A stretch of 64,000 bases of DNA, from positions 84,034 to 148,033 of the forward strand of contig DATIII010000002.1 of the NCBI GenBank assembly GCA_035479795.1, written 5' to 3'. The notes below the pieces were generated by a model. It did no database searches. It saw only the letters and a program-made list of their open reading frames with translations, and was not told the origin of the DNA. Of the stretch, positions 1 to 64,000 are shown piece by piece. The translations under genes were made by a program, and so were the position numbers. Position 1 is the first letter of the stretch; every line of letters begins with the position of its first letter. Source of the DNA: Candidatus Saccharimonadales bacterium. Its GTDB lineage: Bacteria > Patescibacteriota > Saccharimonadia > UBA4664 > SCTI01.

Positions 1-2209
1 GCTCCAGAATCCGCATACTTTCCTGGCCAAATTGTTGCTCACGGCTGTCATAAAGCTGGCCAGCATACTCGGCCAATACACCCTGCGCATCGCGGGGATC
101 GGCCTTTTTAAGCCGGTTCGTTACCCCTTCATCCAGTGGCATCATGGCTGTCGTTTGTTCAATAATCTTGTCGGTTTCTACCATCCCGGTGCGCGCGTCG
201 GTATGGACAGTTACCAGATTAGAAAACTCATCGGCCAACATGCTCTCGATCTCTGGCCGTAGGTCAGTATTTTCCAGGGCTTTGCGGCGGCGCGAATAGA
301 CCACCTCGCGATGTTTGTTCATAACATCGTCGTACTCGACCAGCTGTTTGCGAATATCAAAGTTGTGACCCTCCACCTTCTTTTGAGCGCTCTCCAGGCT
401 GCGGCTGACAATGGCGTTTTCCAGCGGCACATTATCGTCCAAGCCCAAGGTGTCCATCAGGTTTGCTACGCGTTCGCCACCAAAGATCCGCATCAGATCA
501 TCCTCAAGAGAGACATAAAAGCGACTGGACCCAGGATCGCCCTGGCGGCCACTGCGCCCCCGCAGCTGGTTATCGATCCGCCGCGACTCATGACGCTCAG
601 TGCCAATAACATGCAGGCCACCCAGGTCGGCCACGCCTTCGCCCAAGACGATGTCGGTACCACGGCCGGCGATGTTGGTAGCCAGGGTGACGGCCTTCGG
701 CTGGCCGGCAGCCGCAACAATGGCAGCCTCGGATTCATTATTTTTGGCGTTGAGGATTTCATGCTTAACACCAGCTTTTCGGAGTAATCCAGATAGCACT
801 TCATTTTTGGCAATCGAAACGGTGCCCAGCAGAACTGGTTGGCCGTGTTCTTGGCGCTCCTTAACCTCGGCCACTATGGCGGCAAACTTTCCGGCTTCGG
901 TTTTATAGATCTTATCCGAATAATCCTTACGAATCATTTCCCGGTGGGTCGGTACTGTTGTTACATCCAGTTTGTAGATCTTGGCAAACTCCTCAGCCTC
1001 GGTGGCAGCCGTACCGGTCATGCCCGCCAGCTTTTTATAAAGCCGGAAGTAGTTCTGGAAGGTGATGGTAGCCAGCGTCAATGACTCCTGGCGAATCTCG
1101 ACCCCCTCTTTGGCCTCGATGGCCTGATGCAACCCCTCAGAATAACGACGGCCGTGCATCAGCCGCCCCGTAAATTCATCAACGATGATGATTTCGCCCT
1201 CGCGCGACACGTAATCGCGATCGCGCTGGAAAAGCGCCTGGGCCTTCAGCGACTGCTCGATATGATGGACTTCCTCGATCATGCCGGCTTCGTAAACATT
1301 ATCAACGCCCAGGATCTTTTCTAATTTAGAAATACCGGCATCGGTAATGGCCACCGCCTTGAGCTTTTCATCAATAGTGTAGTCAACCGCTGGATCAAGC
1401 TGGGTGGCAATCCGCGCAAATTGGCCGTACTTGTCGGTACTACCTTCGGCTGGAGCCGAAATAATCAGTGGCGTTCGAGCTTCGTCGATCAAGATTGAGT
1501 CGACTTCATCAACGATGGCAAAGTTGAGCTGGCGCTGTACCATATTGTGAACGTCGTTCACCATGTTGTCGCGCAGGTAGTCAAAGCCAAATTCATTATT
1601 AGTGCCGTAGGTAATATCGGCGGCATAGGCCTCACGCCGTTCAACCGGCCGTAGGTGCTTCAGCCGATCGTCAGCCGCCGATTCGTCAACATAATCGGGA
1701 TCGTACAGATAGGCAGCCACGTCAAAGGTGGCCTGAGGCACGATCACTCCCACCGACAGACCAAGGCTATGAAATACCTGCCCCATCCAGCCAGCATCAC
1801 GGCGAGCTAGATAATCATTGACCGTCACTAAGTGAACGCCCTTGCCGCTCAAGGCGTTTAGATAGGTCGGCGCGGTCGACATCAGGGTCTTACCTTCACC
1901 GGTTTTCATTTCCGCGATTTTACCTTCATGTAGCGCAATTCCGGCCATCAGCTGGACATCATAATGACGCTGGCCAATTACTCGCTTAGCCGCCTCCCGC
2001 ACCGTGGCAAAAGCTTCCGGCAGCAAATCATCCAGCTTCCCGCCTTCAGCCAGCCGCTGCTTCAACTTGCCTGTCTGGCCCCGCAGCTGCGACTCGGTCA
2101 GCTTTTTTATCCCTGGCTCCAGGTCGTTGGCCTGCTCGGCCAAGGCCCGCAGACGCTTAATTTCCCGAGCATTCGGGTCGCCCAAAATCTTGGTTAAAAC
2201 GCTTCGCAT
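1..2209 (-). CDS. secA: Preprotein translocase ATPase SecA (partial; C-terminal end lies beyond window start)
   Basis: Minus-strand translation gives [15 protein letters not shown] at the N-terminus and [17 protein letters not shown] (reverse complement of ~1441-1500). The ATG is at complement 2207-2209. The reading frame stays open to position 1. Confidence 0.93.
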
Positions 2210-2322
2210 AATCTCCGATATTGTAGCATAGCGCCGACAACTATTGACTGAGCTTGACAATCATTGATTAATAATTGAAAATAAGCATAACAATAATTAA
2301 AAACAAAAAAGGTCAATCAAAT

Positions 2323-2553
2323 ATGAAACACCTTAGGTCCAGCCGTGGCGCAGTCGATATGATTGTGATTGCGGTCGTACTGATCGGCGCCCTGCTCGTC
2401 GGTGGCTACTTTATTTACCAGCAGCAACAGGCCGGCTCCGGCGGTACCAGCTACCAGCCTGCCACCACACAAGATAATCAAGCCAGCGACGTCCAAGACC
2501 CAGCCGCAGCGGTTACAAATGACTCGGAGGCTAGCAATGAAGATGCTAACTAA
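2323..2553 (+). CDS. Small single-pass membrane protein with acidic disordered tail (hypothetical)
   Basis: Start chosen at MKHLRSS. The upstream extension begins at a TTG, is AT-rich and has no RBS. One hydrophobic helix (IVIAVVLIGALLVGGYFIY). Confidence 0.5.
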   Translation: MKHLRSSRGAVDMIVIAVVLIGALLVGGYFIYQQQQAGSGGTSYQPATTQDNQASDVQDPAAAVTNDSEASNEDAN

Positions 2554-3268
2554 GGCCGTCGTAGTGTCGGCTTCACTGTCCATTGCGGCTATGCCGATGG
2601 CGTCACTCGCCGTCGATCAAGCGACAGTACCTAAAGCCTACGAAAAGTGTTTGAAGATTGAAAAAACCATAAATAACTTTGGACCCGCTCTACAGAGCGT
2701 TATGGACAGTCACTTCAATATGCCAACCGGCGATGCTCTGAAGAAATACCCAACCATAACTGCATCTGATACAAAGTATTCCTACACCAGTTCGACCTGG
2801 GCCGATAAGACGCATTACAACTACGCCATTTCCCGTGACCGCTGGAGCACAACCCTGGATTACCTGAAGAGTGCCACTTACTCAAGCGGCGCTAAGAAGG
2901 GCCAGCACATTCTCGACACCAGCAAGCTAGAGTCACTTTTGGGCGATTTCGATACACGAAAGGCAAATATTGAAACGCTAGTAAATGCCAAAATTGCCCA
3001 GTTGGCCGATAAGGCAGCCTACCCCGACTTAGTTCCAAATGACTGCCTGACGAAAGATGGGAGAGCCAGAATTAATGCCCGTGGCAAAGATCTAAATGGA
3101 ACTGTTAAGAGCCTAAGGGAGGCCATTGCCCATATGTATCAGAAGCCGATTCACAATGAAATCCAAGCGCTGATTAAGCAGCTTCTGAATGCCAAGAAAG
3201 ATAAGACTAATCCGGTCGACACATCTAAATCACGGGGACACACGGTTATCGCAAGCCCTGTCGGATAA
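2537..3268 (+). CDS. Secreted hypothetical protein (N-terminal signal peptide)
   Basis: GGAGG lies 7 nt upstream of the ATG at 2537. N-terminus MKMLTKAVVVSASLSIAAMPMASLA looks like a signal peptide. Overlaps the preceding small ORF by 17 nt. Confidence 0.6.
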   Translation: MKMLTKAVVVSASLSIAAMPMASLAVDQATVPKAYEKCLKIEKTINNFGPALQSVMDSHFNMPTGDALKKYPTITASDTKYSYTSSTWADKTHYNYAISRDRWSTTLDYLKSATYSSGAKKGQHILDTSKLESLLGDFDTRKANIETLVNAKIAQLADKAAYPDLVPNDCLTKDGRARINARGKDLNGTVKSLREAIAHMYQKPIHNEIQALIKQLLNAKKDKTNPVDTSKSRGHTVIASPVG

Positions 3269-3288
3269 CCTTAAATAACTATAAAAAT

Positions 3289-3308
3289 CGCCCCTCCGAG
3301 GGCGTTTT
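3289..3308. terminator. Bidirectional intrinsic terminator between convergent genes
   Basis: CGCCCCTCCGAGGGCG hairpin, with an A-run upstream and a T-run downstream on the plus strand. Confidence 0.6.
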
Positions 3309-3331
3309 TTATAGCCACTTTCCATTTGTAA

Positions 3332-3709
3332 TTATTCTTCGGTGATTATTGGCTCGCGGCCGAGCATTTTGGCAAATAGTTTGCGGCGGCGGTTTTTAGC
3401 CGGCTCATGCTTACTCTTGTAGCGCAGAATCTGAGCTTTTAGCTTTTGCTCGCAGATGTCGATGGCGGCGTACATATTAACCGTTTCTTCACGGGCGTGC
3501 ATCCGCTCGCCTTTCACATCAATTTCAATCTCACTAATACACTGGCTGTCGGCCGTGTGGGATTCATCGAGCTCAAGGATGACGCTGCCGCTGACTTCGC
3601 CGGTGCCGCGAGGCAGGAATTTATCCAGATTACCTATCTTTTTCTCAATGTACTCCATGATTTTTGCGTCTAACTCAAAGTGCCGCCCTGTGGTTTGAAG
3701 CTTTATCAT
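3332..3709 (-). CDS. hpf: Ribosome hibernation promoting factor / RaiA family
   Basis: 125 aa. Conserved MYAAID core and overall HPF/YfiA pattern. Confidence 0.85.
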   Translation of the reverse strand: MIKLQTTGRHFELDAKIMEYIEKKIGNLDKFLPRGTGEVSGSVILELDESHTADSQCISEIEIDVKGERMHAREETVNMYAAIDICEQKLKAQILRYKSKHEPAKNRRRKLFAKMLGREPIITEE

Positions 3710-3722
3710 AAAGAGCCCTCCT

Positions 3723-3750
3723 AAATGCTAAATTCTAAATTCTGAATCCT
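3723..3750 (+). repeat. Array of four tandem heptamers (AAATGCT AAATTCT AAATTCT GAATCCT; RAATNCT family)
   Basis: Read directly in the 46-nt serS-hpf spacer. The same 4x7 array recurs at 15595-15622, and in inverted orientation at 33929-33956. Confidence 0.6.
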
Positions 3751-3755
3751 ACGTG

Positions 3756-4970
3756 TCATAGCCACTCCCCTCCATAATATTCTTGCAGCGCCTTAGGTAG
3801 ACGAACCTTCCCGTCCTTCGTTTGATGATTTTCAATGATAGCAATCAGAGTTCGGCTGATAGCCGCGGCCGTCGCGTTTAGTGTGTGCACGGCTATTGTA
3901 CCGTCTTCCGTACGGGTGCGAATTCCCAAACGACGAGCCTGGTAGTCAGTACAGTTTGAGGCGCTAGTTAACTCTCGGTAGCTACCATCCACCGGGCTCC
4001 AATACTCAACATCGTATTTTTGGTAATGGGGAGCGCCCATGTCACCAGCAGCGGTGCGGGTGACTCTATAGGGGATCTCTAAATGCTGGCAAATATCTTC
4101 TTCGAGTTTAACTAATTTCTGCAGCCAATCGTCGCTGTCCTGCGGCGCACAGAAAACATAGAGTTCGAGCTTATTAAACTGGTGGACCCGGTAGAGTCCC
4201 TTTGAGTGCTTGCCATACGCCCCGGCCTCACGACGATACGACGGGCTCCAGCCGACATACAACTTTGGCAGGCCTTCGAGAATCTCGTCAGCATGATAGC
4301 CCGTTAGTGGGATCTCGGCGGTGGCGATCAGGTGCAAATCTTCCCCCTGTAGACTATAAACCTGCTCCTCTGGCCCCCTAGGGTTAAACCCAGTTCCTGT
4401 AGCAATGCGTTCGCTCACCATATGCGGGACATCCATCGGCACAAATCCGGCCTTCTCCGCCAGCTCGATGCCTAGACGCTTGATTGCCATCTCGAGTTTC
4501 ACAGCATTGCCCTTCAGATAGTAGAACTTACTCCCGGCTACCTTGGCACCACGCTCAAAGTCGATCAAATCGTGCTCTTCCATGAAAGCGACATGATCTT
4601 TAGCATCACCTTTTTCGGCCTCACCCCAGACGCGCTCCTCCTGGTTAGATTCTTCACCGCCTTCGGGTGTATCCGAAGCCATAAGATTGGGAACCTGACT
4701 GATCAACTCATTAAAATCGCTCTCCAATTTACTGAGTTTCTTTTCCGCCACCTCTAATTCGCCCTTTACCACCTGGAGTTTCTTCAACTCAGCTGCTGAT
4801 GGCTTGCCTTTGACGTTAAGCTGGGCGCGCAAGTCGTCCACCTCGCCCACCAGCTTAGTGCGCTGCTTATCAATCTCTAGGAGTTTGTCGATATCAACCT
4901 TGGTGCCACGCAGCTTAGCTGACTGCTTATACTTATCGGGATTGGCGCGTAGGTCTTTAATATCAATCAT
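3756..4970 (-). CDS. serS: Seryl-tRNA synthetase
   Basis: 404 aa. MIDIKDLRANPD N-terminal coiled-coil arm followed by a class II catalytic core. Confidence 0.95.
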   Translation of the reverse strand: MIDIKDLRANPDKYKQSAKLRGTKVDIDKLLEIDKQRTKLVGEVDDLRAQLNVKGKPSAAELKKLQVVKGELEVAEKKLSKLESDFNELISQVPNLMASDTPEGGEESNQEERVWGEAEKGDAKDHVAFMEEHDLIDFERGAKVAGSKFYYLKGNAVKLEMAIKRLGIELAEKAGFVPMDVPHMVSERIATGTGFNPRGPEEQVYSLQGEDLHLIATAEIPLTGYHADEILEGLPKLYVGWSPSYRREAGAYGKHSKGLYRVHQFNKLELYVFCAPQDSDDWLQKLVKLEEDICQHLEIPYRVTRTAAGDMGAPHYQKYDVEYWSPVDGSYRELTSASNCTDYQARRLGIRTRTEDGTIAVHTLNATAAAISRTLIAIIENHQTKDGKVRLPKALQEYYGGEWL

Positions 4971-5027
4971 AAAATTATTATAGGCCGAGCTGAGCGGAAA
5001 TTAAATGCTTTACCCAAGCCAAAACGC

Positions 5028-6563
5028 TTACTTTTCTAACCGCAGACGGCCGACTAACCAGTCCCGGTCTAGACTGGCCAAAAACCACCCGGCTTTGGGC
5101 CCGTAATCTTTACCCAAAATAACGCGATATAAAGACTGGAAGGCAGATTTATTATCCACCTTAGCCGCATCTTTAGCTGCATATATCAGCTCATGCATCC
5201 GCTGGCCATCTACCTGGCCCTCTTTGCCAATCGAGCCGGCCAGAAGATCCATAAACTTTTTTTGTTCCGCCGCCAAATCAACATCGGGAAGTTTCTTTTG
5301 AACCTCAAATTTTACTTCTTCAGGAGCATATTTCGCCAACCAATTTTCAACAAACTTGAGCTCTTTCTCCAGCACCGCTTTTTCATCGTCATCTTCGGGC
5401 TCCCAGTCTGTGCGCTGTAAGAGCTCCAAAACCTCATCAAAATCGCCCTGAGCAGCTTGATAAACCTGAACCAGGTGCTTGAAAGGCACAGAGGTAATCA
5501 TCTTTTCTTGACTACCGGCCACTGCAAATTCATAGGCATCGCGAAACTCATGATTTGCATCACTCTGGGCGGCAGCAAATTCATCCACAAGATTATAAAG
5601 CCCTAAGCCGGGGTCAAAGAATATTTTCTTTTCGGGGCGGCTGCGAACGATAAAGTAGCGCAGAAGCTCAGCCGGCATAATTTTGAGCGCATCATCGGGT
5701 GTAACTACATTTCCTTTAGAAGAGCTCATTTTTACATTCTCACCAGGACGGTGCATATGACCATAGCGCACCTCGCCATAAGGCGGCTCCACACCGAATA
5801 TCTGACGAGCAAACGCCATACCCGTGTCGTATGAGCCGCCAGCAGCACCATGTTCCTGGGCGCCAAACGGCTCAACGTTTACATCCAACTCTTTCCAGCG
5901 CGCCGGCCAATCAAGTCGCCAGTCCAACTTCACCATCCCATCGTCATAACTAACGCCGTTGATGGTTTTTCCCTGTTTATCCCAGGTCCTGACGTCGGCT
6001 TTAACGAAACGATCAGCTTTATCCAGATACTGCACTGGGGTCCAATCGGCAGCCACATCGCGCCCAAACTTCATTACAATTTCTCGCACCTGATCAATTT
6101 TTTCCAAAACCGTCTCGATGTGCGGAACCATGCGCCCGGTGCTATACAGCTGCTCGTAGCTTTTCAGGATTTCAAAGCCCTCTCCGCCTATCCCCATCGG
6201 CTTCAGGCTTTTTTCAAACTCAGCGTAGAAGTGATCGGCATAGGTTTTGTGGCAGTCACCAAAAGGATCCGGGATTAGGCAAACTGGATGACCGGAATAG
6301 TCTTTATCAACCTTTGGCAGGAAGTCATACCACTTACGTAATGGGTCAAAGTTGTCGACGACGTGAATGTGGGTGGCTTTGCGCCCCCGCTGTCGCACTG
6401 CCCAGGCCAGGGCATCGGCGGTCATGATCTCGCGATAGTGTCCTATATGGTAGGAGGCTGAGGGCGAAATACCGCTCGAGACAATTATTTCGCCGTCCGG
6501 ATACTTTTTAATAATCTCATCGGCCGCTAGGTCCAGCCAATAATTGCTTTTGGGTTCAGTCAT
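5028..6563 (-). CDS. lysK: Class I (archaeal-type) lysyl-tRNA synthetase
   Basis: 511 aa. HIGH motif (SYHIGHYRE) and KMSKS variant (KMSSSKG). The length and motifs are typical of class I LysRS rather than class II LysS. Confidence 0.88.
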   Translation of the reverse strand: MTEPKSNYWLDLAADEIIKKYPDGEIIVSSGISPSASYHIGHYREIMTADALAWAVRQRGRKATHIHVVDNFDPLRKWYDFLPKVDKDYSGHPVCLIPDPFGDCHKTYADHFYAEFEKSLKPMGIGGEGFEILKSYEQLYSTGRMVPHIETVLEKIDQVREIVMKFGRDVAADWTPVQYLDKADRFVKADVRTWDKQGKTINGVSYDDGMVKLDWRLDWPARWKELDVNVEPFGAQEHGAAGGSYDTGMAFARQIFGVEPPYGEVRYGHMHRPGENVKMSSSKGNVVTPDDALKIMPAELLRYFIVRSRPEKKIFFDPGLGLYNLVDEFAAAQSDANHEFRDAYEFAVAGSQEKMITSVPFKHLVQVYQAAQGDFDEVLELLQRTDWEPEDDDEKAVLEKELKFVENWLAKYAPEEVKFEVQKKLPDVDLAAEQKKFMDLLAGSIGKEGQVDGQRMHELIYAAKDAAKVDNKSAFQSLYRVILGKDYGPKAGWFLASLDRDWLVGRLRLEK

Positions 6564-6580
6564 ATCAGATATTTTACATC

Positions 6581-6601
6581 AAAAAAGCCCCAGACCGGGG
6601 C
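6581..6601 (-). terminator. Intrinsic terminator downstream of greA
   Basis: Minus-strand RNA forms GCCCC GGUCU GGGGC followed by UUUUUU. Confidence 0.55.
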
Positions 6602-6620
6602 AATTTTGGGTTCGTATAGG

Positions 6621-7091
6621 TTACTCTATGTGTTTAATCTTATAGACCATCTCACCCGAAGGCACATCGATCGAGACTTCCTCGCCCTTGGTCTTGCCCA
6701 TCAAAGCCCGGCCAATCGGAGATTCGTTAGAAATCTTACCCTCTTCTGGATTAGCTTCCTGACTGCCGACAATGGTGTAAATCTGCTTGCCGTCTTCTAC
6801 TTCCAGATGAACCGTAGAGCCAATATCAATCTTGTCCTTCTTCTTGGGACTCTCAATTACAGCTGCATTACGCAGAATGTGCTCGATTTCTGAAATCCGA
6901 CCCTCAATAAACGACTGGTGATCTTTGGCTGCGTCCCAAGACGCGTTTTCGCTTAGGTCGCCATATTCTTTGGCTTCCTTGAGCTCACCGGCAATCTTAG
7001 GCCGTTCATTTTTAACTAAATTTTCGAGCTCGGCCTTGAGCTTCTCGACACCGTCTTTGGTTAAATAAAATTCCTTTGATGTGGTATTCAT
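6621..7091 (-). CDS. greA: Transcription elongation factor GreA
   Basis: Start set at MNTTSKEF, with AAAGGA 7 nt upstream. The longer ORF starts at a GTG with no RBS. The GreA N-terminal coiled coil and C-terminal FKBP-like region are recognisable. Confidence 0.9.
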   Translation of the reverse strand: MNTTSKEFYLTKDGVEKLKAELENLVKNERPKIAGELKEAKEYGDLSENASWDAAKDHQSFIEGRISEIEHILRNAAVIESPKKKDKIDIGSTVHLEVEDGKQIYTIVGSQEANPEEGKISNESPIGRALMGKTKGEEVSIDVPSGEMVYKIKHIE

Positions 7092-7126
7092 TGTGAATCC
7101 TTTCTGCGTCTGCACCAGAATGGCTG

Positions 7127-7153
7127 AAAAAAATTCTCGAGGGGATCCTCGAG
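7127..7153 (-). terminator. Intrinsic terminator/attenuator inside the greA 5' leader
   Basis: Minus-strand RNA forms CUCGAGG AUCC CCUCGAG, a 7-bp stem, followed by AAUUUUUUU. It lies 36 nt upstream of the greA ATG. Confidence 0.6.
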
Positions 7154-7290
7154 TCAGACGACTTGCCTTTTGATTACTAAACCGCTTATGTATTTAGTTT
7201 GTAGATCCATTCTTACGCATGGTCAGTTAGGCGTCAATAGTTACTATTGTCAGATAAAAATAAATATTTGCTTTTGGCTTAATTAAGGCG

Positions 7291-9324
7291 CTATTGGACG
7301 CATCCGCCAGGCCGGCTAAAACACCAAGCCAAGGTTTCGCGAACGGCGGGGGCTGCAAACTGAGCGCCTTCGCCGGAGTTCTCAATTAGTACCACAATCT
7401 CAATCTGGGGATTATCATAAGGCGCGAAGGCCGTAAACCAAGCATGAGGCTTGCGGTTGCCAGTGGGATCGGTTTCAGCCGTACCGGTTTTAGCCGCCAC
7501 CGCTACGGGAACTTGCTTCTCGATGAAGCAGCAGGCGGTCCCGTAGGAAGCTGAGACCACCTGGCGCATACCCGAACGAATGATATCGAGATTATATGGT
7601 GAAATAAATCCTTGACCCAGTACCTCTGGCTTAACCGTCTGGGTGGTTCGACCTAGCGAGTCGTGAACTTCCCTGAGTAGATGTGGTTTAACTACCTTGC
7701 CACCGTTGGCAACCGCAGATTCAGCCACCGCCATTTGCAATGGCGAAGCCAGCAGATCGCCCTGACCAATCGAAATATTATAAGTGTCTCCCAGCGTCCA
7801 CGATTCGCCGCTGAGCTTTTTCTTCCATTCCGGGGTTGGCACCCGACCAGCAGTTTGTTCGGCGATATCAATTCCCGGCTTGCGACCCAGGCCAAACTTT
7901 TGATAGTAGCTAGCCAGCCGGTTAACCCCCAGGCCAGCGATATTGCCATAGCCGCCACCCACGGTAAAGAAGTAGACATCCGAGCTGACAGCAATGGCTT
8001 TAAAGATATTAACAACGCCTAGGCCGCCGGGTTCGTAGGAACGATAAGTGTATTTAACATTGGGATCATATTTGTTAGTAACGACAATCGAGCCGGTATC
8101 GTTGACGGTAGTGTCCTGGCTGACGACATGCTCCTGCAGGGCGGCCGAACCTATCAGCGGCTTGATAATGGATCCTGTCGGGAAGGCACCGGCCATGACT
8201 TTGTTAAATAACGGCTGGCCAGGATCGCTTACCAACTTCGTGTAATCCTTCTGGCTAATGCCGCCGGCAAACAGATTATTGTCATAGCTTGGCGCATTGA
8301 CGGCAGCCAGCACCTCACCAGTATTGGGATTAATCGCAATTCCTGACGCCCGCTTACTTCCCGCCGCTTGCATCTGGCGAGTAATAGCATCCCGCAGAGT
8401 TTTTTGAAGATCGCTGTCAATCGACAAAACAATATCGCTGCCGGCTGAAGCCGGGGTGGAGGCCAGTACCTTAACCGGCCGTCCCGAGGCGTCAACCTCG
8501 GTCTGCTCGGTACCATTTTGGCCGCGTAGCACCTGCTCGTAATAAGCTTCAATGCCCAATTTCCCGACATAGTCCGTTGGCAGATAGGTGCGATCATTTT
8601 GTAAATCCTGTTGACTGGCCCGACCGGTGTAACCCAGAATGGCCGACAACCCAATATCCTCGCCATACTGGCGAATCGGGTTTACATCTAAACTGAACCC
8701 CGGGACCGTGGTGGTGGCTTGATCAAAGCCAAGAGCCGTCTCGCGCTCGAGGTTAGGGGCAACCAATTGAGGTTGCACCCGACTAAGACATTCACGCTGG
8801 GATTGGGTTTGGGTCAGTTTGCGAGCCAGCTGCGCCGTTACGCAGTCGGTTTCAGATTTTGCGGCAATCTCGGCGGCTGGCTTACCAATCAGGTTGCCAA
8901 CCTTGACATAAAGTTGCTGCCTGGTCGCCTCGTCCTTGGGCAGTAAACTTGGGATAACGGTAATGTCAAAGCTGGCCAGGTTCTGGGCTAAAACCTTTTT
9001 ATGGCGATCGTAGATTAGACCACGTGGTGCCCGAGTAATCTTCTGGCGGAGGCGATTGCCTTCGGCCAACCCCAGATTGCGCTGCCCCTGCACGACTTGC
9101 AGTTGAACTAGCTGAGCCACCAGCAGACCGGCCACAACTAGAATGGCTGCGACCAAGATATAGAGGGAGCGCCGGCTGGTGGGAGTCTCAATAGTGCCGG
9201 CCTCGGCGTCAGCCGGCAGGATGGCATCTGCCCAGCTCTCATGACCGCCCTGATCACGCTTAATGGTTGGCCGGCCCTTGCGCGGCCGATCTTCGCCCCC
9301 GTAGCCAAATAACGGACCCGCCAC
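7291..9324 (-). CDS. mrdA: Penicillin-binding protein 2 (peptidoglycan D,D-transpeptidase)
   Basis: 677 aa. Carries the transpeptidase S-x-x-K motif (GSIIKP) and the KTG motif (KTGTA), and sits downstream of mreBCD. GTG start, coupled to the mreD stop. Confidence 0.88.
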   Translation of the reverse strand: MAGPLFGYGGEDRPRKGRPTIKRDQGGHESWADAILPADAEAGTIETPTSRRSLYILVAAILVVAGLLVAQLVQLQVVQGQRNLGLAEGNRLRQKITRAPRGLIYDRHKKVLAQNLASFDITVIPSLLPKDEATRQQLYVKVGNLIGKPAAEIAAKSETDCVTAQLARKLTQTQSQRECLSRVQPQLVAPNLERETALGFDQATTTVPGFSLDVNPIRQYGEDIGLSAILGYTGRASQQDLQNDRTYLPTDYVGKLGIEAYYEQVLRGQNGTEQTEVDASGRPVKVLASTPASAGSDIVLSIDSDLQKTLRDAITRQMQAAGSKRASGIAINPNTGEVLAAVNAPSYDNNLFAGGISQKDYTKLVSDPGQPLFNKVMAGAFPTGSIIKPLIGSAALQEHVVSQDTTVNDTGSIVVTNKYDPNVKYTYRSYEPGGLGVVNIFKAIAVSSDVYFFTVGGGYGNIAGLGVNRLASYYQKFGLGRKPGIDIAEQTAGRVPTPEWKKKLSGESWTLGDTYNISIGQGDLLASPLQMAVAESAVANGGKVVKPHLLREVHDSLGRTTQTVKPEVLGQGFISPYNLDIIRSGMRQVVSASYGTACCFIEKQVPVAVAAKTGTAETDPTGNRKPHAWFTAFAPYDNPQIEIVVLIENSGEGAQFAAPAVRETLAWCFSRPGGCVQ

Positions 9325-9325
9325 T

Positions 9326-9820
9326 CTAGGCCCAGGCCGCCTTCGTGGGCTTTGACTGCTGCCCTGACATCGAAGTGCGCCCCAACATTAGGATGAGCGC
9401 CAAGCTATCGTTGACAATCACCTCACTCAGGATCATCGAATAAGCGTTCCCAGCAATTGTCCCGTTAACGGTGCTGATAATCACGAGGTCAAACAGAATG
9501 GTACCAAGGGTTACCGCTAGCAGCATAGTTATCAGCGAGTCCACTCGAAGGCCAAGCTGGCGACTGGCAATGATACCTAATGCCGCCACGCTGTAAAAGG
9601 CCATGCGCAGCCCAAAATCAACGGTACTGGCGTTGTCCAGGAGAAACCCGCCGAAAACCGCAGCCCCCAAGGTGGTGGTGGCCGACCCGTAAAGGCCAAA
9701 GAAAAGCACTGCCAGAAGCATCAAATTAGGCATGACTCCAAGGGGTCTCCAGTGTCCAAACAAACCAACCTGCACCCAGACCAGACCCAAAATAATTAAA
9801 ACTTTACCAACTGCCTTCAT
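9326..9820 (-). CDS. mreD: Rod shape-determining protein MreD
   Basis: 164 aa polytopic membrane protein immediately downstream of mreC. Confidence 0.7.
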   Translation of the reverse strand: MKAVGKVLIILGLVWVQVGLFGHWRPLGVMPNLMLLAVLFFGLYGSATTTLGAAVFGGFLLDNASTVDFGLRMAFYSVAALGIIASRQLGLRVDSLITMLLAVTLGTILFDLVIISTVNGTIAGNAYSMILSEVIVNDSLALILMLGRTSMSGQQSKPTKAAWA

Positions 9821-10641
9821 GGCCGCACCACCACGTAAACAATCTCTAGTTTGGAAAACGGCACGTCGGTGGACACTTGGGCTGACTGGAAAACTCCATT
9901 CTCACGCTTATCCACCGTTTGCACCTTGCCAATAATAATCCCCTTGGGTATGCCGCTCCCTAGACCGCTGGTGATAACCGTATCACTAGGTTTGATCGTT
10001 TGATTTTGGGCAATTTTGTCAAATATTAAACCACTTCCTATCTGGCCATGAATAGTCCCTGTCGGCCGATCCGGTTGGTCTTGGTCAATAGCCGCCACCC
10101 GAAAGCTCGGGTCGATAACCAAGAAGACCTTGGCCGTCTGCGGACCAACCTCCTGCACCGTACCAACCAATGTCCCAGAGGTGACCACTGCCATGCCGAC
10201 CTGAATCCCATCATTACTGCCCTTGGCGATCGTAATAAACTGGCGGAAATTGTCTGGCTGATAGCCCACTACCTCGGCAGCCGCTAACTGCTGGGGATTA
10301 ATGGTGCCCGCCCCCAGCTGCCGGCGCAAAGCTTCGTTTTGGGCCTTCAGTTCGGTATCGCTAGAAATTTTCTGCTGCAAAGCCGCCACCTGAGCCTTTA
10401 GCTTCTGGTTCTCGGCCGTTAGCTTGCTAATGGGCGTAAACAGGCTAAAAAAATTATCAAACCCGCCCCCCGCGCGGATTGTCGCCGTAGTTATCGGTTT
10501 GCCAATGGCCCCTATGGCGTTTCTAACCGGCGCTAGCCAGCCTAGCGAATTAGCAATAATCAACAATAACCCCAAGCCGAGTAAACCAAACAGGCGACGG
10601 TTAACCCCAGGTCTGGTCAGCAACCCAGCGCGACGTTTCAT
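9817..10641 (-). CDS. mreC: Rod shape-determining protein MreC
   Basis: 274 aa. N-terminal transmembrane segment, a coiled coil, then a beta-rich periplasmic domain. Overlaps mreB and mreD by 4 nt. Confidence 0.85.
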   Translation of the reverse strand: MKRRAGLLTRPGVNRRLFGLLGLGLLLIIANSLGWLAPVRNAIGAIGKPITTATIRAGGGFDNFFSLFTPISKLTAENQKLKAQVAALQQKISSDTELKAQNEALRRQLGAGTINPQQLAAAEVVGYQPDNFRQFITIAKGSNDGIQVGMAVVTSGTLVGTVQEVGPQTAKVFLVIDPSFRVAAIDQDQPDRPTGTIHGQIGSGLIFDKIAQNQTIKPSDTVITSGLGSGIPKGIIIGKVQTVDKRENGVFQSAQVSTDVPFSKLEIVYVVVRP

Positions 10642-11690
10642 GCCTGGACCCTGCCGTACTGGGTTGGCACCAGCACATCTTTGAGCGCGTCCAGATCTTC
10701 GAGCACCAGCCCGGTGCCACGCGCCACGGCCGTCAGTGGATCGTCGGCCACGTGAACCGGCATTTTGGTTTCGCGATGGACCAGCCTATCCAAGCCCTTC
10801 AACAATGCCCCACCGCCAGCCAAAATAATTCCGCGGTCCATGATGTCAGCCACTAGCTCAGGCGGTGTCTCTTCAATAGCTAGCTTAATGGCATCGACAA
10901 TTTCCTTAACACTGCGGCTGAGCGCCCGACGGATTTCTTCATGAGTTACCATTATTTGCTTAGGCAGACCAGTTACCAAATCGCGCCCGCGCATGGCCAC
11001 CGTTGCCTCGCCTTTTATGGGATAGGCCGAGCCGGCCATAATCTTAATATTCTCAGCCGTGCGTTCGCCAATCGACAGGTTATATTCTTCGCGAGCGAAC
11101 TTAATAATGTCTTCGCTCAATTCGTCGCCGGCAATTCGCAGGCTCTTTGAAGCCACAATCCCGCCAAGCGAAATAACCGCTACTTCGGTCGTGCCTCCGC
11201 CAATGTCGACCACCATTGACCCCTCCGCGTCTTGAATCGGCAGGCGGGCCCCAATGGCCGCTGCCATCGGCTCTTCTATCAGGAATGTCCGCCGGGCGCC
11301 AGCGTTCGTAGCGGCATCTTCCACCGCCCGCTTCTCCACCTCGGTCACGCCAGAGGGAATACCAATCACAACTCGAGGTCGCGGAATTAATGTAAACCGC
11401 TGCCGATGAACTTTGTCGATGAAGTATTTCAGCATTTGCTCGGTGACTTCAAAATCGCTAACCACCCCATCCACCAGCGGCCGAGTAGCCACAATGCTAG
11501 CCGGTGTCTTACCTACCATCCGCTTGGCCTCGTCACCTATCGCCAAGACTTGGTTGGTCTTGGAATTAATTGCCACCACGCTGGGCTCATTGATAACAAT
11601 TCCTTGACCGCGCACATACACCAAGGTGTTGGCCGTACCCAGGTCGATACCAATATCGTGCGAAAACCGCCCCAAAATCTGGTTAAACAT
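10638..11690 (-). CDS. mreB: Rod shape-determining protein MreB (actin homolog)
   Basis: 350 aa. DIGIDLGTANTLVYV phosphate-1 motif. Confidence 0.95.
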   Translation of the reverse strand: MFNQILGRFSHDIGIDLGTANTLVYVRGQGIVINEPSVVAINSKTNQVLAIGDEAKRMVGKTPASIVATRPLVDGVVSDFEVTEQMLKYFIDKVHRQRFTLIPRPRVVIGIPSGVTEVEKRAVEDAATNAGARRTFLIEEPMAAAIGARLPIQDAEGSMVVDIGGGTTEVAVISLGGIVASKSLRIAGDELSEDIIKFAREEYNLSIGERTAENIKIMAGSAYPIKGEATVAMRGRDLVTGLPKQIMVTHEEIRRALSRSVKEIVDAIKLAIEETPPELVADIMDRGIILAGGGALLKGLDRLVHRETKMPVHVADDPLTAVARGTGLVLEDLDALKDVLVPTQYGRVQA

Positions 11691-11792
11691 TACCGTTAGT
11701 TTAACAGGAGTGGAAAGGCCTTACAAAGGTAAAGAATGTGTTCACAAATCGCCCGGTGAGCGCCAGGTTAGCGTATAACTCTTGTGCTCAAG

Positions 11793-13049
11793 TTAGGAAC
11801 TTTTAAGGGGATGTGCGGCCTTATCCAAGCTAAGAAGCTTGATCTCGTCTAGGTGACGGAACTTAAGCTCGGCCGAGTTTTTTTCTAACGTTTTCGGACT
11901 GACAGTTAAGCGCACCGGGCAACCTATCAAATCCGCATCAGCAAACTTACCGCCAGCCGATTCATCACGATCATCATAAAGCACGCTAAAGCCATTTGTT
12001 TGCAGCTGGTCGTAAAGCTTGTCAGCGGCGGCCACAACCTTGGCATCTTCGCCGATGCGTACGAGCGAAACCTGAGCTGGGGCGACTGACTCTGGCCAGG
12101 CCAGACCCTTATCGTCTGCAAAAAATTCGGCCAACACACCAACAAGTCGACTAACACCGATCCCATACGAACCCATGATCATTGGGTGCTGCTTGCCATG
12201 TTCGTCGGTAAAGACCGCGCCTAGAGGCTCAGAAAACTTGGTGGCTAGCGGGAAAATATTACCCACCTCGGCGGCTTTTACTTTGCGCAAGTCGGCCTTC
12301 TTAACACCAAGCTCTTTCAAGACAGCTTCGTCATTAATAATTTCTTCGTTAATGGCCACCTTTTGCTTATCGTCGATGTAAATAATGTCCTCGCCCACCT
12401 CTAAAACTGTCTGGAACTCGTGCGAATACTTCGAGAACATGCCACCTGAAGCATAAGTGTAGTAGGTGTTGTGGCCAAGGCCGAGTCGAATGTAGACATT
12501 CTCGTAGGCCTCCCGAGACTTTTGGTAAAACTTATCGTGCTGCTGCTGATCGACAGAGAAGGAATATAGGTCCTTCATGTAAAATTCGCGGCAACGCATG
12601 ATGCCACTCTTAGCGCGCAGCTCGTTGCGCATCTTCCACTGGAATTGATAAGTATAAATTGGGAGGTCTTTGTACGAATTGGCATAACGGCTGACGATGC
12701 GCGTCATCGGCTCTTCATGAGTTGGCGCTAGGCCAATTTCGACCTCGTTCTGCAAGGCTGTTTTAAACCACACATCAACTTCATCGTGGCTCCAGCGCCC
12801 GGTTTTTTCCCAAATATCCTTAGGTTGGAGCGTTGTCATCTGAAGCTCTTGGCCACCGATCTTATCCATCTCTTCACGAACTATTTGCTCGATATTCTTG
12901 AGCACCTTCAAACCGAGTGGTAGAAAGGTATAAACTCCCGCCATTTCTTTATGAATAAACCCAGCACGCAGTAGCAATTGGGCACCCTTGGAGGTCTCAT
13001 CCTTGGGTGTTTCCTTAGTGGTTTTAGTAAAAAGTTGGGACAGTCTCAT
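11793..13049 (-). CDS. proS: Prolyl-tRNA synthetase (short form lacking the insertion/editing domain)
   Basis: 418 aa. MRLSQLF...AQLLLRAGFI start, class II motifs and a C-terminal anticodon-binding domain. Confidence 0.92.
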   Translation of the reverse strand: MRLSQLFTKTTKETPKDETSKGAQLLLRAGFIHKEMAGVYTFLPLGLKVLKNIEQIVREEMDKIGGQELQMTTLQPKDIWEKTGRWSHDEVDVWFKTALQNEVEIGLAPTHEEPMTRIVSRYANSYKDLPIYTYQFQWKMRNELRAKSGIMRCREFYMKDLYSFSVDQQQHDKFYQKSREAYENVYIRLGLGHNTYYTYASGGMFSKYSHEFQTVLEVGEDIIYIDDKQKVAINEEIINDEAVLKELGVKKADLRKVKAAEVGNIFPLATKFSEPLGAVFTDEHGKQHPMIMGSYGIGVSRLVGVLAEFFADDKGLAWPESVAPAQVSLVRIGEDAKVVAAADKLYDQLQTNGFSVLYDDRDESAGGKFADADLIGCPVRLTVSPKTLEKNSAELKFRHLDEIKLLSLDKAAHPLKSS

Positions 13050-13768
13050 TTATTTATAGCCGTGTAGGCGATGTAGTTATTTAGCATATGGAGTGCGATT
13101 CCGGGGATTATTGACCCAAGGCGCACGTACAAGAAACATAATAGCAAGCCGAGTATGAAGGTGTATACGTCGACATTGGCTTGCAAATGGGCAAAACCAA
13201 ACAGCAGGCTGGAAATAATGGCGCCGCCGGCCAGGCCGAACCGCTTAGCGAAGGCCGGGAACATAAATCCCCGGAACACCGGCTCCTCCACCAGCGGCGG
13301 GATAATTACCAGCGCCAGCAGGCTGATTGGCTGGAGGCCAGAGGGGACATTTATAAACTCATTTGATTGAGGCTGGTTGGCATTAAATCCGGGACTAAGA
13401 AATGTCAGAACCGTATAAACAACCCCAATTAGCACTGAGAAAAAGATCATTATTAAAAGTACGTTCCACAGGGCGCGCCAAAAACTAAACGGCCTCAGAC
13501 CGAGCGAGCGAAGAGTGACTCGGTATTTGCGCAAATAATATCCAATTATGAAGTAGGATGCCGCCAGATCAAGCAGGACGATAGCAAAACTGGCGACCGG
13601 GTCACCTGCGTCATAGGCCTGCAGCCAAACCTGAGCCGTCGGAAAAGCCGGCTCGAGGACCTTCAGCCAAACCACTACGGCCAGGGGTAGTAAAACCCAC
13701 GGAACCAGGAAAACGGCCAGGGCCTGGCGGATATTCCAAGGCACCGAGAGAATACGTTGGAAATACAT
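13046..13768 (-). CDS. CPBP family intramembrane metalloprotease (CAAX protease/Abi-like)
   Basis: Polytopic membrane protein with EEPVFRG and FGFAH motifs. Confidence 0.75.
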   Translation of the reverse strand: MYFQRILSVPWNIRQALAVFLVPWVLLPLAVVVWLKVLEPAFPTAQVWLQAYDAGDPVASFAIVLLDLAASYFIIGYYLRKYRVTLRSLGLRPFSFWRALWNVLLIMIFFSVLIGVVYTVLTFLSPGFNANQPQSNEFINVPSGLQPISLLALVIIPPLVEEPVFRGFMFPAFAKRFGLAGGAIISSLLFGFAHLQANVDVYTFILGLLLCFLYVRLGSIIPGIALHMLNNYIAYTAINK

Positions 13769-14844
13769 TAGTTTAGCCTGGCAATATCAAAGGCCGTAAC
13801 GACGACCATGAGCAGAATCAGCGCCACAAATCCAGCGGCATGGATCGCGGTTTCTACCCGTTCGCTTAAAGTCTTGCCACTGATGGCTTGGGCCAAGGCC
13901 ATAACCCAGCGGCCGCCATCGAGTGCCGGCAGTGGTAGAGCATTAATAACCGCCAAAGACAGTGAAATTGAGGCGACAAAGGTAAGCACATAGGCCAGGC
14001 CGAGGTTCACAATGTTGCTTAAGATAACCACAATACCGACTGGCCCCGCCACTTGATCGCTCACCTGCCCGTGAATAAACAGCCCGGCTATCAAACCGCC
14101 AAATGCCAGCAAAGTCCCGATAATTAGCTGCCAGAGCAAGCCGGCCGACACAATTAATGAGTCGACGAATCCGTATTTTAGTTTATAAGTTTGTAATGGC
14201 GTCACACCCAAGAACCCTTGCTTACTGTCTGCCGGGCGTAGCAGAGTGTGGATGGTCCGGCGCTGACCATGGCGATCGACATCAATCGTCACCGACCGCC
14301 CTGCATGGCTTTTGGTAAAGTTCAATAAATCACTTTCCGAGGACAGCTTCTGCCCGTCGGCTTCGAGCAAAATGTCACCTCTCTTTATATCGTTTCTATC
14401 CGCCGGGCTATCAGGTTCGACAGCCACTACCATAACTTGCTTCGGCTGGGCGTAACTGGCCTGGCCGAAAGCGAACTGTTTATCAATCAACGGCGGCAGA
14501 CCGGTAAGACACAGATAAACCAAGATTAAGTAGGCAACAAGGGCGTTCATCGTCACTCCGGCCAGCAAGATCTTGGTCTTGGCCCAAAAACTGGCAGCCC
14601 CAAAGCTGCCTTCTGTCCCATCGGTTAGATTTTCGCCTTTCAGCCGGACGAAGCCACCCAGCGGAATCCAGTTAATGGAATATTTTGTCCGGCCGACTTG
14701 ACGCCCGTACAGTAGCGGCGGGAAGCCAAAGCCAAACTCTTCAACTTCCACTCCATTACGTCGCGCCGCCACAAAGTGCCCTAGTTCGTGGACAAAAACC
14801 AGCAGGCCGAATATCAAAATAACCAGCAGGATAATAGAAATCAT
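13768..14844 (-). CDS. rseP: RIP metalloprotease RseP (site-2 protease, M50)
   Basis: HELGH zinc motif in the first transmembrane helix, a PDZ domain, then an LDGG region. Confidence 0.88.
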   Translation of the reverse strand: MISIILLVILIFGLLVFVHELGHFVAARRNGVEVEEFGFGFPPLLYGRQVGRTKYSINWIPLGGFVRLKGENLTDGTEGSFGAASFWAKTKILLAGVTMNALVAYLILVYLCLTGLPPLIDKQFAFGQASYAQPKQVMVVAVEPDSPADRNDIKRGDILLEADGQKLSSESDLLNFTKSHAGRSVTIDVDRHGQRRTIHTLLRPADSKQGFLGVTPLQTYKLKYGFVDSLIVSAGLLWQLIIGTLLAFGGLIAGLFIHGQVSDQVAGPVGIVVILSNIVNLGLAYVLTFVASISLSLAVINALPLPALDGGRWVMALAQAISGKTLSERVETAIHAAGFVALILLMVVVTAFDIARLN

Positions 14845-14862
14845 TAGAACTATTATAGCGGA

Positions 14863-15546
14863 TTACTGGCCGAAGCGGCGCCCGCGATTGGCGTACTCGG
14901 CTAAGGCTTTATCCAACTCGGCCTCATCAAACTCCGGCCAGAGTGTATCGGTAAAGTACAGTTCACTGTAGGCGCCTTCCCAAGGCAAGAAGTTACTCAA
15001 GCGTTGTTCGCCCGAAGTGCGAATAATCAGGTCCGGATCGGGAGTGCCGGCCGAGACTAAATAATTGGCGAAGGCTTCCTCATCCACGGCCTTGACTCCG
15101 CTTTCTAGCGTACGATTTACCGCCGCCACAATGTCGGCCCTACCGCCGTAATTAAAGCAGATATTAAAGGTGGCATTTGCGTTGTGGTGAGTCAATTTCT
15201 CGGCCTCATTAAGAGCTGCTGCCAAGCCACCTGGCAGATCGTCGCGGCGGCCCCAGAAATTCAAGCGCACACCCCTTTTGTGATAATGTTTGACCTCGTT
15301 TTTCAAGCCCCACTCGAGCAGCTTCAAGAGCGCGCCAACTTCGTCCCTGGTGCGCTGCCAGTTCTCGGTAGAAAATGCATAGACGGTCAAAGTGGTGATG
15401 CCCCGCTCAACAGCGGCATCGGCCATCTTCTTTAACGTTTCGTAGCCAGCTTTGTGAGCCTCGACCACACCCAAACCTTTAGATTTAGCCCAACGGCGGT
15501 TACCGTCGGGAATAATTGCGACATGATTTGGCACTGCGCTGCTCAT
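14863..15546 (-). CDS. uppS: Undecaprenyl diphosphate synthase
   Basis: 227 aa. HVAIIPDGNRRWA and SGEQRLSNFLPW motifs. Confidence 0.92.
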   Translation of the reverse strand: MSSAVPNHVAIIPDGNRRWAKSKGLGVVEAHKAGYETLKKMADAAVERGITTLTVYAFSTENWQRTRDEVGALLKLLEWGLKNEVKHYHKRGVRLNFWGRRDDLPGGLAAALNEAEKLTHHNANATFNICFNYGGRADIVAAVNRTLESGVKAVDEEAFANYLVSAGTPDPDLIIRTSGEQRLSNFLPWEGAYSELYFTDTLWPEFDEAELDKALAEYANRGRRFGQ

Positions 15547-15594
15547 AATGACTCTAGATTGCCACGTCGCCGCGCTCCTCGCAATGACAAATCT

Positions 15595-15622
15595 AAATCC
15601 TGAATCCTAGATCCTAAATCCT
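15595..15622 (+). repeat. Array of four tandem heptamers (AAATCCT GAATCCT AGATCCT AAATCCT)
   Basis: Read directly in the frr-uppS spacer. Same family and length as the arrays at 3723-3750 and 33929-33956. Confidence 0.6.
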
Positions 15623-15624
15623 GT

Positions 15625-16182
15625 TTAGACCGTCATGATTTCGGCCTCTTTGGCCTTGGCAACTTCGTCGATCTGCTTTTTATAAGTATCAATCTTCTTG
15701 TTCAGCTCGGTTTCGGCAAACTTTACATCGTCCTGAGTAGCTTCCTTGGCCTTCTCCAGCTTCTTCACTTCGTTCAAGATATCGTGGCGGATGTTGCGCA
15801 GCGAGATGTTAGCGTTTTCCACCTTGGCTCCGAGATCTTTAACAATCTCGCGCCGACGCTCTTCAGTCATCGGAGGCACATTCAGGCGCACCACATTACC
15901 GTCACTGGACGGATTGAGGCCTAGCGACTGGGTTTCACGGATAAGCTTTTCAATCGGAGCTACATTGTTTTTGTCCCACGGGCTGATCATGATCGTCCGG
16001 GCATCGGGAGTGGTAATGGTGGCCACAGCCTTGAGTGGCTGCTGGGCGCCCCAAACTTCCAGGCTCAAATTCTCAACCAGTGAGGTCGAGGCCCGGCCGG
16101 TGCGCAGACTACGCAAGTCTTCGCGCAGGTGCTCGACCGCCTTGTCCATCCGCCCGTTCGCACTGTCGACCAGTGGGCGCAT
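15625..16182 (-). CDS. frr: Ribosome recycling factor
   Basis: Start placed at the internal MRPLVDSANGRMDKAVEHL, which gives 185 aa. The longer ORF would overlap the tsf coding region. Confidence 0.9.
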   Translation of the reverse strand: MRPLVDSANGRMDKAVEHLREDLRSLRTGRASTSLVENLSLEVWGAQQPLKAVATITTPDARTIMISPWDKNNVAPIEKLIRETQSLGLNPSSDGNVVRLNVPPMTEERRREIVKDLGAKVENANISLRNIRHDILNEVKKLEKAKEATQDDVKFAETELNKKIDTYKKQIDEVAKAKEAEIMTV

Positions 16183-16183
16183 G

Positions 16184-16789
16184 TTAAGAGCTAGCTCCCA
16201 GCTCGAGACGGGAAAATTGCCTAATAACCACGTTCTCACCCACCTTGGCGCTGACTTCAGTAGTTAAAGCTTCAATGGTTTTGTCCGGGTCCTTCACAAA
16301 CGGCTGCCGACTCAAGCAAACGGTCTCATAATACTTATCAATCTTGCCATTCACAATCTTGAGCTTGATGTCATCGGGCTTTTCGCCGGCTGGCGAATTG
16401 ACAAGCTCGCCATAAAACATTTCCTTTTCCTTCGAAACCACATCCTCAGGAACACTCTCTGGATTTAAATATTCAGGATCGGTCGCCGCAATGTGCATGG
16501 CAATGTCTTTAGCAAAGTTTTTGAAGTCTTCCGTCCGCGCCACAAAGTCGGTTTCGCAGTTAACCTCTACCAACACACCAATCTTTTCACCGTGGACGTA
16601 GGAGGCCACGACGCCGTTACGAGCCTCGCGGTCGGCACGTTTGGCCGCCTGGGCGGCACCCTTTTTACGCAGTACTTCCATGGCCTGCTCCATGTTGCCA
16701 TCAGTTTCCACTAAGGCCTTTTTGGCATCCATCATGCCAGCGCCGGTGCGCTCACGCAGAGTTTTAACGTCTTCGATTGTAAAGCTCAT
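16184..16789 (-). CDS. tsf: Elongation factor Ts (short form)
   Basis: 201 aa. N-terminal UBA-like LRERTGAGMMDAKKAL. Confidence 0.9.
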   Translation of the reverse strand: MSFTIEDVKTLRERTGAGMMDAKKALVETDGNMEQAMEVLRKKGAAQAAKRADREARNGVVASYVHGEKIGVLVEVNCETDFVARTEDFKNFAKDIAMHIAATDPEYLNPESVPEDVVSKEKEMFYGELVNSPAGEKPDDIKLKIVNGKIDKYYETVCLSRQPFVKDPDKTIEALTTEVSAKVGENVVIRQFSRLELGASS

Positions 16790-17538
16790 TACTTTCCCTC
16801 TTTTTCGTTTTCTTGGTCTTCAGAAATTTTCTCTTCATGCGCCTTTTTAGCATACTCGGCAGCGCCACCTGTAGCGGCTTCGGCAATGGCATGGGTAATT
16901 ACGCGGATCGACTTAATAGCGTCGTCGTTAGCTGGGATCGGATAGGTAATCATATCCGGGTCCGCATTGGTATCGGCCACCCCAATAACCGGGATGCCCA
17001 GTGTCCGGGCCTCGTTAATGGCAATGTCGTCACGAACGGCGTCCACTACAAACACAGCGGCCGGGGCCTCGTCCATATTCTTAATGCCACCGAAGATCCG
17101 ATTCAGGTCTTTGGCTTCGTTAGAAAGATCCAGCACTTCCTTTTTGTTGTACTTAGAAGCAAAGTCGCCGCTTTCTAATCCGGACTCAAGATCCTTGAGC
17201 CGGCGGACACGGGTTTGGATAGTGCGGAAGTTGGTCAGCATGCCGCCTAGCCAACGCTCGGTAACGTAAGGCATACCAGCCTTTTCGGCCTCGTCTTTAA
17301 TAATCGACTGGGCCTGGCGCTTGGTGCCGACAAACAAGATCTTTCCGCCATCAGCCGTAACGGCGTGGGCGAACTTAACCGCATCTTGCAGGTAATTGAT
17401 CGTCTTGGTCAGGTCAATAATGTGGACGCCACCACGAATACCAAAAATGAACTGGTTCATTTTAGGGTTCCAACGCCGGGTTTGGTGGCCAAAGTGCGAG
17501 CCGGCCTCCAATAGCTCTTTTACAGATGTATCTGCCAT
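16789..17538 (-). CDS. rpsB: 30S ribosomal protein S2
   Basis: 249 aa. LLEAGSHFGHQTRRWNPKM. AAGGAGA RBS upstream of the ATG. Confidence 0.95.
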   Translation of the reverse strand: MADTSVKELLEAGSHFGHQTRRWNPKMNQFIFGIRGGVHIIDLTKTINYLQDAVKFAHAVTADGGKILFVGTKRQAQSIIKDEAEKAGMPYVTERWLGGMLTNFRTIQTRVRRLKDLESGLESGDFASKYNKKEVLDLSNEAKDLNRIFGGIKNMDEAPAAVFVVDAVRDDIAINEARTLGIPVIGVADTNADPDMITYPIPANDDAIKSIRVITHAIAEAATGGAAEYAKKAHEEKISEDQENEKEGK

Positions 17539-17641
17539 ATGTCTCCTTTTACTTCATCTCGACTGCCCAGTTGGGAGGATTTATTGCCAAGACTGATTCG
17601 TTCATTGATTTGACCTTGGTACTTTAACAGATTAGAACAGG

Positions 17642-17670
17642 TTGCACAAGTACCGCTTCAGGAGTATTAT
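17642..17670 (+). promoter_or_regulatory. Sigma70-like promoter (TTGCAC-17nt-TATTAT) for island-1 gene A
   Basis: The hexamers and spacing were read directly. A ~30-nt leader carrying GGAGGAG ends at the ATG at 17702. Confidence 0.5.
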
Positions 17671-17701
17671 CACGGGGCTTACAAGTGCACCTGGAGGAGA
17701 A

Positions 17702-18046
17702 ATGAAACAGTTGGAAGTTTGCCGCGTCTACGTTGACGCGCATGTAGCTGGCTGCCAGGTCGTCGTCAACCCCGGAGAAGAGAACCTGAAGGTCCTTGAG
17801 CCGAGCAGACTCTTCCCCATTGGGCTCAACCGCTACTTGGCATGGGAAACCGCTGATCACGACGACGACACCGGAGAAGCGTGGGTCTACGTATTTCACC
17901 ACCGCTACGACCATGATGGCGACGAGTGGCTGGTCCATGAAAACTCTCTCCGCGTCGTCGATGAGGATGCCAAGTTCCAGCTCTTCTACGACTGGGACCC
18001 TGGCTGCGCGATCAGCGAGAATCCAAACTGGAAGCGCCTTAGCTGA
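17702..18046 (+). CDS. Hypothetical small acidic protein, paralog A (GC-rich module 1)
   Basis: GGAGGAG RBS. 115 aa. Shares the CRV and LPxxxLPxGxNxYxAW segments with the next ORF. The plus strand is preferred over the antisense ORFs because of the RBS and the more protein-like composition. Confidence 0.55.
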   Translation: MKQLEVCRVYVDAHVAGCQVVVNPGEENLKVLEPSRLFPIGLNRYLAWETADHDDDTGEAWVYVFHHRYDHDGDEWLVHENSLRVVDEDAKFQLFYDWDPGCAISENPNWKRLS

Positions 18047-18073
18047 CATTCATACAACCAAGAAAGGACCGTC

Positions 18074-18433
18074 TTGCGCTATTTCTGGCTTTGCAGGGTA
18101 AGCGTGCTCTTCGACCCGCCCAAGGGCATTGGCCCGCACGTGATGTTTGCAACCGGACAGCCGTCCGACTACGACGACGGTCCGGCCCTCCCCGAGCGCT
18201 CCATCCTGCCGGTCGGAGGAGACAACTACGTGGCCTGGGACTTCAACGACCTGGGCGCCGGCCTGGTACTGTTCAATCTGGTACTTGCGGCCGGTCAAGA
18301 CCCGCGAGTACATGCCGGGCCGATCGTAACCCAAGACGGTGAGTTCGAACTGGTGCTCGGCCAGCACACCCCTGTCGGCGGCCGGCAAAACTCCAACCTG
18401 CGCCGGCCCGAGTGGCGGGTTGTTGATGAATGA
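18074..18433 (+). CDS. Hypothetical small protein, paralog B (GC-rich module 1; TTG start)
   Basis: AAAGGA lies 7 nt upstream of the TTG. 119 aa, alignable with paralog A (LCRVSV.../...[12 protein letters not shown]). Confidence 0.5.
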
Positions 18434-18440
18434 CCACGCC

Positions 18441-18472
18441 CCCGCGGCCCCCCGCTGCGGGGGCCGCGGGGT
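18441..18472 (+). terminator. Very stable GC-only hairpin (13-bp perfect stem) directly after paralog B stop; U-tail-less terminator/insulator
   Basis: CCCCGCGGCCCCC cgctgc GGGGGCCGCGGGG, read directly. Confidence 0.55.
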
Positions 18473-18489
18473 TCAGCCGATCACATGGC

Positions 18490-18518
18490 TTGATAGATCT
18501 GTAATTATCTGCTATATT
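18490..18518 (+). promoter_or_regulatory. Sigma70-like promoter (TTGATA-17nt-TATATT) for rpmE, giving a near-leaderless transcript
   Basis: The -10 hexamer ends 9 nt before the rpmE ATG. Confidence 0.5.
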
Positions 18519-18527
18519 GGTTCGGTT

Positions 18528-18902
18528 ATGAAAACCGGAATTCACCCCGAATTGAAGACCACCAAAGTCCACTGCAACGGCTGCGGCACTGATTTTGAAA
18601 CGGCCGCCACTGTGGATTCTATTACCGTGGAAATTTGCTCTAACTGTCATCCGTTCTACACGGGTAAGCAGAAGCTGGTTGATACCGCTGGTCGGGTTGA
18701 GAAGTTCCGAGCTCGGGCCGAGGCCGCTTCTAAGGCTAAGTCAGCCAAAAAGGCCAAGCCAGCCAAAAATGAAGATGCCGAAGTCGTAGAAGACAACAAG
18801 CCAGCCAATGATCCGGAAATGAAAGAAATTGCCCAGGAGTTCAAGGCTGAAACAGTAGACATGCCAGCAGCTGATTCTGACGCCGAAACTACTGAATCTT
18901 AA
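18528..18902 (+). CDS. rpmE: 50S ribosomal protein L31 (Zn-binding type) with ~55-aa Lys/Ala/Glu-rich C-terminal extension
   Basis: MKTGIHPEL with CNGCG and CSNCH cysteine pairs. The ORF runs to 124 aa. Confidence 0.9.
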
Positions 18903-18956
18903 CTAATTCACAAGGAAACGCTCTGATACAATTGTCATGAGCGTTTTTTGTTACTT

Positions 18957-20003
18957 ATGGACCAAACCGAGCAAAAAATTCGAGGCGAATACGGCGAACT
19001 GCAGGCCAAGCTGGCCGATAGTTCGATTTTTGGCACACCCGAGTACGCTAAAACCGCCAAGCGCCAGGCCGAGTTGCAGCCACTGGTTGATTTATATGAC
19101 CAGCGAGCACAATTAGAGAACGATTTAGAGGCTTTGATGGACCCAGACCTGGCCGATCTAGCTGCCGTTGAGACACCGGTGCTGGAGTCTAAATTAATTG
19201 AAACACAAGAAAAGCTGCGTCTGGCCTTGGTGCCGAAAGATCCCAATGATTCAAAGGATATAATTGTGGAAATTCGGGCTGGTGCTGGTGGTGATGAATC
19301 CAGCCTGTTTGCCGGCGAGCTCTACCGTATGTATATGCGGCACGGCGAAACCAAGGGCTGGAAGGTGGAAATTGACTCTGAAAGCCCTAGCGATGTCGGC
19401 GGCTATAAAGAAATCATTTTTGAGGTTCATGGCTCTAATGTCTACGAAGACATGAAGTATGAATCTGGCGTGCATCGCGTCCAGCGGGTGCCAGCTACCG
19501 AGAGCCAAGGCCGAGTCCACACCTCCACCGTCACGGTCGCTGTACTCCCGGAAGCCGAAGAGACCGAGCTGGAGATTGCCGATGGCGATCTGCGGATTGA
19601 TGTTTTCCGTAGTGGCGGCCACGGTGGCCAGAGCGTTAACACCACCGATTCAGCAGTGCGCATTACTCACCTACCGACTGGACTCGTTGTCACCTGCCAG
19701 GATGAGAAAAGCCAACTTAAAAACAAACTCAAGGCCATGGGTGTATTGCGGGCGCGGCTACTGGCGATCAAAGCGGAGCAGGAGCAGAAAGAAAACCGCG
19801 AGGCCCGGCTGGCCCAAATTGGCTCGGGTGATCGCAGCGAAAAAATTCGCACCTACAATTTCCCCCAAGACCGCATTACCGACCACCGTATCGGCCGTAG
19901 CCAGCATGGCTTGCCCCAGTACATGGCCGGTGACATTGGCGACATGATTGAAGCGCTAAAGGCCGAGGATCTTAAGCGCAAACTCGAGACGGCAGCGGCG
20001 TGA
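18957..20003 (+). CDS. prfA: Peptide chain release factor 1
   Basis: PAT tripeptide (RF1-type) and a GGQ motif. The start is ambiguous: ATG at 18957, or an upstream TTG at 18948. Confidence 0.92.
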
Positions 20004-20803
20004 CGATAGCCGAGGCCAAGCGACACGGCGAGCAAGTATTAGGCCGGGCCGGAATTGAGAGTAAGCGCATTGATACTTCGCTGCTGCTGGAAAAAGTTAG
20101 CGGCAAAAAGCGCACTTGGCTGTTCGCCCACCTTGAGGATAATCTGGACGACGACCAAGCTAAAAAATTTATCGATCTAATAAATGAACGGTCTAAGCGG
20201 CGACCACTGGTCCACCTAACAAATGCCCGTGAATTTTATGGTCTGGATTTTTATATTAATGAGTTTGTACTGACACCAAGGGTTGAAACCGAACAGATGG
20301 TTGGATGGGCTATTAAATATGCCCCTAAAAATTCCCATCTAATCGATATAGGAACGGGATCAGGCGCCCTTGCCATTGCGATTAAGAAACACCGGCCGGA
20401 TCTAAATGTCACCGCCACCGATGTAACCGATGAGGCGTTAGCAGTCGCTAAGAAAAATGCGAAGATTCATAAAGTCGACATTAGCTTCATCAAAAGCGAT
20501 CTTTGGACCAATGTCGAAGGCAAATTTGGAACCATTGTTACCAATCTTCCATATCTAAAAGACGATGCCGACCTAATGCCAGAAGTTAAGCACGAACCAG
20601 ATATTGCGCTATTTGGCGGGGCCGACGGATTAGACATTTACCGCCGGTTCTTAGAAAAACTTCCGGATCACCTGGCCGAAAATGGCTATCTATTCACTGA
20701 ATGTGATCCCTGGCAGCAGGCAGATCTGATCGCCGAAGCCGCCAAGGCTGGCCTAAAGCCAATCGAGCAGAGTTACTTTATTTTGGGCTTTCGAAGCGTT
20801 TAA
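20000..20803 (+). CDS. prmC: Release factor glutamine N5-methyltransferase PrmC/HemK
   Basis: SAM-binding DIGTGSGA and an NLPY catalytic motif. Overlaps prfA by 4 nt. Confidence 0.85.
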
Positions 20804-21927
20804 GACCTAGGCGCTTCTTCCAGCGCGACATCGACTGATTTAGACTGTCCGTCCCGCAGGTACTCAATCTTCACTTTGTCCCCTACCTTATGCTGGGAAA
20901 TTAGCAGGCTCAAACTGTGGGTGGCGTCCAGAGTTTGGCCACCAATCTTAGTGATAATGTCGCCTTCTTTAAGACCAGACTTGGCCGCCGGGCTACCCGG
21001 CACGACTGCCAGATTCTGGTTGTCGCCCGTAATATAACCACCTTGGGTAACCGGCAAGTTATTAGAGGCGGCAAATTCTTTGGTAATCGGAATGTAACGC
21101 ACGCCCAAATATGGCTTGGTGATCTTACCGGCTTTTTGCACCTGGGCCAGCTCAATTTTTGCCTGATTAATTGGTATAGCAAAGCCAATGTTTTGGGCGT
21201 CACCAGCCACGGCCGTATTGATACCAATTACCTTGCCCTCAAGGTTCACCAACGGCCCCCCAGAGTTACCGGGATTAATCGCCGCATCGGTCTGGAAAAG
21301 ATTCTGTAACTGTTCCTCACTGCCCCCCGTTTGGTCCCCAGCCGTGACTGGCCGGCCAAGGCCGGAAATGATGCCTTCGGTGACAGTATTCTGAAACTGA
21401 CCCAAGGCATTACCGATTGCCACCACCTTATTGCCCACCGCCACACTCGATGAATCGCCCAGCTCAGCTGCCTTGAGGCCGTGAGCATCAACTTTGATGA
21501 ATGCCAGATCGTTCTGCGCGTCGGTGGCAATCACCTTGGCGTTTTTATACCGTTTACCATCCGAAGTATAGACATCGAGCTCACTGGCGCCGTCGATCAC
21601 GTGATTATTGGTTAAAATCAAGCCGTCGCTGCCCACTATTATGCCGGTTCCAGCACCCTTGGTAGTTTGCGACTGGCCAAAGAAAGAAAACCCAGTCGAC
21701 TGCGAGGTGATGGAAACCACACTGGGTGAAACCTTTTTGGCTACATCGACTGCTGCTGAGTTTTCCTGCAGCACGATGGCTTGCTTACTGACCGGAATTA
21801 AAGCCGGTAAATAACGCACTACCACATAACTACCGGCTGCCCCACCGAGTAAACCGACCACCAAGGTTAAAGTCACAATCCGTCTAACGAGATTATATGG
21901 CAATTGATTGTGTTCTTCGTGTTCCAT
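20800..21927 (-). CDS. htrA: HtrA/DegP-family serine protease with PDZ domain
   Basis: GNSGGPLVN catalytic-Ser motif in a trypsin-like domain, followed by a PDZ domain. Start set at MEHEEHN, with AAGGAGA upstream. Confidence 0.88.
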   Translation of the reverse strand: MEHEEHNQLPYNLVRRIVTLTLVVGLLGGAAGSYVVVRYLPALIPVSKQAIVLQENSAAVDVAKKVSPSVVSITSQSTGFSFFGQSQTTKGAGTGIIVGSDGLILTNNHVIDGASELDVYTSDGKRYKNAKVIATDAQNDLAFIKVDAHGLKAAELGDSSSVAVGNKVVAIGNALGQFQNTVTEGIISGLGRPVTAGDQTGGSEEQLQNLFQTDAAINPGNSGGPLVNLEGKVIGINTAVAGDAQNIGFAIPINQAKIELAQVQKAGKITKPYLGVRYIPITKEFAASNNLPVTQGGYITGDNQNLAVVPGSPAAKSGLKEGDIITKIGGQTLDATHSLSLLISQHKVGDKVKIEYLRDGQSKSVDVALEEAPRS

Positions 21928-21935
21928 AATTCTCC

Positions 21936-22697
21936 TTATAAACTCCCATTCCAATGGGTACCGGCCACCACGATAGCTAATAACACCCCGGCAATGGCCA
22001 CATATTCGATCAACCGGCGTCGACTCAAGGCCCGGGTGGCATGAGCATGATGTACGCTACCAAAAACGTACCCTAATCCCAAAACTATGATAACCGCCTG
22101 CGGCACAATAATGTAGCCGTCACTAATAATGTAATTAACCTGCCAAATGGCTAAAATCCAGGTAATTTGAGAGACAATTAAAGCCCAGGTAGCGGCCAGT
22201 AGCCCGGCTGCTCGTTCGCCAGTGCCCTTGAGGTACCATAGAGCAGTAATGTAAGATGCCAGCCAAGCCACCGAGACTACAGCCACGTCTGGCAGATGCC
22301 AAAAAGCCGCCCACAAATAAACCGCAGTTAGACTTAGGGCCTGGAGTACCACCGCGCCGAGCACATGCACGGTTTCGGCCCGCCGCAGACGGTCCAACCA
22401 GCCCAGCGTCAGAGCGTAAATAACGGCCAGACCGATTTGAGTTAGCGGTGGCAAGATGGGGGTGCCAAGGGGTGGGCGGTTGAGCCCTATTAGTAGTGAT
22501 ACACTAACCCCTAAGACAATGGCTGGCGCTAAAGCCAAGGCCGTTTCCCGTCCGCGGCCTCCCCGCCACCATAGAAAAATAGCGGGTAAACAAATCAGGC
22601 CTATCGCAACCCAAACAAAGTTGTAGTGACTTAGAAACAGCACGGTTGCGGCTAGTGCTGCTCGCGCCAATCCAGTTAAAAACGCTCTCGGGTTCAT
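21936..22697 (-). CDS. Polytopic integral membrane protein (hypothetical)
   Basis: 253 aa with 7-8 hydrophobic helices and no recognisable motif. Confidence 0.55.
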   Translation of the reverse strand: MNPRAFLTGLARAALAATVLFLSHYNFVWVAIGLICLPAIFLWWRGGRGRETALALAPAIVLGVSVSLLIGLNRPPLGTPILPPLTQIGLAVIYALTLGWLDRLRRAETVHVLGAVVLQALSLTAVYLWAAFWHLPDVAVVSVAWLASYITALWYLKGTGERAAGLLAATWALIVSQITWILAIWQVNYIISDGYIIVPQAVIIVLGLGYVFGSVHHAHATRALSRRRLIEYVAIAGVLLAIVVAGTHWNGSL

Positions 22698-24202
22698 GGC
22701 GTGGTGGGAATCGGCAACTTATAGTTTGCCCCAATTATCACCACAATGTCGGGAATCTGAGTTTCACCGGCGCTTAATGTCGTTGGCTTGACTGCCTTCC
22801 CGGCTTTAATGCCAAACCGCTTCTCCAGATACTGCAAGGTATAAGGCTTTTTGCCACCGCTGTAATCAATAATGGTGCTCGCCTGGTGATCGTTGGTTGG
22901 CGCCGACAGCGTGGCCACCACATTGTAGCTGTAGGCTTGTAACTGCTTGGTGACGGCCGCTGCCATGCCTACTTTGGTGGTGCCATTTTGAATCTCAATG
23001 GCCGCTGCCTCCTGCTTTAGATACCCGTCTACAAAGATAGTATGAGCCAAAGCTTGGATTTCGCTGTAGTTAAAGGCCCCAGCTCGTGGAATCTCAATCG
23101 AACCCGCTCCAGGGAACTGGCTACTGCCGTCAACCAGCAAACCAGCAGGTGTCATGTCCAGCACTTTTTGTTGGGTTTTGGACGTATCGAGATCTTTGAC
23201 AATCACCGCCAGCTTTTCCAGCTCCTTGAGCTGTAAATCGGTTTTAGCATGGCTGCCCACACTATCGATCAAACCACCGATTTTAACCGGGTTCGTCAGA
23301 GTCGAGGCTTCCAGCGCTTTTTGCCGCAGTGCCACTAGCAACTGCTGCTGCCTGGCTGCCCGGCCAAAGTCATTACCGCATAGCCCATGTCGACACCTGG
23401 CAAACTTTAGCGCTAACTTGCCATCCATGTGGTACTGGCCAACCGGCAAGGAAAACGGACAAAAGCCCCGGTCATTATCGCAAGGATAGGCTGAGTCGTA
23501 GAGTTTCTCCTTATTGTTAATATCAACTCCCCCGACAGCATCGACAGCCTGCTTAAACCCGGAGAAGTCAGCTTGAACATAATAATGAATCGGTAGATCG
23601 AGAATTTTCGAAACCACCTGCTTGGCCAAATCCGGCCCACCATAGGCATTGGCGGCGTTGATTTTGCTGTAGCCATAGCCGGGGATCCGCACATACATGT
23701 CCCGTGGGATAGAAAGCATGGCTATGGTTTTTGCCTTGGGGTCAATACTAGCCACCATTATCGTATCGCTAAGGTTGCCGCCATCATGACCAGATCCGCC
23801 CGTTCCAAGCAGCAGGATATTAATGCGCCCATCACCTTCGCCCTTAAGTTTGGTTGGGTCGACCGGGCCACTCAGGGCCGGAGCCGCGCGCTCAGATGAT
23901 TTTTGAATAACCCGCTTAGTGGCCAACACCGCCTTAACCCCCACGAAGGCGAAGACACAAACCACCGACAGCGAAGTAGCAGCAAGAAGACGTTTTTTAG
24001 TAAAGGCGGCTCGGAATTTTGACTTCGGCCTGGACGTCTGGGCGGGTAACACCACCCCACCTCCGGCCTCTTGATCGACCACCGGAGGAATTGCCGGATT
24101 AACCGGTATATCGGCTGGCCCTCCCGACTTAAAAGACTCCGGCCGCCTGACTTGGCGGACCGGACCATCCAGTCGTTTGACCTGGCGTTTAGCTTCACCC
24201 AT
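22694..24202 (-). CDS. LytR-CpsA-Psr (LCP) family cell-envelope phosphotransferase
   Basis: LLLGTGGSGHDGGNLSDTIMVASIDP...SIPRD core. Start chosen at MGEAKRQ. The extended ORF codes an implausible Cys/His-rich leader. Confidence 0.85.
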   Translation of the reverse strand: MGEAKRQVKRLDGPVRQVRRPESFKSGGPADIPVNPAIPPVVDQEAGGGVVLPAQTSRPKSKFRAAFTKKRLLAATSLSVVCVFAFVGVKAVLATKRVIQKSSERAAPALSGPVDPTKLKGEGDGRINILLLGTGGSGHDGGNLSDTIMVASIDPKAKTIAMLSIPRDMYVRIPGYGYSKINAANAYGGPDLAKQVVSKILDLPIHYYVQADFSGFKQAVDAVGGVDINNKEKLYDSAYPCDNDRGFCPFSLPVGQYHMDGKLALKFARCRHGLCGNDFGRAARQQQLLVALRQKALEASTLTNPVKIGGLIDSVGSHAKTDLQLKELEKLAVIVKDLDTSKTQQKVLDMTPAGLLVDGSSQFPGAGSIEIPRAGAFNYSEIQALAHTIFVDGYLKQEAAAIEIQNGTTKVGMAAAVTKQLQAYSYNVVATLSAPTNDHQASTIIDYSGGKKPYTLQYLEKRFGIKAGKAVKPTTLSAGETQIPDIVVIIGANYKLPIPTTP

Positions 24203-24241
24203 TGACCTTAAGTATAACCATTTTCCAGGTGGGCGTAAAGG

Positions 24242-24270
24242 TTGCGGCGCTCCCTTTCGGCCTCTATACT
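24242..24270 (+). promoter_or_regulatory. Sigma70-like promoter (TTGCGG-17nt-TATACT) for lepB, giving a leaderless mRNA
   Basis: The -10 hexamer ends 4 nt before the ATG at 24275. Confidence 0.45.
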
Positions 24271-24274
24271 TGAT

Positions 24275-24943
24275 ATGATGAATCCTGAAAAACCAGATAT
24301 GGCAACAGTGGACCCTGCCCCAAATCCACCTGTGACACCCGCAACCACACCCGCCGAAGCTAACACTCTGCCGGCTGGCCGCCAAAGTGCCCTCCGTATT
24401 TTTTCGGGTTGGCTGTTTAGCTGGTTTATCCTGCCAATCGCTCTGGTACTCTTCCTGCACCTATTCGTATTCCAGGCCTTCCATGTGGTTGGCAGTAGTA
24501 TGGTCAACACCCTACATGACCAAGACTACTTAATTATTTCTAAGGTTGATCATACCGTGGCCAACTTGCAGGGTAAGGATTATATTCCGGCACGGCAATC
24601 GATCATCGTCTTCCACTACCCAAAGCAACCGGACCTAATATTTGTAAAGCGGGTTATCGGGCTCCCCGGCGAGCGGGTGGTTGTCCGCGACGGCCAAGTC
24701 CGGGTCTACAACCCCAGTCACCCTGAGGGCTTTGACCCCAACACTGGCTATGAACCAGACGGCACGCAAACCTTAATTGATACCGATGTCACCGTACCGA
24801 ATCACACCTTGTTTGTATTGGGAGACAACCGTACACCTGGCGGCTCCAGCGATTCACGTGATTGGGGCTTTTTGCCCGCCGACAACATCATTGGTAATGC
24901 CGTCCTGCGGCTCTTTCCCTTCGATCAAATTCGCGGGCTCTAA
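24275..24943 (+). CDS. lepB: Signal peptidase I
   Basis: VVGSSM (catalytic Ser), KRVIGLPGE (Lys box) and VLGDNR motifs. Confidence 0.88.
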   Translation: MMNPEKPDMATVDPAPNPPVTPATTPAEANTLPAGRQSALRIFSGWLFSWFILPIALVLFLHLFVFQAFHVVGSSMVNTLHDQDYLIISKVDHTVANLQGKDYIPARQSIIVFHYPKQPDLIFVKRVIGLPGERVVVRDGQVRVYNPSHPEGFDPNTGYEPDGTQTLIDTDVTVPNHTLFVLGDNRTPGGSSDSRDWGFLPADNIIGNAVLRLFPFDQIRGL

Positions 24944-24946
24944 CTC

Positions 24947-25816
24947 CTAATTTGGATTAATTGTTTCGATAATCCGCTGGAGCTCAGTGTCGCTATCGTA
25001 GGCAATGACCAACTTGCCGCCCTTGGCTCCCGGCTGCATGGTCACCTTGGTGCCGAGATAGCTTTCCAGAGCTTTGGTGAGATCATTACTGCCGGCAATT
25101 CGCTTTAAACCATGCTCCTTCGAACCAGCTGGAGCCTTAAAGGCACGCGTAAATTCTTCGGCCTGGCGCACCGTCCATTGATTCTTGATAATTAGGTCTA
25201 AAAGCTCGGTCCGTTTGGCTTCATCGTTGACGCTCAAAATGGCTCGGGCATGACCTTCGGAAATCTGGCCACCAGCCACAGCTTGGCGGGCCGGCTCGGA
25301 TAGGCTCAGCAGGCGCATGACATTAGAAACCGTCGACCGAGCCTGCCCCGCTCGCTGAGCGACTTGATCAACGGTCAGGTTAAACTCGTCTACCAACTTG
25401 CGATAGGCCATAGCCGTCTCGATGGGATTAAGGTCCGACCTTTGGACGTTTTCAATCAAGGCTAACTCTAATTTTTGCTGCTCATCAAAGCTGCGAATAA
25501 TCACCGGGACGGTTTTCAGCCCGGCCAATTTGGAAGCTCGCAGACGACGCTCCCCGGCAATTAACTCATATTTGTCACCTTGCTTACTGACAACCAGTGG
25601 TTGCAGCACACCATGAGTCTTGATCGAGGCTGCCAGGTCTCCCAACTCAGCTTCATTAAAGGTTTGCCGGGGTTGGTGCGGGTTGGGCATCACCGTAGAG
25701 GGATCTATCTGGTGAACGGCGTCGCCAGTCGAGGCCAAAACCGCGGCTTGAACATCACCGACATCAGTGGGAATCAGGGCATCAAAACCTCGGCCAAGTC
25801 CGCGATTCTTAGCCAT
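24947..25816 (-). CDS. parB: Chromosome partitioning protein ParB/Spo0J
   Basis: MAKNRGLGRGFDALIP start and a GERR box. Confidence 0.9.
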   Translation of the reverse strand: MAKNRGLGRGFDALIPTDVGDVQAAVLASTGDAVHQIDPSTVMPNPHQPRQTFNEAELGDLAASIKTHGVLQPLVVSKQGDKYELIAGERRLRASKLAGLKTVPVIIRSFDEQQKLELALIENVQRSDLNPIETAMAYRKLVDEFNLTVDQVAQRAGQARSTVSNVMRLLSLSEPARQAVAGGQISEGHARAILSVNDEAKRTELLDLIIKNQWTVRQAEEFTRAFKAPAGSKEHGLKRIAGSNDLTKALESYLGTKVTMQPGAKGGKLVIAYDSDTELQRIIETINPN

Positions 25817-26589
25817 CAGACCGTCACCTTTGCGCTAACTCGCTTATCAACTTCCTTCGCCAGCGCGTTATAACTCCGTGCGCCCTTGCTCCAACGGTCG
25901 TAGTGGGTAATTGGTTGGCCAAAGCTAGGCGCTTCCGCTAGGCGGACATTGCGCGGAATAATGGTGTCAAACACTTTATCGGGAAAATGCCGCTTAACTT
26001 CGTCGTGAACCTGAGCGCTTAAGGTCGTGCGACCATTATGCATCGTCAATACCACACCCAAGAGATCAAGCCCTGGGTTCAAACCCTGCCTAACCCGCTG
26101 GACTGTTTGGAGCAACTGACCGAGACCCTCCAGGGCGTAAAATTCGGCCTGAACGGGAATAATCAAACTATTGGCCGCCACCAACCCGTTTAGCGTCAGG
26201 AGGCCAAGCGAAGGTGGGCAGTCAATCAAAATGTAATCATATGGCAAGTCGGCCAGCGACTCCTTCAGCCGAAACTCCCGCTTGTCGTCGCCAACCAGCT
26301 CGACCTCGGCGGCTGCCAGCACGGGCGCGGCCGGCAGCACCACCACATTGCTATATTTGGTTCGCAGGGCCGACTGGTGAGCGTGGCTGCGGTCCATTAA
26401 GACATTGTAGAGCGATGTCTGAAGAGCGGTTTTATCAATGCCAAAACCGCTGGTGGTATTACCCTGGGGGTCCAAGTCGACAACCAGCACCTTTTTACGA
26501 CTCTTTGCCAAAAAGGCAGCCAGGTTTATGGCAGTGGTGGTTTTACCAACTCCCCCTTTTTGATTTGCAATTGCAATTACGTGCGCCAT
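25816..26589 (-). CDS. parA: Chromosome partitioning ATPase ParA/Soj
   Basis: KGGVGKTT deviant Walker A motif. Confidence 0.92.
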   Translation of the reverse strand: MAHVIAIANQKGGVGKTTTAINLAAFLAKSRKKVLVVDLDPQGNTTSGFGIDKTALQTSLYNVLMDRSHAHQSALRTKYSNVVVLPAAPVLAAAEVELVGDDKREFRLKESLADLPYDYILIDCPPSLGLLTLNGLVAANSLIIPVQAEFYALEGLGQLLQTVQRVRQGLNPGLDLLGVVLTMHNGRTTLSAQVHDEVKRHFPDKVFDTIIPRNVRLAEAPSFGQPITHYDRWSKGARSYNALAKEVDKRVSAKVTV

Positions 26590-26591
26590 TA

Positions 26592-26627
26592 AACCTCTTT
26601 CTTGGTTATTTTAGCATCAAAAGAGGT
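26592..26627 (-). promoter_or_regulatory. Hairpin (9-bp stem) whose 3' arm contains the parA Shine-Dalgarno; also downstream of sortase
   Basis: AACCTCTTT ...18 nt... AAAGAGGTT, read directly. The minus-strand mRNA reads AAAGAGGTTTAATG into parA. Confidence 0.45.
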
Positions 26628-26638
26628 TATGGTTCCAG

Positions 26639-27412
26639 TTAGAGTGCCACTGGCTCGGCGATCACCACGACTCGCTTGGTTTGAGCCTTGTCACTGCATG
26701 TGTAGATGGTGATATGGGGCTTAGTGGAATCGGATTTCAGAATGGAAGTCTCGGTACTAACCACCGTCTTTACCTGTGAAATCGTGTAAATTAGACGTTT
26801 GCCGCGCCAATCCACCACCACGGTGTCGCCATTTGAAAGTTTGTCGAGATTGTAAAGTGTGGAAGTATTGGGTGGTAAGAAGCGCCAGCGATGGCCAGCC
26901 AGTACAAAGTTACCATCAGCCATATTGCCAGTTTGGTGCCACACCCCCTCTTCTTTATCGAGAATCTTCAGGCTCGGGCCCTCTAAAATCGCCGTACTTA
27001 CGCCAATTTTGGGAATAATTAGTCGGTTGCCCGCGATATTGGCCTTGGGGTTATTGGCGCCAACCGGCTGAGACTGTAGGACATCGCCAGCCCGCGCCTG
27101 GTAGTCAGTTTTATGTAGCTGGTAGTCCAACTCGGGCAGCCAAGGGTAGACAAACAGTATGGCCGATACGGCGAACATTAGGGCAAAACCGATTGACAGT
27201 AAGGAGCGCCACCGCGACAACCGACTGCGACCATTAATCACCTTAAAATAAGTGCTACCGCCAGAAGTCGCCGCATTGATCGGGCTGCGTCTGCAGATAC
27301 CCCGGCGCGTGTCGCAGCGGTAAATGTAGCGTTCATCAGCCCAATGTTTATCAGGATTAAACTTAGAGGGCTTGGTGATTTGCCGGCCCAGTTCGGGCTT
27401 AGCGGAGCGCAC
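26639..27412 (-). CDS. Sortase family transpeptidase
   Basis: VLAGHR (His), ITIYTCS (TLxTC catalytic Cys) and an N-terminal membrane anchor. Confidence 0.85.
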   Translation of the reverse strand: MRSAKPELGRQITKPSKFNPDKHWADERYIYRCDTRRGICRRSPINAATSGGSTYFKVINGRSRLSRWRSLLSIGFALMFAVSAILFVYPWLPELDYQLHKTDYQARAGDVLQSQPVGANNPKANIAGNRLIIPKIGVSTAILEGPSLKILDKEEGVWHQTGNMADGNFVLAGHRWRFLPPNTSTLYNLDKLSNGDTVVVDWRGKRLIYTISQVKTVVSTETSILKSDSTKPHITIYTCSDKAQTKRVVVIAEPVAL

Positions 27413-28719
27413 CCTGACGCCTCGTCAGGATAAAACCGATGGTTGCCACCAGCATCATGCAGAGAGCAAGGACTGAGTGCGGCCAGTCTCCAGTCGGCGC
27501 TAGCTTTTTCGCCGTGGAATCGGTGGATGTTGACGGGGTCGGTGTCGAACTCACAGCAGCGGCGGGGTTCATCGTCAAGGTTAACGCGAGGGTTGGACTG
27601 GCATTACCGGCGGCGTCAGTAGCAACGATCGAAAGATTATGTTGGCCATTAGGAATGTCTTGATCCGGAGTGGCGGACCATGCACCGGTGGCGTCAACCG
27701 TAGCCGTAAGCTTGATATTCTCCGGCGAAACCATAATTGCTACCTTTGAACCCGCTTCGGCCTTACCGCTGAAGACCGGCCGATTAGCACCGCTAATGCT
27801 GGCTGTACTTCCTGAAACTTTATTATCTCCCACCTTTCCAACCGTTGGGGCGGAAGGAGCCAAGCTATCCACACTAAAGGCGGCGGCTTTATCGTCGCCA
27901 ACCGTTAGCCAATCGCCAGCTTTATCACCCTTGGTGACGCGAATCTGCCAGTGATAGCTCCCATCGACAATACCGGCCTGGGTGACTGACACATCCAAAT
28001 CGTGGCCGCCGGCCTTCACTGCGGCTCCCTTGGTAGTGGCCTCCCCGGTAAATGCTTGGCCCATCGGCCGGACTTCGATTTCCGGTACGACTGCGCCGGT
28101 GTTGGCTGATGTCGCCAGAGTGGCATGGAATGATAGGTCATGATCTTTGGCAGCGCCCCCTAGACTAATCTCGCCACTCGAAGCTACCAAGCGGGGATCT
28201 TTCAGAGTGCCAACTTCAATTTCCTTGGGGATAGGGCTCTCGGGCGACTGGGCTGATTGATCGCTATTGCGCTGAGTGAAATACCACCAAGCGCCACCAC
28301 CGAGCAAAAGTACAATTATGGCGGCCAGGATAATCCAGCGACCATTGCCTCCTCTTTTTGGTGGCACAATGGGAACCTCAGGAGCGGGCTTTGGCTCGGG
28401 AGTGACAGAAGAGCCGTTTTTCTCGGGATCATGGTCCTTGTCATCCTTCACACTGCCCGAATCCGCTAAGACCGTCGGTCCGGCGGCGGGAGCTGGACCG
28501 GCCCCAGCGGGCTCGGCCGGCTGGGGCGCTGGTGCAGCCGCAGCCGTGGTCTTGGCGACGGATACATAATCGGAAGCCAGCCGGGGCGAAGCCGCCGGTC
28601 CGGCGGTTATTGAACCGGCACCGTAAGAGCCTCCAACCTTTTGGTTAGAGCCTGAATTATGTAATAAGTCCATCCTGGGATTATTGGTCGGGTTGCTCCC
28701 CGCCGATATTGGATCCATC
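27399..28719 (-). CDS. Cell-surface protein with C-terminal LAPTG sorting signal (candidate sortase substrate)
   Basis: C-terminus is KKLAPTG, then a hydrophobic segment, then RRQGALR. Start set at MDPIS, with GGGTGAGG upstream. An internal transmembrane helix sits near residue 130. Confidence 0.75.
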
Positions 28720-28786
28720 CTCACCCTTTTAAGCTGATTACATGATACCTGTAAGCACAAGCGTAATGCAAGTTCAGACATCAAAA

Positions 28787-28808
28787 AACTCCGCTGCTGA
28801 GCGGAGTT
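28787..28808 (-). terminator. Intrinsic terminator of rplU (overlaps stop codon)
   Basis: AACTCCGCTCAGCAGCGGAGTT hairpin, followed by UUUUUUG on the minus-strand RNA. Confidence 0.7.
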
Positions 28809-29127
28809 ACTTTTTGGCAGTGGCGGAGCCGATGCCGGTGATTTTTATATTACTGAATTTCTGACGATGGCCGGTTTTGCGACTGATGCGCTTCTTGGCT
28901 TTGTACTTCAAAATTTTTAGCTTGTCGCCCTTAACTTCCTCGACTACCTCAGCTTTAACCACAACCCCGGAGACAATCGGCGCGCCAACCTGAACTTTAT
29001 CGCCCTCAATTACCATCAACGGCTCAAACTCCAGCTTTTTGGCATCAGAATCGACCAGATCGATATTAAGAGTCTGGCCTTCCTTGACGATATATTGCTT
29101 GCCCCCGGCTTTGATTACTGCTTGCAT
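28807..29127 (-). CDS. rplU: 50S ribosomal protein L21
   Basis: MQAVIKAGGKQYIVKEG. Confidence 0.93.
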   Translation of the reverse strand: MQAVIKAGGKQYIVKEGQTLNIDLVDSDAKKLEFEPLMVIEGDKVQVGAPIVSGVVVKAEVVEEVKGDKLKILKYKAKKRISRKTGHRQKFSNIKITGIGSATAKK

Positions 29128-29172
29128 GACCCAAGTATCCTACCCTAATCTGTTGGGTTTGTAAAGGAGTGA

Positions 29173-30282
29173 TTAGGAGCCAAACTGAATTTTGCGACGC
29201 CGCACGGCAATTGATTCCAGCAACCCCACCGCTAGCAGCGAGATTAGCAGGCTGGTACCACCGTAAGAGATAAATGGCAGCGGAATACCGGTAACCGGTA
29301 GGAGCCCAACATTCATACCGATATTAATGAATATATGAAACAGCAGCATTGTAACTATGCCGGCAGCTACTAGCATCCCAAACCGATCTTCGGCGCGGGC
29401 GGCTATCACCACACCACGCAGCAACAACCCTACAAATAAGACAATCACTAACATCGCACCGACAAACCCTAGCTTCTCGGCCAACACGGCAAAAATAAAA
29501 TCAGTGTGTTGAGACGGCAGAAAGTTTAATTGGCTTTGAGAGCCCGCAGCCAGCCCTCGGCCAAATAGCTGTCCGCTGCCAACTGCAATGGTCGATTGCA
29601 CCACATTGTAGCCGGTGTGCAATGGGTCCGCCGTAGGGTTCAAGAACACCGCCAGGCGGGCCCGTTGGTAGGGCTTCAGATGAGGTATGATCACCGGAAT
29701 GGAGGCTACGGCCAACCCAAACAGCGCGGCCAAGTACGAAAACCGCATTTTGGCGACCAAGGCCATGGCGGCCCAGATTATTAATAGCACCATGGCAGTC
29801 CCCAGATCGGGCTGAGCCAAAACCAAGCCGACCGGAATGAGCGTGTAGATTAATGAAACAATCAAGTGGCGGGGGTTATCCAGAAAGTCATAATTGTCAC
29901 TGAAATATTTCCCCAGCACCAAGATAAGCACCAGCTTTGCAAACTCCGAGGGTTGGAATTGAAAGAAGCCAAAGTTGATCCAGCGCGTAGCGCCTAGGGC
30001 GGTTTTACCCAGCACCAGCACCGCCACCAAGCTAATGATCATGCCTAAATAAAGCAGCCAAGTTACCTTCGACCAGCCACGATAATCCATGCGGGCTATC
30101 AGCACCATGGCCACTACGCTGATGCCGGCAAAAATCAACTGATGAGCCGCATCCACCGGCGTTATTTGATCAACCGCCTTAAACGATGTCGAATATATGA
30201 CAATCAACCCAATGACGGTTAACAGTCCGGCTAGGCCAAATAATATCCAGTCAAAATTCCGCCAAAACCTCGAGGCAAACAT
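29173..30282 (-). CDS. SEDS-family peptidoglycan glycosyltransferase (FtsW/RodA)
   Basis: 369 aa with about 10 transmembrane helices and the SEDS pattern, including GYNVVQSTIAVGSGQLFGRGL. Confidence 0.85.
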   Translation of the reverse strand: MFASRFWRNFDWILFGLAGLLTVIGLIVIYSTSFKAVDQITPVDAAHQLIFAGISVVAMVLIARMDYRGWSKVTWLLYLGMIISLVAVLVLGKTALGATRWINFGFFQFQPSEFAKLVLILVLGKYFSDNYDFLDNPRHLIVSLIYTLIPVGLVLAQPDLGTAMVLLIIWAAMALVAKMRFSYLAALFGLAVASIPVIIPHLKPYQRARLAVFLNPTADPLHTGYNVVQSTIAVGSGQLFGRGLAAGSQSQLNFLPSQHTDFIFAVLAEKLGFVGAMLVIVLFVGLLLRGVVIAARAEDRFGMLVAAGIVTMLLFHIFINIGMNVGLLPVTGIPLPFISYGGTSLLISLLAVGLLESIAVRRRKIQFGS

Positions 30283-30294
30283 GCAGCTATTGTA

Positions 30295-33186
30295 TCAGCT
30301 GGATTTGGCTAAGCTTACTCTTAACTCGGTCCCACCAATCTTGACGTCGGTAGAATAACCTTCAACCGCTTCGGTCAAGGCGACCGTCAAAGTTTCCGCC
30401 CGAATCAGCTTGGAATGAGCCTCAATGGCCTCAGCCACTTCCCCGCTGGCTTTAATACCCAGCTCGATCCGATCGTCCACATCCAGCCCGGCGTCCTTAC
30501 GCGTCTGCTGAACTGTGCGAATTACCTCGCGAGCAATACCTTCGAGCTTCAGCTCCGGGCCAATCTCTGTATCTAGGCGCAATTCTTGACCTTTTACCAC
30601 CTCTTTGACATTCACTTCTTCAGAGATAATTTCCTTCATTTCAAGACGAAAATCGGCCGGGACTTCTAGCTTTGCCAGCGGCTGGCGGACCTTTATGCCT
30701 GCAGCAGCGCGTAAAGATAAGCTATCGGTCACAAAGACGCGTGCGGCTTGCATTTCGCCAATGAGTAACGCTTGCGTTTTAGAAACTTCTGCTTTGGGCC
30801 AGTCGCTCAAATGGACTGACGCCGGCACATCCATGCCTTCCGAAAGTTCGCGCCACATTTTGTCAGCGATAAACGGGCTCCACGGAGCCAGCAGTTGGCT
30901 GATGCGCAAGAGGCAGTAATGCAGCGTGGCATAGGCCGACTGCTTGTCACCATCATCTTCACTCTTCCAGAACCGTCGACGGCTCCGGCGGACATACCAA
31001 TTAGAAAGGTCGTCTATTAAATCGCGCAGCGGGCGAACCGCTCGGGCAATCTGATATTCATCGGCTTGTTTGGTCGCCTCAACGATCGCCTGGTTAACCC
31101 GCGCCAGCATCCATTGATCCAGAACGTTAGCCGACTGCGGCGCTGCCAGTTCCTTGCCTGGCTGCCAGCCGTCAATCTCGGCATACATCGAAAAGAAACT
31201 GTACACATTCCACAGCCGCAAGAAGACATTGCGCTGAACCTCCTGGACGGCTTCGCCCGAAAAACGGACATCCTCACCACTGATCACCGGGCTGGACATA
31301 AAGAAGAAGCGCAACGAGTCAGCACCATACTTATCGAAAACCTCGGCCGGATCGGGGTAGTTATTTAAACGTTTGCTTAGCTTTTTGCCATCAGCCGCCA
31401 GTACCAACCCATTGACTACCACATTCTTAAAGGCGGGCTGGTCAAACAGGGCTGTGCCCAGCACGTGCAGGGTGTAGAACCAGCCGCGGGTCTGATCCAA
31501 GCCCTCGGCGATAAACTCCGCCGGAAAGGCGTTTTTAAAATCTTCTTTGTGCTGAAAAGGATAGTGATCCTGGGCGTAGGGCATGGATCCGGATTCAAAC
31601 CAGCAGTCAAAAACCTCTTCCACGCGAGCATATGTTTTGCCATCTCGCTTGATCTTGATGGCATCAATACCCGGCCGGTGCAGGTCAAATTCTGCCTTAT
31701 GGCCACTTAGTTCGCGCAGTTCATCAAGAGAGCCAACCACTATATAGTCGTCTTTATCGTCAACGTTGACCCAAATGGGCAAAGGCGCGCCCCAGAAGCG
31801 ATTGCGACTAAAGTTCCAATCGCGAGCATCGGCCAGCCAATTGCCAAAACGACCTTGCTTAATATGGGCGGGCACCCAATTGACTTGATTGTTAGTTTCA
31901 ACCAGCTTATCGCGTAACTGCGAAACCTTAATGTACCAAGTTTCGATGGCGAAATACATAAGCGGCGTCTCGCAGCGCCAGCAGAAGGGGTAAGTATGCT
32001 CGGCAGTTTCAGCGGCAAACAGCCTGCCGGCCCTTCCGAGATCTTCAATAATATGGGCGTCAGCGTCCTTAAAGAACATTCCGGCAAACTCACCCATCTC
32101 TCCTGTCATATTACCGAATCCATCGACACTTTCGATGAGCGGCAAATCCTCTTTTAGACCTAATGCTAAATCTGTCTCCCCATATCTGGGAGCCACGTGC
32201 AAAATACCTGTGCCATCTTCTAAAGAAACTGATTCGTCGGCGTAAACCTTCCAGGCATTCTGAGCTTTATCAGGATCAATTGCGGCTAGTTCATAAAGTG
32301 GGTGATAACGCTTACCTGCCAAATCCTGGCCTTTGTGCTGGGCCACCAGCTTGTATTCGGCCTGGCGCAGTTCAAGTTCGCTCAGCCGAGACTTGGCTAG
32401 AACTAATCGCTCACCTTTTTGCCAACTATCACCATTATCCTGGAGTTCAACGGTCACATAGTCTGCTTTGGCATCAACTGCCAAAGCCGCATTCGCAGGT
32501 AGAGTCCATGGTGTTGTGGTCCAGGCCAGCAGCGATGTTTTGTCATCGTCTGCCAGACGAAACTTCACATAAACGCTAGGGTCCGGCACATCGTCTTTGT
32601 AGTTTAAATTGACTTCGAAGTTAGACAGCGGCGTGGCACAGCGCGGGCAATAAGGGTTGGAGCGAAAGCCGCGGTACACCAAATCTTTACGCTGCAGCTC
32701 GCTGAGGACCCACCACACACTTTCAATGTAGTCATCGTCCAATGTGGCATAGCTGTTTTCCATATCAGCCCAGCGGCCAATCCGCCGCATGACGTCTTCC
32801 CATTCATTCTTATATTTAAAGACGCTGGCGCGGGCAGCCTCATTAAACTTCTCGATCCCGAGATCGAGAATCTCGCGCTTAGAATTAATGCCCAACTGCT
32901 TTTCAACAGCGTTTTCAACCGGCAGTCCGTGTGTATCCCAGCCGTTTCGGCGCGGTACATGATAACCCCGCATCGTCTTGTAGCGAGTCACGGCGTCCTT
33001 TTCAGTTAGCGCCACCACGTGTCCATAATGCGGCAGGCCATTGGCAAAAGGTGGGCCGTCATAAAAACTGAAACGCTTGGATCCCTCACGCTTCTGTACC
33101 GACTGCTCAAAAATCTTTTCTTCGTCCCAAACCTTCAGCATTTCGGCTTCGAATCGTGGAAAATCTGCTTGTTCGGCTTTTTTCAT
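30295..33186 (-). CDS. ileS: Isoleucyl-tRNA synthetase
   Basis: HYGH (HIGH), KLSKR (KMSKS) and WNFSRNRFWGAPLP motifs. Start set at MKKAEQ, with GGAG upstream. Confidence 0.93.
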   Translation of the reverse strand: MKKAEQADFPRFEAEMLKVWDEEKIFEQSVQKREGSKRFSFYDGPPFANGLPHYGHVVALTEKDAVTRYKTMRGYHVPRRNGWDTHGLPVENAVEKQLGINSKREILDLGIEKFNEAARASVFKYKNEWEDVMRRIGRWADMENSYATLDDDYIESVWWVLSELQRKDLVYRGFRSNPYCPRCATPLSNFEVNLNYKDDVPDPSVYVKFRLADDDKTSLLAWTTTPWTLPANAALAVDAKADYVTVELQDNGDSWQKGERLVLAKSRLSELELRQAEYKLVAQHKGQDLAGKRYHPLYELAAIDPDKAQNAWKVYADESVSLEDGTGILHVAPRYGETDLALGLKEDLPLIESVDGFGNMTGEMGEFAGMFFKDADAHIIEDLGRAGRLFAAETAEHTYPFCWRCETPLMYFAIETWYIKVSQLRDKLVETNNQVNWVPAHIKQGRFGNWLADARDWNFSRNRFWGAPLPIWVNVDDKDDYIVVGSLDELRELSGHKAEFDLHRPGIDAIKIKRDGKTYARVEEVFDCWFESGSMPYAQDHYPFQHKEDFKNAFPAEFIAEGLDQTRGWFYTLHVLGTALFDQPAFKNVVVNGLVLAADGKKLSKRLNNYPDPAEVFDKYGADSLRFFFMSSPVISGEDVRFSGEAVQEVQRNVFLRLWNVYSFFSMYAEIDGWQPGKELAAPQSANVLDQWMLARVNQAIVEATKQADEYQIARAVRPLRDLIDDLSNWYVRRSRRRFWKSEDDGDKQSAYATLHYCLLRISQLLAPWSPFIADKMWRELSEGMDVPASVHLSDWPKAEVSKTQALLIGEMQAARVFVTDSLSLRAAAGIKVRQPLAKLEVPADFRLEMKEIISEEVNVKEVVKGQELRLDTEIGPELKLEGIAREVIRTVQQTRKDAGLDVDDRIELGIKASGEVAEAIEAHSKLIRAETLTVALTEAVEGYSTDVKIGGTELRVSLAKSS

Positions 33187-33400
33187 GTTTACTCCTAAAA
33201 AATAATCCACCTATTGCAGGGGCTCCGCTATCAGCGGAACGGTGCCACCCTGCTTCAAGTGGACTTCATTTGCCTCGTCTTACGCGGAGGTTACGGCCAG
33301 TTCTAATTTCCGCCGAGGCGGGTTTCTTCCGGCGACCTGCCTACTAGCAGATAGGCTTGCGGGTGATAACCGCTCGAGGTCATTGATATTGTTAATTTAA
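33187..33400 (-). promoter_or_regulatory. Putative T-box leader (tRNA-Ile sensing) upstream of ileS
   Basis: The minus-strand leader contains GCAGGGTGGCACCG, which matches the T-box core AGGGUGGNACCGCG. Two AUCA candidate specifier sequences lie upstream. Several helices and a U-run precede the ileS RBS. Confidence 0.4.
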
Positions 33401-33403
33401 ATT

Positions 33404-33667
33404 CTAACCTGGTACAACCCTGTGCGCAAGCATGGCTAGAAGCTGTAATAGCAAAAAAGCTGCCAGCGGCGTGAAATCAAAAATCCCAGTATTGGGTAAT
33501 AATCGCCGAATTGGCGCCATTATTGGCTCCGTCAGTTCCATAATTAACACCCCAAAGCCACCAGTCGGCATCGGATTCACCCAACTCATCAATACCCGGA
33601 TCAGGATCAAAAGGTTAAATACGAGGACGAAGAGGTCGATGAAGTTGACAACTATCTGGGCCAGCAT
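33404..33667 (-). CDS. yggT: YggT/Ycf19 family membrane protein
   Basis: 87 aa, two transmembrane helices, YggT pattern. Its position upstream of ileS matches the ylmG-ileS synteny. Confidence 0.8.
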   Translation of the reverse strand: MLAQIVVNFIDLFVLVFNLLILIRVLMSWVNPMPTGGFGVLIMELTEPIMAPIRRLLPNTGIFDFTPLAAFLLLQLLAMLAHRVVPG

Positions 33668-33922
33668 CTATGAGTTAGCCAAATAAGAGATGTCAGCAAC
33701 TAGTGGTAGTTGGTCCCATTTGGCCGCAACTTGGCCATCCTGACGCGCCAACACCACGGCCGGGCGGGCCAGAACATCATATAGTTCGGCTAACCGGATG
33801 CCTTCATTCGAATCAGCATCGAGCAGTTTGACATCTACCTTGGCCTTTTCGAGTTCACTTTTAAACCTAGCTATGTCCCGTTCCTCGGGTCCACCGGCGG
33901 TATAAAAAACGTAGGCAGTCAT
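33668..33922 (-). CDS. Hypothetical 84-aa protein
   Basis: An ORF between the nrdJ terminator and yggT. I do not recognise a motif. Confidence 0.45.
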   Translation of the reverse strand: MTAYVFYTAGGPEERDIARFKSELEKAKVDVKLLDADSNEGIRLAELYDVLARPAVVLARQDGQVAAKWDQLPLVADISYLANS

Positions 33923-33928
33923 AAATAC

Positions 33929-33956
33929 AGGATACAGGATTCAGAATTGAGGATCC
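33929..33956 (-). repeat. Array of four tandem heptamers (plus strand AGGATAC AGGATTC AGAATTG AGGATCC; reverse complement NNATYCT)
   Basis: Read directly. Inverted relative to the arrays at 3723-3750 and 15595-15622. Confidence 0.6.
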
Positions 33957-33966
33957 AGAACGTAAG

Positions 33967-34000
33967 AAGGGCTGGGTACGCTTTCGCGCACCCAGCCCTT
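33967..34000 (-). terminator. Terminator hairpin downstream of nrdJ (11-bp perfect stem)
   Basis: AAGGGCTGGGT ...12 nt... ACCCAGCCCTT, read directly. Confidence 0.65.
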
Positions 34001-34011
34001 GGTTTGCGGTA

Positions 34012-36858
34012 TTAGCCGCAGCCGGTGTTGTTACCACAGCTGTTGCAGGTGTAGCACGAGCCCGTCCGCTGCATCATGCCGCCGCACTGGCTGCAGGCCG
34101 GACCCAGCTCCAGGCCGGGCAGGCTGTGGTTGCCATTGCTGGGGGCGGCCGTGATGGACGAACCCATCTCGGCGGTCTCGTTGGCCTTGACCTCGGACGG
34201 CACCTCGGAGGGCGCCACCTCGGTCACCTTCATCTCGCCGGCCGCACCATCGACGAGGGTGGTCTCGGCCAGCTCGGGGATCTGAATACCCAGAGCCTCC
34301 ATGTGCTCGGGCTCGTGCCGCATGTAACGCGACGCCAGCCAGCGCATGATGTAGTCAGGCATGGACTTGGCGAACGGGATCTCCGGGTTGCGGGTAATCC
34401 CCTCTGGCTCGAACTTCATGTGCGAGAACTTGTACACCAGCGTCTCGAGCGGCACCCCGTACTGGAGCGCGATCGAAATCGCCGTGGCAAAGGAGTTCAT
34501 CATCCCCCGCAAGGTCGATCCCTCCTTGCCAATGTCGGTGAGGAAGATCTCCCCAACGGTGCCGTCCTCGTACAAGCCGGCGGTGATGTACCACTCGAAC
34601 CCGGCCACCTCGGCCTTGTGCGTCAGCGACTGCCGCTCCTTGGGCATGCGGTTGCGACGCGGGCCGGCCTCAGCGATGGCCTTGGCCACGATGGCCTCGA
34701 CATCGCTGGGGGTGTAGGCGGCCTTGGCCGCCTGCTTCTTGCCCCCGACGGTGACGTAGGCCTGGGCGGCCTTGGAGCCGTCGACGTAGAGTGCCAGGGC
34801 CTTGACCCCGTGCTTCCACGCCTGGATGTAGGCGTCCATCACGTCCTCGGCGGTGGCCTTCGCAGGGAGGTTGACCGTCTTGGAAATGGCGCCAGAGATG
34901 AAGGGCTGAACCGACCCCATCATCTTGATGTGCCCCATGTGGCTGATCGCCCGCGCCCCAACCGCAACGTCGAACACCGGGAGATGGTCGTCGGACAGGT
35001 GCGGCGCATCGGACAGGTCACCCTTGGCATCGAGGTGCTCGAGGATCTCGTCGATGTGATTCGACTTGTACCCCAAGCTCTCCAGAGCCGGCCGAACCGA
35101 CTGATTGACCATCTTGATCCGGCCGCCGCCCACTAGGTCCTTGAGCTTCACCAAGGAGAAGTCGGGCTCGACGCCGGTGGTGTCGCAATCCATCAGGAAC
35201 GAGATCGTCCCCGTCGGCGCTAGCACCGTGGCCTGGGCGTTGCGGTAGCCATTGATCTCGCCCTCGGCGACCGCTGCTTCCCAGTCCTCCTGGGCTGCAG
35301 CCAGCAGCATGGAGTCCGAGCAGTGCTCGATCTCGCGGCTGGCGTCGCGATGCATGCGCATCACGTTGTTGTGTGGCTCGCGGTTCTCCTCGTAGCGGTC
35401 GTAGGGGCCGACAGCCTCAGCGAACCGCGCCGAGTTGAGGTAGGCCCGTCCGGTCATCAGCGCCGTGATAGCGGCAGCCAGCCCGCGACCCTCGTCGGAG
35501 TCATAGGGCAGGCCGCTCTGCATCAGGTAGGCGCCAAGATCGGCGTAGCCGAGACCAAGCTGCCGGAAAGCCCGTGCGTTGTCCCCGATCTTCTCGGTGG
35601 GATAGCTGGACGGGCCAACGATGATCTCCTGCGCCAGGTAGACGATGTCGACGACGTGGCGCATGGTTGCGACGTCGAACGTGCCATCCGGAAGCCGAAA
35701 CTTGGTCAGACGCAGCGAGGCCAGGTTGCAAGCCGAATCGTCGACATGCATGTACTCGCTGCACGGGTTCGAGGCGTTGATGCGCCCCGAGTTCGGGCAG
35801 GTGTGCCACTGGTTGATGATGGTGTCGAACTGAATGCCGGGGTCAGCGCAGCGCCAGGCTGCGTCGGCCACCGCCACCATCAGCTCGCGAGCCGTCATCG
35901 GCTGACCCGTCTCCGGATCGACCACGTCATGCTGTGAGCCGTCGATCCGCCACCGGACTTGCCAGGGCGCCGTCTCCCCACCCTCCACCAGCGACATGAA
36001 GTCGTCGGTGACGCGGATGGAGTTGTTGGCATTCTGGAAGGGCACCCGCCAGCGATCCTTGCCGTCGACGGACACGTCGTAGCCGAGCGCGTCCAGCTCC
36101 TTGGCAAAGTCCTCAGCATCCGCCTTGCAGCGGGCAAAATGGAGGATGTCCGGATGGTCGACCTCTAGGACAACCATCTTGGCGGCCCGGCGGGTCTTGC
36201 CACCGGACTTGATGACCCCGGCCCAGGCGTCAGCGCCGAGCATGAAGGACACTGGGCCCGAAGCGGTGCCGCCCTTACTGAGCGGCTCCATCGACCCACG
36301 GATCTTCGACAGGTTGATGCCGGAACCCGACCCACCTCGGAAGATCTTCCCCTCCTGGGTGTTCCAGAAGAGGATGTCGTCCATCTCGTCCTCTGTTGAG
36401 AGGATGAAGCAAGCCGAGCACTGCGGCTGCTCCTCGAATCCGACGTTGAACCAGACAGGGCTGTTGAAGGCCGCATACTGGTGGAGCAGGATGTGGGTCA
36501 ACTCGTCGCGAAAGGCGTTGCCGTCTTCCTCGGTCGCGAAGTAACCCAGCTCCTGACCCCAAGCGGCGATCGTGCCGGCAACGCGGCCGATCATCTGCTT
36601 GACGCTGTTCTCGCGCGCCGGCTTATCCAGCTGGCCGCGGAAGTACTTCTGCGACACAATGTTGGTCGCGGTCAAGCTCCAGGTCTTGGGGAACTCGACA
36701 TTCTTCTGCTTGAAGCTGGGGTTGTCAGGATCGCCGATCAGCGCCGTCCGCTTCTCCCACTCGACAGAGTCGAAGGGGTCGGCACCAGGCGTCGTGAAAA
36801 CGCGGCGGACCACCAGACCAGAGTCCTGATCCAGGCGCTGCTGCATGGTTCCAGCCAT
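34012..36858 (-). CDS. nrdJ: Class II (adenosylcobalamin-dependent) ribonucleotide reductase
   Basis: 948 aa with a class II RNR core and a C-terminal Cys-rich tail (CSQCGG...CYTCNSCG). Clearly GC-richer than its neighbours, with long antisense ORFs. Confidence 0.92.
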   Translation of the reverse strand: MAGTMQQRLDQDSGLVVRRVFTTPGADPFDSVEWEKRTALIGDPDNPSFKQKNVEFPKTWSLTATNIVSQKYFRGQLDKPARENSVKQMIGRVAGTIAAWGQELGYFATEEDGNAFRDELTHILLHQYAAFNSPVWFNVGFEEQPQCSACFILSTEDEMDDILFWNTQEGKIFRGGSGSGINLSKIRGSMEPLSKGGTASGPVSFMLGADAWAGVIKSGGKTRRAAKMVVLEVDHPDILHFARCKADAEDFAKELDALGYDVSVDGKDRWRVPFQNANNSIRVTDDFMSLVEGGETAPWQVRWRIDGSQHDVVDPETGQPMTARELMVAVADAAWRCADPGIQFDTIINQWHTCPNSGRINASNPCSEYMHVDDSACNLASLRLTKFRLPDGTFDVATMRHVVDIVYLAQEIIVGPSSYPTEKIGDNARAFRQLGLGYADLGAYLMQSGLPYDSDEGRGLAAAITALMTGRAYLNSARFAEAVGPYDRYEENREPHNNVMRMHRDASREIEHCSDSMLLAAAQEDWEAAVAEGEINGYRNAQATVLAPTGTISFLMDCDTTGVEPDFSLVKLKDLVGGGRIKMVNQSVRPALESLGYKSNHIDEILEHLDAKGDLSDAPHLSDDHLPVFDVAVGARAISHMGHIKMMGSVQPFISGAISKTVNLPAKATAEDVMDAYIQAWKHGVKALALYVDGSKAAQAYVTVGGKKQAAKAAYTPSDVEAIVAKAIAEAGPRRNRMPKERQSLTHKAEVAGFEWYITAGLYEDGTVGEIFLTDIGKEGSTLRGMMNSFATAISIALQYGVPLETLVYKFSHMKFEPEGITRNPEIPFAKSMPDYIMRWLASRYMRHEPEHMEALGIQIPELAETTLVDGAAGEMKVTEVAPSEVPSEVKANETAEMGSSITAAPSNGNHSLPGLELGPACSQCGGMMQRTGSCYTCNSCGNNTGCG

Positions 36859-37070
36859 GTTGATTCTCCTTCCTGCCGCTTTTCGGGCAGATCGTTTGAA
36901 ATGCCCTCGGCAGTCAGACTTGTTGACTTACGTTTGAGAGGACAGGCGAGGTCCTTAAGCACCCTCACCTAAGGTGCCTCGAGTGTCATCTCATGTAAGT
37001 GTTTTTCAACGTTCGTTTGGGTTTAGTACCCATCTGGCCGCTCGAACCACCTCGAGAAGCCGGACGGGGA

Positions 37071-37553
37071 TTAAACCTGCCCGAGACTGCGGGATTTTAG
37101 CTTGGCTACCTCCGCTTCAAAGCTTTCAATGTCGGCAAATGAGCGATACACACTGGCAAACCGTACGTAAGCCACATCGTCCAAGCCCATCAACTTGGTC
37201 ATTACAATCTCGCCGACTTTGGCCGCTGGAATCTCCGCCTCGCCGATGGCCCGGACCTCTCGCTCGATTTCATCAATGACTTCCTCGATCCGGCCAATCG
37301 AAATCGGGCGCTTTTCAGTAGCCCGGTACAGGCCACCCGCCACCTTTTGACGATTAAACGGCTCACGGCGGCCGTCCTTTTTAACTATGGCCACACTCGG
37401 CCGTTCCAGCCGCTCATAGGTTGTAAAGCGCAGACCACACTTAAGACACTGCCGACGCCGGCGAATTGATGCCCCCTCTTCTAAGTCACGTGACTCGATG
37501 ACCTTAGAGTCTAAATATTCACACTCGTGACACTTCACGTGCTTCCCCCACAT
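37071..37553 (-). CDS. nrdR: Transcriptional repressor NrdR (Zn-ribbon + ATP-cone)
   Basis: VKCHECEYLDSKVIESR Zn ribbon and SIRRRRQC. The start could be the ATG at 37553 or a GTG 15 nt downstream. Confidence 0.9.
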   Translation of the reverse strand: MWGKHVKCHECEYLDSKVIESRDLEEGASIRRRRQCLKCGLRFTTYERLERPSVAIVKKDGRREPFNRQKVAGGLYRATEKRPISIGRIEEVIDEIEREVRAIGEAEIPAAKVGEIVMTKLMGLDDVAYVRFASVYRSFADIESFEAEVAKLKSRSLGQV

Positions 37554-37569
37554 TTAGCGTAACCTTTAT

Positions 37570-37629
37570 ACACTATAACGCTAGGCTTACGGATGCCGTC
37601 AAGGCGCTTTTGCACACAATATCTGTAGG
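37570..37629 (-). promoter_or_regulatory. nrdR promoter region with two NrdR-box-like half-site-conserved elements (ACACTATAA..., ACACAATAT...)
   Basis: Plus-strand 37570-37585 and 37614-37629 read against the NrdR-box consensus acaCwAtATaTwGtgt. The left halves are good and the right halves are degenerate. The elements overlap a CTTGAC...TTATAG promoter-like sequence on the minus strand. Confidence 0.35.
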
Positions 37630-37633
37630 CAAC

Positions 37634-37656
37634 AAAAAAGCGGCCTTAAGGTCGCT
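37634..37656 (-). terminator. Intrinsic terminator downstream of ftsZ
   Basis: Minus-strand RNA forms AGCGACC UUAA GGCCGCU followed by UUUUUUG. Confidence 0.55.
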
Positions 37657-37720
37657 TAATGCTTATGGGCATAAGTAAGATCTCTCAACTAGCGCTCGAG
37701 ATAAGGAACGCTTCGCTTCC

Positions 37721-39028
37721 TTACTTTTTGCGGCGTAGGAAGGCAGGTATGTCCAAATCATCCTGCTCCAACCCCAGAGCAGAGTCCATGACCGGCATGA
37801 CCTTTGGCTTCTCGTCCGGCTTTGGTTGGTTTTTTGGCTCAGCATCAGGCTCAATCGAGCTGACGCTTGGGCGCACGGGCTCATCGAAAACCGATAAGTC
37901 ACCACCTGTATCGATCGGCTCGTCAATAAATGGCCCACTCGCAAATCGATTAGCCACCGGGAGACTTTCTGGCTTTTCCAAAACTTCATCCTCAAAGCTA
38001 CTGAAGCCCGGTTCCGCCACCACCGCCTCACGACGAACAGCACTGTGGCTAAAGATCGGTCGTTGTGCTCGGCGTTCGCCGTCAAAACCGGTGGCCACCA
38101 CCGTAATCTTGATATCATCATCCATCGTCTCATCGAGCACGGCACCAAATATGATGTTAGCGCTGGGATCAACCGCTTCAGTAATAACTTTGGCTGCCTC
38201 ATCAATCTCGTGCATGCTCATATTGCGGCCACCAGTGATATTGAACAGTACCCCCTTGGCACCATCGATTGAGACCTCTAGTAGAGGTGAGTCAATCGCC
38301 TGTTTGGCGGCTTCAACAGCTCGATTCTCACCCTTGGCCCGACCGATGCCCATCAGAGCTGAACCAGCGTCTTGCATGATCGACTTAACATCGGCGAAAT
38401 CTAGGTTAATCAAACCGTGAACGGTAATTAGATCGGAAACACCTTGAACACCCTGCTGCAGTACATCATCTACGACCTTAAAGGCGTCAAGCAGACTGGT
38501 TTTGCGATCAATCATTTCTAGAAGCTTGTCATTCGGCACGGTAATTAAAGTGTCAACGTTCCCCTTTAGCTCCTCAATCCCGCGGTCAGCGCTGGACATC
38601 CGGCGTTCGCCTTCAAAACTAAACGGCTTGGTTACAATGCCGATGACTAGCGAGCCGGCCTCCCGAGCTGCCGCTGCAATCAGTGGAGCTGCTCCCGTAC
38701 CGGTTCCGCCACCCAAACCAGCGGTTATAAAGACCATGTCGGCCCCCCGCAGCATCTTGGTAAGATCTTGTTCACTTTCCTCGGCCGCCCGCCGGCCAAT
38801 CTCTGGATCGGCTCCAGCACCCAAGCCCCTGGTTAGGGTCTGTCCGATGTGGACTTTTTGAGTGGCATGGGAATGATGCAGCGACTGAGCATCTGTATTG
38901 ACCGCTACAAACTCAATGCCATGCACCTTAGATTTGACCATTCTTTCGACGGCTGCAGTGCCGCCGCCGCCCACACCTACCACTTTAATACGGGCAAATG
39001 TTTGTATTTCCGGTAAAACTTCAGCCAT
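37721..39028 (-). CDS. ftsZ: Cell division GTPase FtsZ
   Basis: GGGTGTG tubulin signature and a long Pro/Glu-rich C-terminal linker. AAGGAG RBS. Confidence 0.95.
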   Translation of the reverse strand: MAEVLPEIQTFARIKVVGVGGGGTAAVERMVKSKVHGIEFVAVNTDAQSLHHSHATQKVHIGQTLTRGLGAGADPEIGRRAAEESEQDLTKMLRGADMVFITAGLGGGTGTGAAPLIAAAAREAGSLVIGIVTKPFSFEGERRMSSADRGIEELKGNVDTLITVPNDKLLEMIDRKTSLLDAFKVVDDVLQQGVQGVSDLITVHGLINLDFADVKSIMQDAGSALMGIGRAKGENRAVEAAKQAIDSPLLEVSIDGAKGVLFNITGGRNMSMHEIDEAAKVITEAVDPSANIIFGAVLDETMDDDIKITVVATGFDGERRAQRPIFSHSAVRREAVVAEPGFSSFEDEVLEKPESLPVANRFASGPFIDEPIDTGGDLSVFDEPVRPSVSSIEPDAEPKNQPKPDEKPKVMPVMDSALGLEQDDLDIPAFLRRKK

Positions 39029-39232
39029 CTTGATAATTACTCCTTACCATATCTGGAACGTCGAAAACGACGTCACTGCCCCAGTTTAGCTATAGCATTT
39101 TTATATTGCAAATTATTTATTCACAGGCTTTTACACAGACATTTCGAACACATTTTTTATACTTAAACCTGGCGGATCGGGTGTTTTATGCTTACGCTAG
39201 GCAGTTGCAAGATGTGTATTCAGAAAAGTTAC

Positions 39233-39261
39233 ACACAAAAAAGGCCTAATTCTTAGGCCTC
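39233..39261 (-). terminator. Intrinsic terminator of ftsA
   Basis: AGGCCUAAGAAUUAGGCCU followed by UUUUUUG on the minus-strand RNA. Confidence 0.7.
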
Positions 39262-39282
39262 CGAACAAAATGTTTGTTTGAT

Positions 39283-40575
39283 TTAGGGCAGAAACTTTTT
39301 AATGGACTTTCTAAGTCGGTCAACGGTCTGTCCAATTCTAACGTTGGCCTTGTCAGCGGTGTGTAGCGGGGCCACTGTCATATTCTCTAGCATCAGCCCG
39401 ACTGGGGCCGCATAGGCGGGATCACTAACCTTCTCGCTTAGGCCACTCAAGCCCTCTGGCCTCCCGATTAGCACTGGTAGCTTCAATAAATCCTTAGCTA
39501 CATCCTCGATGCCAGGTAAATTAGCGCCGCCACCGGTTAAGACCACCCCTCCCGGGAGCATCCCGTCCTTGCCAATCTTCTTAAACTCACTTCGCACCAT
39601 ATGCAAAATTTCTTCCAGTCGGGCCCTGGCAATACCATAGAGATCCTTCTTAGCCACCACCGACTCATTACCCAATTCCTCGATTTTGAGCTTTTCGTTG
39701 GGATTAACCTTAGCCGTCGTGGCTTTAACGTATTTGAGCTTAATCTTTTCCGCCACTTCGATATCCGTCCGCAGACCAATGGCGATATCGTTAGTAATAT
39801 GCATAGCGCCAACCGGTAGAATACTCGAGTACAGGACCTCCCCCTCCTCGTACACGGCTACCCCAGTAGTGCCACCGCCGATATCGACAACCGCCACGCC
39901 GAGCTCCTTCTGCTTCTTGGTTAATACCGCACTAGCGGCCGCCAACGGGACCAACACTTGGCTTTCAACATCAATACCAGCCTGATAAATGCTGCGGTGG
40001 AGGTTTTTGATAGCCGGAGTAGAGCCAGTCACAATATGAGCTTCCACCTCGAGCTTAATGCCGTTCATGCCCACGGGGTCCTTGATGTTATCCTGACCAT
40101 CTACCGTAAATGAGCGTGGGAAGACCTGGATAATCTCACGATTAGGCGGCAGCTGGACGGTTGAAGCATGCTCCTCGGCGCGCCGGATATCATCAATGGA
40201 TATTTCCTGATCCGCCCGGCCAACCACAATCTCACCTTTGGAATTAATACTTTCCACGTGAGCTCCATCAATGCTGATTGTGGCTCGATCGATTGGTACC
40301 CCCGAGATGCGCTCGGCCTCATCGACGGCCGCCGTTATAGCCGAAACTGTTTCTTCAATGTCGACCACCACACCTTTACGCATACCACTAGTGGGCGCCA
40401 CGCCGACACCGATTACGCTTGGCTGAGCCGCATCTTCTTCCTGCAAACCAACAATGCAGCACACTTTAGTACTGCCAATATCGAGACCTATATAAACATT
40501 TTCTGCTCTGTTGGTTGCCAAAAGATTTCTCTGATTCGTCACCTTATTATAGTGCTTGTGCTCTTCTAAAGGCAA
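39283..40575 (-). CDS. ftsA: Cell division protein FtsA
   Basis: Actin-fold motifs GLDIGSTKV and VVDIGGGTTGVAV. Confidence 0.9.
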   Translation of the reverse strand: MPLEEHKHYNKVTNQRNLLATNRAENVYIGLDIGSTKVCCIVGLQEEDAAQPSVIGVGVAPTSGMRKGVVVDIEETVSAITAAVDEAERISGVPIDRATISIDGAHVESINSKGEIVVGRADQEISIDDIRRAEEHASTVQLPPNREIIQVFPRSFTVDGQDNIKDPVGMNGIKLEVEAHIVTGSTPAIKNLHRSIYQAGIDVESQVLVPLAAASAVLTKKQKELGVAVVDIGGGTTGVAVYEEGEVLYSSILPVGAMHITNDIAIGLRTDIEVAEKIKLKYVKATTAKVNPNEKLKIEELGNESVVAKKDLYGIARARLEEILHMVRSEFKKIGKDGMLPGGVVLTGGGANLPGIEDVAKDLLKLPVLIGRPEGLSGLSEKVSDPAYAAPVGLMLENMTVAPLHTADKANVRIGQTVDRLRKSIKKFLP

Positions 40576-40577
40576 CC

Positions 40578-41327
40578 TTAGGCGGTTAGGATCTCGGCCG
40601 GACCATCAGTGATTAATACAGTATGTTCGAACTGGGCAGCCAAGCTGCCATCAACAGTGGCATAGGTCCAGCCATCATCAGCCAAGCGCACACGGGGTGA
40701 CCCTAGGGTAGCCATTGGCTCAATGGCTAAGGTCATGCCAGCTTTTAATACCGGTCCAGTGCCAGCGCGACCCAGGTTTGGGATCACTGGATCCTCATGT
40801 AGGCTATGGCCGACACCGTGGCCAATAAGTTCTTCGATTACTCCGAGCCGGCCTTGCCGCAGCACCTTCTCAATGGCTGCCGATATATCACCTACCCGAT
40901 TGCCAGCCGTAGCCTGGGCAATTCCCGCCGACAGGGCCTGGTTGGTTGTGCTTAGTAGCCGCTCTGCGTCGGCGTCCACTGCGCCCACCGGAACAGTCAC
41001 AGTGCCGTCGGTAATCATGCCTTTAAAGGTCACCCCAAAATCCAGACCTACAATGTCACCTTCGGCCAAGACACGGGTCCTGGATGGCAGGCCATGGACC
41101 ACCTCATCATTTATGGAAATACAGATTGTGAATGGGAACCCCTGGTAGCCTTTAAAGGCCGCCTCAGCACCGGCCGCCGCCACTGCCTGGGCCGCCACCG
41201 TATCCAGTTCGGCAGTGGTTACCCCGGGTTTGACAGCCGCTGCAACCTCACGCAAAACCTTAGCTAAAATCTGCCCCCCCTGGCGCATGGCCGCGATCTC
41301 GGTGGCATTTTTAATGGAGACACTCAT
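40578..41327 (-). CDS. map: Methionine aminopeptidase type I
   Basis: 249 aa with the pita-bread fold metal ligand pattern. Confidence 0.92.
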   Translation of the reverse strand: MSVSIKNATEIAAMRQGGQILAKVLREVAAAVKPGVTTAELDTVAAQAVAAAGAEAAFKGYQGFPFTICISINDEVVHGLPSRTRVLAEGDIVGLDFGVTFKGMITDGTVTVPVGAVDADAERLLSTTNQALSAGIAQATAGNRVGDISAAIEKVLRQGRLGVIEELIGHGVGHSLHEDPVIPNLGRAGTGPVLKAGMTLAIEPMATLGSPRVRLADDGWTYATVDGSLAAQFEHTVLITDGPAEILTA

Positions 41328-41851
41328 AGCGTCGCCTCAAGCAGTTCAAAAACTTCATCTGGCGTTCCCGACCCATCAATTTGCATGAAAACCGGCTGAT
41401 AGTGTTTTAAGACTTGGGCAGTTTCGGTGTCATACCATCTCCGTTTGCGGGCCACGGCCTCAGCCGAATCATCAGCTCGACCACGATGGTCCAGTCGCTG
41501 CTGAGCCACTGCCGGCGGCACAAACACCTCTATAACCCGATCAATCTTGCGCCCGCCTTCGGCCAGCAAGGCGTCCAATCTTTGGGCCTCATTCAGTAAC
41601 CGTGGGAAGCCGTCCAGGACCAAGCCCTCATCAGCTTTGATCGTCCTTAGTTTGGTCGTTACTAGCTCCCAGATAATATCGGTTGGTGCCAAAGCCCCTT
41701 GCTTAACCGCCTCGATCAGCTCCGGCCGGCCGCTACCACGCAGCAGCTCGCCGCTAGAGACTCTCGTCCAACCCTTGGCCGCCGCCAGACGCTTAGCTTG
41801 GTCTGATTTACCGGCTCCGGTCGGCCCCAGTACGACAATTACTGGCGCCAT
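41324..41851 (-). CDS. adk: Adenylate kinase (short form)
   Basis: VLGPTGAGKSDQAK P-loop. 175 aa. Confidence 0.88.
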   Translation of the reverse strand: MAPVIVVLGPTGAGKSDQAKRLAAAKGWTRVSSGELLRGSGRPELIEAVKQGALAPTDIIWELVTTKLRTIKADEGLVLDGFPRLLNEAQRLDALLAEGGRKIDRVIEVFVPPAVAQQRLDHRGRADDSAEAVARKRRWYDTETAQVLKHYQPVFMQIDGSGTPDEVFELLEATL

Positions 41852-42210
41852 ACTACACCAAGTACATATGGATAAAAGACGGCCACGCCAATACCCACCG
41901 CACCAATGGCGGCCACCAACACAGCAGCAGCCGCAATATCTTTAATAACTCGAACTTGAGCATTCTCGTCGGGGTGCAACAGATCCAAAGTTTTCTCAAT
42001 AGCGGTGTTAACCACCTCGGCTACAAACACAATGATGATGGCAAAGAATATAGCCGCCAGCTCGGTGTTTGAAATACCCAAGATGACGCTGGCGGATAGC
42101 ACAATAATGGTGGCAAGTAAGTGAAAACGAGCATTACGCTCGGATTTCACAACATGAACTAGACCCTGGAAGGCAGTGTAGAGGCTACGGATAAACTTGA
42201 TTATTCCCAC
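41839..42210 (-). CDS. dgkA: Diacylglycerol/undecaprenol kinase family protein
   Basis: 123 aa, three transmembrane helices, EVVNTAIE motif. Confidence 0.8.
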   Translation of the reverse strand: MGIIKFIRSLYTAFQGLVHVVKSERNARFHLLATIIVLSASVILGISNTELAAIFFAIIIVFVAEVVNTAIEKTLDLLHPDENAQVRVIKDIAAAAVLVAAIGAVGIGVAVFYPYVLGVVWRQ

Positions 42211-42647
42211 TTAAAACTCCGATATTTAAACCCAGCTTGCTTTACGATCCGTCGCTGTAGCTGCTCCATCTCTTTTTGCCCAGGCTCATCTCCGTGGTCA
42301 TAGCCGAGAACATGCAGAATACCATGAGTGGCAAGCAGCGCTACTTCATCTTCCAGTTTTGCCTTCAGCCGAATGGCTTGCCGCCGGGCCGTCTCCAGAC
42401 TGATGGCGATATCCCCCAGCTCACCATCCGTTTCGCCATCTTCCTGGTAATTGAAACTGAGAACGTCAGTGGCATAAGCATTACCGGTATACTGCTTATT
42501 TAAGGCGGTAATTTGGGCGTCGTCAACCAACTTTAAACTGACATTGCCCTCTGGAACCTCAACCATACCCTGTAGGGCTGCCGCGCACCCTAAGACCGCT
42601 GATCGTATTTCATTATCCCAATGGTCAATAAAGGTAACTGTGAACAT
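42201..42647 (-). CDS. ybeY: rRNA maturation endoribonuclease YbeY
   Basis: HGILHVLGYDH zinc motif. Confidence 0.9.
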   Translation of the reverse strand: MFTVTFIDHWDNEIRSAVLGCAAALQGMVEVPEGNVSLKLVDDAQITALNKQYTGNAYATDVLSFNYQEDGETDGELGDIAISLETARRQAIRLKAKLEDEVALLATHGILHVLGYDHGDEPGQKEMEQLQRRIVKQAGFKYRSFKWE

Positions 42648-43090
42648 TAAGTCAGCTTGGCTCGAACCAAGCGAGAAACCGTACTGCCGTCGGCCGCGCC
42701 GCCAGCCTCTTTCATTACCGCACCAATCACCACACCTATCTGGGCCAAGCCGCTAGCACCGGTTTCGGCCACGACTTTGTCGACAAGGCTAGCTAGCTCT
42801 TCCTCACTCATTTGCTCGGGCAAATAAGATTCAATAATTGCCAACTCCTGCTGTTCGGCGTCGGCCAAATCACGCCGACCCCCCTTAGTGTATTGGTCGA
42901 TCGAATCCTTACGCTGTTTGGCCTCCCGTTGCAGAACCTTAATGGCCTCGTCGTCACTGAGATCGTGAGCCAGCTTCTTATTCTCGGCCTGCAAACTGTT
43001 TTTGATCAGACGCAATACAGACACCTGATCCGCCACACCATCTTTCATGGCAGTGGCTAGATCGGATTCAATTTGCGAGACGATGGGCAT
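42647..43090 (-). CDS. GatB/YqeY domain protein
   Basis: 147 aa with a YqeY-like helical domain. Confidence 0.8.
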   Translation of the reverse strand: MPIVSQIESDLATAMKDGVADQVSVLRLIKNSLQAENKKLAHDLSDDEAIKVLQREAKQRKDSIDQYTKGGRRDLADAEQQELAIIESYLPEQMSEEELASLVDKVVAETGASGLAQIGVVIGAVMKEAGGAADGSTVSRLVRAKLT

Positions 43091-43098
43091 TCAATTTC

Positions 43099-43317
43099 CT
43101 ATCGATATAAAGCAGCCTTGGCTTTGGCGGCTTTTCTAGCGGTTTTTCGAATAGCAATTTCGCGCTGTTCGCGCTTGGTCAGCGGCTTCTCAAAGGCGCG
43201 TTTGCGCCGAGCCACGCCCAAAACACCTGACTGCTGCACCTTCTTGTTAAAGCGGCGAATCAAGTTTTCGAGCGATTCTCTGTCGTCTTTGCGAGTAACC
43301 TGGAGCAGGTTAATCAC
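43099..43317 (-). CDS. rpsU: 30S ribosomal protein S21
   Basis: 72 aa, basic, RFNKKVQQSGVL...EKP. A GTG start directly abuts the AAGGAG sequence. Confidence 0.88.
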   Translation of the reverse strand: MINLLQVTRKDDRESLENLIRRFNKKVQQSGVLGVARRKRAFEKPLTKREQREIAIRKTARKAAKAKAALYR

Positions 43318-43404
43318 CTCCTTACCTAAAAATTGATCCGCTGCCGGAGCGGACCGGTTAGAACTTGGTTAGTATATCTGATTCACACCTGGGGCGCAAT
43401 AATT

Positions 43405-43710
43405 CTAACCTTTAAAGCGAGAGTCACTCATAACGTGAAAGTGAAGGTGGTCCATCTCGATACCCTGAATCAGAACCTTATTGGCTTCAACCAGACCCAG
43501 CGTTTTAATTACCTCCCGTACGGCCATGACCAACTGGCCGGCCAGATTCGGATCGTCCAGCGCATCCAGGTTCTTTATGTGCTGCTTGGGTATAACAAGT
43601 ACATGCAGCCTGGCCTTGGGATGAATATCCTTGAAGGCCACGGCCACGTCGTTTTCCCAAATCAGTTTATCTTTATCAGCCGCAAGTTTACAAAAAAGGC
43701 AATCTTCCAT
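43405..43710 (-). CDS. HIT (histidine triad) family protein
   Basis: HLHFHV histidine triad. 101 aa. Confidence 0.88.
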   Translation of the reverse strand: MEDCLFCKLAADKDKLIWENDVAVAFKDIHPKARLHVLVIPKQHIKNLDALDDPNLAGQLVMAVREVIKTLGLVEANKVLIQGIEMDHLHFHVMSDSRFKG

Positions 43711-43735
43711 GCCTTAAATTATGCCAAACAAGTGC

Positions 43736-43789
43736 GAAGCCCGCCATTCCTCTGTTTTCAAGAGGACTCGGTGAACCGAGTGGCGGGCT
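43736..43789 (-). other. Nested RNA structure: 10-bp outer stem enclosing two hairpins, between GC module 2 and HIT gene
   Basis: AAGCCCGCCA [CCTCTgttttcaAGAGG][ACTCGGtgaaCCGAGT] TGGCGGGCTT, read directly. Confidence 0.4.
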
Positions 43790-43830
43790 TTTGCAGCCTT
43801 CCGGCAATGGTGTCGGAAAGTTGTGGTGGG

Positions 43831-44118
43831 TCATGCAGCGAAGGGGGCGGACCGAAGCAGTTCGCAGGCTTCGTCGGCATGACCAGGAGCGGCGATGGCT
43901 CGCAGAACGGCGCTTTCGTCGGTAGAGATGGCGCCACGGATGTGACGCAGGCCGTGGTTACAAACCTGGTTCACCAGCTCCAGCTGGACCTTGTCGACCG
44001 TTTCCAGACGAGCCGTGTCGAGCGGGTTGACGATGCGCAGATCACGGACGATCGGGCGCTGATTGGTGCTTCCAGACATTGACCTTTTCCTTCCATGAAT
44101 CGGTCGTTTGTGGGACAC
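43831..44118 (-). CDS. Hypothetical 95-aa protein (GC-rich module 2; own promoter region and RBS GGAAGGAAAAGG)
   Basis: ORF with a strong RBS. High GC. I do not recognise a family. Confidence 0.45.
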   Translation of the reverse strand: MSHKRPIHGRKRSMSGSTNQRPIVRDLRIVNPLDTARLETVDKVQLELVNQVCNHGLRHIRGAISTDESAVLRAIAAPGHADEACELLRSAPFAA

Positions 44119-44184
44119 CTAAATTATCTTATAGCATAAGCGTTTTGTCGAGTTGTTTTCTCGAATAAATTATGTCGATGTAAC

Positions 44185-44219
44185 AAAAAGGCCCCAGCCG
44201 CCGAATGGCGGCCAGAGCC
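44185..44219 (-). terminator. Terminator after module-2 gene pair (13-bp stem with G-U pairs + U5)
   Basis: Minus-strand RNA forms GGCUCUGGCCGCC AUUC GGCGGCUGGGGCC followed by UUUUUG. Confidence 0.55.
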
Positions 44220-44240
44220 GATTTGGTGTGAGATTTTCAG

Positions 44241-44594
44241 CTAGGTGATGATCGCCCGCTGCCGGTTCGGCGCCCGCCGGATGACCGGCGGCTGGCGATC
44301 GGGCTGTGACATCTTCGGCGGTGTCACCGGCGCCTGCTCGCGGATGAACCGCCAGACGCACCTTATGGCAACGTAGAACACCGGATCCTTCGCCCTCCGG
44401 CAGCCCCGGTCGCCGTAGTTCAGCACCCGAATCTTCAGCCGATCGAAGTCACGATCTGCCACCAGCTGGCTGGCATCATGCGAGTCCTCGCCGAAGTGCT
44501 TGGCCAGGAAGATCATGCCCACACGGGCCAGATGCTCCTGACGGCGCAGTCGAGTGGTCAACTCGAGGCTGTAAGCCGGCTTGGACGCCTTCAC
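44241..44594 (-). CDS. Hypothetical 117-aa protein (module 2, GTG start overlapping upstream stop as GTGA)
   Basis: Translationally coupled to the upstream 78-aa ORF. Contains an RLRRQEH segment. Family unknown. Confidence 0.5.
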   Translation of the reverse strand: MKASKPAYSLELTTRLRRQEHLARVGMIFLAKHFGEDSHDASQLVADRDFDRLKIRVLNYGDRGCRRAKDPVFYVAIRCVWRFIREQAPVTPPKMSQPDRQPPVIRRAPNRQRAIIT

Positions 44595-44827
44595 GCCGCC
44601 ACCAGCTTCTTGGCTCGCCGGGCCTCCGCCTCCTGACGGTGGCGCCGGTCCCTGGCATCGCTGGCCTTCCGGCGAAACATGCGCTTGAGCGCCATCTTGT
44701 TGGGCAGGCAGCGGCTGTTCTGGATGTGGCGCAGGGCATTGTCCAGGTTCGCCGTATCTGCGAGCTGACTCTCAGTCAGGCCCAAGGCGGTGAGGATGCC
44801 ATCGAACTGCTCGTTAATTTTTGCCAT
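44591..44827 (-). CDS. Hypothetical 78-aa protein with basic C-terminal tail (module 2, first gene)
   Basis: GAGGAGAG RBS. Helical and acidic N-terminal half, Arg/Lys-rich C-terminus. Confidence 0.5.
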   Translation of the reverse strand: MAKINEQFDGILTALGLTESQLADTANLDNALRHIQNSRCLPNKMALKRMFRRKASDARDRRHRQEAEARRAKKLVAA

Positions 44828-44886
44828 CTCTCCTCAGAAATGGTCGCTGGATAGGGACTGGTCTCACACCATGTAAGACTTAAGGA

Positions 44887-44914
44887 TTATGGCCATAAAT
44901 GACAATTATGTCAA
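44887..44914 (-). promoter_or_regulatory. Sigma70-like promoter (TTGACA-16nt-CATAAT) driving module-2 operon
   Basis: Read on the minus strand. A ~55-nt leader runs to the RBS. Confidence 0.45.
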
Positions 44915-44920
44915 TATGAA

Positions 44921-44948
44921 TTATAAAAGTGCCTTAGCATAGGCACTT
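44921..44948 (-). terminator. Terminator hairpin after SPFH-membrane protein operon
   Basis: AAGUGCCU AUGCUA AGGCACUU followed by UUAUAAUUC on the minus-strand RNA. Confidence 0.5.
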
Positions 44949-45214
44949 TAACTGCTCGGCGTGGTGGCTTTTAGGCTATGAGTGAGATAAACAAAGAAAT
45001 TATAGATATCCATGACAAAGTGCCGTAATACCGGGATGATAAAGGGCAGCAGTACGATGACAATGATCAGAGCCAACCAGCTATGCCGTACCAATGCAAT
45101 CAAAGCGCCAATCAGTCCGATAAGCACAAATAAAGTGACTAGCCACTGCAGCGGCGCTGGGAAGAATCCCAGAAACTGGTTATAAGCACTGACTAGAAAG
45201 TCGTAGAGATTCAC
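44948..45214 (-). CDS. Small membrane protein (hypothetical; downstream partner of SPFH gene)
   Basis: 88 aa with 2-3 transmembrane helices. Confidence 0.5.
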
Positions 45215-45981
45215 TTAGCCGGCTTCTCCGATTCAACAAAGGCTTGGACACTTTTAAAGGTATCCATGAATTGATTCGGAAAGATTATGGTTGAGTTCTT
45301 TTCGACCGCGATTTCTGAGAGCACCTGCAAATTTCGCAGCTGCAAAGCAATTGGATGAGCTGCGATGATGTCGGCCGCCTGCCCAAGCTTGGCTGCACTT
45401 TGGAACTCACCATCGGCCGCAATCACCTTGGCTCGCTTTTCGCGTTCAGCCTCGGCTTGCTTGGCCATGGCCCGCTGCATGCTCTCGGGCAGCTGGATAT
45501 CCTTCAGCTCCACGACGTTAATAACTACACCCCAAACCTCGGTCTGGGAATCTAAAATCTTTTTAATACTCACATTAATTTTTTCAGTACTACTTAGCAC
45601 ATCGTCTAAATCTGATTGACCGATAACATTACGCACTGTTGTCTGAGCGATCTGATTAATAGCGATGGCCACATCTTGGATCTCTACCAGGGACTTAGTC
45701 GGATCGCTGACACGGTAGTAGGCCACGGCTGCCACGTCGATGGAAACATTATCTTTGGTAATGATATTCTGCGACTGGATGGGCATGGTTTGAATCCGCA
45801 TATTCACCTTTTTGAGCACGTCGATGATCGGGATGATCAAGCGCAGACCAGGCTGCTTAACCCCGCTCCGCACCCGCCCTAGACGAAACACCACTCCCCG
45901 CTCGTATTGCTGAACAATTCGTACGCCGGTGAGCAATATAATGATGACAATAAAAACCAGGAATTCCATCGCAGACCTCAC
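45211..45981 (-). CDS. SPFH/band-7 (stomatin/prohibitin-like) family protein
   Basis: N-terminal transmembrane segment, an SPFH domain, and a C-terminal coiled coil ([14 protein letters not shown]). Confidence 0.85.
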
Positions 45982-46027
45982 GGTTAACTGCTAGCTATTA
46001 TGCGCTTTCGCCAAGCCTAAGGCAAAA

Positions 46028-47299
46028 TTAGGAACTAAATCGCTGCTGCAATTCGGCGGCAATCGTCCCCAGGGGCAACATTTCCTGTGCTCCCGAGCGC
46101 ATATCGCGCAAGATAACGGTTTCCTCCTTGACCTCTTTTTGGCCAATGATAATGGCATAAGGCACGTCTAACTTGTTAGCGCGCTCGAGCTGTCCGCCAA
46201 TGCCATCTTTATCTACCGCCCCAACTACGCCCACACCAGCATCAAGCAAGCGCTCAATCAAGGCAAAAGCGCTCAGCCGAGCCGGCTCACCGAGGCTGGC
46301 CACATAAACCTGTACGGGTTGCGGTTCTGGGATTTCAATCCCCTCTCCTTTAAGCTCAATCAGCACCCGCTCAACCCCGATGCCAAAGCCGGCTGCCGGA
46401 GTAGGCCGCCCGCCCAGGAGCTGCACTAGCTCATCGTAGCGACCACCGCCACCCAAACTAGACTGAGCACCTTCGCGCTCGCCGTAAAATTCGAACACGG
46501 TCCTGGTATAGTAATCCAGGCCGCGAACCAGCTGCGGATTAAGCTCGTAGGCAATCTCCAAATTATCGAGATATTCCAATACGCCCGTAAAGTGTTGGTG
46601 ACAGGCCTCGCAAAGGTGGTTTAGCGTCTGTGGGGCTCCCGCCACTAGCTTGCGGCAACCCTTGTCTTTGCAGTCGAGGATGCGCAACGGGTTTTTCTTG
46701 AGCCGCTTCTGACAGTCTTCACACAGGTCTTTCTTATGCTCGGTAAAGTACTCCACCAGGGCCTTCTGATATTTGGGCCGGCAAACCTTATCACCAATAC
46801 TATTAATTTGCAGACTGACCCGGCGTAAACCAAGCGTTCGGTAATAACGCAGGGCTAGGGTGATGATCTGAGCGTCAATACTGGGAGCGGCCTCACCAAT
46901 AACTTCCACGTCCACCTGGGTAAACTGGCGCTGCCGGCCGGCCTGAGGGCGGTCATAGCGAAACATTGGCCCCGAAGTTTGTAGCCGCACTGGCTGGGGT
47001 AGGCTAGCCATGCCGTGCTGGATGTAAGCTCGGACTATCCCGGCCGTCGGCTCCGGACGCAGGGCCAAATCATTATCAGAACGGTCTTTGAGCACATACA
47101 TCTCTTTGTCGACGATGTCAGTATCATCCCCGACACCCCGGACAAACACGGCCTTATCTTCTAGCGTCGGCGTATCTATAACATCGTAACCAGCCGCATC
47201 TGCTAGTTGGCGAAAGGTGGTTATGGCATACCGATATCCGACCTGATCTTCTGGCAGGACATCCGGCATCCCTCTGACATTCTGGAATTGCTTAGCCAC
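46028..47299 (-). CDS. hisS: Histidyl-tRNA synthetase
   Basis: 423 aa with class II motifs, FRYDRPQAGRQRQF, and a C-terminal anticodon-binding domain. Confidence 0.92.
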   Translation of the reverse strand: MAKQFQNVRGMPDVLPEDQVGYRYAITTFRQLADAAGYDVIDTPTLEDKAVFVRGVGDDTDIVDKEMYVLKDRSDNDLALRPEPTAGIVRAYIQHGMASLPQPVRLQTSGPMFRYDRPQAGRQRQFTQVDVEVIGEAAPSIDAQIITLALRYYRTLGLRRVSLQINSIGDKVCRPKYQKALVEYFTEHKKDLCEDCQKRLKKNPLRILDCKDKGCRKLVAGAPQTLNHLCEACHQHFTGVLEYLDNLEIAYELNPQLVRGLDYYTRTVFEFYGEREGAQSSLGGGGRYDELVQLLGGRPTPAAGFGIGVERVLIELKGEGIEIPEPQPVQVYVASLGEPARLSAFALIERLLDAGVGVVGAVDKDGIGGQLERANKLDVPYAIIIGQKEVKEETVILRDMRSGAQEMLPLGTIAAELQQRFSS

Positions 47300-47400
47300 T
47301 AATCACCCACTTCATAAAACTTGTTCCAAGCTACCACGGCGACGCTTAGCGCGCAACCAATCGCTCATTTGATTTTTGAACACAAAACTTATACAAAAAT

Positions 47401-49575
47401 TCACTTTCGCGTCCGTGGAAGGCCTGCTCGTTCAACCGAAACGATATCCCGACTAGCAGATAGTTTCGACGTTAGTTCGCTCAGATAAAAAGCATCACTA
47501 ATCTGTAAAATCACCTCGATCAAAGCCAATTTGGGGTCATCCGGATCATCAAATGTAGAAATTTTTACAATGTTTGTACCGTGAGCGGCTATCACGCCAG
47601 TCAGGTCATGAACTATGCCTAACCGGTTAAAAACCTGGATTTTTAAGCCCACCTCTAAGCTCCCTGGGCGAGCAGTTTGCTCCCAACCACAGTCTACCAA
47701 CCGATCCAATTCATCGGGCAGATTTGCACAATCCGCTTGATGGACGGTGATGCCACTGCCGCGGGTAATATAGCCAACTAGGGCCGCTGGGGGCTGCGGA
47801 TTGCAGCATGCAGCGGCCACACATGGCAGCTCTGGAGCTCCCAGGACGTACATCCGGCCAGTTGGCACCACCGCTAGAGGCTTTTTAAGCGGTTGCCCTA
47901 CGGACACAGGCAGGAGACGCCGAAGAGCGGTGCTCAGCTGCACACTCCCGTCACCGATAGCCGCGAACAGAGCGGACGCGTCCTTTAAATTAAAACTCTC
48001 GACGGTTTTCTTAATAACCGCTGAGTCGATATCCTCTAGCTTTTTATAGCCCCAAGCCGGTAGCTGCGCTTCAATTAGCTCACGGCCAGTAACTTGGTTA
48101 GTCTCACGACTGGCAGCCCGAAACCAAGCCTTAATTTTTGCTCGCGCTGAGGCGGTTTTGGCAATCCCCACCCAGTGCCGGCTGGGCTGCGCCACTTTAC
48201 GCGTTAAAACCTCAACTACATCGCGATTGCCTAGCGGTCGATCTAGCGGGGTAATCCGTCCATTTACTTTGGCACCCATCGTGCGCAAACCCACGTCGGT
48301 GTGAATAGCAAAGGCGAAGTCCAGCGGCGTGGCGCCCTCGGGCAAGTCGTATAAGTCACCCTTGGGAGAGAATACAAAGATACGATCGCGAAAGAAGTCG
48401 ACTTTGAGATTTTCCATCAACTCCGGAGCTTCTTCAGCCTGGGCGGTAACACCAGCCAATTCACTAATCCACAACAGCTTAGAGTCCTTTAACGCAGCCT
48501 CCCTAGCGCGATAACCTTTGCTGCCTTTGTGTAAGTTGTAAATGGCGTGAGCGGCCAACCCTCTTTCTGCCTCTTCATGCATCTGCGGAGTGCGGATTTG
48601 GATTTCAATAATCCGGCCATCAACGGCAAAGACGGTGGTATGAAGGCTGTGATAGCCATTAGGCTTGGGTACGGCAATGTAATCTTTAATGCGATAGATT
48701 AGCGGCTTGTAGTGCTGATGCAGTAAGCCTAATACTTGGTAACAATCCGCCACCTCCGGGACAATGATGCGCAAGGCCATCAGGTCATAAATCTTGGTAA
48801 TGTCGCCATCTGCCTTGGCCAATTTACGATAAATGCTCAATAAATGTTTGCGGCGACCATGGACGGAAACCACCTCAATGTCGGCCTGCTCGAGGACGTG
48901 CTGGACAATCGTAGTCAGTCTCTGCAGATAAGTCTCGGACTCTTTAATATGGTCAGCCACCAGTCGCTTCACCAGATTGTAGCCCTGGGGATTGGCGTAC
49001 GCAAAGGCCAGATCCTCAATCTCCGCCTTCAGCACCCCCATTCCCAACCGGTCAGCCAAAGGCGCAAAAATGTCGAGGCTCTCCTGAGCAATTCGTTGGC
49101 GATCGGCCAGTGCTAGATACTCCAGGGTTAGTAAATTGTGCCGTCGGTCGGCCAGTTTAATCATAATTACTCGTAGATCGCTCGACATGGCGATTAACAA
49201 CTTACGGACATTCTCGGTACTGGCAGCCTGGCGAGCATCAATCGTATCGGTTGGCGCATAGTCAATCTGGCCGATCTTGGTGACGCCTTCAACCAAACTG
49301 GCCACCGGCTCACCGAATTCTTGCATCAGTTGCTGGTAGGTCACAGTCGTATCCTCAATCGTGTCGTGCAGCAAAGCTCCCATCACCGCCTCTTCATCCA
49401 CACCCATCTCAATCAAGTACTCAGCCACTGCTATGGGATGCGTTATATAGGGCTGCCCGCTGCGTCTAACCTGACCCTTGTGGGCGGTGTGCGCATAGGC
49501 CAGCGCCGCCATAATTCGCTGCTGCGCATACCGGCTGTAGCCCTTAAGCTTCGACTTGGGTATGGTGGCTTTCAC
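47401..49575 (-). CDS. Bifunctional (p)ppGpp synthetase/hydrolase Rel/SpoT homolog
   Basis: HD domain (ITHPIAVAEYL...HDTIEDT), a synthetase domain, and TGS/ACT domains. 724 aa. Confidence 0.9.
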   Translation of the reverse strand: MKATIPKSKLKGYSRYAQQRIMAALAYAHTAHKGQVRRSGQPYITHPIAVAEYLIEMGVDEEAVMGALLHDTIEDTTVTYQQLMQEFGEPVASLVEGVTKIGQIDYAPTDTIDARQAASTENVRKLLIAMSSDLRVIMIKLADRRHNLLTLEYLALADRQRIAQESLDIFAPLADRLGMGVLKAEIEDLAFAYANPQGYNLVKRLVADHIKESETYLQRLTTIVQHVLEQADIEVVSVHGRRKHLLSIYRKLAKADGDITKIYDLMALRIIVPEVADCYQVLGLLHQHYKPLIYRIKDYIAVPKPNGYHSLHTTVFAVDGRIIEIQIRTPQMHEEAERGLAAHAIYNLHKGSKGYRAREAALKDSKLLWISELAGVTAQAEEAPELMENLKVDFFRDRIFVFSPKGDLYDLPEGATPLDFAFAIHTDVGLRTMGAKVNGRITPLDRPLGNRDVVEVLTRKVAQPSRHWVGIAKTASARAKIKAWFRAASRETNQVTGRELIEAQLPAWGYKKLEDIDSAVIKKTVESFNLKDASALFAAIGDGSVQLSTALRRLLPVSVGQPLKKPLAVVPTGRMYVLGAPELPCVAAACCNPQPPAALVGYITRGSGITVHQADCANLPDELDRLVDCGWEQTARPGSLEVGLKIQVFNRLGIVHDLTGVIAAHGTNIVKISTFDDPDDPKLALIEVILQISDAFYLSELTSKLSASRDIVSVERAGLPRTRK

Positions 49576-49582
49576 AGCGCAC

Positions 49583-51256
49583 CTACTGAATCTGAAGGAT
49601 AACTAATTGCAGCGAGCTACGGCCATTAAACTGGTTCTGCTCGAGAAAGAAAACAGCGTCCACAATCTGTCCAGACTTAAGGTTGGGATACTTTTCAGTC
49701 AGATTAAAACCAATCCCTTCGTAAGGGATACCACTTTCCCCGGCGAGCTTCATTTTGAGATGATTCTTACGCTGACCCACCGTGTCAACGCTAATCACCT
49801 TCAGTTTGTCAGCCCCAAAGGTTGGCTGAGGGTTCCCCGAGCCAAAGGGTTCGAGCATTTCAATCGCCGAAAACAATTGCCAATCCAACTCGGCCAGATC
49901 TTCAAGCGGCAACTCGGCCTCGCGACTGGAGCGAGCCGCCAGGCCGCTCGCCACTGAACCATGATGCTGGGTCAAAGCTTGGCGCAGCGCCTCGAGACTC
50001 GCGGTCGGCAAAGTAAAACCGGCAGCGTGATGATGGCCGCCCAATTTATGGAATAAACCCTCGGCCGAGCGCAGGCCTTCAATTAAGTTGTAGCCGCCGG
50101 CACTGCGCCCTGAGCCTTTAGCGCTCTCGCCCATTACCTGCAGAATTAGCGTCGGCTTGTGGTACTTTTCGGCCAGCTTCGAAGCCACGATCCCCACCAC
50201 GCCATGCGACCACCCCGGATCAGCCAGTACCAATACCGGATCATCGGACTGAGCCGCCGCCTGAGCATCGGCCTCATCGGTAATCCGTTGCTGCTCCATC
50301 TGGCGCTGTGCATTCAGCTCCTCCAGCTTGAATGCCATTTGCTGGGCGGCAATTGGATCCTTAGTAGTTACTAAATCCAGACTGAGATTGGCATGCTCTA
50401 ATCGACCAGCCGCATTCAAGCGGGGCCCAAACATAAAGCCAAGATGGTAGGCTTTAACCTTGTCTAAGTCAATGCCGGCACTTTGGGCCAGCGCCACCAA
50501 ACCGACTCGGCGAGTCTTGGCTAGCACCAATAGTCCAAACCGAGCCAGCACGCGATTCTCTCCCACCAGTGGCATAACATCACAGATAGTCCCCATGGCA
50601 ACCAGGTCGAGCAGCCATTTCTCATGGCCCTCAGGCGGCTTACCGGTTAGCTTTTGCAGCCCACGAGCCACGGTAAAGGCCACTCCCACCCCTGCCAACT
50701 CCTTAAATGGATACTTATCACCCGACTGCTTGGGGTTAATCACCGCCACCGCCTGCGGAAGAACCTCGGGCACGTCGTGGTGGTCGGTGACAATCAGGTC
50801 TAAGCCGTTTTTACGGGCCCAAGCGGCTTCAGCTACTGAAGTGATGCCACAATCTACGGTCACTACCAAATCAATTCCGTCGGCCTTAAGCTGCTTCAAC
50901 GCTTCCAGGTGCAAGCCATAGCCCTCTTCGTAACGATCCGGCACATAAGTGATCGGTTGGAGACCCTGCATCTCCAACACCTCTTTCATCAAGGCCGTCG
51001 CGACGATTCCATCGACATCATAGTCGCCATAAACTGCCACGTTTTGCTTCTTGGCTGCCGCTTCAGCAATCCGCTGCGCTGCCGCTTCAACTCCAGTCAT
51101 CAGGTAAGGATCGGCTAAATCGCGCAAGTAGTCCGGCTCTAAAAATCGCCTAGTCTCGGCTTCGTCTGTCAGCCCCCGCTTACGCAACAAGTCCCGCACC
51201 AAGGTGGGGATTTGCAGCTCATCCGGCGCTGACTCGGTTGTCTGCTGCGCCTCCAT
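49583..51256 (-). CDS. recJ: Single-stranded-DNA-specific exonuclease RecJ
   Basis: DHH family motifs (YGDYDVDG, DHH) and a DHHA1 GGHHHAAG motif. Confidence 0.9.
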   Translation of the reverse strand: MEAQQTTESAPDELQIPTLVRDLLRKRGLTDEAETRRFLEPDYLRDLADPYLMTGVEAAAQRIAEAAAKKQNVAVYGDYDVDGIVATALMKEVLEMQGLQPITYVPDRYEEGYGLHLEALKQLKADGIDLVVTVDCGITSVAEAAWARKNGLDLIVTDHHDVPEVLPQAVAVINPKQSGDKYPFKELAGVGVAFTVARGLQKLTGKPPEGHEKWLLDLVAMGTICDVMPLVGENRVLARFGLLVLAKTRRVGLVALAQSAGIDLDKVKAYHLGFMFGPRLNAAGRLEHANLSLDLVTTKDPIAAQQMAFKLEELNAQRQMEQQRITDEADAQAAAQSDDPVLVLADPGWSHGVVGIVASKLAEKYHKPTLILQVMGESAKGSGRSAGGYNLIEGLRSAEGLFHKLGGHHHAAGFTLPTASLEALRQALTQHHGSVASGLAARSSREAELPLEDLAELDWQLFSAIEMLEPFGSGNPQPTFGADKLKVISVDTVGQRKNHLKMKLAGESGIPYEGIGFNLTEKYPNLKSGQIVDAVFFLEQNQFNGRSSLQLVILQIQ

Positions 51257-51516
51257 AGTTCTAAAAGTATAACAGGATTACTCAGACAACCCTAGACGAT
51301 ATTAAACCGCTTATGTTTGTATAAACTTTTGGTTCAAACTATTTTTTGGGAGATCTTTACAACCCCAATCCGGGCGCGCCAACCTCTTCTCTTATCGGTA
51401 TCTCTGAAGTACGCATCCTAGCCTTACCCCTGGCATAGGCGCTCTACGTTAATTAAATAAGATTCTTGAGGGCAGTGTTGTGGCAGCCTATTTCTATAAC
51501 TGCCTTCACGCACTAG

Positions 51517-51550
51517 CTTACCTATGACCAGTAGGTAAGGCTTCTTGTTT
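51517..51550 (+). terminator. Plus-strand intrinsic-terminator-like hairpin inside 527-nt noncoding gap (possible 3' end of an unannotated sRNA)
   Basis: CTTACCTA tgaccag TAGGTAAG followed by GCTTCTTGTTTTC. There is no plus-strand CDS upstream of it. Confidence 0.4.
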
Positions 51551-51784
51551 TCAATTGTGAGCTTCGTAAACCCAAAAACATGGAACCTTATGGACCAAAA
51601 TGGGTAAGCTAGCGCGTGATGGTAATGATTACAGGTTTAGAAAGAGATACTCTGTGAAGCCAATGAGCTCAATTTAAAGCAGGTAGAGCGCCCATTTTTG
51701 GGCATAAGGTGAAAGAAGGCGCACAGCAGGTATATTCGGGCTTAAATAGCGATGTGGGCGCGACGAGGTGGTTCGGAGGAAGGA

Positions 51785-52063
51785 CTAGAGTGATTTCTTT
51801 TTGGCTTGGGATTTCAGCACGATACTTTGGAGTTCGCGATACATACTGAACTTTTGGTTGGCGGTGTAGACATTGGTATTAGATTGCTTGCTGGCCTTCA
51901 CAAAACCGATCTGCTCCATCCTCTTGAGCTCGCGCTGCACATTACCGGGATCTTCTTTAATCATGGCCGCCAAGCCGCGAACATGGTTTTTGTAATCCGG
52001 GTATTTGGTAAAAACCGTAATAATTTTACGTCTAGTTTTGGATGGAATAAGAACTTCTAGCAT
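51785..52063 (-). CDS. Small winged-helix DNA-binding protein (putative transcriptional regulator)
   Basis: 92 aa. Predicted HTH around GLAAMIKEDPGNVQRELKRMEQIGFV. Confidence 0.55.
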   Translation of the reverse strand: MLEVLIPSKTRRKIITVFTKYPDYKNHVRGLAAMIKEDPGNVQRELKRMEQIGFVKASKQSNTNVYTANQKFSMYRELQSIVLKSQAKKKSL

Positions 52064-52143
52064 TGTGCTAAATACAACTCCACATCTGTTAAAGCTGCTT
52101 TAATGATAGCAGAATAGCTCACCGCAATGCAAACCGCTATTGT

Positions 52144-53034
52144 TTATTTACTACGCTTGGACCGGAAGGTTTGCCAGGTTACAAGCAGCGGCGCGGCGTT
52201 AAGAATCGACGAATAAGTACCTGAGGCAATACCAATTAGCAGAGCCAGTACGAACAGGCGGATCGTTTCCCCACCAAAAAGGTAGAGTGCCAGTAGCGTC
52301 AACAGTACTGTCATTGAAGTATTCAAAGAACGAGCCAAGGTCTCATTGATACTTTGATTGACGATCTGGCCAAAGCTACCCCGCTCCCGGCGCAGATTCT
52401 CACGGATTCGGTCGAATACTACGATGGTATCGTGAACTGAGAAGCCGATAACCGTTAACACCGCTGTGACGAACAGACTGTCGATTTCTACCTGGAAAAG
52501 CCAGCCCAGAATAGAAAACACACCAATCAAGAGCAGGGCATCGTGCAGCAGCGCCACAATGGCGGCAATGCCGAAGCCCCACGAACTGACTGGCGGTGGA
52601 ATATTTCGGAAGGCAAAGGCGATGTAGAGCACGATTGCGGCGGCGGCCAACGCCACGGCAATGATAGCGTTACGCGTAATGTCACCTGATATGGATGGTC
52701 CGACCGTTTCAAAACGGACTTCGTGGTGTCCAGCATTGGCCAGAATAGTACTCAGAACCTGATGGTCCTGCTGCTGCTTTTTGGCATCACCATCATCCCG
52801 ATACCTTACCAAGGTATTACCACTCGAGCTGATAACCGAAACGTCCTTCAACTTTAACTGGGCAGCAGAGTCTTGCACCTGGGCGGTCGTGACCTGGCCT
52901 GTGACCTCTAGTAACTGCCCACCCTTAAAATCAATCCCCAGCCGCAGGCCATGGGTAAACAGCGAAAATAAACCCGGCACAATAATTAGCAATGAAATAG
53001 CGTACCAAATCCGACGCCGGCCGATAATGTTCAT
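52144..53034 (-). CDS. secF: Protein translocase subunit SecF
   Basis: 296 aa with six transmembrane helices, immediately downstream of secD. Confidence 0.9.
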   Translation of the reverse strand: MNIIGRRRIWYAISLLIIVPGLFSLFTHGLRLGIDFKGGQLLEVTGQVTTAQVQDSAAQLKLKDVSVISSSGNTLVRYRDDGDAKKQQQDHQVLSTILANAGHHEVRFETVGPSISGDITRNAIIAVALAAAAIVLYIAFAFRNIPPPVSSWGFGIAAIVALLHDALLLIGVFSILGWLFQVEIDSLFVTAVLTVIGFSVHDTIVVFDRIRENLRRERGSFGQIVNQSINETLARSLNTSMTVLLTLLALYLFGGETIRLFVLALLIGIASGTYSSILNAAPLLVTWQTFRSKRSK

Positions 53035-54353
53035 TAGTTCTCCAGTCCTTTCGGCAGCCCATACCAGCCGGGCTTGCGACCCCAGCCCCGGCGAATCACC
53101 ATCCGCAGGAAGGTTCGGCTAATGACCACGGCGGTAAACAAACTAACCAAAACGCCCAAGCCGAGAGTAACGGCAAAGCCTTTAACAATCGGCGCCCCAA
53201 AAATGTAGAGAATAATACAGGTGATTAAAGTCGACACGTTGGAGTCCCGGATGCTGGTCCAGGCGCGATCAAAGGCGGTCTCCATGGCCGTCATAAAGCT
53301 CTTCCCGGCCCGCAATTCCTCCTTCAAACGTTCGAATATCAGAATATTGGCATCGACAGCCATCCCGATGCTTAAGATAAACCCGGCCGTGCCCGCCAGA
53401 GTCAGTACGATAGTTGAAGGTGTTAGTGCGCTTAATTTATAGAGTGTCAGTGTTAACAGCGCATAGATAATCAGTGCCAACACCGCAATCAAACCGGCCA
53501 GCCGGTAATAGGCCACCATAAACAGAGCAACTATCAACAGACCAATCACTCCCGCCACCACACTGCGGGCTATCGACTCCTGGCCCAGCGTTGCCCCAAC
53601 GCTCCGTTCTTCCACCAGCTGCACTGGAATTGGCAGAGCACCGGCATTAATCTGATCGGCCACCTTACGGGCCTCGGCCACAGTTTTAAAGTTGCCTTGG
53701 AGCTGGGCGTGACCATCCGTAATGGGAGTCGACACCGTAGCCGGCCCAAAGATAATGGCTTGATCGAGCAGGGTCACCAGCCGGCCCCCCTCTTTATTAA
53801 TACGCGTCGTCAGGTCGCCAAATTTTCCGACAGCATCGCCCTTCATCGTCAGCGTTACTATGGGCTGATTGCGCTGGGTGTCAAAGTCCACATCGGCCCG
53901 TTCCACATCTTTACCACTCAAGCCGGTATCCTGAATTTGGGCCGACGGATCACTTGATGGAATCTCCAGAAATGCTAGATTAGCTGTCTTACCGATCCGG
54001 TCGATGGCATCATTAATATCTTTTACGCCTGGGAGCTCGACAATTACCCGATCGCTGCCCTCTCGTTGCACCGCAATCTCGGAGGTGCCAGTCGGGTTAG
54101 CTCGTTTTTGGATTACTGCAATCAGCGAAGTCATGGCTTGGTTGCGATCGCTGGCCGAAAGCTTCTTTAGCTCCGCCGCATTGGCCTGGAAGACCAAATG
54201 AGCGCCGCCCTGGAGATCCAGCCCCTGCTTAACACTCAGCTTGGTGTTTTTAATACCGACACTCTTTAGGATTTGGTCCTCGCGTGGGTACGCCAGTGCC
54301 GCCGTAACCACAGCCAGCAGCAAAATCAGCCAAAATTTAACTCGCAAACTCAT
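53034..54353 (-). CDS. secD: Protein translocase subunit SecD
   Basis: 439 aa with a large periplasmic loop and an RND-like transmembrane bundle. Confidence 0.9.
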   Translation of the reverse strand: MSLRVKFWLILLLAVVTAALAYPREDQILKSVGIKNTKLSVKQGLDLQGGAHLVFQANAAELKKLSASDRNQAMTSLIAVIQKRANPTGTSEIAVQREGSDRVIVELPGVKDINDAIDRIGKTANLAFLEIPSSDPSAQIQDTGLSGKDVERADVDFDTQRNQPIVTLTMKGDAVGKFGDLTTRINKEGGRLVTLLDQAIIFGPATVSTPITDGHAQLQGNFKTVAEARKVADQINAGALPIPVQLVEERSVGATLGQESIARSVVAGVIGLLIVALFMVAYYRLAGLIAVLALIIYALLTLTLYKLSALTPSTIVLTLAGTAGFILSIGMAVDANILIFERLKEELRAGKSFMTAMETAFDRAWTSIRDSNVSTLITCIILYIFGAPIVKGFAVTLGLGVLVSLFTAVVISRTFLRMVIRRGWGRKPGWYGLPKGLEN

Positions 54354-54467
54354 CGCGTTAGAAACCCGATGAGTGCCGGTGATTGCATTTAACTATTAAC
54401 TCACTCATAAACTGCTCCTCAGTTTAGCAGGCAGGAGTCGACAGGTGCAAACTGTTACAATCTAGAC

Positions 54468-56408
54468 ATGAGTGTGGCGACCGAACATTACGTCGAGGTG
54501 GCTCCGTTGACCTTTACCGGGCCCGAAGTGAAGGCATTCACCTACCACCACGGCAGCGCCATCGAACCCGGCAGCGTGGTGAAGGTGCCTCTGGGACGTG
54601 GATCGAGCTTGGGAGTGGTAACAGCTCGCGTCAGCGCCCCCAGCTTTGCCACCAAGCCGGTCACCGAAGTACTGGATCTGCGCCCATTGCCTCAGCACAC
54701 CATCGACCTAGCTTCCTGGTTGGGCAATTACTACTTTGCCAGCGCCAAGGCGGTTTGGCAGACCATTCTGCCGGCCGGCATTACCAAAAAGCGCCGCCAA
54801 CTAAAGGCCATAGCTTCCTTTAAGCTGCCAAAACAAGATCACGTCCTCAATTCTGATCAGCAGACGGCCTATGACCGGATAATGAATGGATCAAAGACCA
54901 ACTTCTTGGTCCAAGGTGTCACCGGCAGTGGTAAAACCAGACTCTACCTTGAGCTAGCCGCTGCCCAGCTATCCGACGGCAAATCAGTGATTGTTCTCAT
55001 CCCGGAAATCGCCCTGTCGCCCCAAGTTATTGCCCTGTTTGAGGCCAGCTTTCCCGACCGCGTAATTCCCTTTCACTCCGGGCTAACCGAGGCCCAGAAG
55101 CATGCGGCCTGGCAGCGGGCCCTGGAAGCCGACGAGCCAATGGTCGTGATCGGACCGCGCTCCAGCTTGTTTTTACCACTGCCCAAAATCGGCTTAATTG
55201 TCATCGACGAGTGCCACGAAACCAGCTACAAGCAGGAACAAAACCCGAGGTACCAAGCCATCCCAACGGCGGCCAAATTAGCAGCCATAACCGGTGCTAA
55301 GTTGGTGCTAGGCAGCGCCACACCGGGTTTAAACGAAGTCTACCTGGCGGGGATGAGCAAGCTGGAGTTAATCAAATTAGAGAAACGCATTAGTGGCCAC
55401 GCCCAAGTCAGTACCATCATCGATCTGCGCGACAAAGCCCAGCTGCGATCTAGTAAATTTATCGCCGAACCCTTACTAAAAGCCCTAGGCGAGACCTTGG
55501 CGGCGCGGCGCCAGTCGCTACTGTTTATTAATCGCCGCGGCAGTGCCTCCAGCCAGATCTGTAACGCCTGCGGTCACGTGGCAACCTGCCCCAACTGCAG
55601 CCTGCCCCTGACCTTCCATGCCGACCAAATGAAGTTGGTTTGCCACCTCTGCAACCATCGCCAAACTCCGGGAGCCGTCTGCACTGAATGCGGCAGCTCC
55701 GACATGCGCTACGTGGGCGGTGGAACCAAACGGATTGAGGCCGAAATTGCCAAATTACTGCCCAATGCCCGCCTCGCCCGGCTAGACAAAGATAGCGCCG
55801 ATGCCAAGCGGTTACCAGAGCTGTACGAAGCCCTACACGGGGGCAAGATCGATATCCTAATTGGCACTCAGATGATCGCCAAGGGCCTAGACCTACCGCT
55901 GCTCGATACCGTCGGTGTGATTAACGCCGATACCGCCCTGCATATGCCCGATTTTACTTCGGCCGAGCGCACCTATCAGCTACTGTCCCAAGTGGCCGGG
56001 CGAGCCGGGCGTGGTGACCAACCCGGCCAAGTGTTTATTCAAACCCTTACCCCCGACCACCCGGCGATTCGCAAGGCGGCGGCTGAGGATTTCTGGGGGT
56101 TTGCTGAAGCAGAACTATCAGCTCGTAAGCTTCTCGGCTACCCGCCGTTCCGTTATCTGCTGAAGCTCACCAATACCGCTAAAACCGCTGAGGCTGCCAG
56201 CAGACAGGCGGCCGAGACTTATGCTAAGCTTAAGCAGTACCAAGCGATCCGACTGCTGGGACCGGCGCCGGCCTTTCACGAAAAACTCGGCGGCCAGTAC
56301 CACTGGCAAATCGTCGTTAAAAGCTCGTCGCGCCAGCCTCTATTAGAGGTTGCTCGCAAGTTGCCGGCTAGCTGGAAGACCGATTTGGATCCAATCAATT
56401 TGCTATAA
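54468..56408 (+). CDS. priA: Primosomal protein N' (replication restart helicase PriA)
   Basis: GVTGSGKT Walker A, DECHE Walker B, and a Cys-rich zinc-binding insertion (CNACGH...CPNC...CHLC...CTECGS). Confidence 0.92.
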   Translation: MSVATEHYVEVAPLTFTGPEVKAFTYHHGSAIEPGSVVKVPLGRGSSLGVVTARVSAPSFATKPVTEVLDLRPLPQHTIDLASWLGNYYFASAKAVWQTILPAGITKKRRQLKAIASFKLPKQDHVLNSDQQTAYDRIMNGSKTNFLVQGVTGSGKTRLYLELAAAQLSDGKSVIVLIPEIALSPQVIALFEASFPDRVIPFHSGLTEAQKHAAWQRALEADEPMVVIGPRSSLFLPLPKIGLIVIDECHETSYKQEQNPRYQAIPTAAKLAAITGAKLVLGSATPGLNEVYLAGMSKLELIKLEKRISGHAQVSTIIDLRDKAQLRSSKFIAEPLLKALGETLAARRQSLLFINRRGSASSQICNACGHVATCPNCSLPLTFHADQMKLVCHLCNHRQTPGAVCTECGSSDMRYVGGGTKRIEAEIAKLLPNARLARLDKDSADAKRLPELYEALHGGKIDILIGTQMIAKGLDLPLLDTVGVINADTALHMPDFTSAERTYQLLSQVAGRAGRGDQPGQVFIQTLTPDHPAIRKAAAEDFWGFAEAELSARKLLGYPPFRYLLKLTNTAKTAEAASRQAAETYAKLKQYQAIRLLGPAPAFHEKLGGQYHWQIVVKSSSRQPLLEVARKLPASWKTDLDPINLL

Positions 56409-56414
56409 GTTGAG

Positions 56415-56996
56415 GTGATAACCATAGCTCAAAAGAGTCCCCGAGATCTAATAATTGCCCTCCCCGACCCTAGGCTCCATAAAAAGAGTCTGCGGGTTGG
56501 CCACATTGATGCCTCCATCGAAAAGCTAGCTCGCACCATGATTGCGGCCACGCTGGACTGGGAAGAAACCCGTGAACACGAATTTGGTGCAGCCCTGGCC
56601 GCCATCCAAGTTGGCCAGCCCTATCGCCTCGTCGTGGTGCGCAATGACTTCGAAGACAAAGCCGAAAAGAGCTTTGGCGTGTTTATTAATCCGGAGATTG
56701 TGAAAACTGAAGGCACACCCACCGAAGCCATGGAGGGCTGCTTGAGTGTTCCAGATTTGTATGGCAGCGTGGCCCGCTACCCTAAGATTAAGGTAAAGGC
56801 GTTAAATCTCATGGGCAAGCCCGTTCGCATCACCGCCACCGGCTTTTTAGCCAGAGTACTGCAACATGAAATCGATCATACTGAAGGCAAACTGTTTACC
56901 GACCGCATCAAGGATCCCTCCAAGCTTTTTCGGCTAGAATCCGATGGCCAATTCTCGGACTACCAGCCAAAAAAGGCCACCAAACCCCGCCCTTAG
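56415..56996 (+). CDS. def: Peptide deformylase
   Basis: GAALAAIQVG, EGCLS and HEIDH motifs. Confidence 0.92.
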   Translation: MITIAQKSPRDLIIALPDPRLHKKSLRVGHIDASIEKLARTMIAATLDWEETREHEFGAALAAIQVGQPYRLVVVRNDFEDKAEKSFGVFINPEIVKTEGTPTEAMEGCLSVPDLYGSVARYPKIKVKALNLMGKPVRITATGFLARVLQHEIDHTEGKLFTDRIKDPSKLFRLESDGQFSDYQPKKATKPRP

Positions 56997-57011
56997 GCTA
57001 CAATTGTCGAT

Positions 57012-57836
57012 ATGAAGCAAAAGGTTGTCTTTTTTGGTAATGAAAAGCTGGCGACGGGCATACCGGAGCCGCGGCCGTTGATCCGTGAGGCGGTGAAACA
57101 GGCTGGTTTTGAAATCGAAGCGGTGGTTACCGGGCTAGAAGTCCCTGATCATGAAGCCGAGCTGGCCGTGCTGTCTGCTCATGGGCAGATCCTGCGCCAG
57201 GATGTTCTCCAGCAATTCCCACTAGGCATTGTAAATATCCATCCTTCGCTACTACCGGTTTACCGTGGGCCCACGCCAATTGAGCAAGCCATTTTAGACG
57301 GCTCTGTCAAAACCGGAGTTTCAATCATGAAGATTACTCACGAAATGGATGCCGGTCCAATTTATAAACAGAAGACTGTTCATCTTACGGGTAATGAGTC
57401 CAAGGCCAAGTTGGCAGAGACCCTGCAAAAACTCGGCGCGGAAATGCTGGCCGAAGCTTTGCCGGCGATTGCCAATGGCAGCTTAAAGCCACGTCAGCAA
57501 TCTCACGTCGACCGTGACGCCTCCTACACCAAGCTAATCAAGAAGTCCGATGGAATTATCGATTGGCATAAGCCGGCTGACGTCATAGAGCGCGAAATCC
57601 GAGCCTACCTCGGCTGGCCTGGCAGCCGAACGACATTGTTTAATAAAGATGTGATTATTACTGCGGCACACGTGGTACCGGCAAACTTTGGCGAGGAGCC
57701 GGGATATGTCGAGCCTGTCGAAAACACCATACTCATGATTGAGACCGCCAACGGCCGCATTTGCATCGACCGCTTGAAGCCCGCTGGGAAAAAAGAAATG
57801 ACCGCAGCAGAATTCCTGCGCGGCCTTAAAAACTAA
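57012..57836 (+). CDS. fmt: Methionyl-tRNA formyltransferase (short)
   Basis: The formyltransferase N-terminal domain shows HPSLLPVYRGPTPIEQAI. 274 aa. Confidence 0.85.
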   Translation: MKQKVVFFGNEKLATGIPEPRPLIREAVKQAGFEIEAVVTGLEVPDHEAELAVLSAHGQILRQDVLQQFPLGIVNIHPSLLPVYRGPTPIEQAILDGSVKTGVSIMKITHEMDAGPIYKQKTVHLTGNESKAKLAETLQKLGAEMLAEALPAIANGSLKPRQQSHVDRDASYTKLIKKSDGIIDWHKPADVIEREIRAYLGWPGSRTTLFNKDVIITAAHVVPANFGEEPGYVEPVENTILMIETANGRICIDRLKPAGKKEMTAAEFLRGLKN

Positions 57837-57919
57837 CCTTCTACACCTGTAATTATAGCACAACCAAGCCAAAATTTGTAGTCTTGTTCTCGGTCCCGCG
57901 CCGGCGTAGGCTGTAACTT

Positions 57920-59671
57920 ATGCAAAACGTCTTCAAGGTCCTGGGTTACGTCAAACACATTTGGCGACAGATCGCCTTGGTCGCAGCCATCAGTATTTTC
58001 ACCACTGCCCTGTCAGCTATCCAGCCATATGGCTACAAGTTGATCGTCGACGAGCTGGTTAAAACCGCCAGCAATCATCGAACCGATTCAAAGTTAATTT
58101 GGCTGGCCATCGGTGCCCTGCTAGTGCTCCGGGTGGTTTCTTCGATTGCCAATTATTTTTCCAGCCTACTTGGCAACCGCGTCTATTCTCAAGTATTCAT
58201 TAGCCTCCGCGATAGTGTTTTTCGGCGATTAACTACCCTTTCGCTCGATTATTTTGAAAAGAATCGGACTGGCGAGATCATGCAGCGCGCTAGTGGCAAT
58301 GTGGCCGAATTGGCGAACTGGGTTTACTCCACCGCCGACGGCTTTTTAAGCATGAATCTAACCATTATATTTGCCTTGGTTCTAATATTCGTTGTCGATT
58401 GGCGGGCCGGCATTGTCATGAGCATTGCCGTGGCCTTATTTATGGCCCAGCAGGTCCCCACCTTGCGACAAACCCGGCCGATGGGTAAAAAAAGCCGGGA
58501 AGAAATGGAGCGGGCCGGCGGTTATTTGCAGGAAACCATCACCCATATTCATACCGTGCGTAGCTTTGGCGGCGAACCGGGCGCCATTGCCAACCACCTT
58601 GAGGCCATTAAATCCTGGCGCCAGCTGCAATACGATCGGTTGGTTATATTACAGCGCAGCATTCTCTTCCGGCAGCTGACAAATAGTGTGGCCATCATCA
58701 TTACCTTTGGCATTATTACCCTAGGCGCCCTGAATGGCACTCACACGGCTGGCGACATTCTGCTGGTCTCACTCTACCTCCAGCAGATCACCCAAAACAT
58801 CTGGTCACTCGGCCGGTTTATCGTCCAGACCAATGAAATCGACATTACCGCCGAGCGGATCGTGGGCATGCTGGAGATCAAACCGACAGTCGTGGATGGC
58901 CCGGACGCGCGGGAATTGACCGAACTAAAAACGATTATGTTCAAGGACGTTAGCTTCCACTACCCAGGCAAGCGGCGTAAGGTACTGCAAAATATTAATT
59001 TCCAGATTGATCCCGGGCAGAGTCTGGCTCTGGTCGGGCCCAGCGGTACCGGCAAGACCACCATTACCAAGCTGCTGCTGCGATTCTATGAGCCGACGGA
59101 CGGTGAAATTTTAATCAACGATGAACCGATTAGAAACTTCACCCAGGATTCAATTCGCGAAAAGATGGGTGTGGTTATGCAGGACGTAGCCCTCTTTAAT
59201 GACACCGTGGAAGCCAATCTTAAATTAGCCCAGCCCGAGGCCACTCACGCCGACGTCATCCGGGCTGCCGAGCAGGCCCACGCCAATGTGTTTATCGAAA
59301 AGCTGCCAGAAAAATACAAAGCCCTCGTTGGTGAACGAGGGGTTAAGCTTTCCGGCGGTGAAAAACAACGGGTGGCGATTGCCCGGGCCATTTTAAAGAA
59401 TCCTCAACTGATTATTCTCGATGAGGCTACTAGCGCCTTGGATAGCGAGTCTGAGCATCACGTTCAAGCCGGCTTAAGCGAGTTAATGGAGGGTCGCTCT
59501 TCCGTCATCATCGCTCATCGACTCTCCACAGTTATGAAAGCCGATCAAATATTAGTGCTAAAAGATAATAAAATAGTCGAACGCGGTACTCACACCGATC
59601 TCGCCGACAAATCTGGCGGGCTGTATGCCAAGCTATTTAAGCTCCAGACCGAAGGGTTTGTTAAAGCTTAG
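57920..59671 (+). CDS. ABC transporter, fused permease/ATPase (type I exporter, MsbA-like)
   Basis: Six-helix transmembrane domain, then GPSGTGKTT, LSGGEKQRVAIARA and ILDEATSALD motifs. Confidence 0.88.
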   Translation: MQNVFKVLGYVKHIWRQIALVAAISIFTTALSAIQPYGYKLIVDELVKTASNHRTDSKLIWLAIGALLVLRVVSSIANYFSSLLGNRVYSQVFISLRDSVFRRLTTLSLDYFEKNRTGEIMQRASGNVAELANWVYSTADGFLSMNLTIIFALVLIFVVDWRAGIVMSIAVALFMAQQVPTLRQTRPMGKKSREEMERAGGYLQETITHIHTVRSFGGEPGAIANHLEAIKSWRQLQYDRLVILQRSILFRQLTNSVAIIITFGIITLGALNGTHTAGDILLVSLYLQQITQNIWSLGRFIVQTNEIDITAERIVGMLEIKPTVVDGPDARELTELKTIMFKDVSFHYPGKRRKVLQNINFQIDPGQSLALVGPSGTGKTTITKLLLRFYEPTDGEILINDEPIRNFTQDSIREKMGVVMQDVALFNDTVEANLKLAQPEATHADVIRAAEQAHANVFIEKLPEKYKALVGERGVKLSGGEKQRVAIARAILKNPQLIILDEATSALDSESEHHVQAGLSELMEGRSSVIIAHRLSTVMKADQILVLKDNKIVERGTHTDLADKSGGLYAKLFKLQTEGFVKA

Positions 59672-59702
59672 TCGCGTACTCAAAGAAACTTAAATTGGGA
59701 TA

Positions 59703-59735
59703 CTGCCCCAGGAACCTCCTTGGTTCCTGGGGCAG
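59703..59735. terminator. 14-bp perfect-stem hairpin between convergent ABC exporter and module-3 operon
   Basis: CTGCCCCAGGAACC tcctt GGTTCCTGGGGCAG, read directly. No U-run on the plus strand and a weak one on the minus strand. Confidence 0.6.
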
Positions 59736-59759
59736 CTGGATACAACTCCCGTTGGGTGG

Positions 59760-60380
59760 CTAGCCGCCGAGCTTCTGCAGCTTGGCCAGGAAGCCCGACT
59801 TGGGCTTCGGGGCCGGGTCGCCTGCCGGCCGGGACCGGATGGGTTCCGGCTCGGGCTCGACTGCCCTCCGGGGCCGAGCCGCAGGGGGCGGCTCCGTCGT
59901 CCGGATGTCGTCGAGGATCAGGCGCTGCCGCGGGCCGCGAAGGCGGTCTGCGATTTCAGCATCCTCCCGAGCGCGACGACTGCGTTCTGCCTCAAGCGAG
60001 GCGTGCTGGTCCTCCAACCTAATGAGCTCAGCTTCGAGCTCATTGAAGGTCCGTGTCGCAGCGATAGCCGCATTCTCGGCGGCCGCCACCTCTTCCCGCT
60101 TTGAGAGAATCCTCTCGCGCAGGCTTGGAGCCGGAGCGGGATCAGCCGCCGGGGCGGCCGGCGTGACGAACGCGAAATCCGCTCCGGGGAAAGCCGGAGC
60201 TGCAGCCACGGGAGCCGGCCCAGGTGTCGGTGCGGCAGCCGGAGCGGGCTCCGGCTGGGCGGCCACAGGGGCCGCAGCGGGTGCCGAAGCCCCCGAGTCG
60301 TTGTCGGGCACAGGGATGGAAACGGCAGCGTCTGCTGTCGCCTCGGCCTCGGCCACGATCGCTTCGATGTCGCTCGACAT
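59760..60380 (-). CDS. Hypothetical Ala/Pro-rich protein with central coiled coil (module 3, second gene)
   Basis: AGGAGGG RBS 4 nt upstream of the ATG. 206 aa. Low-complexity AP-rich N-terminal half, then a REEVAAAENA...LEAELIRLEDQHASLEAE coiled coil. Confidence 0.5.
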   Translation of the reverse strand: MSSDIEAIVAEAEATADAAVSIPVPDNDSGASAPAAAPVAAQPEPAPAAAPTPGPAPVAAAPAFPGADFAFVTPAAPAADPAPAPSLRERILSKREEVAAAENAAIAATRTFNELEAELIRLEDQHASLEAERSRRAREDAEIADRLRGPRQRLILDDIRTTEPPPAARPRRAVEPEPEPIRSRPAGDPAPKPKSGFLAKLQKLGG

Positions 60381-60388
60381 CAGCCCTC

Positions 60389-61318
60389 CTAGTCGTTGAC
60401 CAGCAGGCCGAGTTCAGCCCGCTTCTCGTTTTTCAGGATCTCCGCCCTGGCCTTGATTTCCCTGGCCTTGGCGGGGTACTTCGCGATCTGGCCGGCAATG
60501 GCCAGATCGAACTCCTTGACCCACTCCACGAACGCCTCCTTGCGGGCGACGTGCTTGGGATGGGTCTCGAGGTGCTGAGCCACGAGCCGCACCAGAAGGT
60601 ACGGCACATCCGCGATGCCCGACACCAGGTTCTCCCAGATGTCGGAACGAGAGTCGAAGAACGCATCTTCGCTCTCAAACCGCGGATCGCCGCAGATGAT
60701 GCACCTCGACGAGGCGCTCGCGGCAAACGACAACTGGCCCATGAGCCGGATGCGTGCGTTGAGGCAATCCCGGCAAAAACGCGGGAAAGGCGACGTGCGC
60801 ACATCCTTGCGCTGACCGCGCCTGCGAACATCCCGAGGATTGGCGATCACGTTGTGATCGCACACCCCGAGGTATTCGTAGTAGCCCTGCTGGCTCTCCT
60901 GGGCCATCGAGACCTTGGGATCGGGCGGGTTCCAGGTCGGCAGCGCCGCCTGATCCGTCTCCACCTGCTGATCGATGTCCATGAGAAGCGTCAGGTCCTG
61001 GCGAACGATCGCCTCCAGCTCGGGGTCGATCTCGGTCGAGCCGTTGACCTTCCCCTGCCGGCGAAGTGCCGGATAGGCAGTGGCGAAGTACACGGGCTTG
61101 ATGCCCCTGAGCCCTTGCGCCACGAAGCCACCCAGCAGCTTGTCGATTGTGACCTTCCGAGAAGCCTCGGACTCCAGCTTCGCGAACTCTTCGGGAGAGA
61201 TCTTGGAGCCCTCCTTCAAGCCCGAGCGCTCGAGAATGTCAGCCATCTGCTCGATGGTCAGCCCCACATCAGGGGCCACCTTGCGAGCCAGACGGTTTCC
61301 GGTTGCCGTGGTCGGCAT
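60389..61318 (-). CDS. Hypothetical 310-aa protein with Cys cluster (CDHN...CRDC...CIIC; putative zinc ribbon) (module 3, first gene)
   Basis: Start at MPTTATGN, with GGAGG 6 nt upstream. The Cys spacing was read directly. I do not recognise a family. Confidence 0.5.
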   Translation of the reverse strand: MPTTATGNRLARKVAPDVGLTIEQMADILERSGLKEGSKISPEEFAKLESEASRKVTIDKLLGGFVAQGLRGIKPVYFATAYPALRRQGKVNGSTEIDPELEAIVRQDLTLLMDIDQQVETDQAALPTWNPPDPKVSMAQESQQGYYEYLGVCDHNVIANPRDVRRRGQRKDVRTSPFPRFCRDCLNARIRLMGQLSFAASASSRCIICGDPRFESEDAFFDSRSDIWENLVSGIADVPYLLVRLVAQHLETHPKHVARKEAFVEWVKEFDLAIAGQIAKYPAKAREIKARAEILKNEKRAELGLLVND

Positions 61319-61540
61319 TGAACCTCCAGGTTGGAGAGAGATTCGCCAGTCGTAGGTCGGCGACACCTTCTAGGGATCGCCTTCCGGCGACGGGTTACTA
61401 CTCGTCTCTTAGAGGAGACGACCGGTTACAGCATGTTTCGGGTGTGTATCCAAGGCCTTTTAAGGGCCTTTGGGTACGAAACTTTATCTAGATTTCAAAC
61501 TCCAACAGATGAGAAATGGGTTCCTCAAGTGCAATGGAGT

Positions 61541-61569
61541 ATATTAGCATAATTACTTTAAAAAGTCAA
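61541..61569 (-). promoter_or_regulatory. Sigma70-like promoter (TTGACT-17nt-TAATAT) 10 nt downstream of rbfA stop, oriented toward module 3
   Basis: Read on the minus strand. It would give a ~215-nt structured leader before the ATG at 61318. Confidence 0.4.
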
Positions 61570-61579
61570 TGGATAGCGC

Positions 61580-61909
61580 TTACGGTTTGCCATCCGAAGA
61601 ATCACCTTTAATCAGCCGGCTAATATGGCTGGCGTGCTCACCGCCCAGATCATGCTGGAATGTAAGCTTAGGCGTAAACTTGGTTTCCAGCCCGCCAGCC
61701 ACCGCCGCCTGTATCTCGCCACGATAGTCTTCAATAGCCTTAAACAGTGACTCGTCACCCACAATTCCAATCCATACCGTCGCCTGGCGTATATCAGGTG
61801 TGACATCAACCCGCGTCACGGTATAGCGGCCAGATTCGGGCAGCCGGGCCATCTCACCGGCCACAATCTGTTTCACTAAACTTGAGACTTTGCGAATGCG
61901 CTCGCTCAC
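61580..61909 (-). CDS. rbfA: Ribosome-binding factor A
   Basis: 109 aa with a KH-like fold, downstream of infB. Confidence 0.88.
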   Translation of the reverse strand: MSERIRKVSSLVKQIVAGEMARLPESGRYTVTRVDVTPDIRQATVWIGIVGDESLFKAIEDYRGEIQAAVAGGLETKFTPKLTFQHDLGGEHASHISRLIKGDSSDGKP

Positions 61910-63672
61910 AGGCTTCGGGCCTTCTCCTCTGTCGTGTAGAATTCTAGCCGGTCATCAATCTGGATCTTCACATCAGTCGTCAGGTTCATGCCACATTGCT
62001 CGCCTTCCACGGCCTCCTTCACCACGTTCTGTTCTTTCTGCACATTATCGACTTTACCGGTGCCAATCACCTGCTTGTCGCGCAGAATGCGCACCTGAGC
62101 GTTGGCCGTCACCTTACCCGTGGTTACCTCGCCGCCGCAAATCACATGTGTCTTGGTGGTCTTGAACACGCCGAGCACCTTGAGCTTACCCATTTCGTGC
62201 TCAATAATCTCTGGCTTCATCATCTGGCTCAGAGCGTCTCGCAGATCGTCTAGCAGCTCGTAAATAACCTTATAAAGACGGATTTGCAGGTGCTCACGGT
62301 TAGCCAACTGCTTCACGACTGATCCCATGGACACATTAAAGCCCAGGATCATGGCATTACCGGCCTTGGCAAAGGTCACGTCAGACTCCGAGATATCACC
62401 GATGCCGCTCTGCACCACCTTAATGGCCACCTCCTCATTCTTCAGCCCAGCTAGACTGTCTAGCAGAGACTCCAGTGAACCTTGTACATCAGCCTTCACC
62501 ACCACGTTCAGTTCGCTGACGTTCCCAGCCGTAATGGCGCTGGTCAGCTCGGCCGCATCAATCTTCTTCACCTTCACCATGCTTTTAATCGACGCCTGAC
62601 GCTGGCTACCAACTGCCAGATCGCGAGCTTCCTTTTCAGTTTCCACAGCCTTGAAGACATCGCCAAAGGCTGGCACCGCCTTAAAGCCAGTCACCACCGC
62701 CGGCATACCCGGGTCGGCCCGGCGGATTCGTTTGCCATGCCAATCGTCTAAGCTACGCACCTTGGCGTAGGTACCACCAGCCCCAATATAATCACCCACC
62801 TTCAGCTGACCGTTTTGAACCAGCACCGTGGCCACCGGTCCGCGACCGGTTTCAAGATGGGATTCAATAATCATGCCATCAGCCAGACCATCCGGACGAG
62901 CTCGCAGATCCTCAAGATCAGCCACCAGCAGCACCATATCGAGTAGCTTTTCGAGATTCTGGCCTGATTTAGCTGAGACATCAACCATCACTGTCTTGCC
63001 ACCCCACTCTTCAGGGATTAACTGCATATCTGATAATTCCTGCCGTACGCGGTTAGTATCGGCGCCCTCTTTATCAACCTTGTTGATCGCCACCACCATC
63101 TGCACCCCGGCTTCTTGAGCGTGCTTGATGGCTTCCTTGGTCTGGGGCTTCACGCCGTCATCAGCGGCCACCACAATAATGGCCACGTCGGTCATGCGAG
63201 CACCGTGAGCGCGGATGGCCGAAAAGGCTTCATGCCCGGGGGTATCGAGGAAGGTAATCCAGCGCTCGCCGCGCTTAATCTGGTAGGCGCCAATGTGCTG
63301 AGTAATACCCCCTGATTCGCCGGCCGCTACTTCGGTTTTGCGAATGGCATCGAGCAGCGAAGTTTTACCATGATCGACATGGCCCATGACAGCTACCACT
63401 GGCGGCCGATTAGTGCCTTCACCCTCTGGCAGCTTTTCCTTAACTGGAGCCGCCACTTCCGCCACCGGCTCGGCGACTACTTCAAACCCCAAATCACTGC
63501 CAATTATCGAAGCCGTATCAAAATCGATCTGCTCATTAATGGTGGCCATGACGCCATTCTTCATCAGCTCGCCGATCACCTTGGTAACCGGCACACCCAG
63601 CTTTTCGGCGAACTCACCCACACCAATGATTGGTGCAATCTCAACTTTGGATTTTTCGGTGGTTTCTGCCAT
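61906..63672 (-). CDS. infB: Translation initiation factor IF-2 (short N-terminus)
   Basis: G-domain motifs GHVDHGKTS and DTPGH. Confidence 0.93.
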   Translation of the reverse strand: MAETTEKSKVEIAPIIGVGEFAEKLGVPVTKVIGELMKNGVMATINEQIDFDTASIIGSDLGFEVVAEPVAEVAAPVKEKLPEGEGTNRPPVVAVMGHVDHGKTSLLDAIRKTEVAAGESGGITQHIGAYQIKRGERWITFLDTPGHEAFSAIRAHGARMTDVAIIVVAADDGVKPQTKEAIKHAQEAGVQMVVAINKVDKEGADTNRVRQELSDMQLIPEEWGGKTVMVDVSAKSGQNLEKLLDMVLLVADLEDLRARPDGLADGMIIESHLETGRGPVATVLVQNGQLKVGDYIGAGGTYAKVRSLDDWHGKRIRRADPGMPAVVTGFKAVPAFGDVFKAVETEKEARDLAVGSQRQASIKSMVKVKKIDAAELTSAITAGNVSELNVVVKADVQGSLESLLDSLAGLKNEEVAIKVVQSGIGDISESDVTFAKAGNAMILGFNVSMGSVVKQLANREHLQIRLYKVIYELLDDLRDALSQMMKPEIIEHEMGKLKVLGVFKTTKTHVICGGEVTTGKVTANAQVRILRDKQVIGTGKVDNVQKEQNVVKEAVEGEQCGMNLTTDVKIQIDDRLEFYTTEEKARSL

Positions 63673-63674
63673 TT

Positions 63675-63869
63675 CTACCTCTTTTTACCGCTTAAAAGTT
63701 TGGCGGCACATTCATCACTATCAGTGTAAGCCCCGCGGCCCGGCAGCTTGCTCGATTCGTCGCGCTGCCAACCCTCATCCGTCCGGACCCAGCGCATAAG
63801 CTCGACCTTGGGTCGACGGGTCCGGCAAATTTTACACTGCCGCACCGGAATGTGAACGGCACCGAGCAC
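63675..63869 (-). CDS. ylxR: YlxR/DUF448 family protein (nusA-infB operon RNA-binding protein)
   Basis: 64 aa. CxxC...LPGRGAY motif. GTG start. Confidence 0.8.
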   Translation of the reverse strand: MLGAVHIPVRQCKICRTRRPKVELMRWVRTDEGWQRDESSKLPGRGAYTDSDECAAKLLSGKKR

Positions 63870-63874
63870 GTGGC

Positions 63875-64000
63875 TTACTCCTTATCTTCGCTATCAGCTT
63901 TCGCCTTGGTCTTAGACTTGGTCTTTAGGCTCAAGGAAAGCTTATGGGCATCGGGGTCGACTGCGATGATCCGAAACTTCTTCTTATCGCCCATCTTCAC
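63875..64000 (-). CDS. nusA: Transcription termination/antitermination factor NusA (partial; only C-terminal end in window)
   Basis: The open frame reaches the window end. It sits in the conserved position immediately upstream of ylxR-infB-rbfA. Confidence 0.7.
   Translation of the reverse strand: MKMGDKKKFRIIAVDPDAHKLSLSLKTKSKTKAKADSEDKE

Follow-up and report, generated by a model that had tools for sequence, protein, structure and literature searches.

A GC-rich cassette of three small-protein genes in a variable slot between conserved genes of soil Saccharimonadales

Three small minus-strand genes of a soil Saccharimonadales bacterium, flanked by housekeeping genes, form an island of high GC content, and the question that they raise is whether the island is a recently inserted toxin-antitoxin (TA) or defence module or an older accessory of the chromosome. 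Saccharimonadales (TM7) are epibionts with reduced genomes, the lineage-specific genes of which are for the most part uncharacterised. The window analysed here is a stretch of 64,000 nucleotides; the genes are called p78, p117 and p82. An earlier note had described the island as a self-contained cassette with its own promoter and terminators, and this was borne out by GC content in windows, by G-C at third codon positions (GC3) and by the division of the cassette into two transcription units, p78-p117 and then p82, with two promoters, a 13-pair terminator and a Y-shaped terminal structure. The features are listed in the direction of transcription:

44929–44946, minus strand: terminator hairpin of p88 (GTGCCTATGCTAAGGCAC then TTTTAT), read from the sequence
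44886–44914, minus strand: promoter P1, TTGACA-17-CATAAT, from a motif scan
44861–44879, minus strand: 5'UTR stem-loop GTCTTAC-ATGGT-GTGAGAC, from a consensus fold of three lineages
44828–44840, minus strand: ribosome-binding region of p78, CTGAGGAGAG, directly 5' of the ATG
44591–44827, minus strand: p78 gene, 78 aa, from the list of open reading frames
44241–44594, minus strand: p117 gene, 117 aa, GTG start, from the list of open reading frames
44190–44219, minus strand: intrinsic terminator of p78-p117, 13-pair stem and T-run, detected by scan
44123–44151, minus strand: promoter P2, TCGACA-17-GATAAT, from a motif scan
44083–44094, minus strand: ribosome-binding region of p82, GGAAGGAAAAGG, read from the sequence
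43831–44079, minus strand: p82 gene, 82 aa, ATG at 44079, from two independent gene callers
43722–43806 (core 43733–43795), minus strand: Y-shaped (three-way-junction) stem-loop between p82 and HIT

The cassette had been placed directly beside the SPFH operon, but it is bordered instead by p88, a gene for an 88-aa membrane protein (44948–45214). The third gene was rightly described as separately promoted (by P2), but not as 95 aa long. That is the length of the maximal ORF, from a GTG at 44118; GGAAGGAAAAGG and P2 precede the ATG, with which the gene callers and the MxGST starts of the homologues agree, and the gene therefore encodes 82 aa. The stop codon of p78 (TGA) and the start codon of p117 (GTG) share four nucleotides (GTGA), an overlap that implies translational coupling; the ORFs confirmed the coupled pair of 78 and 117 aa that had been proposed, and the overlap was kept in two relatives, L084 and L086. 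The surrounding cluster consists of translation and stringent-response genes (relA, hisS, rpsU, yqeY, ybeY).

Divergent homologues of the cassette were found in two other Saccharimonadales lineages, one represented by L084 and the other by L086, L090 and L091. Both showed the same gene order and the same GTGA overlap at the same site, i.e., HisRS-p88-cassette-HIT. SPFH was present in the window lineage only; since the cassette occupies its site in two lineages without SPFH, the latter is the lineage-specific difference, and the idea that the cassette had recently entered a HIT-SPFH interval which was otherwise empty found no support. A more distant relative with the same housekeeping cluster (L092 and L093) carried in this position a MarR gene and a gene for an Rpf-like transglycosylase (PF06737), the Rpf-like domain being typical of Actinobacteria, the usual hosts. 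The p88-HIT interval is a variable slot between conserved anchor genes. SPFH itself failed as an anchor for comparison, as the neighbours of its relatives were entirely different. No paralogues of the cassette were identified in the window or among approximately 90 fetched loci; the cassette is known from three lineages only, and statistics on its conservation are thin.

GC-rich DNA is poor in stop codons and several overlapping alternative ORFs of 40–90 aa occur within the region, and the three frames might accordingly be chance readings of non-coding DNA, or the island a chimera of assembly. Both possibilities are effectively refuted. Codon-position periodicity was clear in the called frames only, with GC1/GC2/GC3 of 0.63/0.44/0.82 for p78 and 0.65/0.46/0.84 for p117, a pattern equal to that of the GC-rich RNR gene, and a frame signal was visible for p82 also. 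All three ORFs were uninterrupted in lineages with only 51–73% DNA identity, the frames and the GTGA overlap being preserved in all three lineages, and the homologues of p117, P0004 and P0005, matched with E values of 1.8e-15 and 8.5e-11. The AF2 models were confident (pLDDT 88 for p78, and mostly >90 for the core of p117). Three independent assemblies showed an identical arrangement for this population, and the region is therefore not an assembly artefact. All three ORFs are real genes, as periodicity, independent gene calls and homologues show.

GC content reached 65% in 400-nt windows over the cassette, compared with about 50% nearby, and the GC3 of the set in the window was 0.71–0.84, against 0.47–0.71 for some 65 other ORFs. 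The same window holds other GC-rich modules. Across the three lineages, the nine cassette genes had GC3 values of 0.69–0.90, eight of them falling between 0.80 and 0.90 and the exception being p82 of the window (0.69), while the flanking genes remained at 0.55–0.68 in all three. Conservation at this site with native composition had been named as a finding that would speak against a foreign module; the site is indeed conserved, but the composition is non-native in every lineage. The promoters and ribosome-binding regions of the cassette are AT-rich, native-like and conserved.

Cassette proteins have diverged further than their neighbours. Amino-acid identity was 42–55% for p78, 37–46% for p117 and 36–70% for p82, compared with 83–94% for HisRS, 70–78% for p88 and 79% for HIT; dN was 0.21–0.79 in the cassette and 0.05–0.20 in the flanks, such that protein divergence was about 1.5 to 12 times that of flanking proteins, and the approximate dN/dS of cassette genes was 0.24–0.76. 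At four-fold sites, the cassette was 52% identical (36% expected at saturation) with GC4 of 0.84, and the flanks were 37% identical (29% expected at saturation) with GC4 of 0.69. The cassette shares its site across lineages with flanks near synonymous saturation, and so is not a recent insertion; it is older than the split of these lineages. A half-decay estimate from the four-fold figures indicates that a single old import would fit, given a donor GC3 of 0.95 or more, and the GC richness is best explained by one import, from a presumed donor of very high GC content, that preceded the split of the three lineages. The maintenance of GC by biased gene conversion was considered and is unneeded, because one old import with partial amelioration fits the four-fold sites.

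Regulatory signals were better conserved than the genes that they serve, with 58% of columns invariant in the three-way comparison and 39% in coding sequence. The hairpin that terminates p88 was kept in L084 and L086 and marks the upstream border of the cassette. P1 had been given as TTGACA-16-CATAAT; the hexamers are correct, while the spacer measures 17 nt. It scored 11 of 12 in the window and, at an equivalent position, in L084 and L086. A palindrome, TTGACA-N4-TGTCA(A/T) (44899–44914), has the -35 hexamer as one of its halves, is unique within the 64-kb window and overlaps the -35 in all three lineages; its second half-site is invariant in the three despite its position in the promoter spacer. 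Judged from its sequence, the palindrome is a candidate operator, although the second half could belong to a divergent promoter on the opposite strand. That antisense site, TTGACA-17-TATAAA, was set aside as the explanation of the palindrome: its -10 lacks the final T, it was unreported by the scanner, and its TATAAA is also the T-run of the p88 terminator.

The 5'UTR stem-loop has a shorter version in L086 (GTCTC-GTGT-GAGAC). Downstream of it, CTGAGGAGAG is invariant in three lineages and may lie in a small hairpin that takes in the start codon of p78. A long-range pairing of GGTGTGAGA in the 5'UTR with TCTCACACC in the 3'UTR was discarded, being kept in L084 and not in L086, and a local hairpin accounts better for the conservation. 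The p78-p117 terminator was found in the window, L084 and L086, and its stem survives base changes. P2 scored 9–10 of 12 across the three lineages, with an invariant spacer block, CGCTTATGCT. The Y-shaped element abuts the HIT promoter and probably serves as terminator of p82 or as a cis-acting RNA element; its fold z-score was -4.1 in the window, and its counterpart in L086, identical in architecture, scored -6.1. When the two sequences were compared base by base, paired changes were indicated in all three stems. The automated consensus fold scored no both-sided change inside the junction, which was attributed to the register of the MAFFT alignment. Rfam returned no match for the 5'UTR hairpin or the Y-shaped element; its sole match was a chance-level one to Cis8 (E = 0.92, 21 bits vs. 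a gathering score of 58) inside the coding sequence of p78.

The p78 protein is basic (pI 10.9) and helical, with three short helices in the N-terminal part and then a long, basic helix at the C-terminus; its homologues in L084 and L086 have 74 and 66 aa. The p117 protein is very basic (net charge +12), with a four-helix core (residues 8–87) and a disordered tail rich in Arg, Pro and Gln. Throughout both families, pI is 10.2–11.4 and net charge +6 to +13, and judging by charge and helicity only, p78 and p117 are probably nucleic-acid-binding. By contrast, p82 is near-neutral; its homologues, of 81, 80 and 80 aa, begin at the same MxGST start. The three families are mutually unrelated by hhalign. 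In the alignment of p117, R17, Q19 and H21 are invariant. The RLRRQEH stretch had been read as a HEPN-like Rx4-6H motif, but the invariant pair is R-x3-H (R17/H21), situated near the N-terminus in the first long helix of the four-helix core; the window protein and P0004 have an Arg at x4 or x5, which P0005 lacks. Foldseek against the PDB produced no HEPN. Known HEPN RNase toxins (HEPN/MNT, RnlA and Csm6-type) resemble p117 in being small and all-alpha and in having a conserved Arg and His separated by a few residues, and differ in the spacing and position of that pair; moreover, the cassette has no MNT-type partner.

None of the three proteins had matched a family recognised by the earlier reader, and profile, PDB and Foldseek searches agreed. 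No match below E = 0.02 came from searches of Pfam, NCBIfam, PHROGs and PADLOC with the three proteins and their homologues, and no defence family in PADLOC-DB v2 matched, at E up to 1, either the three proteins of the window or six homologues. Sequence and profile searches of the PDB found no match for p78 or p117. A profile of p82 did match a designed TPR-like protein (E = 1.7e-5), but through five weak repeat matches summed, each with i-E >5; the match was set aside, and hints at a helical hairpin at most. Foldseek searches of the PDB with the models of p117 and p78, and of BFVD with p117, gave a best E of only 0.34, the weak matches to sigma-factor and ESAT-6/needle proteins being dismissed as non-specific helical similarity. 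A word-indexed search of 5.8 billion proteins, the only one of this scale for p78 and p82, returned self matches only. Among 1.84 billion representative proteins p117 was matched, with no homologue outside this lineage, and no donor was found. There were no relatives in phage and plasmid tblastn searches or in four scans of viral contigs. As for traces of mobility, no integrase or transposase is encoded in the cassette or its immediate flanks, no tRNA gene occurs anywhere in the window, and a local repeat search at the cassette disclosed short repeats only, none of attachment-site or terminal type.

Taken with the evidence on age, these observations lead us to favour, at an even level of confidence, an accessory cassette that was acquired long ago, has been retained by vertical descent and evolves fast, in the variable p88-HIT slot of a group of soil Saccharimonadales. 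A recent horizontal insertion between HIT and SPFH, or a moron left there by a phage, plasmid or integrative element, would account for orphan ORFs with GC and GC3 far above native values, in a window with other GC-rich modules and a slot that varies between lineages. It is nonetheless very improbable, given the shared position in lineages whose flanks approach synonymous saturation, the lack of integrase, window tRNA gene and attachment-type repeats, the lack of phage, plasmid or viral-contig homologues, and native-like, AT-rich regulatory regions. Variable slots between core genes offer a parallel: p88 and HIT bracket either the cassette, the cassette with SPFH upstream, or MarR with the Rpf-like transglycosylase, and this cargo is GC-rich relative to the genome. 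Integration hotspots differ in the features of recombination just listed, and the cassette has persisted through long divergence with conserved regulatory signals. Autoregulated operons of small orphan genes on mobile elements, e.g., the acr-aca anti-defence operons, are similar in expressing very small, fast-evolving orphans from a strong promoter with an overlapping inverted repeat; they differ in that this cassette is chromosomal and syntenic, without a recognisable HTH protein of Aca type, a mobile context or viral homologues.

The TA-like layout that had been noted is real, for the overlap, the palindromic promoter and the terminator of the pair are all conserved. As in type II TA operons, a small upstream gene is followed by a slightly larger one with a 4-nt overlap, the pair lies between a single promoter and a single terminator, and a palindrome covers the -35 of that promoter; composition is atypical and evolution fast. 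A genuine type II system, or a TA-like defence module, would have p78 as a labile, DNA-binding antitoxin repressing P1, p117 as a new all-helical toxin, possibly an RNase using its conserved Arg and His, and p82 as a third, accessory component. The invariant R17, Q19 and H21 would suit a toxin, and the family alignments end in ...LVAA (p78) and ...FAA/LAA (p82), which we take to resemble ssrA-type degrons. The conserved part of the p78 C-terminus, however, coincides with the GGTG...GTG initiation region of p117 and so need not be a degron; ClpXP recognition of ...VAA/FAA/LAA was set aside, since conservation in p78 is confounded by this overlap. The usual hallmarks of TA and defence systems did not hold. 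Classical antitoxins are usually acidic, but both partners here are strongly basic; TA families are usually patchy and widespread, but this family is confined to one narrow lineage, with fixed synteny across relatives whose flanking synonymous sites are near saturation, no mobile distribution and no copies elsewhere in the window, in the approximately 90 loci or in the phage, plasmid and viral collections. No family member matches PADLOC, Pfam, NCBIfam or PHROGs, there is no sequence or detected fold tie to known toxin or antitoxin superfamilies (HEPN included, the Rx4-6H spacing being unconserved), the presumed toxin evolves no more slowly than the presumed antitoxin, and a third gene with its own promoter adjoins the pair. 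The pair is TA-like in layout only, and a true TA module is unlikely. It is more doubtful still that the genes are lineage-specific housekeeping factors (e.g., small basic proteins associated with ribosome, RNA or nucleoid) tied functionally to the surrounding translation and stringent-response genes. High positive charge, helicity, the disordered Arg-rich tail, a stable place in the housekeeping cluster of three lineages and conserved promoters and terminators would all be expected of such factors, but the genes exceed their neighbours in dN, mostly 2- to 12-fold (with dN/dS as given above), codon composition is foreign, a relative with the same cluster has other genes in the slot, and other Saccharibacteria loci contain no homologues. 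Similarly doubtful is an undescribed three-component module for addiction, defence or host interaction, made of three new protein families and limited to soil Saccharimonadales, with p117 as a four-helix Arg/His effector bearing an arginine-rich RNA-binding tail, p78 as its co-translated neutraliser and repressor, and the locus kept GC-rich and hypervariable by recurrent recombination.

If the favoured reading of an old accessory cassette is correct, import would have been followed by partial amelioration and by relaxed or diversifying protein evolution. Of the two autonomous transcription units, the first comprises P1, the 5'UTR hairpin, p78, p117 and the terminator. Its coupled products would act jointly on nucleic acid; p78, or the p78-p117 pair, would repress P1 through the TTGACA-N4-TGTCAA palindrome over the -35, and p117, which combines a four-helix core rich in Arg and His with a disordered, Arg-rich tail, would be the effector. 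The second unit consists of P2, p82 and the Y-shaped structure, p82 being a third small helical protein and possibly a modulator.

The cassette adds three new families of small proteins, with promoters, a 5'UTR hairpin, translational coupling and terminators delineated, and it shows that a defined slot between conserved anchors took different GC-rich cargo in different lineages, e.g., an Rpf-like domain. If p78-p117 were a TA or regulator-effector system, it would bring new folds to those classes and help in tracing gene flow from hosts into epibionts; otherwise the cassette would be an ordinary orphan island, though a well documented one. One observation against the favoured reading concerns the p124 gene, within which there are a contig break and a jump in identity from 100% to 96.4%. 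This hints at recombination, and may point to an exchange of alleles instead of strictly vertical descent; where the genes are read as a three-component module, the jump was taken as a hint of recurrent recombination.

The cassette of three small genes between p88 and HIT was found to be real and well delimited. It belongs to the metagenome-assembled genome of a soil Saccharimonadales (TM7) bacterium, where all genes of the neighbourhood are carried on the minus strand in the order relA/spoT, hisS, SPFH, p88, cassette, HIT, rpsU, yqeY, ybeY and dgkA. Over 10-20 kb, the same arrangement recurred at 99.98-100% identity in an NCBI assembly, GCA_964594805.1, and in a pair of independent Logan assemblies; therefore, the region is not an assembly chimera. 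The database record for p117 reads hypothetical protein, 'Candidatus Saccharimonadales bacterium', and a literature search on such a cassette found none. Its features are listed below, with equivalent positions on contigs of related lineages (L084, L086, L092) where applicable.

44948-45214, minus strand: p88, conserved gene of 88-90 aa (L084, 651-917; L086, 1364-1630; L092, 5001-5273)
44914-44886, minus strand: P1, promoter of unit 1, TTGACA-17-CATAAT (consensus scan)
44591-44827, minus strand: p78, 78-aa ORF, its stop sharing GTGA with the p117 start
44241-44594, minus strand: p117, 117-aa ORF, its start sharing GTGA with the p78 stop
44219-44190, minus strand: terminator of unit 1, 13 pairs (consensus scan)
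44151-44123, minus strand: P2, promoter of unit 2, TCGACA-17-GATAAT (consensus scan)
44079 (ATG) to 43831, minus strand: p82, 82 aa by two gene callers and the starts of its homologues
43722-43806 (core 43733-43795), minus strand: Y-shaped three-way junction, from its fold z-score (L086, 2714-2802)

The layout described in an earlier note survived apart from small corrections, while its interpretation as a toxin-antitoxin-like module was only partly right. The 78-aa and 117-aa ORFs with their GTGA overlap were present as described, and the consensus scan recovered both the 13-bp terminator and the separate promoter of the third gene. The scan gave 17 nt for the first promoter spacer, previously put at 16 nt. 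The third ORF, previously given as 95 aa, is better read as 82 aa, the length returned by both gene callers, with homologues opening at an equivalent MxGST; the GTG start of the maximal 95-aa frame lies upstream of the GGAAGGAAAAGG ribosome-binding site, at approximately the predicted transcription start.

Long chance ORFs are expected from GC-rich DNA, and several overlapping alternative ORFs were present in this region. The p78 and p117 frames carried a coding signature of GC1 > GC2 << GC3 (0.63/0.44/0.82 and 0.65/0.46/0.84 respectively), matching the profile of the ribonucleotide reductase (RNR) gene in the window, while the alternative frames were without it. Two p117 homologues emerged when HMMER was run exhaustively over 1.84 billion representative proteins, P0004 (45% identical, E = 1.8e-15) and P0005 (38% identical, E = 8.5e-11), and the contigs of both encoded counterparts of all three cassette proteins, with their order kept. 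Periodicity, homologues, synteny and AlphaFold2 models together argue that the three ORFs are truly coding.

Base composition set the cassette apart. GC content reached 65% in 400-nt windows of the cassette against about 50% nearby, and GC3 of p78 (0.82) and p117 (0.84) lay outside the 0.47-0.71 span of about 65 other ORFs in the window; p82 was less extreme (0.69-0.71 for the whole gene, about 0.75 in its central part). Across three lineages, GC3 was 0.80-0.90 in eight of nine cassette genes (the exception being p82 of the window, 0.69), against 0.55-0.68 in the flanks, and GC4, taken over the four-fold sites of conserved codon families, was 0.84 against 0.69. Comparable GC3 occurred elsewhere in the window only in the class II RNR gene (0.87) and a 325-aa ORF (0.81). 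The former (34012-36858, 948 aa, B12-type, GC 0.64) lies directly downstream of an nrdR of native composition (37071-37553), and has the look of a xenologue exchanged in place, or of a gene imported long ago from a GC-rich donor. The latter belongs to a third GC-rich module (59760-61366, minus strand), together with a 206-aa Ala/Pro-rich ORF (GC 0.70); neither ORF matched Pfam.

Comparison with related lineages showed what is constant at this locus. In L084 the order was hisS, p88, then genes of 74, 124 and 81 aa; in L086, extended by L090 and L091, it was priA, secDF, recJ, relA, hisS, p88, genes of 66, 124 and 80 aa, then HIT. The 4-nt overlap of the first two cassette genes was kept in L084 and L086. 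The SPFH/Band-7 gene (45211-45981), which ends in a TGA overlapping the p88 start codon GTG (GTGA), separated hisS from p88 in the window lineage only; these adjoin directly in L084, in L086, L090 and L091, and in the more distant L092 and L093. The lineage difference is therefore SPFH, not the cassette. The closest relatives of SPFH (69-74% identical) were found in other Saccharibacteria among entirely different neighbours, none of them those of the window. The stable left anchor of the slot was p88, a very hydrophobic protein (GRAVY 1.28) without a Pfam family. L092 and L093 retained recJ, hisS, a p88-like gene, HIT, rpsU, yqeY and ybeY, and their slot (5166-6465 in L092, the same in L093) contained, on the opposite strand, a MarR-family regulator and a 194-aa Rpf-like transglycosylase (PF06737, about 64% GC). 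Given these different contents, the p88-HIT interval is a variable slot that has received various GC-rich cargo.

Cassette proteins diverged faster than their neighbours. Flanking proteins were 70-94% identical between lineages (HisRS 83-94%; HIT 79%; p88 70-78% within the close lineages, falling to 55% against L092), against 36-70% for the cassette (p78 42-55%, p117 37-46%, p82 36-70%), and dN was 0.21-0.79 in the cassette against 0.05-0.20 in the flanks. Approximate dN/dS (0.24-0.76), although unreliable at such divergence, indicates relaxed or diversifying selection. Synonymous sites of the flanks were essentially saturated (pS 0.66-0.86). Within conserved codon families, four-fold-site identity was 52% in the cassette (36% expected at saturation) and 37% in the flanks (29% expected); by our decay estimate from these data, each lineage would have lost about half of an ancestral excess. 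Such sequence patterns fit a putative single import before the lineages split, from a donor with GC3 of at least 0.95, followed by partial amelioration; a special force maintaining GC is possible but not needed. A GC-rich donor is suggested by the Rpf-like gene that a relative carries in this slot. The Rpf-like domain is characteristic of Actinobacteria, which are the organisms that usually host Saccharibacteria, and the GC3 of the RNR gene points the same way. No homologue was found outside the lineage that would point to the donor of the cassette itself. The cassette had neither a recombinase gene nor an attachment-type repeat, and the 64-kb window had no tRNA gene. Overall, the cassette is a long-standing occupant of a variable slot, evolving fast and foreign in composition. 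L090 and L091, contigs from two samples, were 100% identical to L086 over 1959 nt and ended 14 nt into p124, the p117-family gene of that lineage; L094, which shares its sample with L091, picked up again 19 nt short of the p124 stop, at 96.4% identity (against the 1959-2298 region of L086). This break within p124 indicates a recombination junction, strain heterogeneity or hypervariability, or a GC-related coverage gap.

TA-like in architecture, the cassette comprises three new small-protein families. No member matched Pfam, NCBIfam, PHROGs, PADLOC or PDB sequences; no relatives occurred in phage records, plasmid records or IMG/VR contigs, nor paralogues in the window and other loci searched, and the families were unrelated to one another. 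A multi-repeat match of the p82 profile to a designed TPR-like protein consisted of individually insignificant pieces. AlphaFold2 models, built from three sequences only, gave p117 a confident core (pLDDT about 90; helices 8-33, 38-46, 50-64 and 71-87) with a disordered tail, and p78 a mean pLDDT of 88 (helices 2-15, 19-23, 25-37 and 44-77). The p117 family is strongly basic (pI 10.8-11.4, net +12 to +13); many of its arginines are invariant, and its tail is rich in Arg. The p78 family (pI 10.2-10.9) joins an acidic-to-neutral N-terminal part to a +10 C-terminal helix, and p82 is near neutral.

The AT-rich control regions were more conserved than coding DNA, with 58% three-way invariant columns in P1 and the 5' UTR against 39% per coding sequence. 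P1 scored 11/12 in the window, L084 and L086, and its -35 hexamer forms half of a palindrome, TTGACA-N4-TGTCAA, unique in 64 kb, perfect in L084 and symmetrical at 5/6 positions of the half-sites in the window. Because the second half-site lies in the spacer, where it has no promoter role, it was read as a candidate operator. On the plus strand (44899-44927), the other half could be the -35 of a divergent site directed antisense into p88, ATGACA-17-TATAAA (TTGACA-17-TATAAA in L084 and L086); its -10 hexamer, which does not end in T, also serves as the T-run of the p88 terminator. The 5' UTR opens with a conserved hairpin, GTCTTAC-N5-GTGAGAC, shortened and still paired in L086, and the p78 ribosome-binding site and ATG may lie in a second small hairpin. 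The unit-1 terminator was detected in all three lineages. Within the 5' UTR, GGTGTGAGAC (44861-44870) has a 9-10-nt exact complement, ATCTCACACC (44225-44234), 628 nt away just before the terminator, kept in L084 and not in L086; 5'-3' pairing or coincidence is possible.

The conserved overlap and single promoter and terminator indicate co-production of p78 and p117 at a constant ratio. Both highly basic and predicted to be helical, they would most plausibly bind nucleic acid, and the candidate operator suggests feedback repression by one or the other. Type II toxin-antitoxin systems operate in this way, as do many small operons that pair a regulator with an effector, and this was taken as the working model. 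For four reasons the cassette was not filed as a toxin-antitoxin system: tests for homology to known toxins and antitoxins were negative, p78 and p117 are each basic, the putative toxin keeps pace with the putative antitoxin in its rate of evolution, and the distribution, instead of being patchy, is confined to the lineage and syntenic.

In unit 2, the P2 spacer holds an invariant block, CGCTTATGCT. Downstream of p82, before HIT, the Y-shaped structure (about 60-85 nt) folded far more stably than shuffled sequence in both the window (z = -4.1) and L086 (z = -6.1), with the same architecture. Manual comparison of these two showed paired base changes in all three stems; an automated consensus count gave none inside the junction, which was attributed to alignment register. 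The structure had no Rfam match, and at its 3' end it extends into the HIT promoter TTTGGCATAAT. It was interpreted as the unit-2 terminator or a cis element ahead of HIT. HIT was called as 146 aa in L086 (2691-3131) and L094, from an in-frame ATG that overlaps the stop codon ending the p82 homologue (ATGA). The corresponding ATG of the window starts a 48-aa ORF in another frame, and HIT there has 101 aa. The longer form is probably an annotation artefact spanning the Y-shaped element.

Follow-up and report, generated by a model that had tools for sequence, protein, structure and literature searches.

A GC-rich two-gene operon of a Saccharimonadales genome, probably native to its lineage, lies in a putative expression cassette with the layout of the lineage's rRNA operons

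Here we report a two-gene operon that is, with a probability we put at roughly 0.6, native to Saccharimonadales (TM7), restricted to this lineage and set in an expression cassette whose layout follows that of the rRNA operons of the lineage. It lies in a window of 64,000 nucleotides (the whole stretch of DNA analysed) from a Candidatus Saccharimonadales bacterium, between rbfA and a convergent ABC exporter gene. Its genes, X and Y, encode real minus-strand proteins of a small family that is seen only in Saccharimonadales-like genomes. Because of this restriction, and because promoter, leader and flanks are arranged as in the lineage's own rRNA operons, the segment is probably not recent foreign cargo. 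The features of the cassette, as read or predicted from the DNA sequence, are the following.

61541..61569, minus strand: sigma-70-type promoter, TTGACT-N17-TAATAT with an upstream TG (extended -10)
61319..61534, minus strand: structured 5' leader of about 215 nt
61484..61500, minus strand: boxA-like element, GTTTGAAATCTAGATAA
61450..61485, minus strand: 5' strand of the outer pairing, core 61459-61478 CGTACCCAAAGGCCCTTAAA, from local alignment to the reverse-complemented 3' flank
61436..61468, minus strand: 5' strand of a possible inner pairing, core TGGATACA at 61445-61452
61320..61344, minus strand: hairpin over the Shine-Dalgarno sequence of X, in which CUCUCUCC pairs with GGAGG
60389..61318, minus strand: gene X, encoding 309 aa; HeH-like N terminus and long helix, two putative zinc sites
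59760..60380, minus strand: gene Y, 206-aa protein, start coupled to the X stop codon
59703..59735, minus strand: GC-rich 14-bp hairpin, arms 59703-59716 and 59722-59735, 5-nt loop, no U-tract
59668..59702, minus strand: 3' strand of the outer pairing, core 59675-59694

Over positions of about 59600-61400 the GC content is 0.62-0.70, compared with about 0.50-0.55 on either side, and long open reading frames occupy both strands (309/325 aa and 206 aa on the minus strand, 365 aa and 205 aa on the plus strand). In gene X, GC at codon positions 1, 2 and 3 is 0.64, 0.42 and 0.83, and the plus-strand 365-aa frame carries the mirror pattern (0.82, 0.47 and 0.64), as shadow ORFs do, which identifies the minus-strand frames as the coding ones. 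The initial annotation had likewise favored a coupled two-gene operon on the minus strand, and this choice is borne out by the codon-position GC, by 17 homologues of X and by a structural model of X. That the 365-aa ORF is instead the conserved coding frame and a real gene, or that the segment is a non-coding GC-rich RNA, is extremely improbable: long frames are indeed open on both strands, but the plus-strand ORF has no Pfam match as well as the shadow pattern, and the minus-strand product has its homologues, conserved Cys/His columns and a confident alignment-derived model. The ribosome-binding sites, the stop/start coupling, the Cys clusters, the TTGACT-17-TAATAT promoter and the 14-bp U-less hairpin of the initial annotation were all confirmed in the sequence. 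Upstream of the X start lies the ribosome-binding site cctGGAGGttcaATG, and the junction of X stop and Y start reads gacTAGGAGGGCTGATG.

GC3 is 0.83 in X and 0.74 in Y, compared with 0.579±0.038 in the 46 other genes of the window, an excess over their mean of 6.5 and 4.2 SD, respectively. Codon choice follows a high-GC pattern (AAG 94-100%, ATC 80-89%; TTA, ATA and AGA absent), and by both measures the composition is atypical for the resident genome, as in a genomic island. GC3 and codon usage are nearly the same as in nrdJ (34012-36858), a clearly foreign-type gene in the window that matches the NCBIfam equivalog NF005122 for B12-dependent ribonucleotide reductase with 1280 bits. We found no leader-trailer bracket around the GC-rich nrdJ (score 16, compared with 18±2 for shuffles). 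The junctions of the X-Y segment are identical in three separately assembled sequencing runs, and the segment is therefore not an assembly chimera.

Protein X contains the Cys motifs C153-D-H155-N, C184-R-D-C187 and C206-I-I-C209, and we propose C153/H155/C184/C187 as zinc site 1 and C206/C209/H249/H256 as zinc site 2. The 17 homologues were obtained in a search of 1.84 billion representative proteins. In the family alignment C206, S223, R224, N230 and H249 are invariant, and family member P0015 has other residues at all four ligand positions of site 1; X plausibly binds zinc, in line with the zinc-ribbon-like character suggested for it initially. An AlphaFold2 model of X has a pLDDT of 87.6 and a pTM of 0.77. 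C153/H155 fall in a turn between predicted strands 147-150 and 156-159, and C184/C187 at the opening of predicted helix 183-194. Neither X nor Y gave a significant match in Pfam, PHROG, PADLOC or NCBIfam. Foldseek found no match for X in PDB or BFVD, tblastn found none in phage records, and word-seeded protein searches, with a capped number of candidates in their profile version, returned self matches only. Pfam searches with all 18 members of the X family gave sub-threshold noise only, including a match to IF2_N (PF04760) at E = 0.0086 in one member, which does not reach the gathering threshold; the window X has no match to this family. A profile of the X family matches IF2 chains in PDB weakly, in the N-terminal region (E = 0.04-0.12), and the Cys/His-rich C-terminal two-thirds of X have no detectable relative in Pfam, PDB or BFVD. 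X is predicted to reside in the cytoplasm and to carry two zinc sites besides its HeH-like N terminus, and it possibly binds nucleic acids.

Protein Y is predicted to begin with a helix (3-19), from which a disordered linker rich in Ala and Pro (20-86) leads to a long helix (87-147); a short amphipathic helix (198-204; GFLAKLQKLGG) is predicted at the C terminus. The long helix, which agrees with the central helix described initially, covers about 60 residues at an AlphaFold2 pLDDT of 88-99. A positional counterpart of Y is present at every homologous locus; conservation is recognizable in the motif of the N-terminal helix only, and BLAST among the Y proteins found no similarity. The C terminus GFLAKLQKLGG resembles KKGFLKRLFGG, the membrane-targeting C terminus of Escherichia coli MinD. 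Y may bind X through its conserved N-terminal helix and tether it to the membrane via the long helix and the C-terminal amphipathic helix, and relatives add a membrane protein, Z. Y would be an elongated partner of X that may act as a membrane tether. The earlier proposal of a nucleic-acid-binding protein paired with a scaffold remains a reasonable reading.

The genomic context could be read for 11 of the 17 X homologues and is Saccharimonadales-like in all 11; among the 1.84 billion representative proteins there was no X homologue outside Saccharimonadales-type contexts. In three relatives (L004, L005 and L006), of which the IF2 proteins are 72-75% identical to that of the window, the X-Y pair is located downstream of infB-rbfA. 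It adjoins rbfA in L004 and L005, and a single 216-aa ORF lies between rbfA and the module in L006. Of the synteny between ABC exporter and rbfA, which the initial annotation had proposed to compare, the order of X-Y after rbfA is kept in these relatives, but the downstream neighbors differ among the four rbfA-context genomes. In a second context, the order secA...X-Y-Z-W-prfB-ftsEX is found in full in L013, L014 and L016 and in part in L007 and L008, and L121, L125, L134, L135, L072 and L103 are assigned to it by their leaders. The divergent first genes of L125 and L072 were considered as clear X homologues and dropped (hhalign probability 1-2%).

Although X proteins are only 29-46% identical to each other, high GC3 has been kept. 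Operon GC3 (0.60-0.89) is uncoupled from host GC3 (0.49-0.77) in both directions: most loci exceed their host, and L005 and L006 fall below it, with a composition that is native or below that of the flanks. Because high GC3 recurs in most members whatever the GC of the host, we regard it as a trait of the gene family and not as a mark of recent import. Orthologues of native composition at the same place in relatives had been named initially as evidence against acquisition; the place is shared by L004, L005 and L006, the native composition by L005 and L006 only. For composition scans this is a caution that a GC-rich island can be a stable trait of a lineage-specific gene family and need not be a recent import.

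The promoter begins 10 nt past the stop codon of rbfA, and transcription is predicted to start near 61534. The pattern TTGAC[AT]-N17-TAnnnT is present at the same relative place in all 11 of 11 full-length homologous leaders, most of them with the TG of an extended -10, but since the leaders are homologous to each other, their positional agreement is not independent evidence. Homologous leaders are 200-470 nt long and structured, and the window leader is homologous to those of L004-L006. The minimum free energy of its fold is -70.3 kcal/mol (z = -3.05), and none of 200 shuffles folds as well. Rfam searches of the module, of the relatives' leaders and of the whole window gave nothing relevant, and the window leader fits no family. 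This conserved structured leader occupies the 260-nt 'intergenic' stretch and was missed in the initial annotation. The hairpin covering the GGAGG of X is present in both the minimum free energy and the centroid structures and may regulate translation. A gapped DNA pattern scan of the genome contigs recovered six real leaders but was too loose, with about 114 of 120 matches attributable to chance; one such chance match lies inside pheT of an oral TM7 genome.

No other site in the window than the boxA-like element matches the pattern TTTGAAANCTNGATAA exactly, and a boxA-like site is located just 5' of the 5' arm in six of seven leaders, including that of the window. Scored with a 12-nt position weight matrix (PWM) of the boxA cores of TM7 16S leaders, the site is the best match in the window leader, weak when taken alone (4.4 bits, P = 0.22), and a 20-nt rrn PWM does not place it among the four best sites on both strands of the window. 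Across loci the resemblance is seen in both directions. A PWM derived solely from operon leaders scored highest at the boxA block in 59 of 68 anchored TM7 16S leaders, and its score was above that of the best shuffle in 35 of 84 TM7 16S leaders. In the reverse test with a PWM from rrn leaders, the leader block was the top site in 10 of 16 operon loci and one of the top three in 4 more. The nhmmer searches, whether with a long leader profile or with short block profiles, gave no link between operon and rRNA leaders; the link comes from simple PWM scans with shuffle controls. Across the gene family, the leader block of the operon resembles the boxA block of TM7 16S leaders, with weaker signals in the window copy, and a regulatory region of this kind points to native control signals.

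The 5' strand of the outer pairing, which overlaps a local hairpin at 61452-61470, is complementary to a 3' strand whose end is separated by 4 nt from the stop codon of the convergent ABC exporter. Between Y and this 3' strand, 25 nt after the Y stop codon, lies the 14-bp hairpin. In L004, L005, L006 and L014 the last GC-rich gene is likewise followed by a GC hairpin without a U-tract, L013 and L016 have a less clear one, and all six share the order of stop codon, GC hairpin and 3' arm. The initial annotation had ended the operon at the hairpin and missed the 3' strand of a leader-trailer pairing behind it. Since RNAduplex permits huge loops and told little about leader and flank at full length, the pairing was scored by local alignment and with duplexes of short windows. 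The outer duplex of the window has a dG of -21.6 kcal/mol, compared with -7.3±2.6 kcal/mol for 1000 shuffles (minimum -19.3), whereas by simple alignment the pairing of the window arms scores 20, compared with a shuffle maximum of 24. Cognate alignments of leader and 3' flank gave scores of 20, 40, 30, 32, 41, 43 and 40, compared with about 15±2 for shuffles; cognate scores were 30-43 in the six relatives and those of non-cognate pairs between clades 12-21. The arms thus differ between loci and match within each locus, that is, they co-vary. The possible inner pairing, with 59724-59753, has about -24 kcal/mol and an 8-nt core that could arise by chance; L005 and L006 have an analogous pair, with one compensatory change as read by eye. 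In a manual count, 9 of 20 arm mismatches were G·U-compatible on the transcribed strand, which does not separate RNA pairing from an inverted repeat acting at the DNA level. In 47 TM7 rRNA loci, a complement of the boxA block is present in the 200 nt that follow 16S, with scores of 35-57 in the best 40 of the 47 compared with about 17±2 for shuffles. The X-Y loci thus show the arrangement of an rRNA operon, in which a 5' strand by boxA is complementary to sequence past the payload and the arms co-vary.

Several other explanations of the cassette were considered. The initial annotation had read the module as acquired cargo of actinobacterial-type composition, and recent import from a high-GC donor, for example an actinobacterial host of the episymbiont or its phage, would account for GC3 and codon usage near those of the nrdJ island as well as for the Ala- and Pro-rich Y. 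We nevertheless consider such an import quite unlikely. The homologues of X are Saccharimonadales-like wherever their context is readable, orthologues occupy the same site in relatives with similar IF2 proteins, phage records and the four family libraries gave no match, and the leader resembles TM7 rRNA leaders, as expected of native control signals. A single old import that had adjusted to its host would differ from a family in which high GC3 persists at 29-46% identity. Further marks of an island, such as donor homologues outside the clade, absence from the same site in relatives or mobility hallmarks, were not found: around the module we saw no integrase or transposase gene and no convincing flanking direct repeats, the window contains no tRNA gene, and X and Y are the sole genes of the unit. 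A still less probable explanation is that the inverted repeats act at the DNA level, as terminal repeats of a non-autonomous mobile element or as recombination sites of an invertible cassette, in which inversion would turn the operon off against a promoter fixed outside it. In every locus the coding block does lie between inverted repeats of 20-33 nt, with the promoter beyond them, less than half of the arm mismatches are compatible with G·U pairing, and the module occurs at two different sites. However, homology between the two contexts extends upstream of the repeat and through the promoter, and the repeat is therefore not the boundary of the unit. Moreover, the orientation is the same in about 20 independent loci, we saw no gene for a recombinase or transposase within the cassette or beside it, and the module proteins have no Pfam match. 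The same layout, a boxA with its complement, brackets TM7 16S and represents there the known RNA leader-trailer helix (PMC10250234).

Lateral exchange of the cassette among Saccharimonadales, either by allelic replacement via conserved flanks or as a whole unit from promoter to trailer, deserves more weight, even if we consider it doubtful on balance. Composition would then reflect a shared gene pool and not the resident genome, and such exchange is compatible with the rRNA-like layout. It would fit the uncoupling of operon and host GC3 in both directions, the varying downstream neighbors in the four rbfA-context genomes and the presence of the module at two unrelated chromosomal sites, between which homology runs through the promoter. 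The divergence of X is also discordant with that of RbfA (76% identity between L005 and L006, compared with 36% for X) and of SecA (70% between L007 and L008, compared with 29% for X), and because the X phylogeny thus disagrees with the host, we retain exchange as a candidate explanation. On the other hand, fast divergence of a lineage-specific protein could alone give this discordance, the position is stable inside each clade, and neither a mobility gene, a tRNA gene or an att-like direct repeat nor a high-GC Saccharimonadales donor was found.

Under the preferred reading of a native operon in an rRNA-like cassette, RNA polymerase would start near 61534 and Nus factors would load on the boxA-like site, so that elongation would be Rho-resistant across the 215-nt leader and the atypically coded genes. 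Once transcribed, the 3' arm would pair with the leader arm, and the resulting helix would either be cut, by RNase III as in pre-rRNA, or merely close the transcript. The mRNA would be protected by hairpins at both ends, and the hairpin over the ribosome-binding site of X would add translational control. For the X-Y transcript, where it starts, its extension through the hairpin, the loading of Nus factors and its processing are all predictions from sequence. A more far-reaching version, which we regard as tentative and less likely than not, is that protein operons of Saccharimonadales are transcribed and matured by the rRNA pathway, with boxA Nus antitermination and a co-transcriptional leader-trailer helix bracketing the whole mRNA. 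The cassette may then descend from an rRNA operon in which protein genes replaced the rRNA, and selection on the RNA may maintain the high GC3, because it confers Rho resistance or stabilizes a transcript that outpaces ribosomes. In that case production of the X-Y(-Z) complex would be tied directly to the control of ribosome synthesis.

The combination of boxA with leader-trailer machinery is regarded as specific to rRNA biogenesis, and boxA alone is known at a few other targets. If the layout works as it appears, the cassette would be a natural mRNA using this machinery, which would widen the known role of the Nus/rrnTAC system. A phylum in which engineering is difficult would also yield a high-expression cassette that is compact and portable, and an uncharacterized, fast-evolving protein complex specific to Saccharimonadales would be linked to growth-rate control in episymbionts with reduced genomes.

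At the protein level, small helical domains of the HeH type include IF2_N, Rho_N, SAP and LEM, and the N terminus of X matches the IF2 N-terminal domain weakly, below family thresholds. Terminal amphipathic helices serve as membrane tethers in MinD, FtsA and Noc; unlike these proteins, Y has no ATPase or DNA-binding domain. Processive antitermination of long operons through a cis element in the leader is known for EAR RNA, RfaH/ops and LoaP. Likened by description, these systems share with the cassette a cis element in a long leader that would let RNA polymerase cross a long or atypically composed operon, but they use other RNA elements and factors and no leader-trailer pairing.

In bacteria, boxA sites upstream of protein-coding genes have been described, in the excerpted text, for suhB, rpsJ, prsA and ParE-like toxin genes, and the boxA of suhB promotes termination rather than preventing it (PMC5725501); antitermination of CRISPR arrays is described in an excerpt of a second report (PMC7665894). 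As presented in these excerpts, such targets resemble the cassette in having a putative NusB/E-type site in the 5' UTR that modulates Rho-dependent termination. The excerpts mention no trailer complement bracketing the transcript, and their examples are mostly proteobacterial. Closer is the rRNA operon leader itself, with a boxA(/boxB/boxC) antitermination signal and a leader-trailer helix flanking 16S; this helix, together with boxA/boxC, and its formation according to the rrnTAC model have been described (PMC10250234). Unlike an rRNA operon, the cassette carries a translated two- or three-gene operon as its payload, and Rfam detects no rRNA in the window. Its leader continues past the 5' arm with another 100-300 nt of structure and a sequestered ribosome-binding site before the first start codon is reached, and no boxB or boxC equivalent is defined in it. 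As in the rRNA leader, however, a boxA-type block lies behind a strong promoter and directly precedes the 5' strand of a long helix. Local hairpins interrupt this helix, its 3' strand lies just past the payload, and its arms co-vary, with conservation of the boxA-proximal part. The rRNA operons of TM7 show this same boxA/leader-trailer layout around 16S, with related sequence.

We read the GC-rich module as a lineage-specific operon packaged in a self-contained, rRNA-operon-like cassette, a reading that is strong for the family and moderate for the copy in the window. GC content is 62-70% across 59600-61400 compared to about 50-55% on either side, and both strands of this segment carry open ORFs. 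The codon-position GC1/2/3 of the X gene, 0.64/0.42/0.83, is a coding pattern, of which the values of the plus-strand 365-aa frame, 0.82/0.47/0.64, are the mirror image. This pattern identifies the minus-strand frames as the coding ones, as proposed in the initial annotation, whose observations were confirmed overall: both ribosome-binding sites, the X/Y junction TAG-GAGGGCTG-ATG, the Cys motifs of X, a promoter TTGACT-17-TAATAT located 10 nt past the rbfA stop codon and a terminal hairpin are present as described. Identical contig junctions were assembled independently in three sequencing runs, so the GC-rich island is not a chimera. The sequence belongs to a metagenome-assembled genome annotated as Candidatus Saccharimonadales.

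Features of the module in the window
60389-61318, minus strand: X, 309-aa Cys/His protein
59760-60380, minus strand: Y, 206-aa Ala/Pro-rich partner
59703-59735: perfect 14-bp hairpin without a U-tract
61500-61484: copy of the conserved leader block, GTTTGAAATCTAGATAA
61450-61485 and 59668-59702: outer arms, predicted duplex of -21.6 kcal/mol
61436-61468 and 59724-59753: possible inner helix, about -24 kcal/mol

Exhaustively searching 1.84 billion representative proteins with phmmer, we identified 17 X homologues (26-45% identity), which share the blocks Y-x-G-(I/V)-C-G-H, R-L-C-x-x-C, C-x-x-C-x-x-P-x-F, S-R-x-D-I-W-E-N-L and H-x3-H-x2-H. Genomic context was readable for 11 of the 17 and was Saccharimonadales-like in all 11, two of which are so named by NCBI. 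There are two arrangements among these contexts, one after rbfA and the other between secA and prfB, where a membrane protein gene, Z, follows. The window and two relatives' loci, L004 and L005, have the order infB-rbfA-leader-X-Y; in a third, L006, a 216-aa ORF without a Pfam match (L006:8963-9613) lies between rbfA and the cassette leader and promoter. Genes 3' of the cassette differ across all four rbfA-context genomes. Searches of protein family libraries and Rfam with X, Y and the intergenic DNA returned nothing. Probing with the leader added six loci (L072, L103, L121, L125, L134 and L135) with the same neighborhood as the known loci and GC-rich genes downstream. The X profile did not detect the first gene in at least three of these six, which are as follows.

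First genes behind a homologous leader (about 300 aa, GC3 0.69-0.80)
L072:5875-6783
L125:6580-7473, minus strand
L134:5911-6795

By hhalign, the first genes of L072 and L125 matched X with a probability of only 1-2%, and CxxC is present at the equivalent position in two of the first-gene translations, the ones inspected in full. Given that the leader is clearly homologous at loci where the X profile fails, it is more conserved than the protein encoded behind it.

The 260-nt interval between rbfA and X is not a mere spacer. The promoter TTGAC[AT]-N17-TAnnnT is present in 11/11 full-length homologous upstream regions, mostly with an extended -10 TG, and sequence blocks common to both chromosomal contexts begin directly past the -10 (AT[CT][AG]CC). 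The fold of the window leader (z = -3.05) is equaled by none of 200 shuffles and includes a predicted hairpin in which the GGAGG of X pairs with CUCUCUCC. In the terminal GC hairpin, the loop and 3' arm (59706-59735) contain AAGGAGGU, which resembles a ribosome-binding site, and by a scan with 30-nt windows the region of the X ribosome-binding site (61322-61351) could pair with an arm of that hairpin at about -26 kcal/mol. Leaders in the secA context carry an additional 27-bp hairpin in three tiers, about 75 nt long, whose apex UGCCGCCCAG is invariant (for example, L013:9754-9829); this hairpin is missing from the window clade. Compensatory double changes affect 19 of its 27 predicted pairs among 14 sequences (L007, L008, L010-L014, L016, L072, L103, L121, L125, L134 and L135). 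Operon leaders, including this hairpin, matched no Rfam family, and it is a candidate for a new cis-regulatory RNA motif.

The most conserved block of the operon leaders, CCTTGA[ACT]A[GA]YYGRATAGTCAAAG, is one that we take to be boxA-like. Among 120 contigs with a TM7-specific (Saccharimonadales) 16S signature, 16S leaders have the common block CNTT[AG]A[AC]AAYT...TAGTGCAAATCA, which in part of them starts as CTTTAACAATTTA, the sequence of the rrn boxA region in E. coli. A PWM built from 13 operon leaders only placed its best site at the boxA block in 59 of 68 anchored 16S leaders and exceeded the best shuffled-control score in 35 of 84. Reciprocally, a PWM from rRNA leaders only, scanned over both strands, ranked the operon block first at 10 of 16 loci and within the top three at 4 more. 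These two tests connect the two sets of leaders. In the window leader, a 12-nt boxA-core PWM has its best site where it would be expected, immediately 5' of the arm, as in 6/7 leaders; at 4.4 bits this site is weak (P = 0.22 alone), and it is not among the top matches of a 20-nt rrn PWM.

Using nhmmer, we observed an inverted second copy of the leader block just past the last GC-rich gene. Each leader was scored by local alignment with its own 3' flank, taken as the reverse complement.

Cognate leader-trailer scores
Window: 20
L004: 40
L005: 30
L006: 32
L013: 41
L014: 43
L016: 40

Shuffles scored about 15±2, with maxima of 22-27, and leaders against flanks of other clades scored 12-21, indicating that the arms vary between loci yet match inside each locus; the pair AGCTGAAT/ATTCAGCT of L013 and L016, for instance, is replaced by AATCGGAT/ATCCGATT in L014. 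The order of stop codon, U-less GC hairpin and 3' arm holds in the window, L004, L005, L006 and L014 and is less clear in L013 and L016. One thousand shuffles of the window outer arms gave -7.3±2.6 kcal/mol, the lowest value being -19.3. On the transcribed strand, G·U pairing could accommodate just 9 of 20 arm mismatches, so the mismatch pattern is no proof of RNA pairing. As a control, in TM7-type rRNA operons (L138-L257) the boxA block (…TTAAAAATTGAATAGTGCAAATCAACGTCAG) doubles as the 5' strand of the helix between 16S leader and trailer: in all 47 loci with enough flank, it is complementary to sequence within 200 nt past the 16S 3' end, with scores of 35-57 (best 40 of the 47 loci) compared to 17±2 for shuffles.

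It is unlikely that these inverted repeats are the ends of a transposon or sites of inversion. The two chromosomal contexts are homologous past the repeat, upstream through the promoter, about 20 loci have a single orientation, no recombinase gene was found, and 16S rRNA is bracketed by the identical design. The two halves of a separate 20-nt inverted repeat of 85% complementarity (59613-59632/61679-61698) fall within the 3'-terminal coding sequence of the ABC exporter and rbfA genes, about 40/110 nt outside the module; with roughly 0.1 such pairs estimated by chance in this 2.5-kb region, it may be a coincidence.

GC3 of the 46 other window genes is 0.579±0.038 (maximum 0.668), and the only outliers are X (0.826), Y (0.739) and nrdJ (0.867). 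X and Y have a general high-GC codon usage (AAG 94-100%, CAG 93-100%, ATC 80-89%, no TTA, ATA or AGA), with which nrdJ agrees. The latter forms a second GC-rich island, encoding a 948-aa B12-dependent ribonucleotide reductase (34012-36858, minus strand; NCBIfam NF005122, 1280 bits), next to an nrdR of native composition (37071-37553). Upstream of this island is AACGTTGAAAAACA, boxA-like by eye; leader-trailer complementarity is absent there (score 16 compared to 18±2 for shuffles). The interval from ileS to the nrdJ stop codon (33211-34011, approximately 800 nt) contains no ORF of at least 100 aa and nothing reaching Rfam thresholds, and its ileS-proximal part looks structured, possibly as a T-box-like leader. 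Across window positions 1-64000, ARAGORN found no tRNA gene, and no Rfam family reached the gathering threshold.

High GC3 is a family trait of the X-Y(-Z) genes. In 10 loci (window, L004, L007, L008, L013, L014, L016, L121, L125 and L134), their GC3 is 0.69-0.89 compared to 0.49-0.65 in flanking housekeeping genes; L011 and L012, on contigs without flanking genes for comparison, have similar operon values. The initial annotation proposed acquired cargo of actinobacterial-type composition. This is not supported, with no homologue outside the lineage among the 1.84 billion representatives and Saccharimonadales-like readable contexts. A recent actinobacterial import does not fit because no such outside homologues were found, and a single old import since adjusted to the host does not fit the divergence of X at persisting high GC3. 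Regarding native-composition orthologues in the same place, the site is indeed shared by L004-L006, but operon GC3 lies below the flanks only in L005 and L006 (0.54-0.63 compared to 0.65-0.76). X proteins fall to 29-46% identity where IF2 retains 71-75%, and X divergence is discordant with host relatedness: L005 and L006 share 76% identity in RbfA and 36% in X, and L007 and L008 share 70% in SecA and 29% in X. This reflects either very fast protein evolution or cassette exchange among Saccharimonadales lineages. Candidate causes of the high GC3 are exchange within a gene pool of Saccharimonadales, GC-biased repair where the locus recombines and RNA-level selection tied to rrn-type transcription.

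An alignment-based AlphaFold2 model of X is confident (pLDDT 87.6, pTM 0.77). Paired short helices at the N-terminus and a 30-residue helix are followed by C153/H155 on a beta-hairpin, C184/C187 at the start of the next helix, a second knuckle (C206/C209 with H249/H253/H256) and a long C-terminal helical hairpin. All four ligands of the putative first zinc site are replaced together in the homologue P0015. Neither PDB nor BFVD yielded a Foldseek match (best E = 2.3 and 0.95, respectively), and weak similarity to the IF2 N-terminal domain is the sole signal to recur. Among other homologues, P0013 and P0014 bear a further Cys-x(n)-Cys-x2-His motif at the N-terminus, which matches Pfam DUF5763 weakly (E = 0.02), and P0017-P0019, at 460-560 aa, contain more HeH-like repeats in their N-terminal part. 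In a single-sequence model of Y, helix 3-19, the only part conserved among Y proteins, precedes a disordered stretch rich in Ala and Pro, a helix spanning 87-147 (pLDDT 88-99) and a C-terminal amphipathic helix, GFLAKLQKLGG, which in our view resembles the MinD membrane-targeting helix. Speculatively, X may bind zinc and possibly nucleic acids, with the elongated Y as its tether; in other lineages, the membrane protein Z would join the two.

BoxA sites 5' of protein-coding genes are already known (PMC5725501), and antitermination has been reported for CRISPR arrays (PMC7665894); the available portions of these two papers do not mention a trailer complement. The 16S leader-trailer helix is also known (PMC10250234). 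The bracket design that surrounds 16S in the TM7 rRNA operon also brackets the X-Y(-Z) operon.
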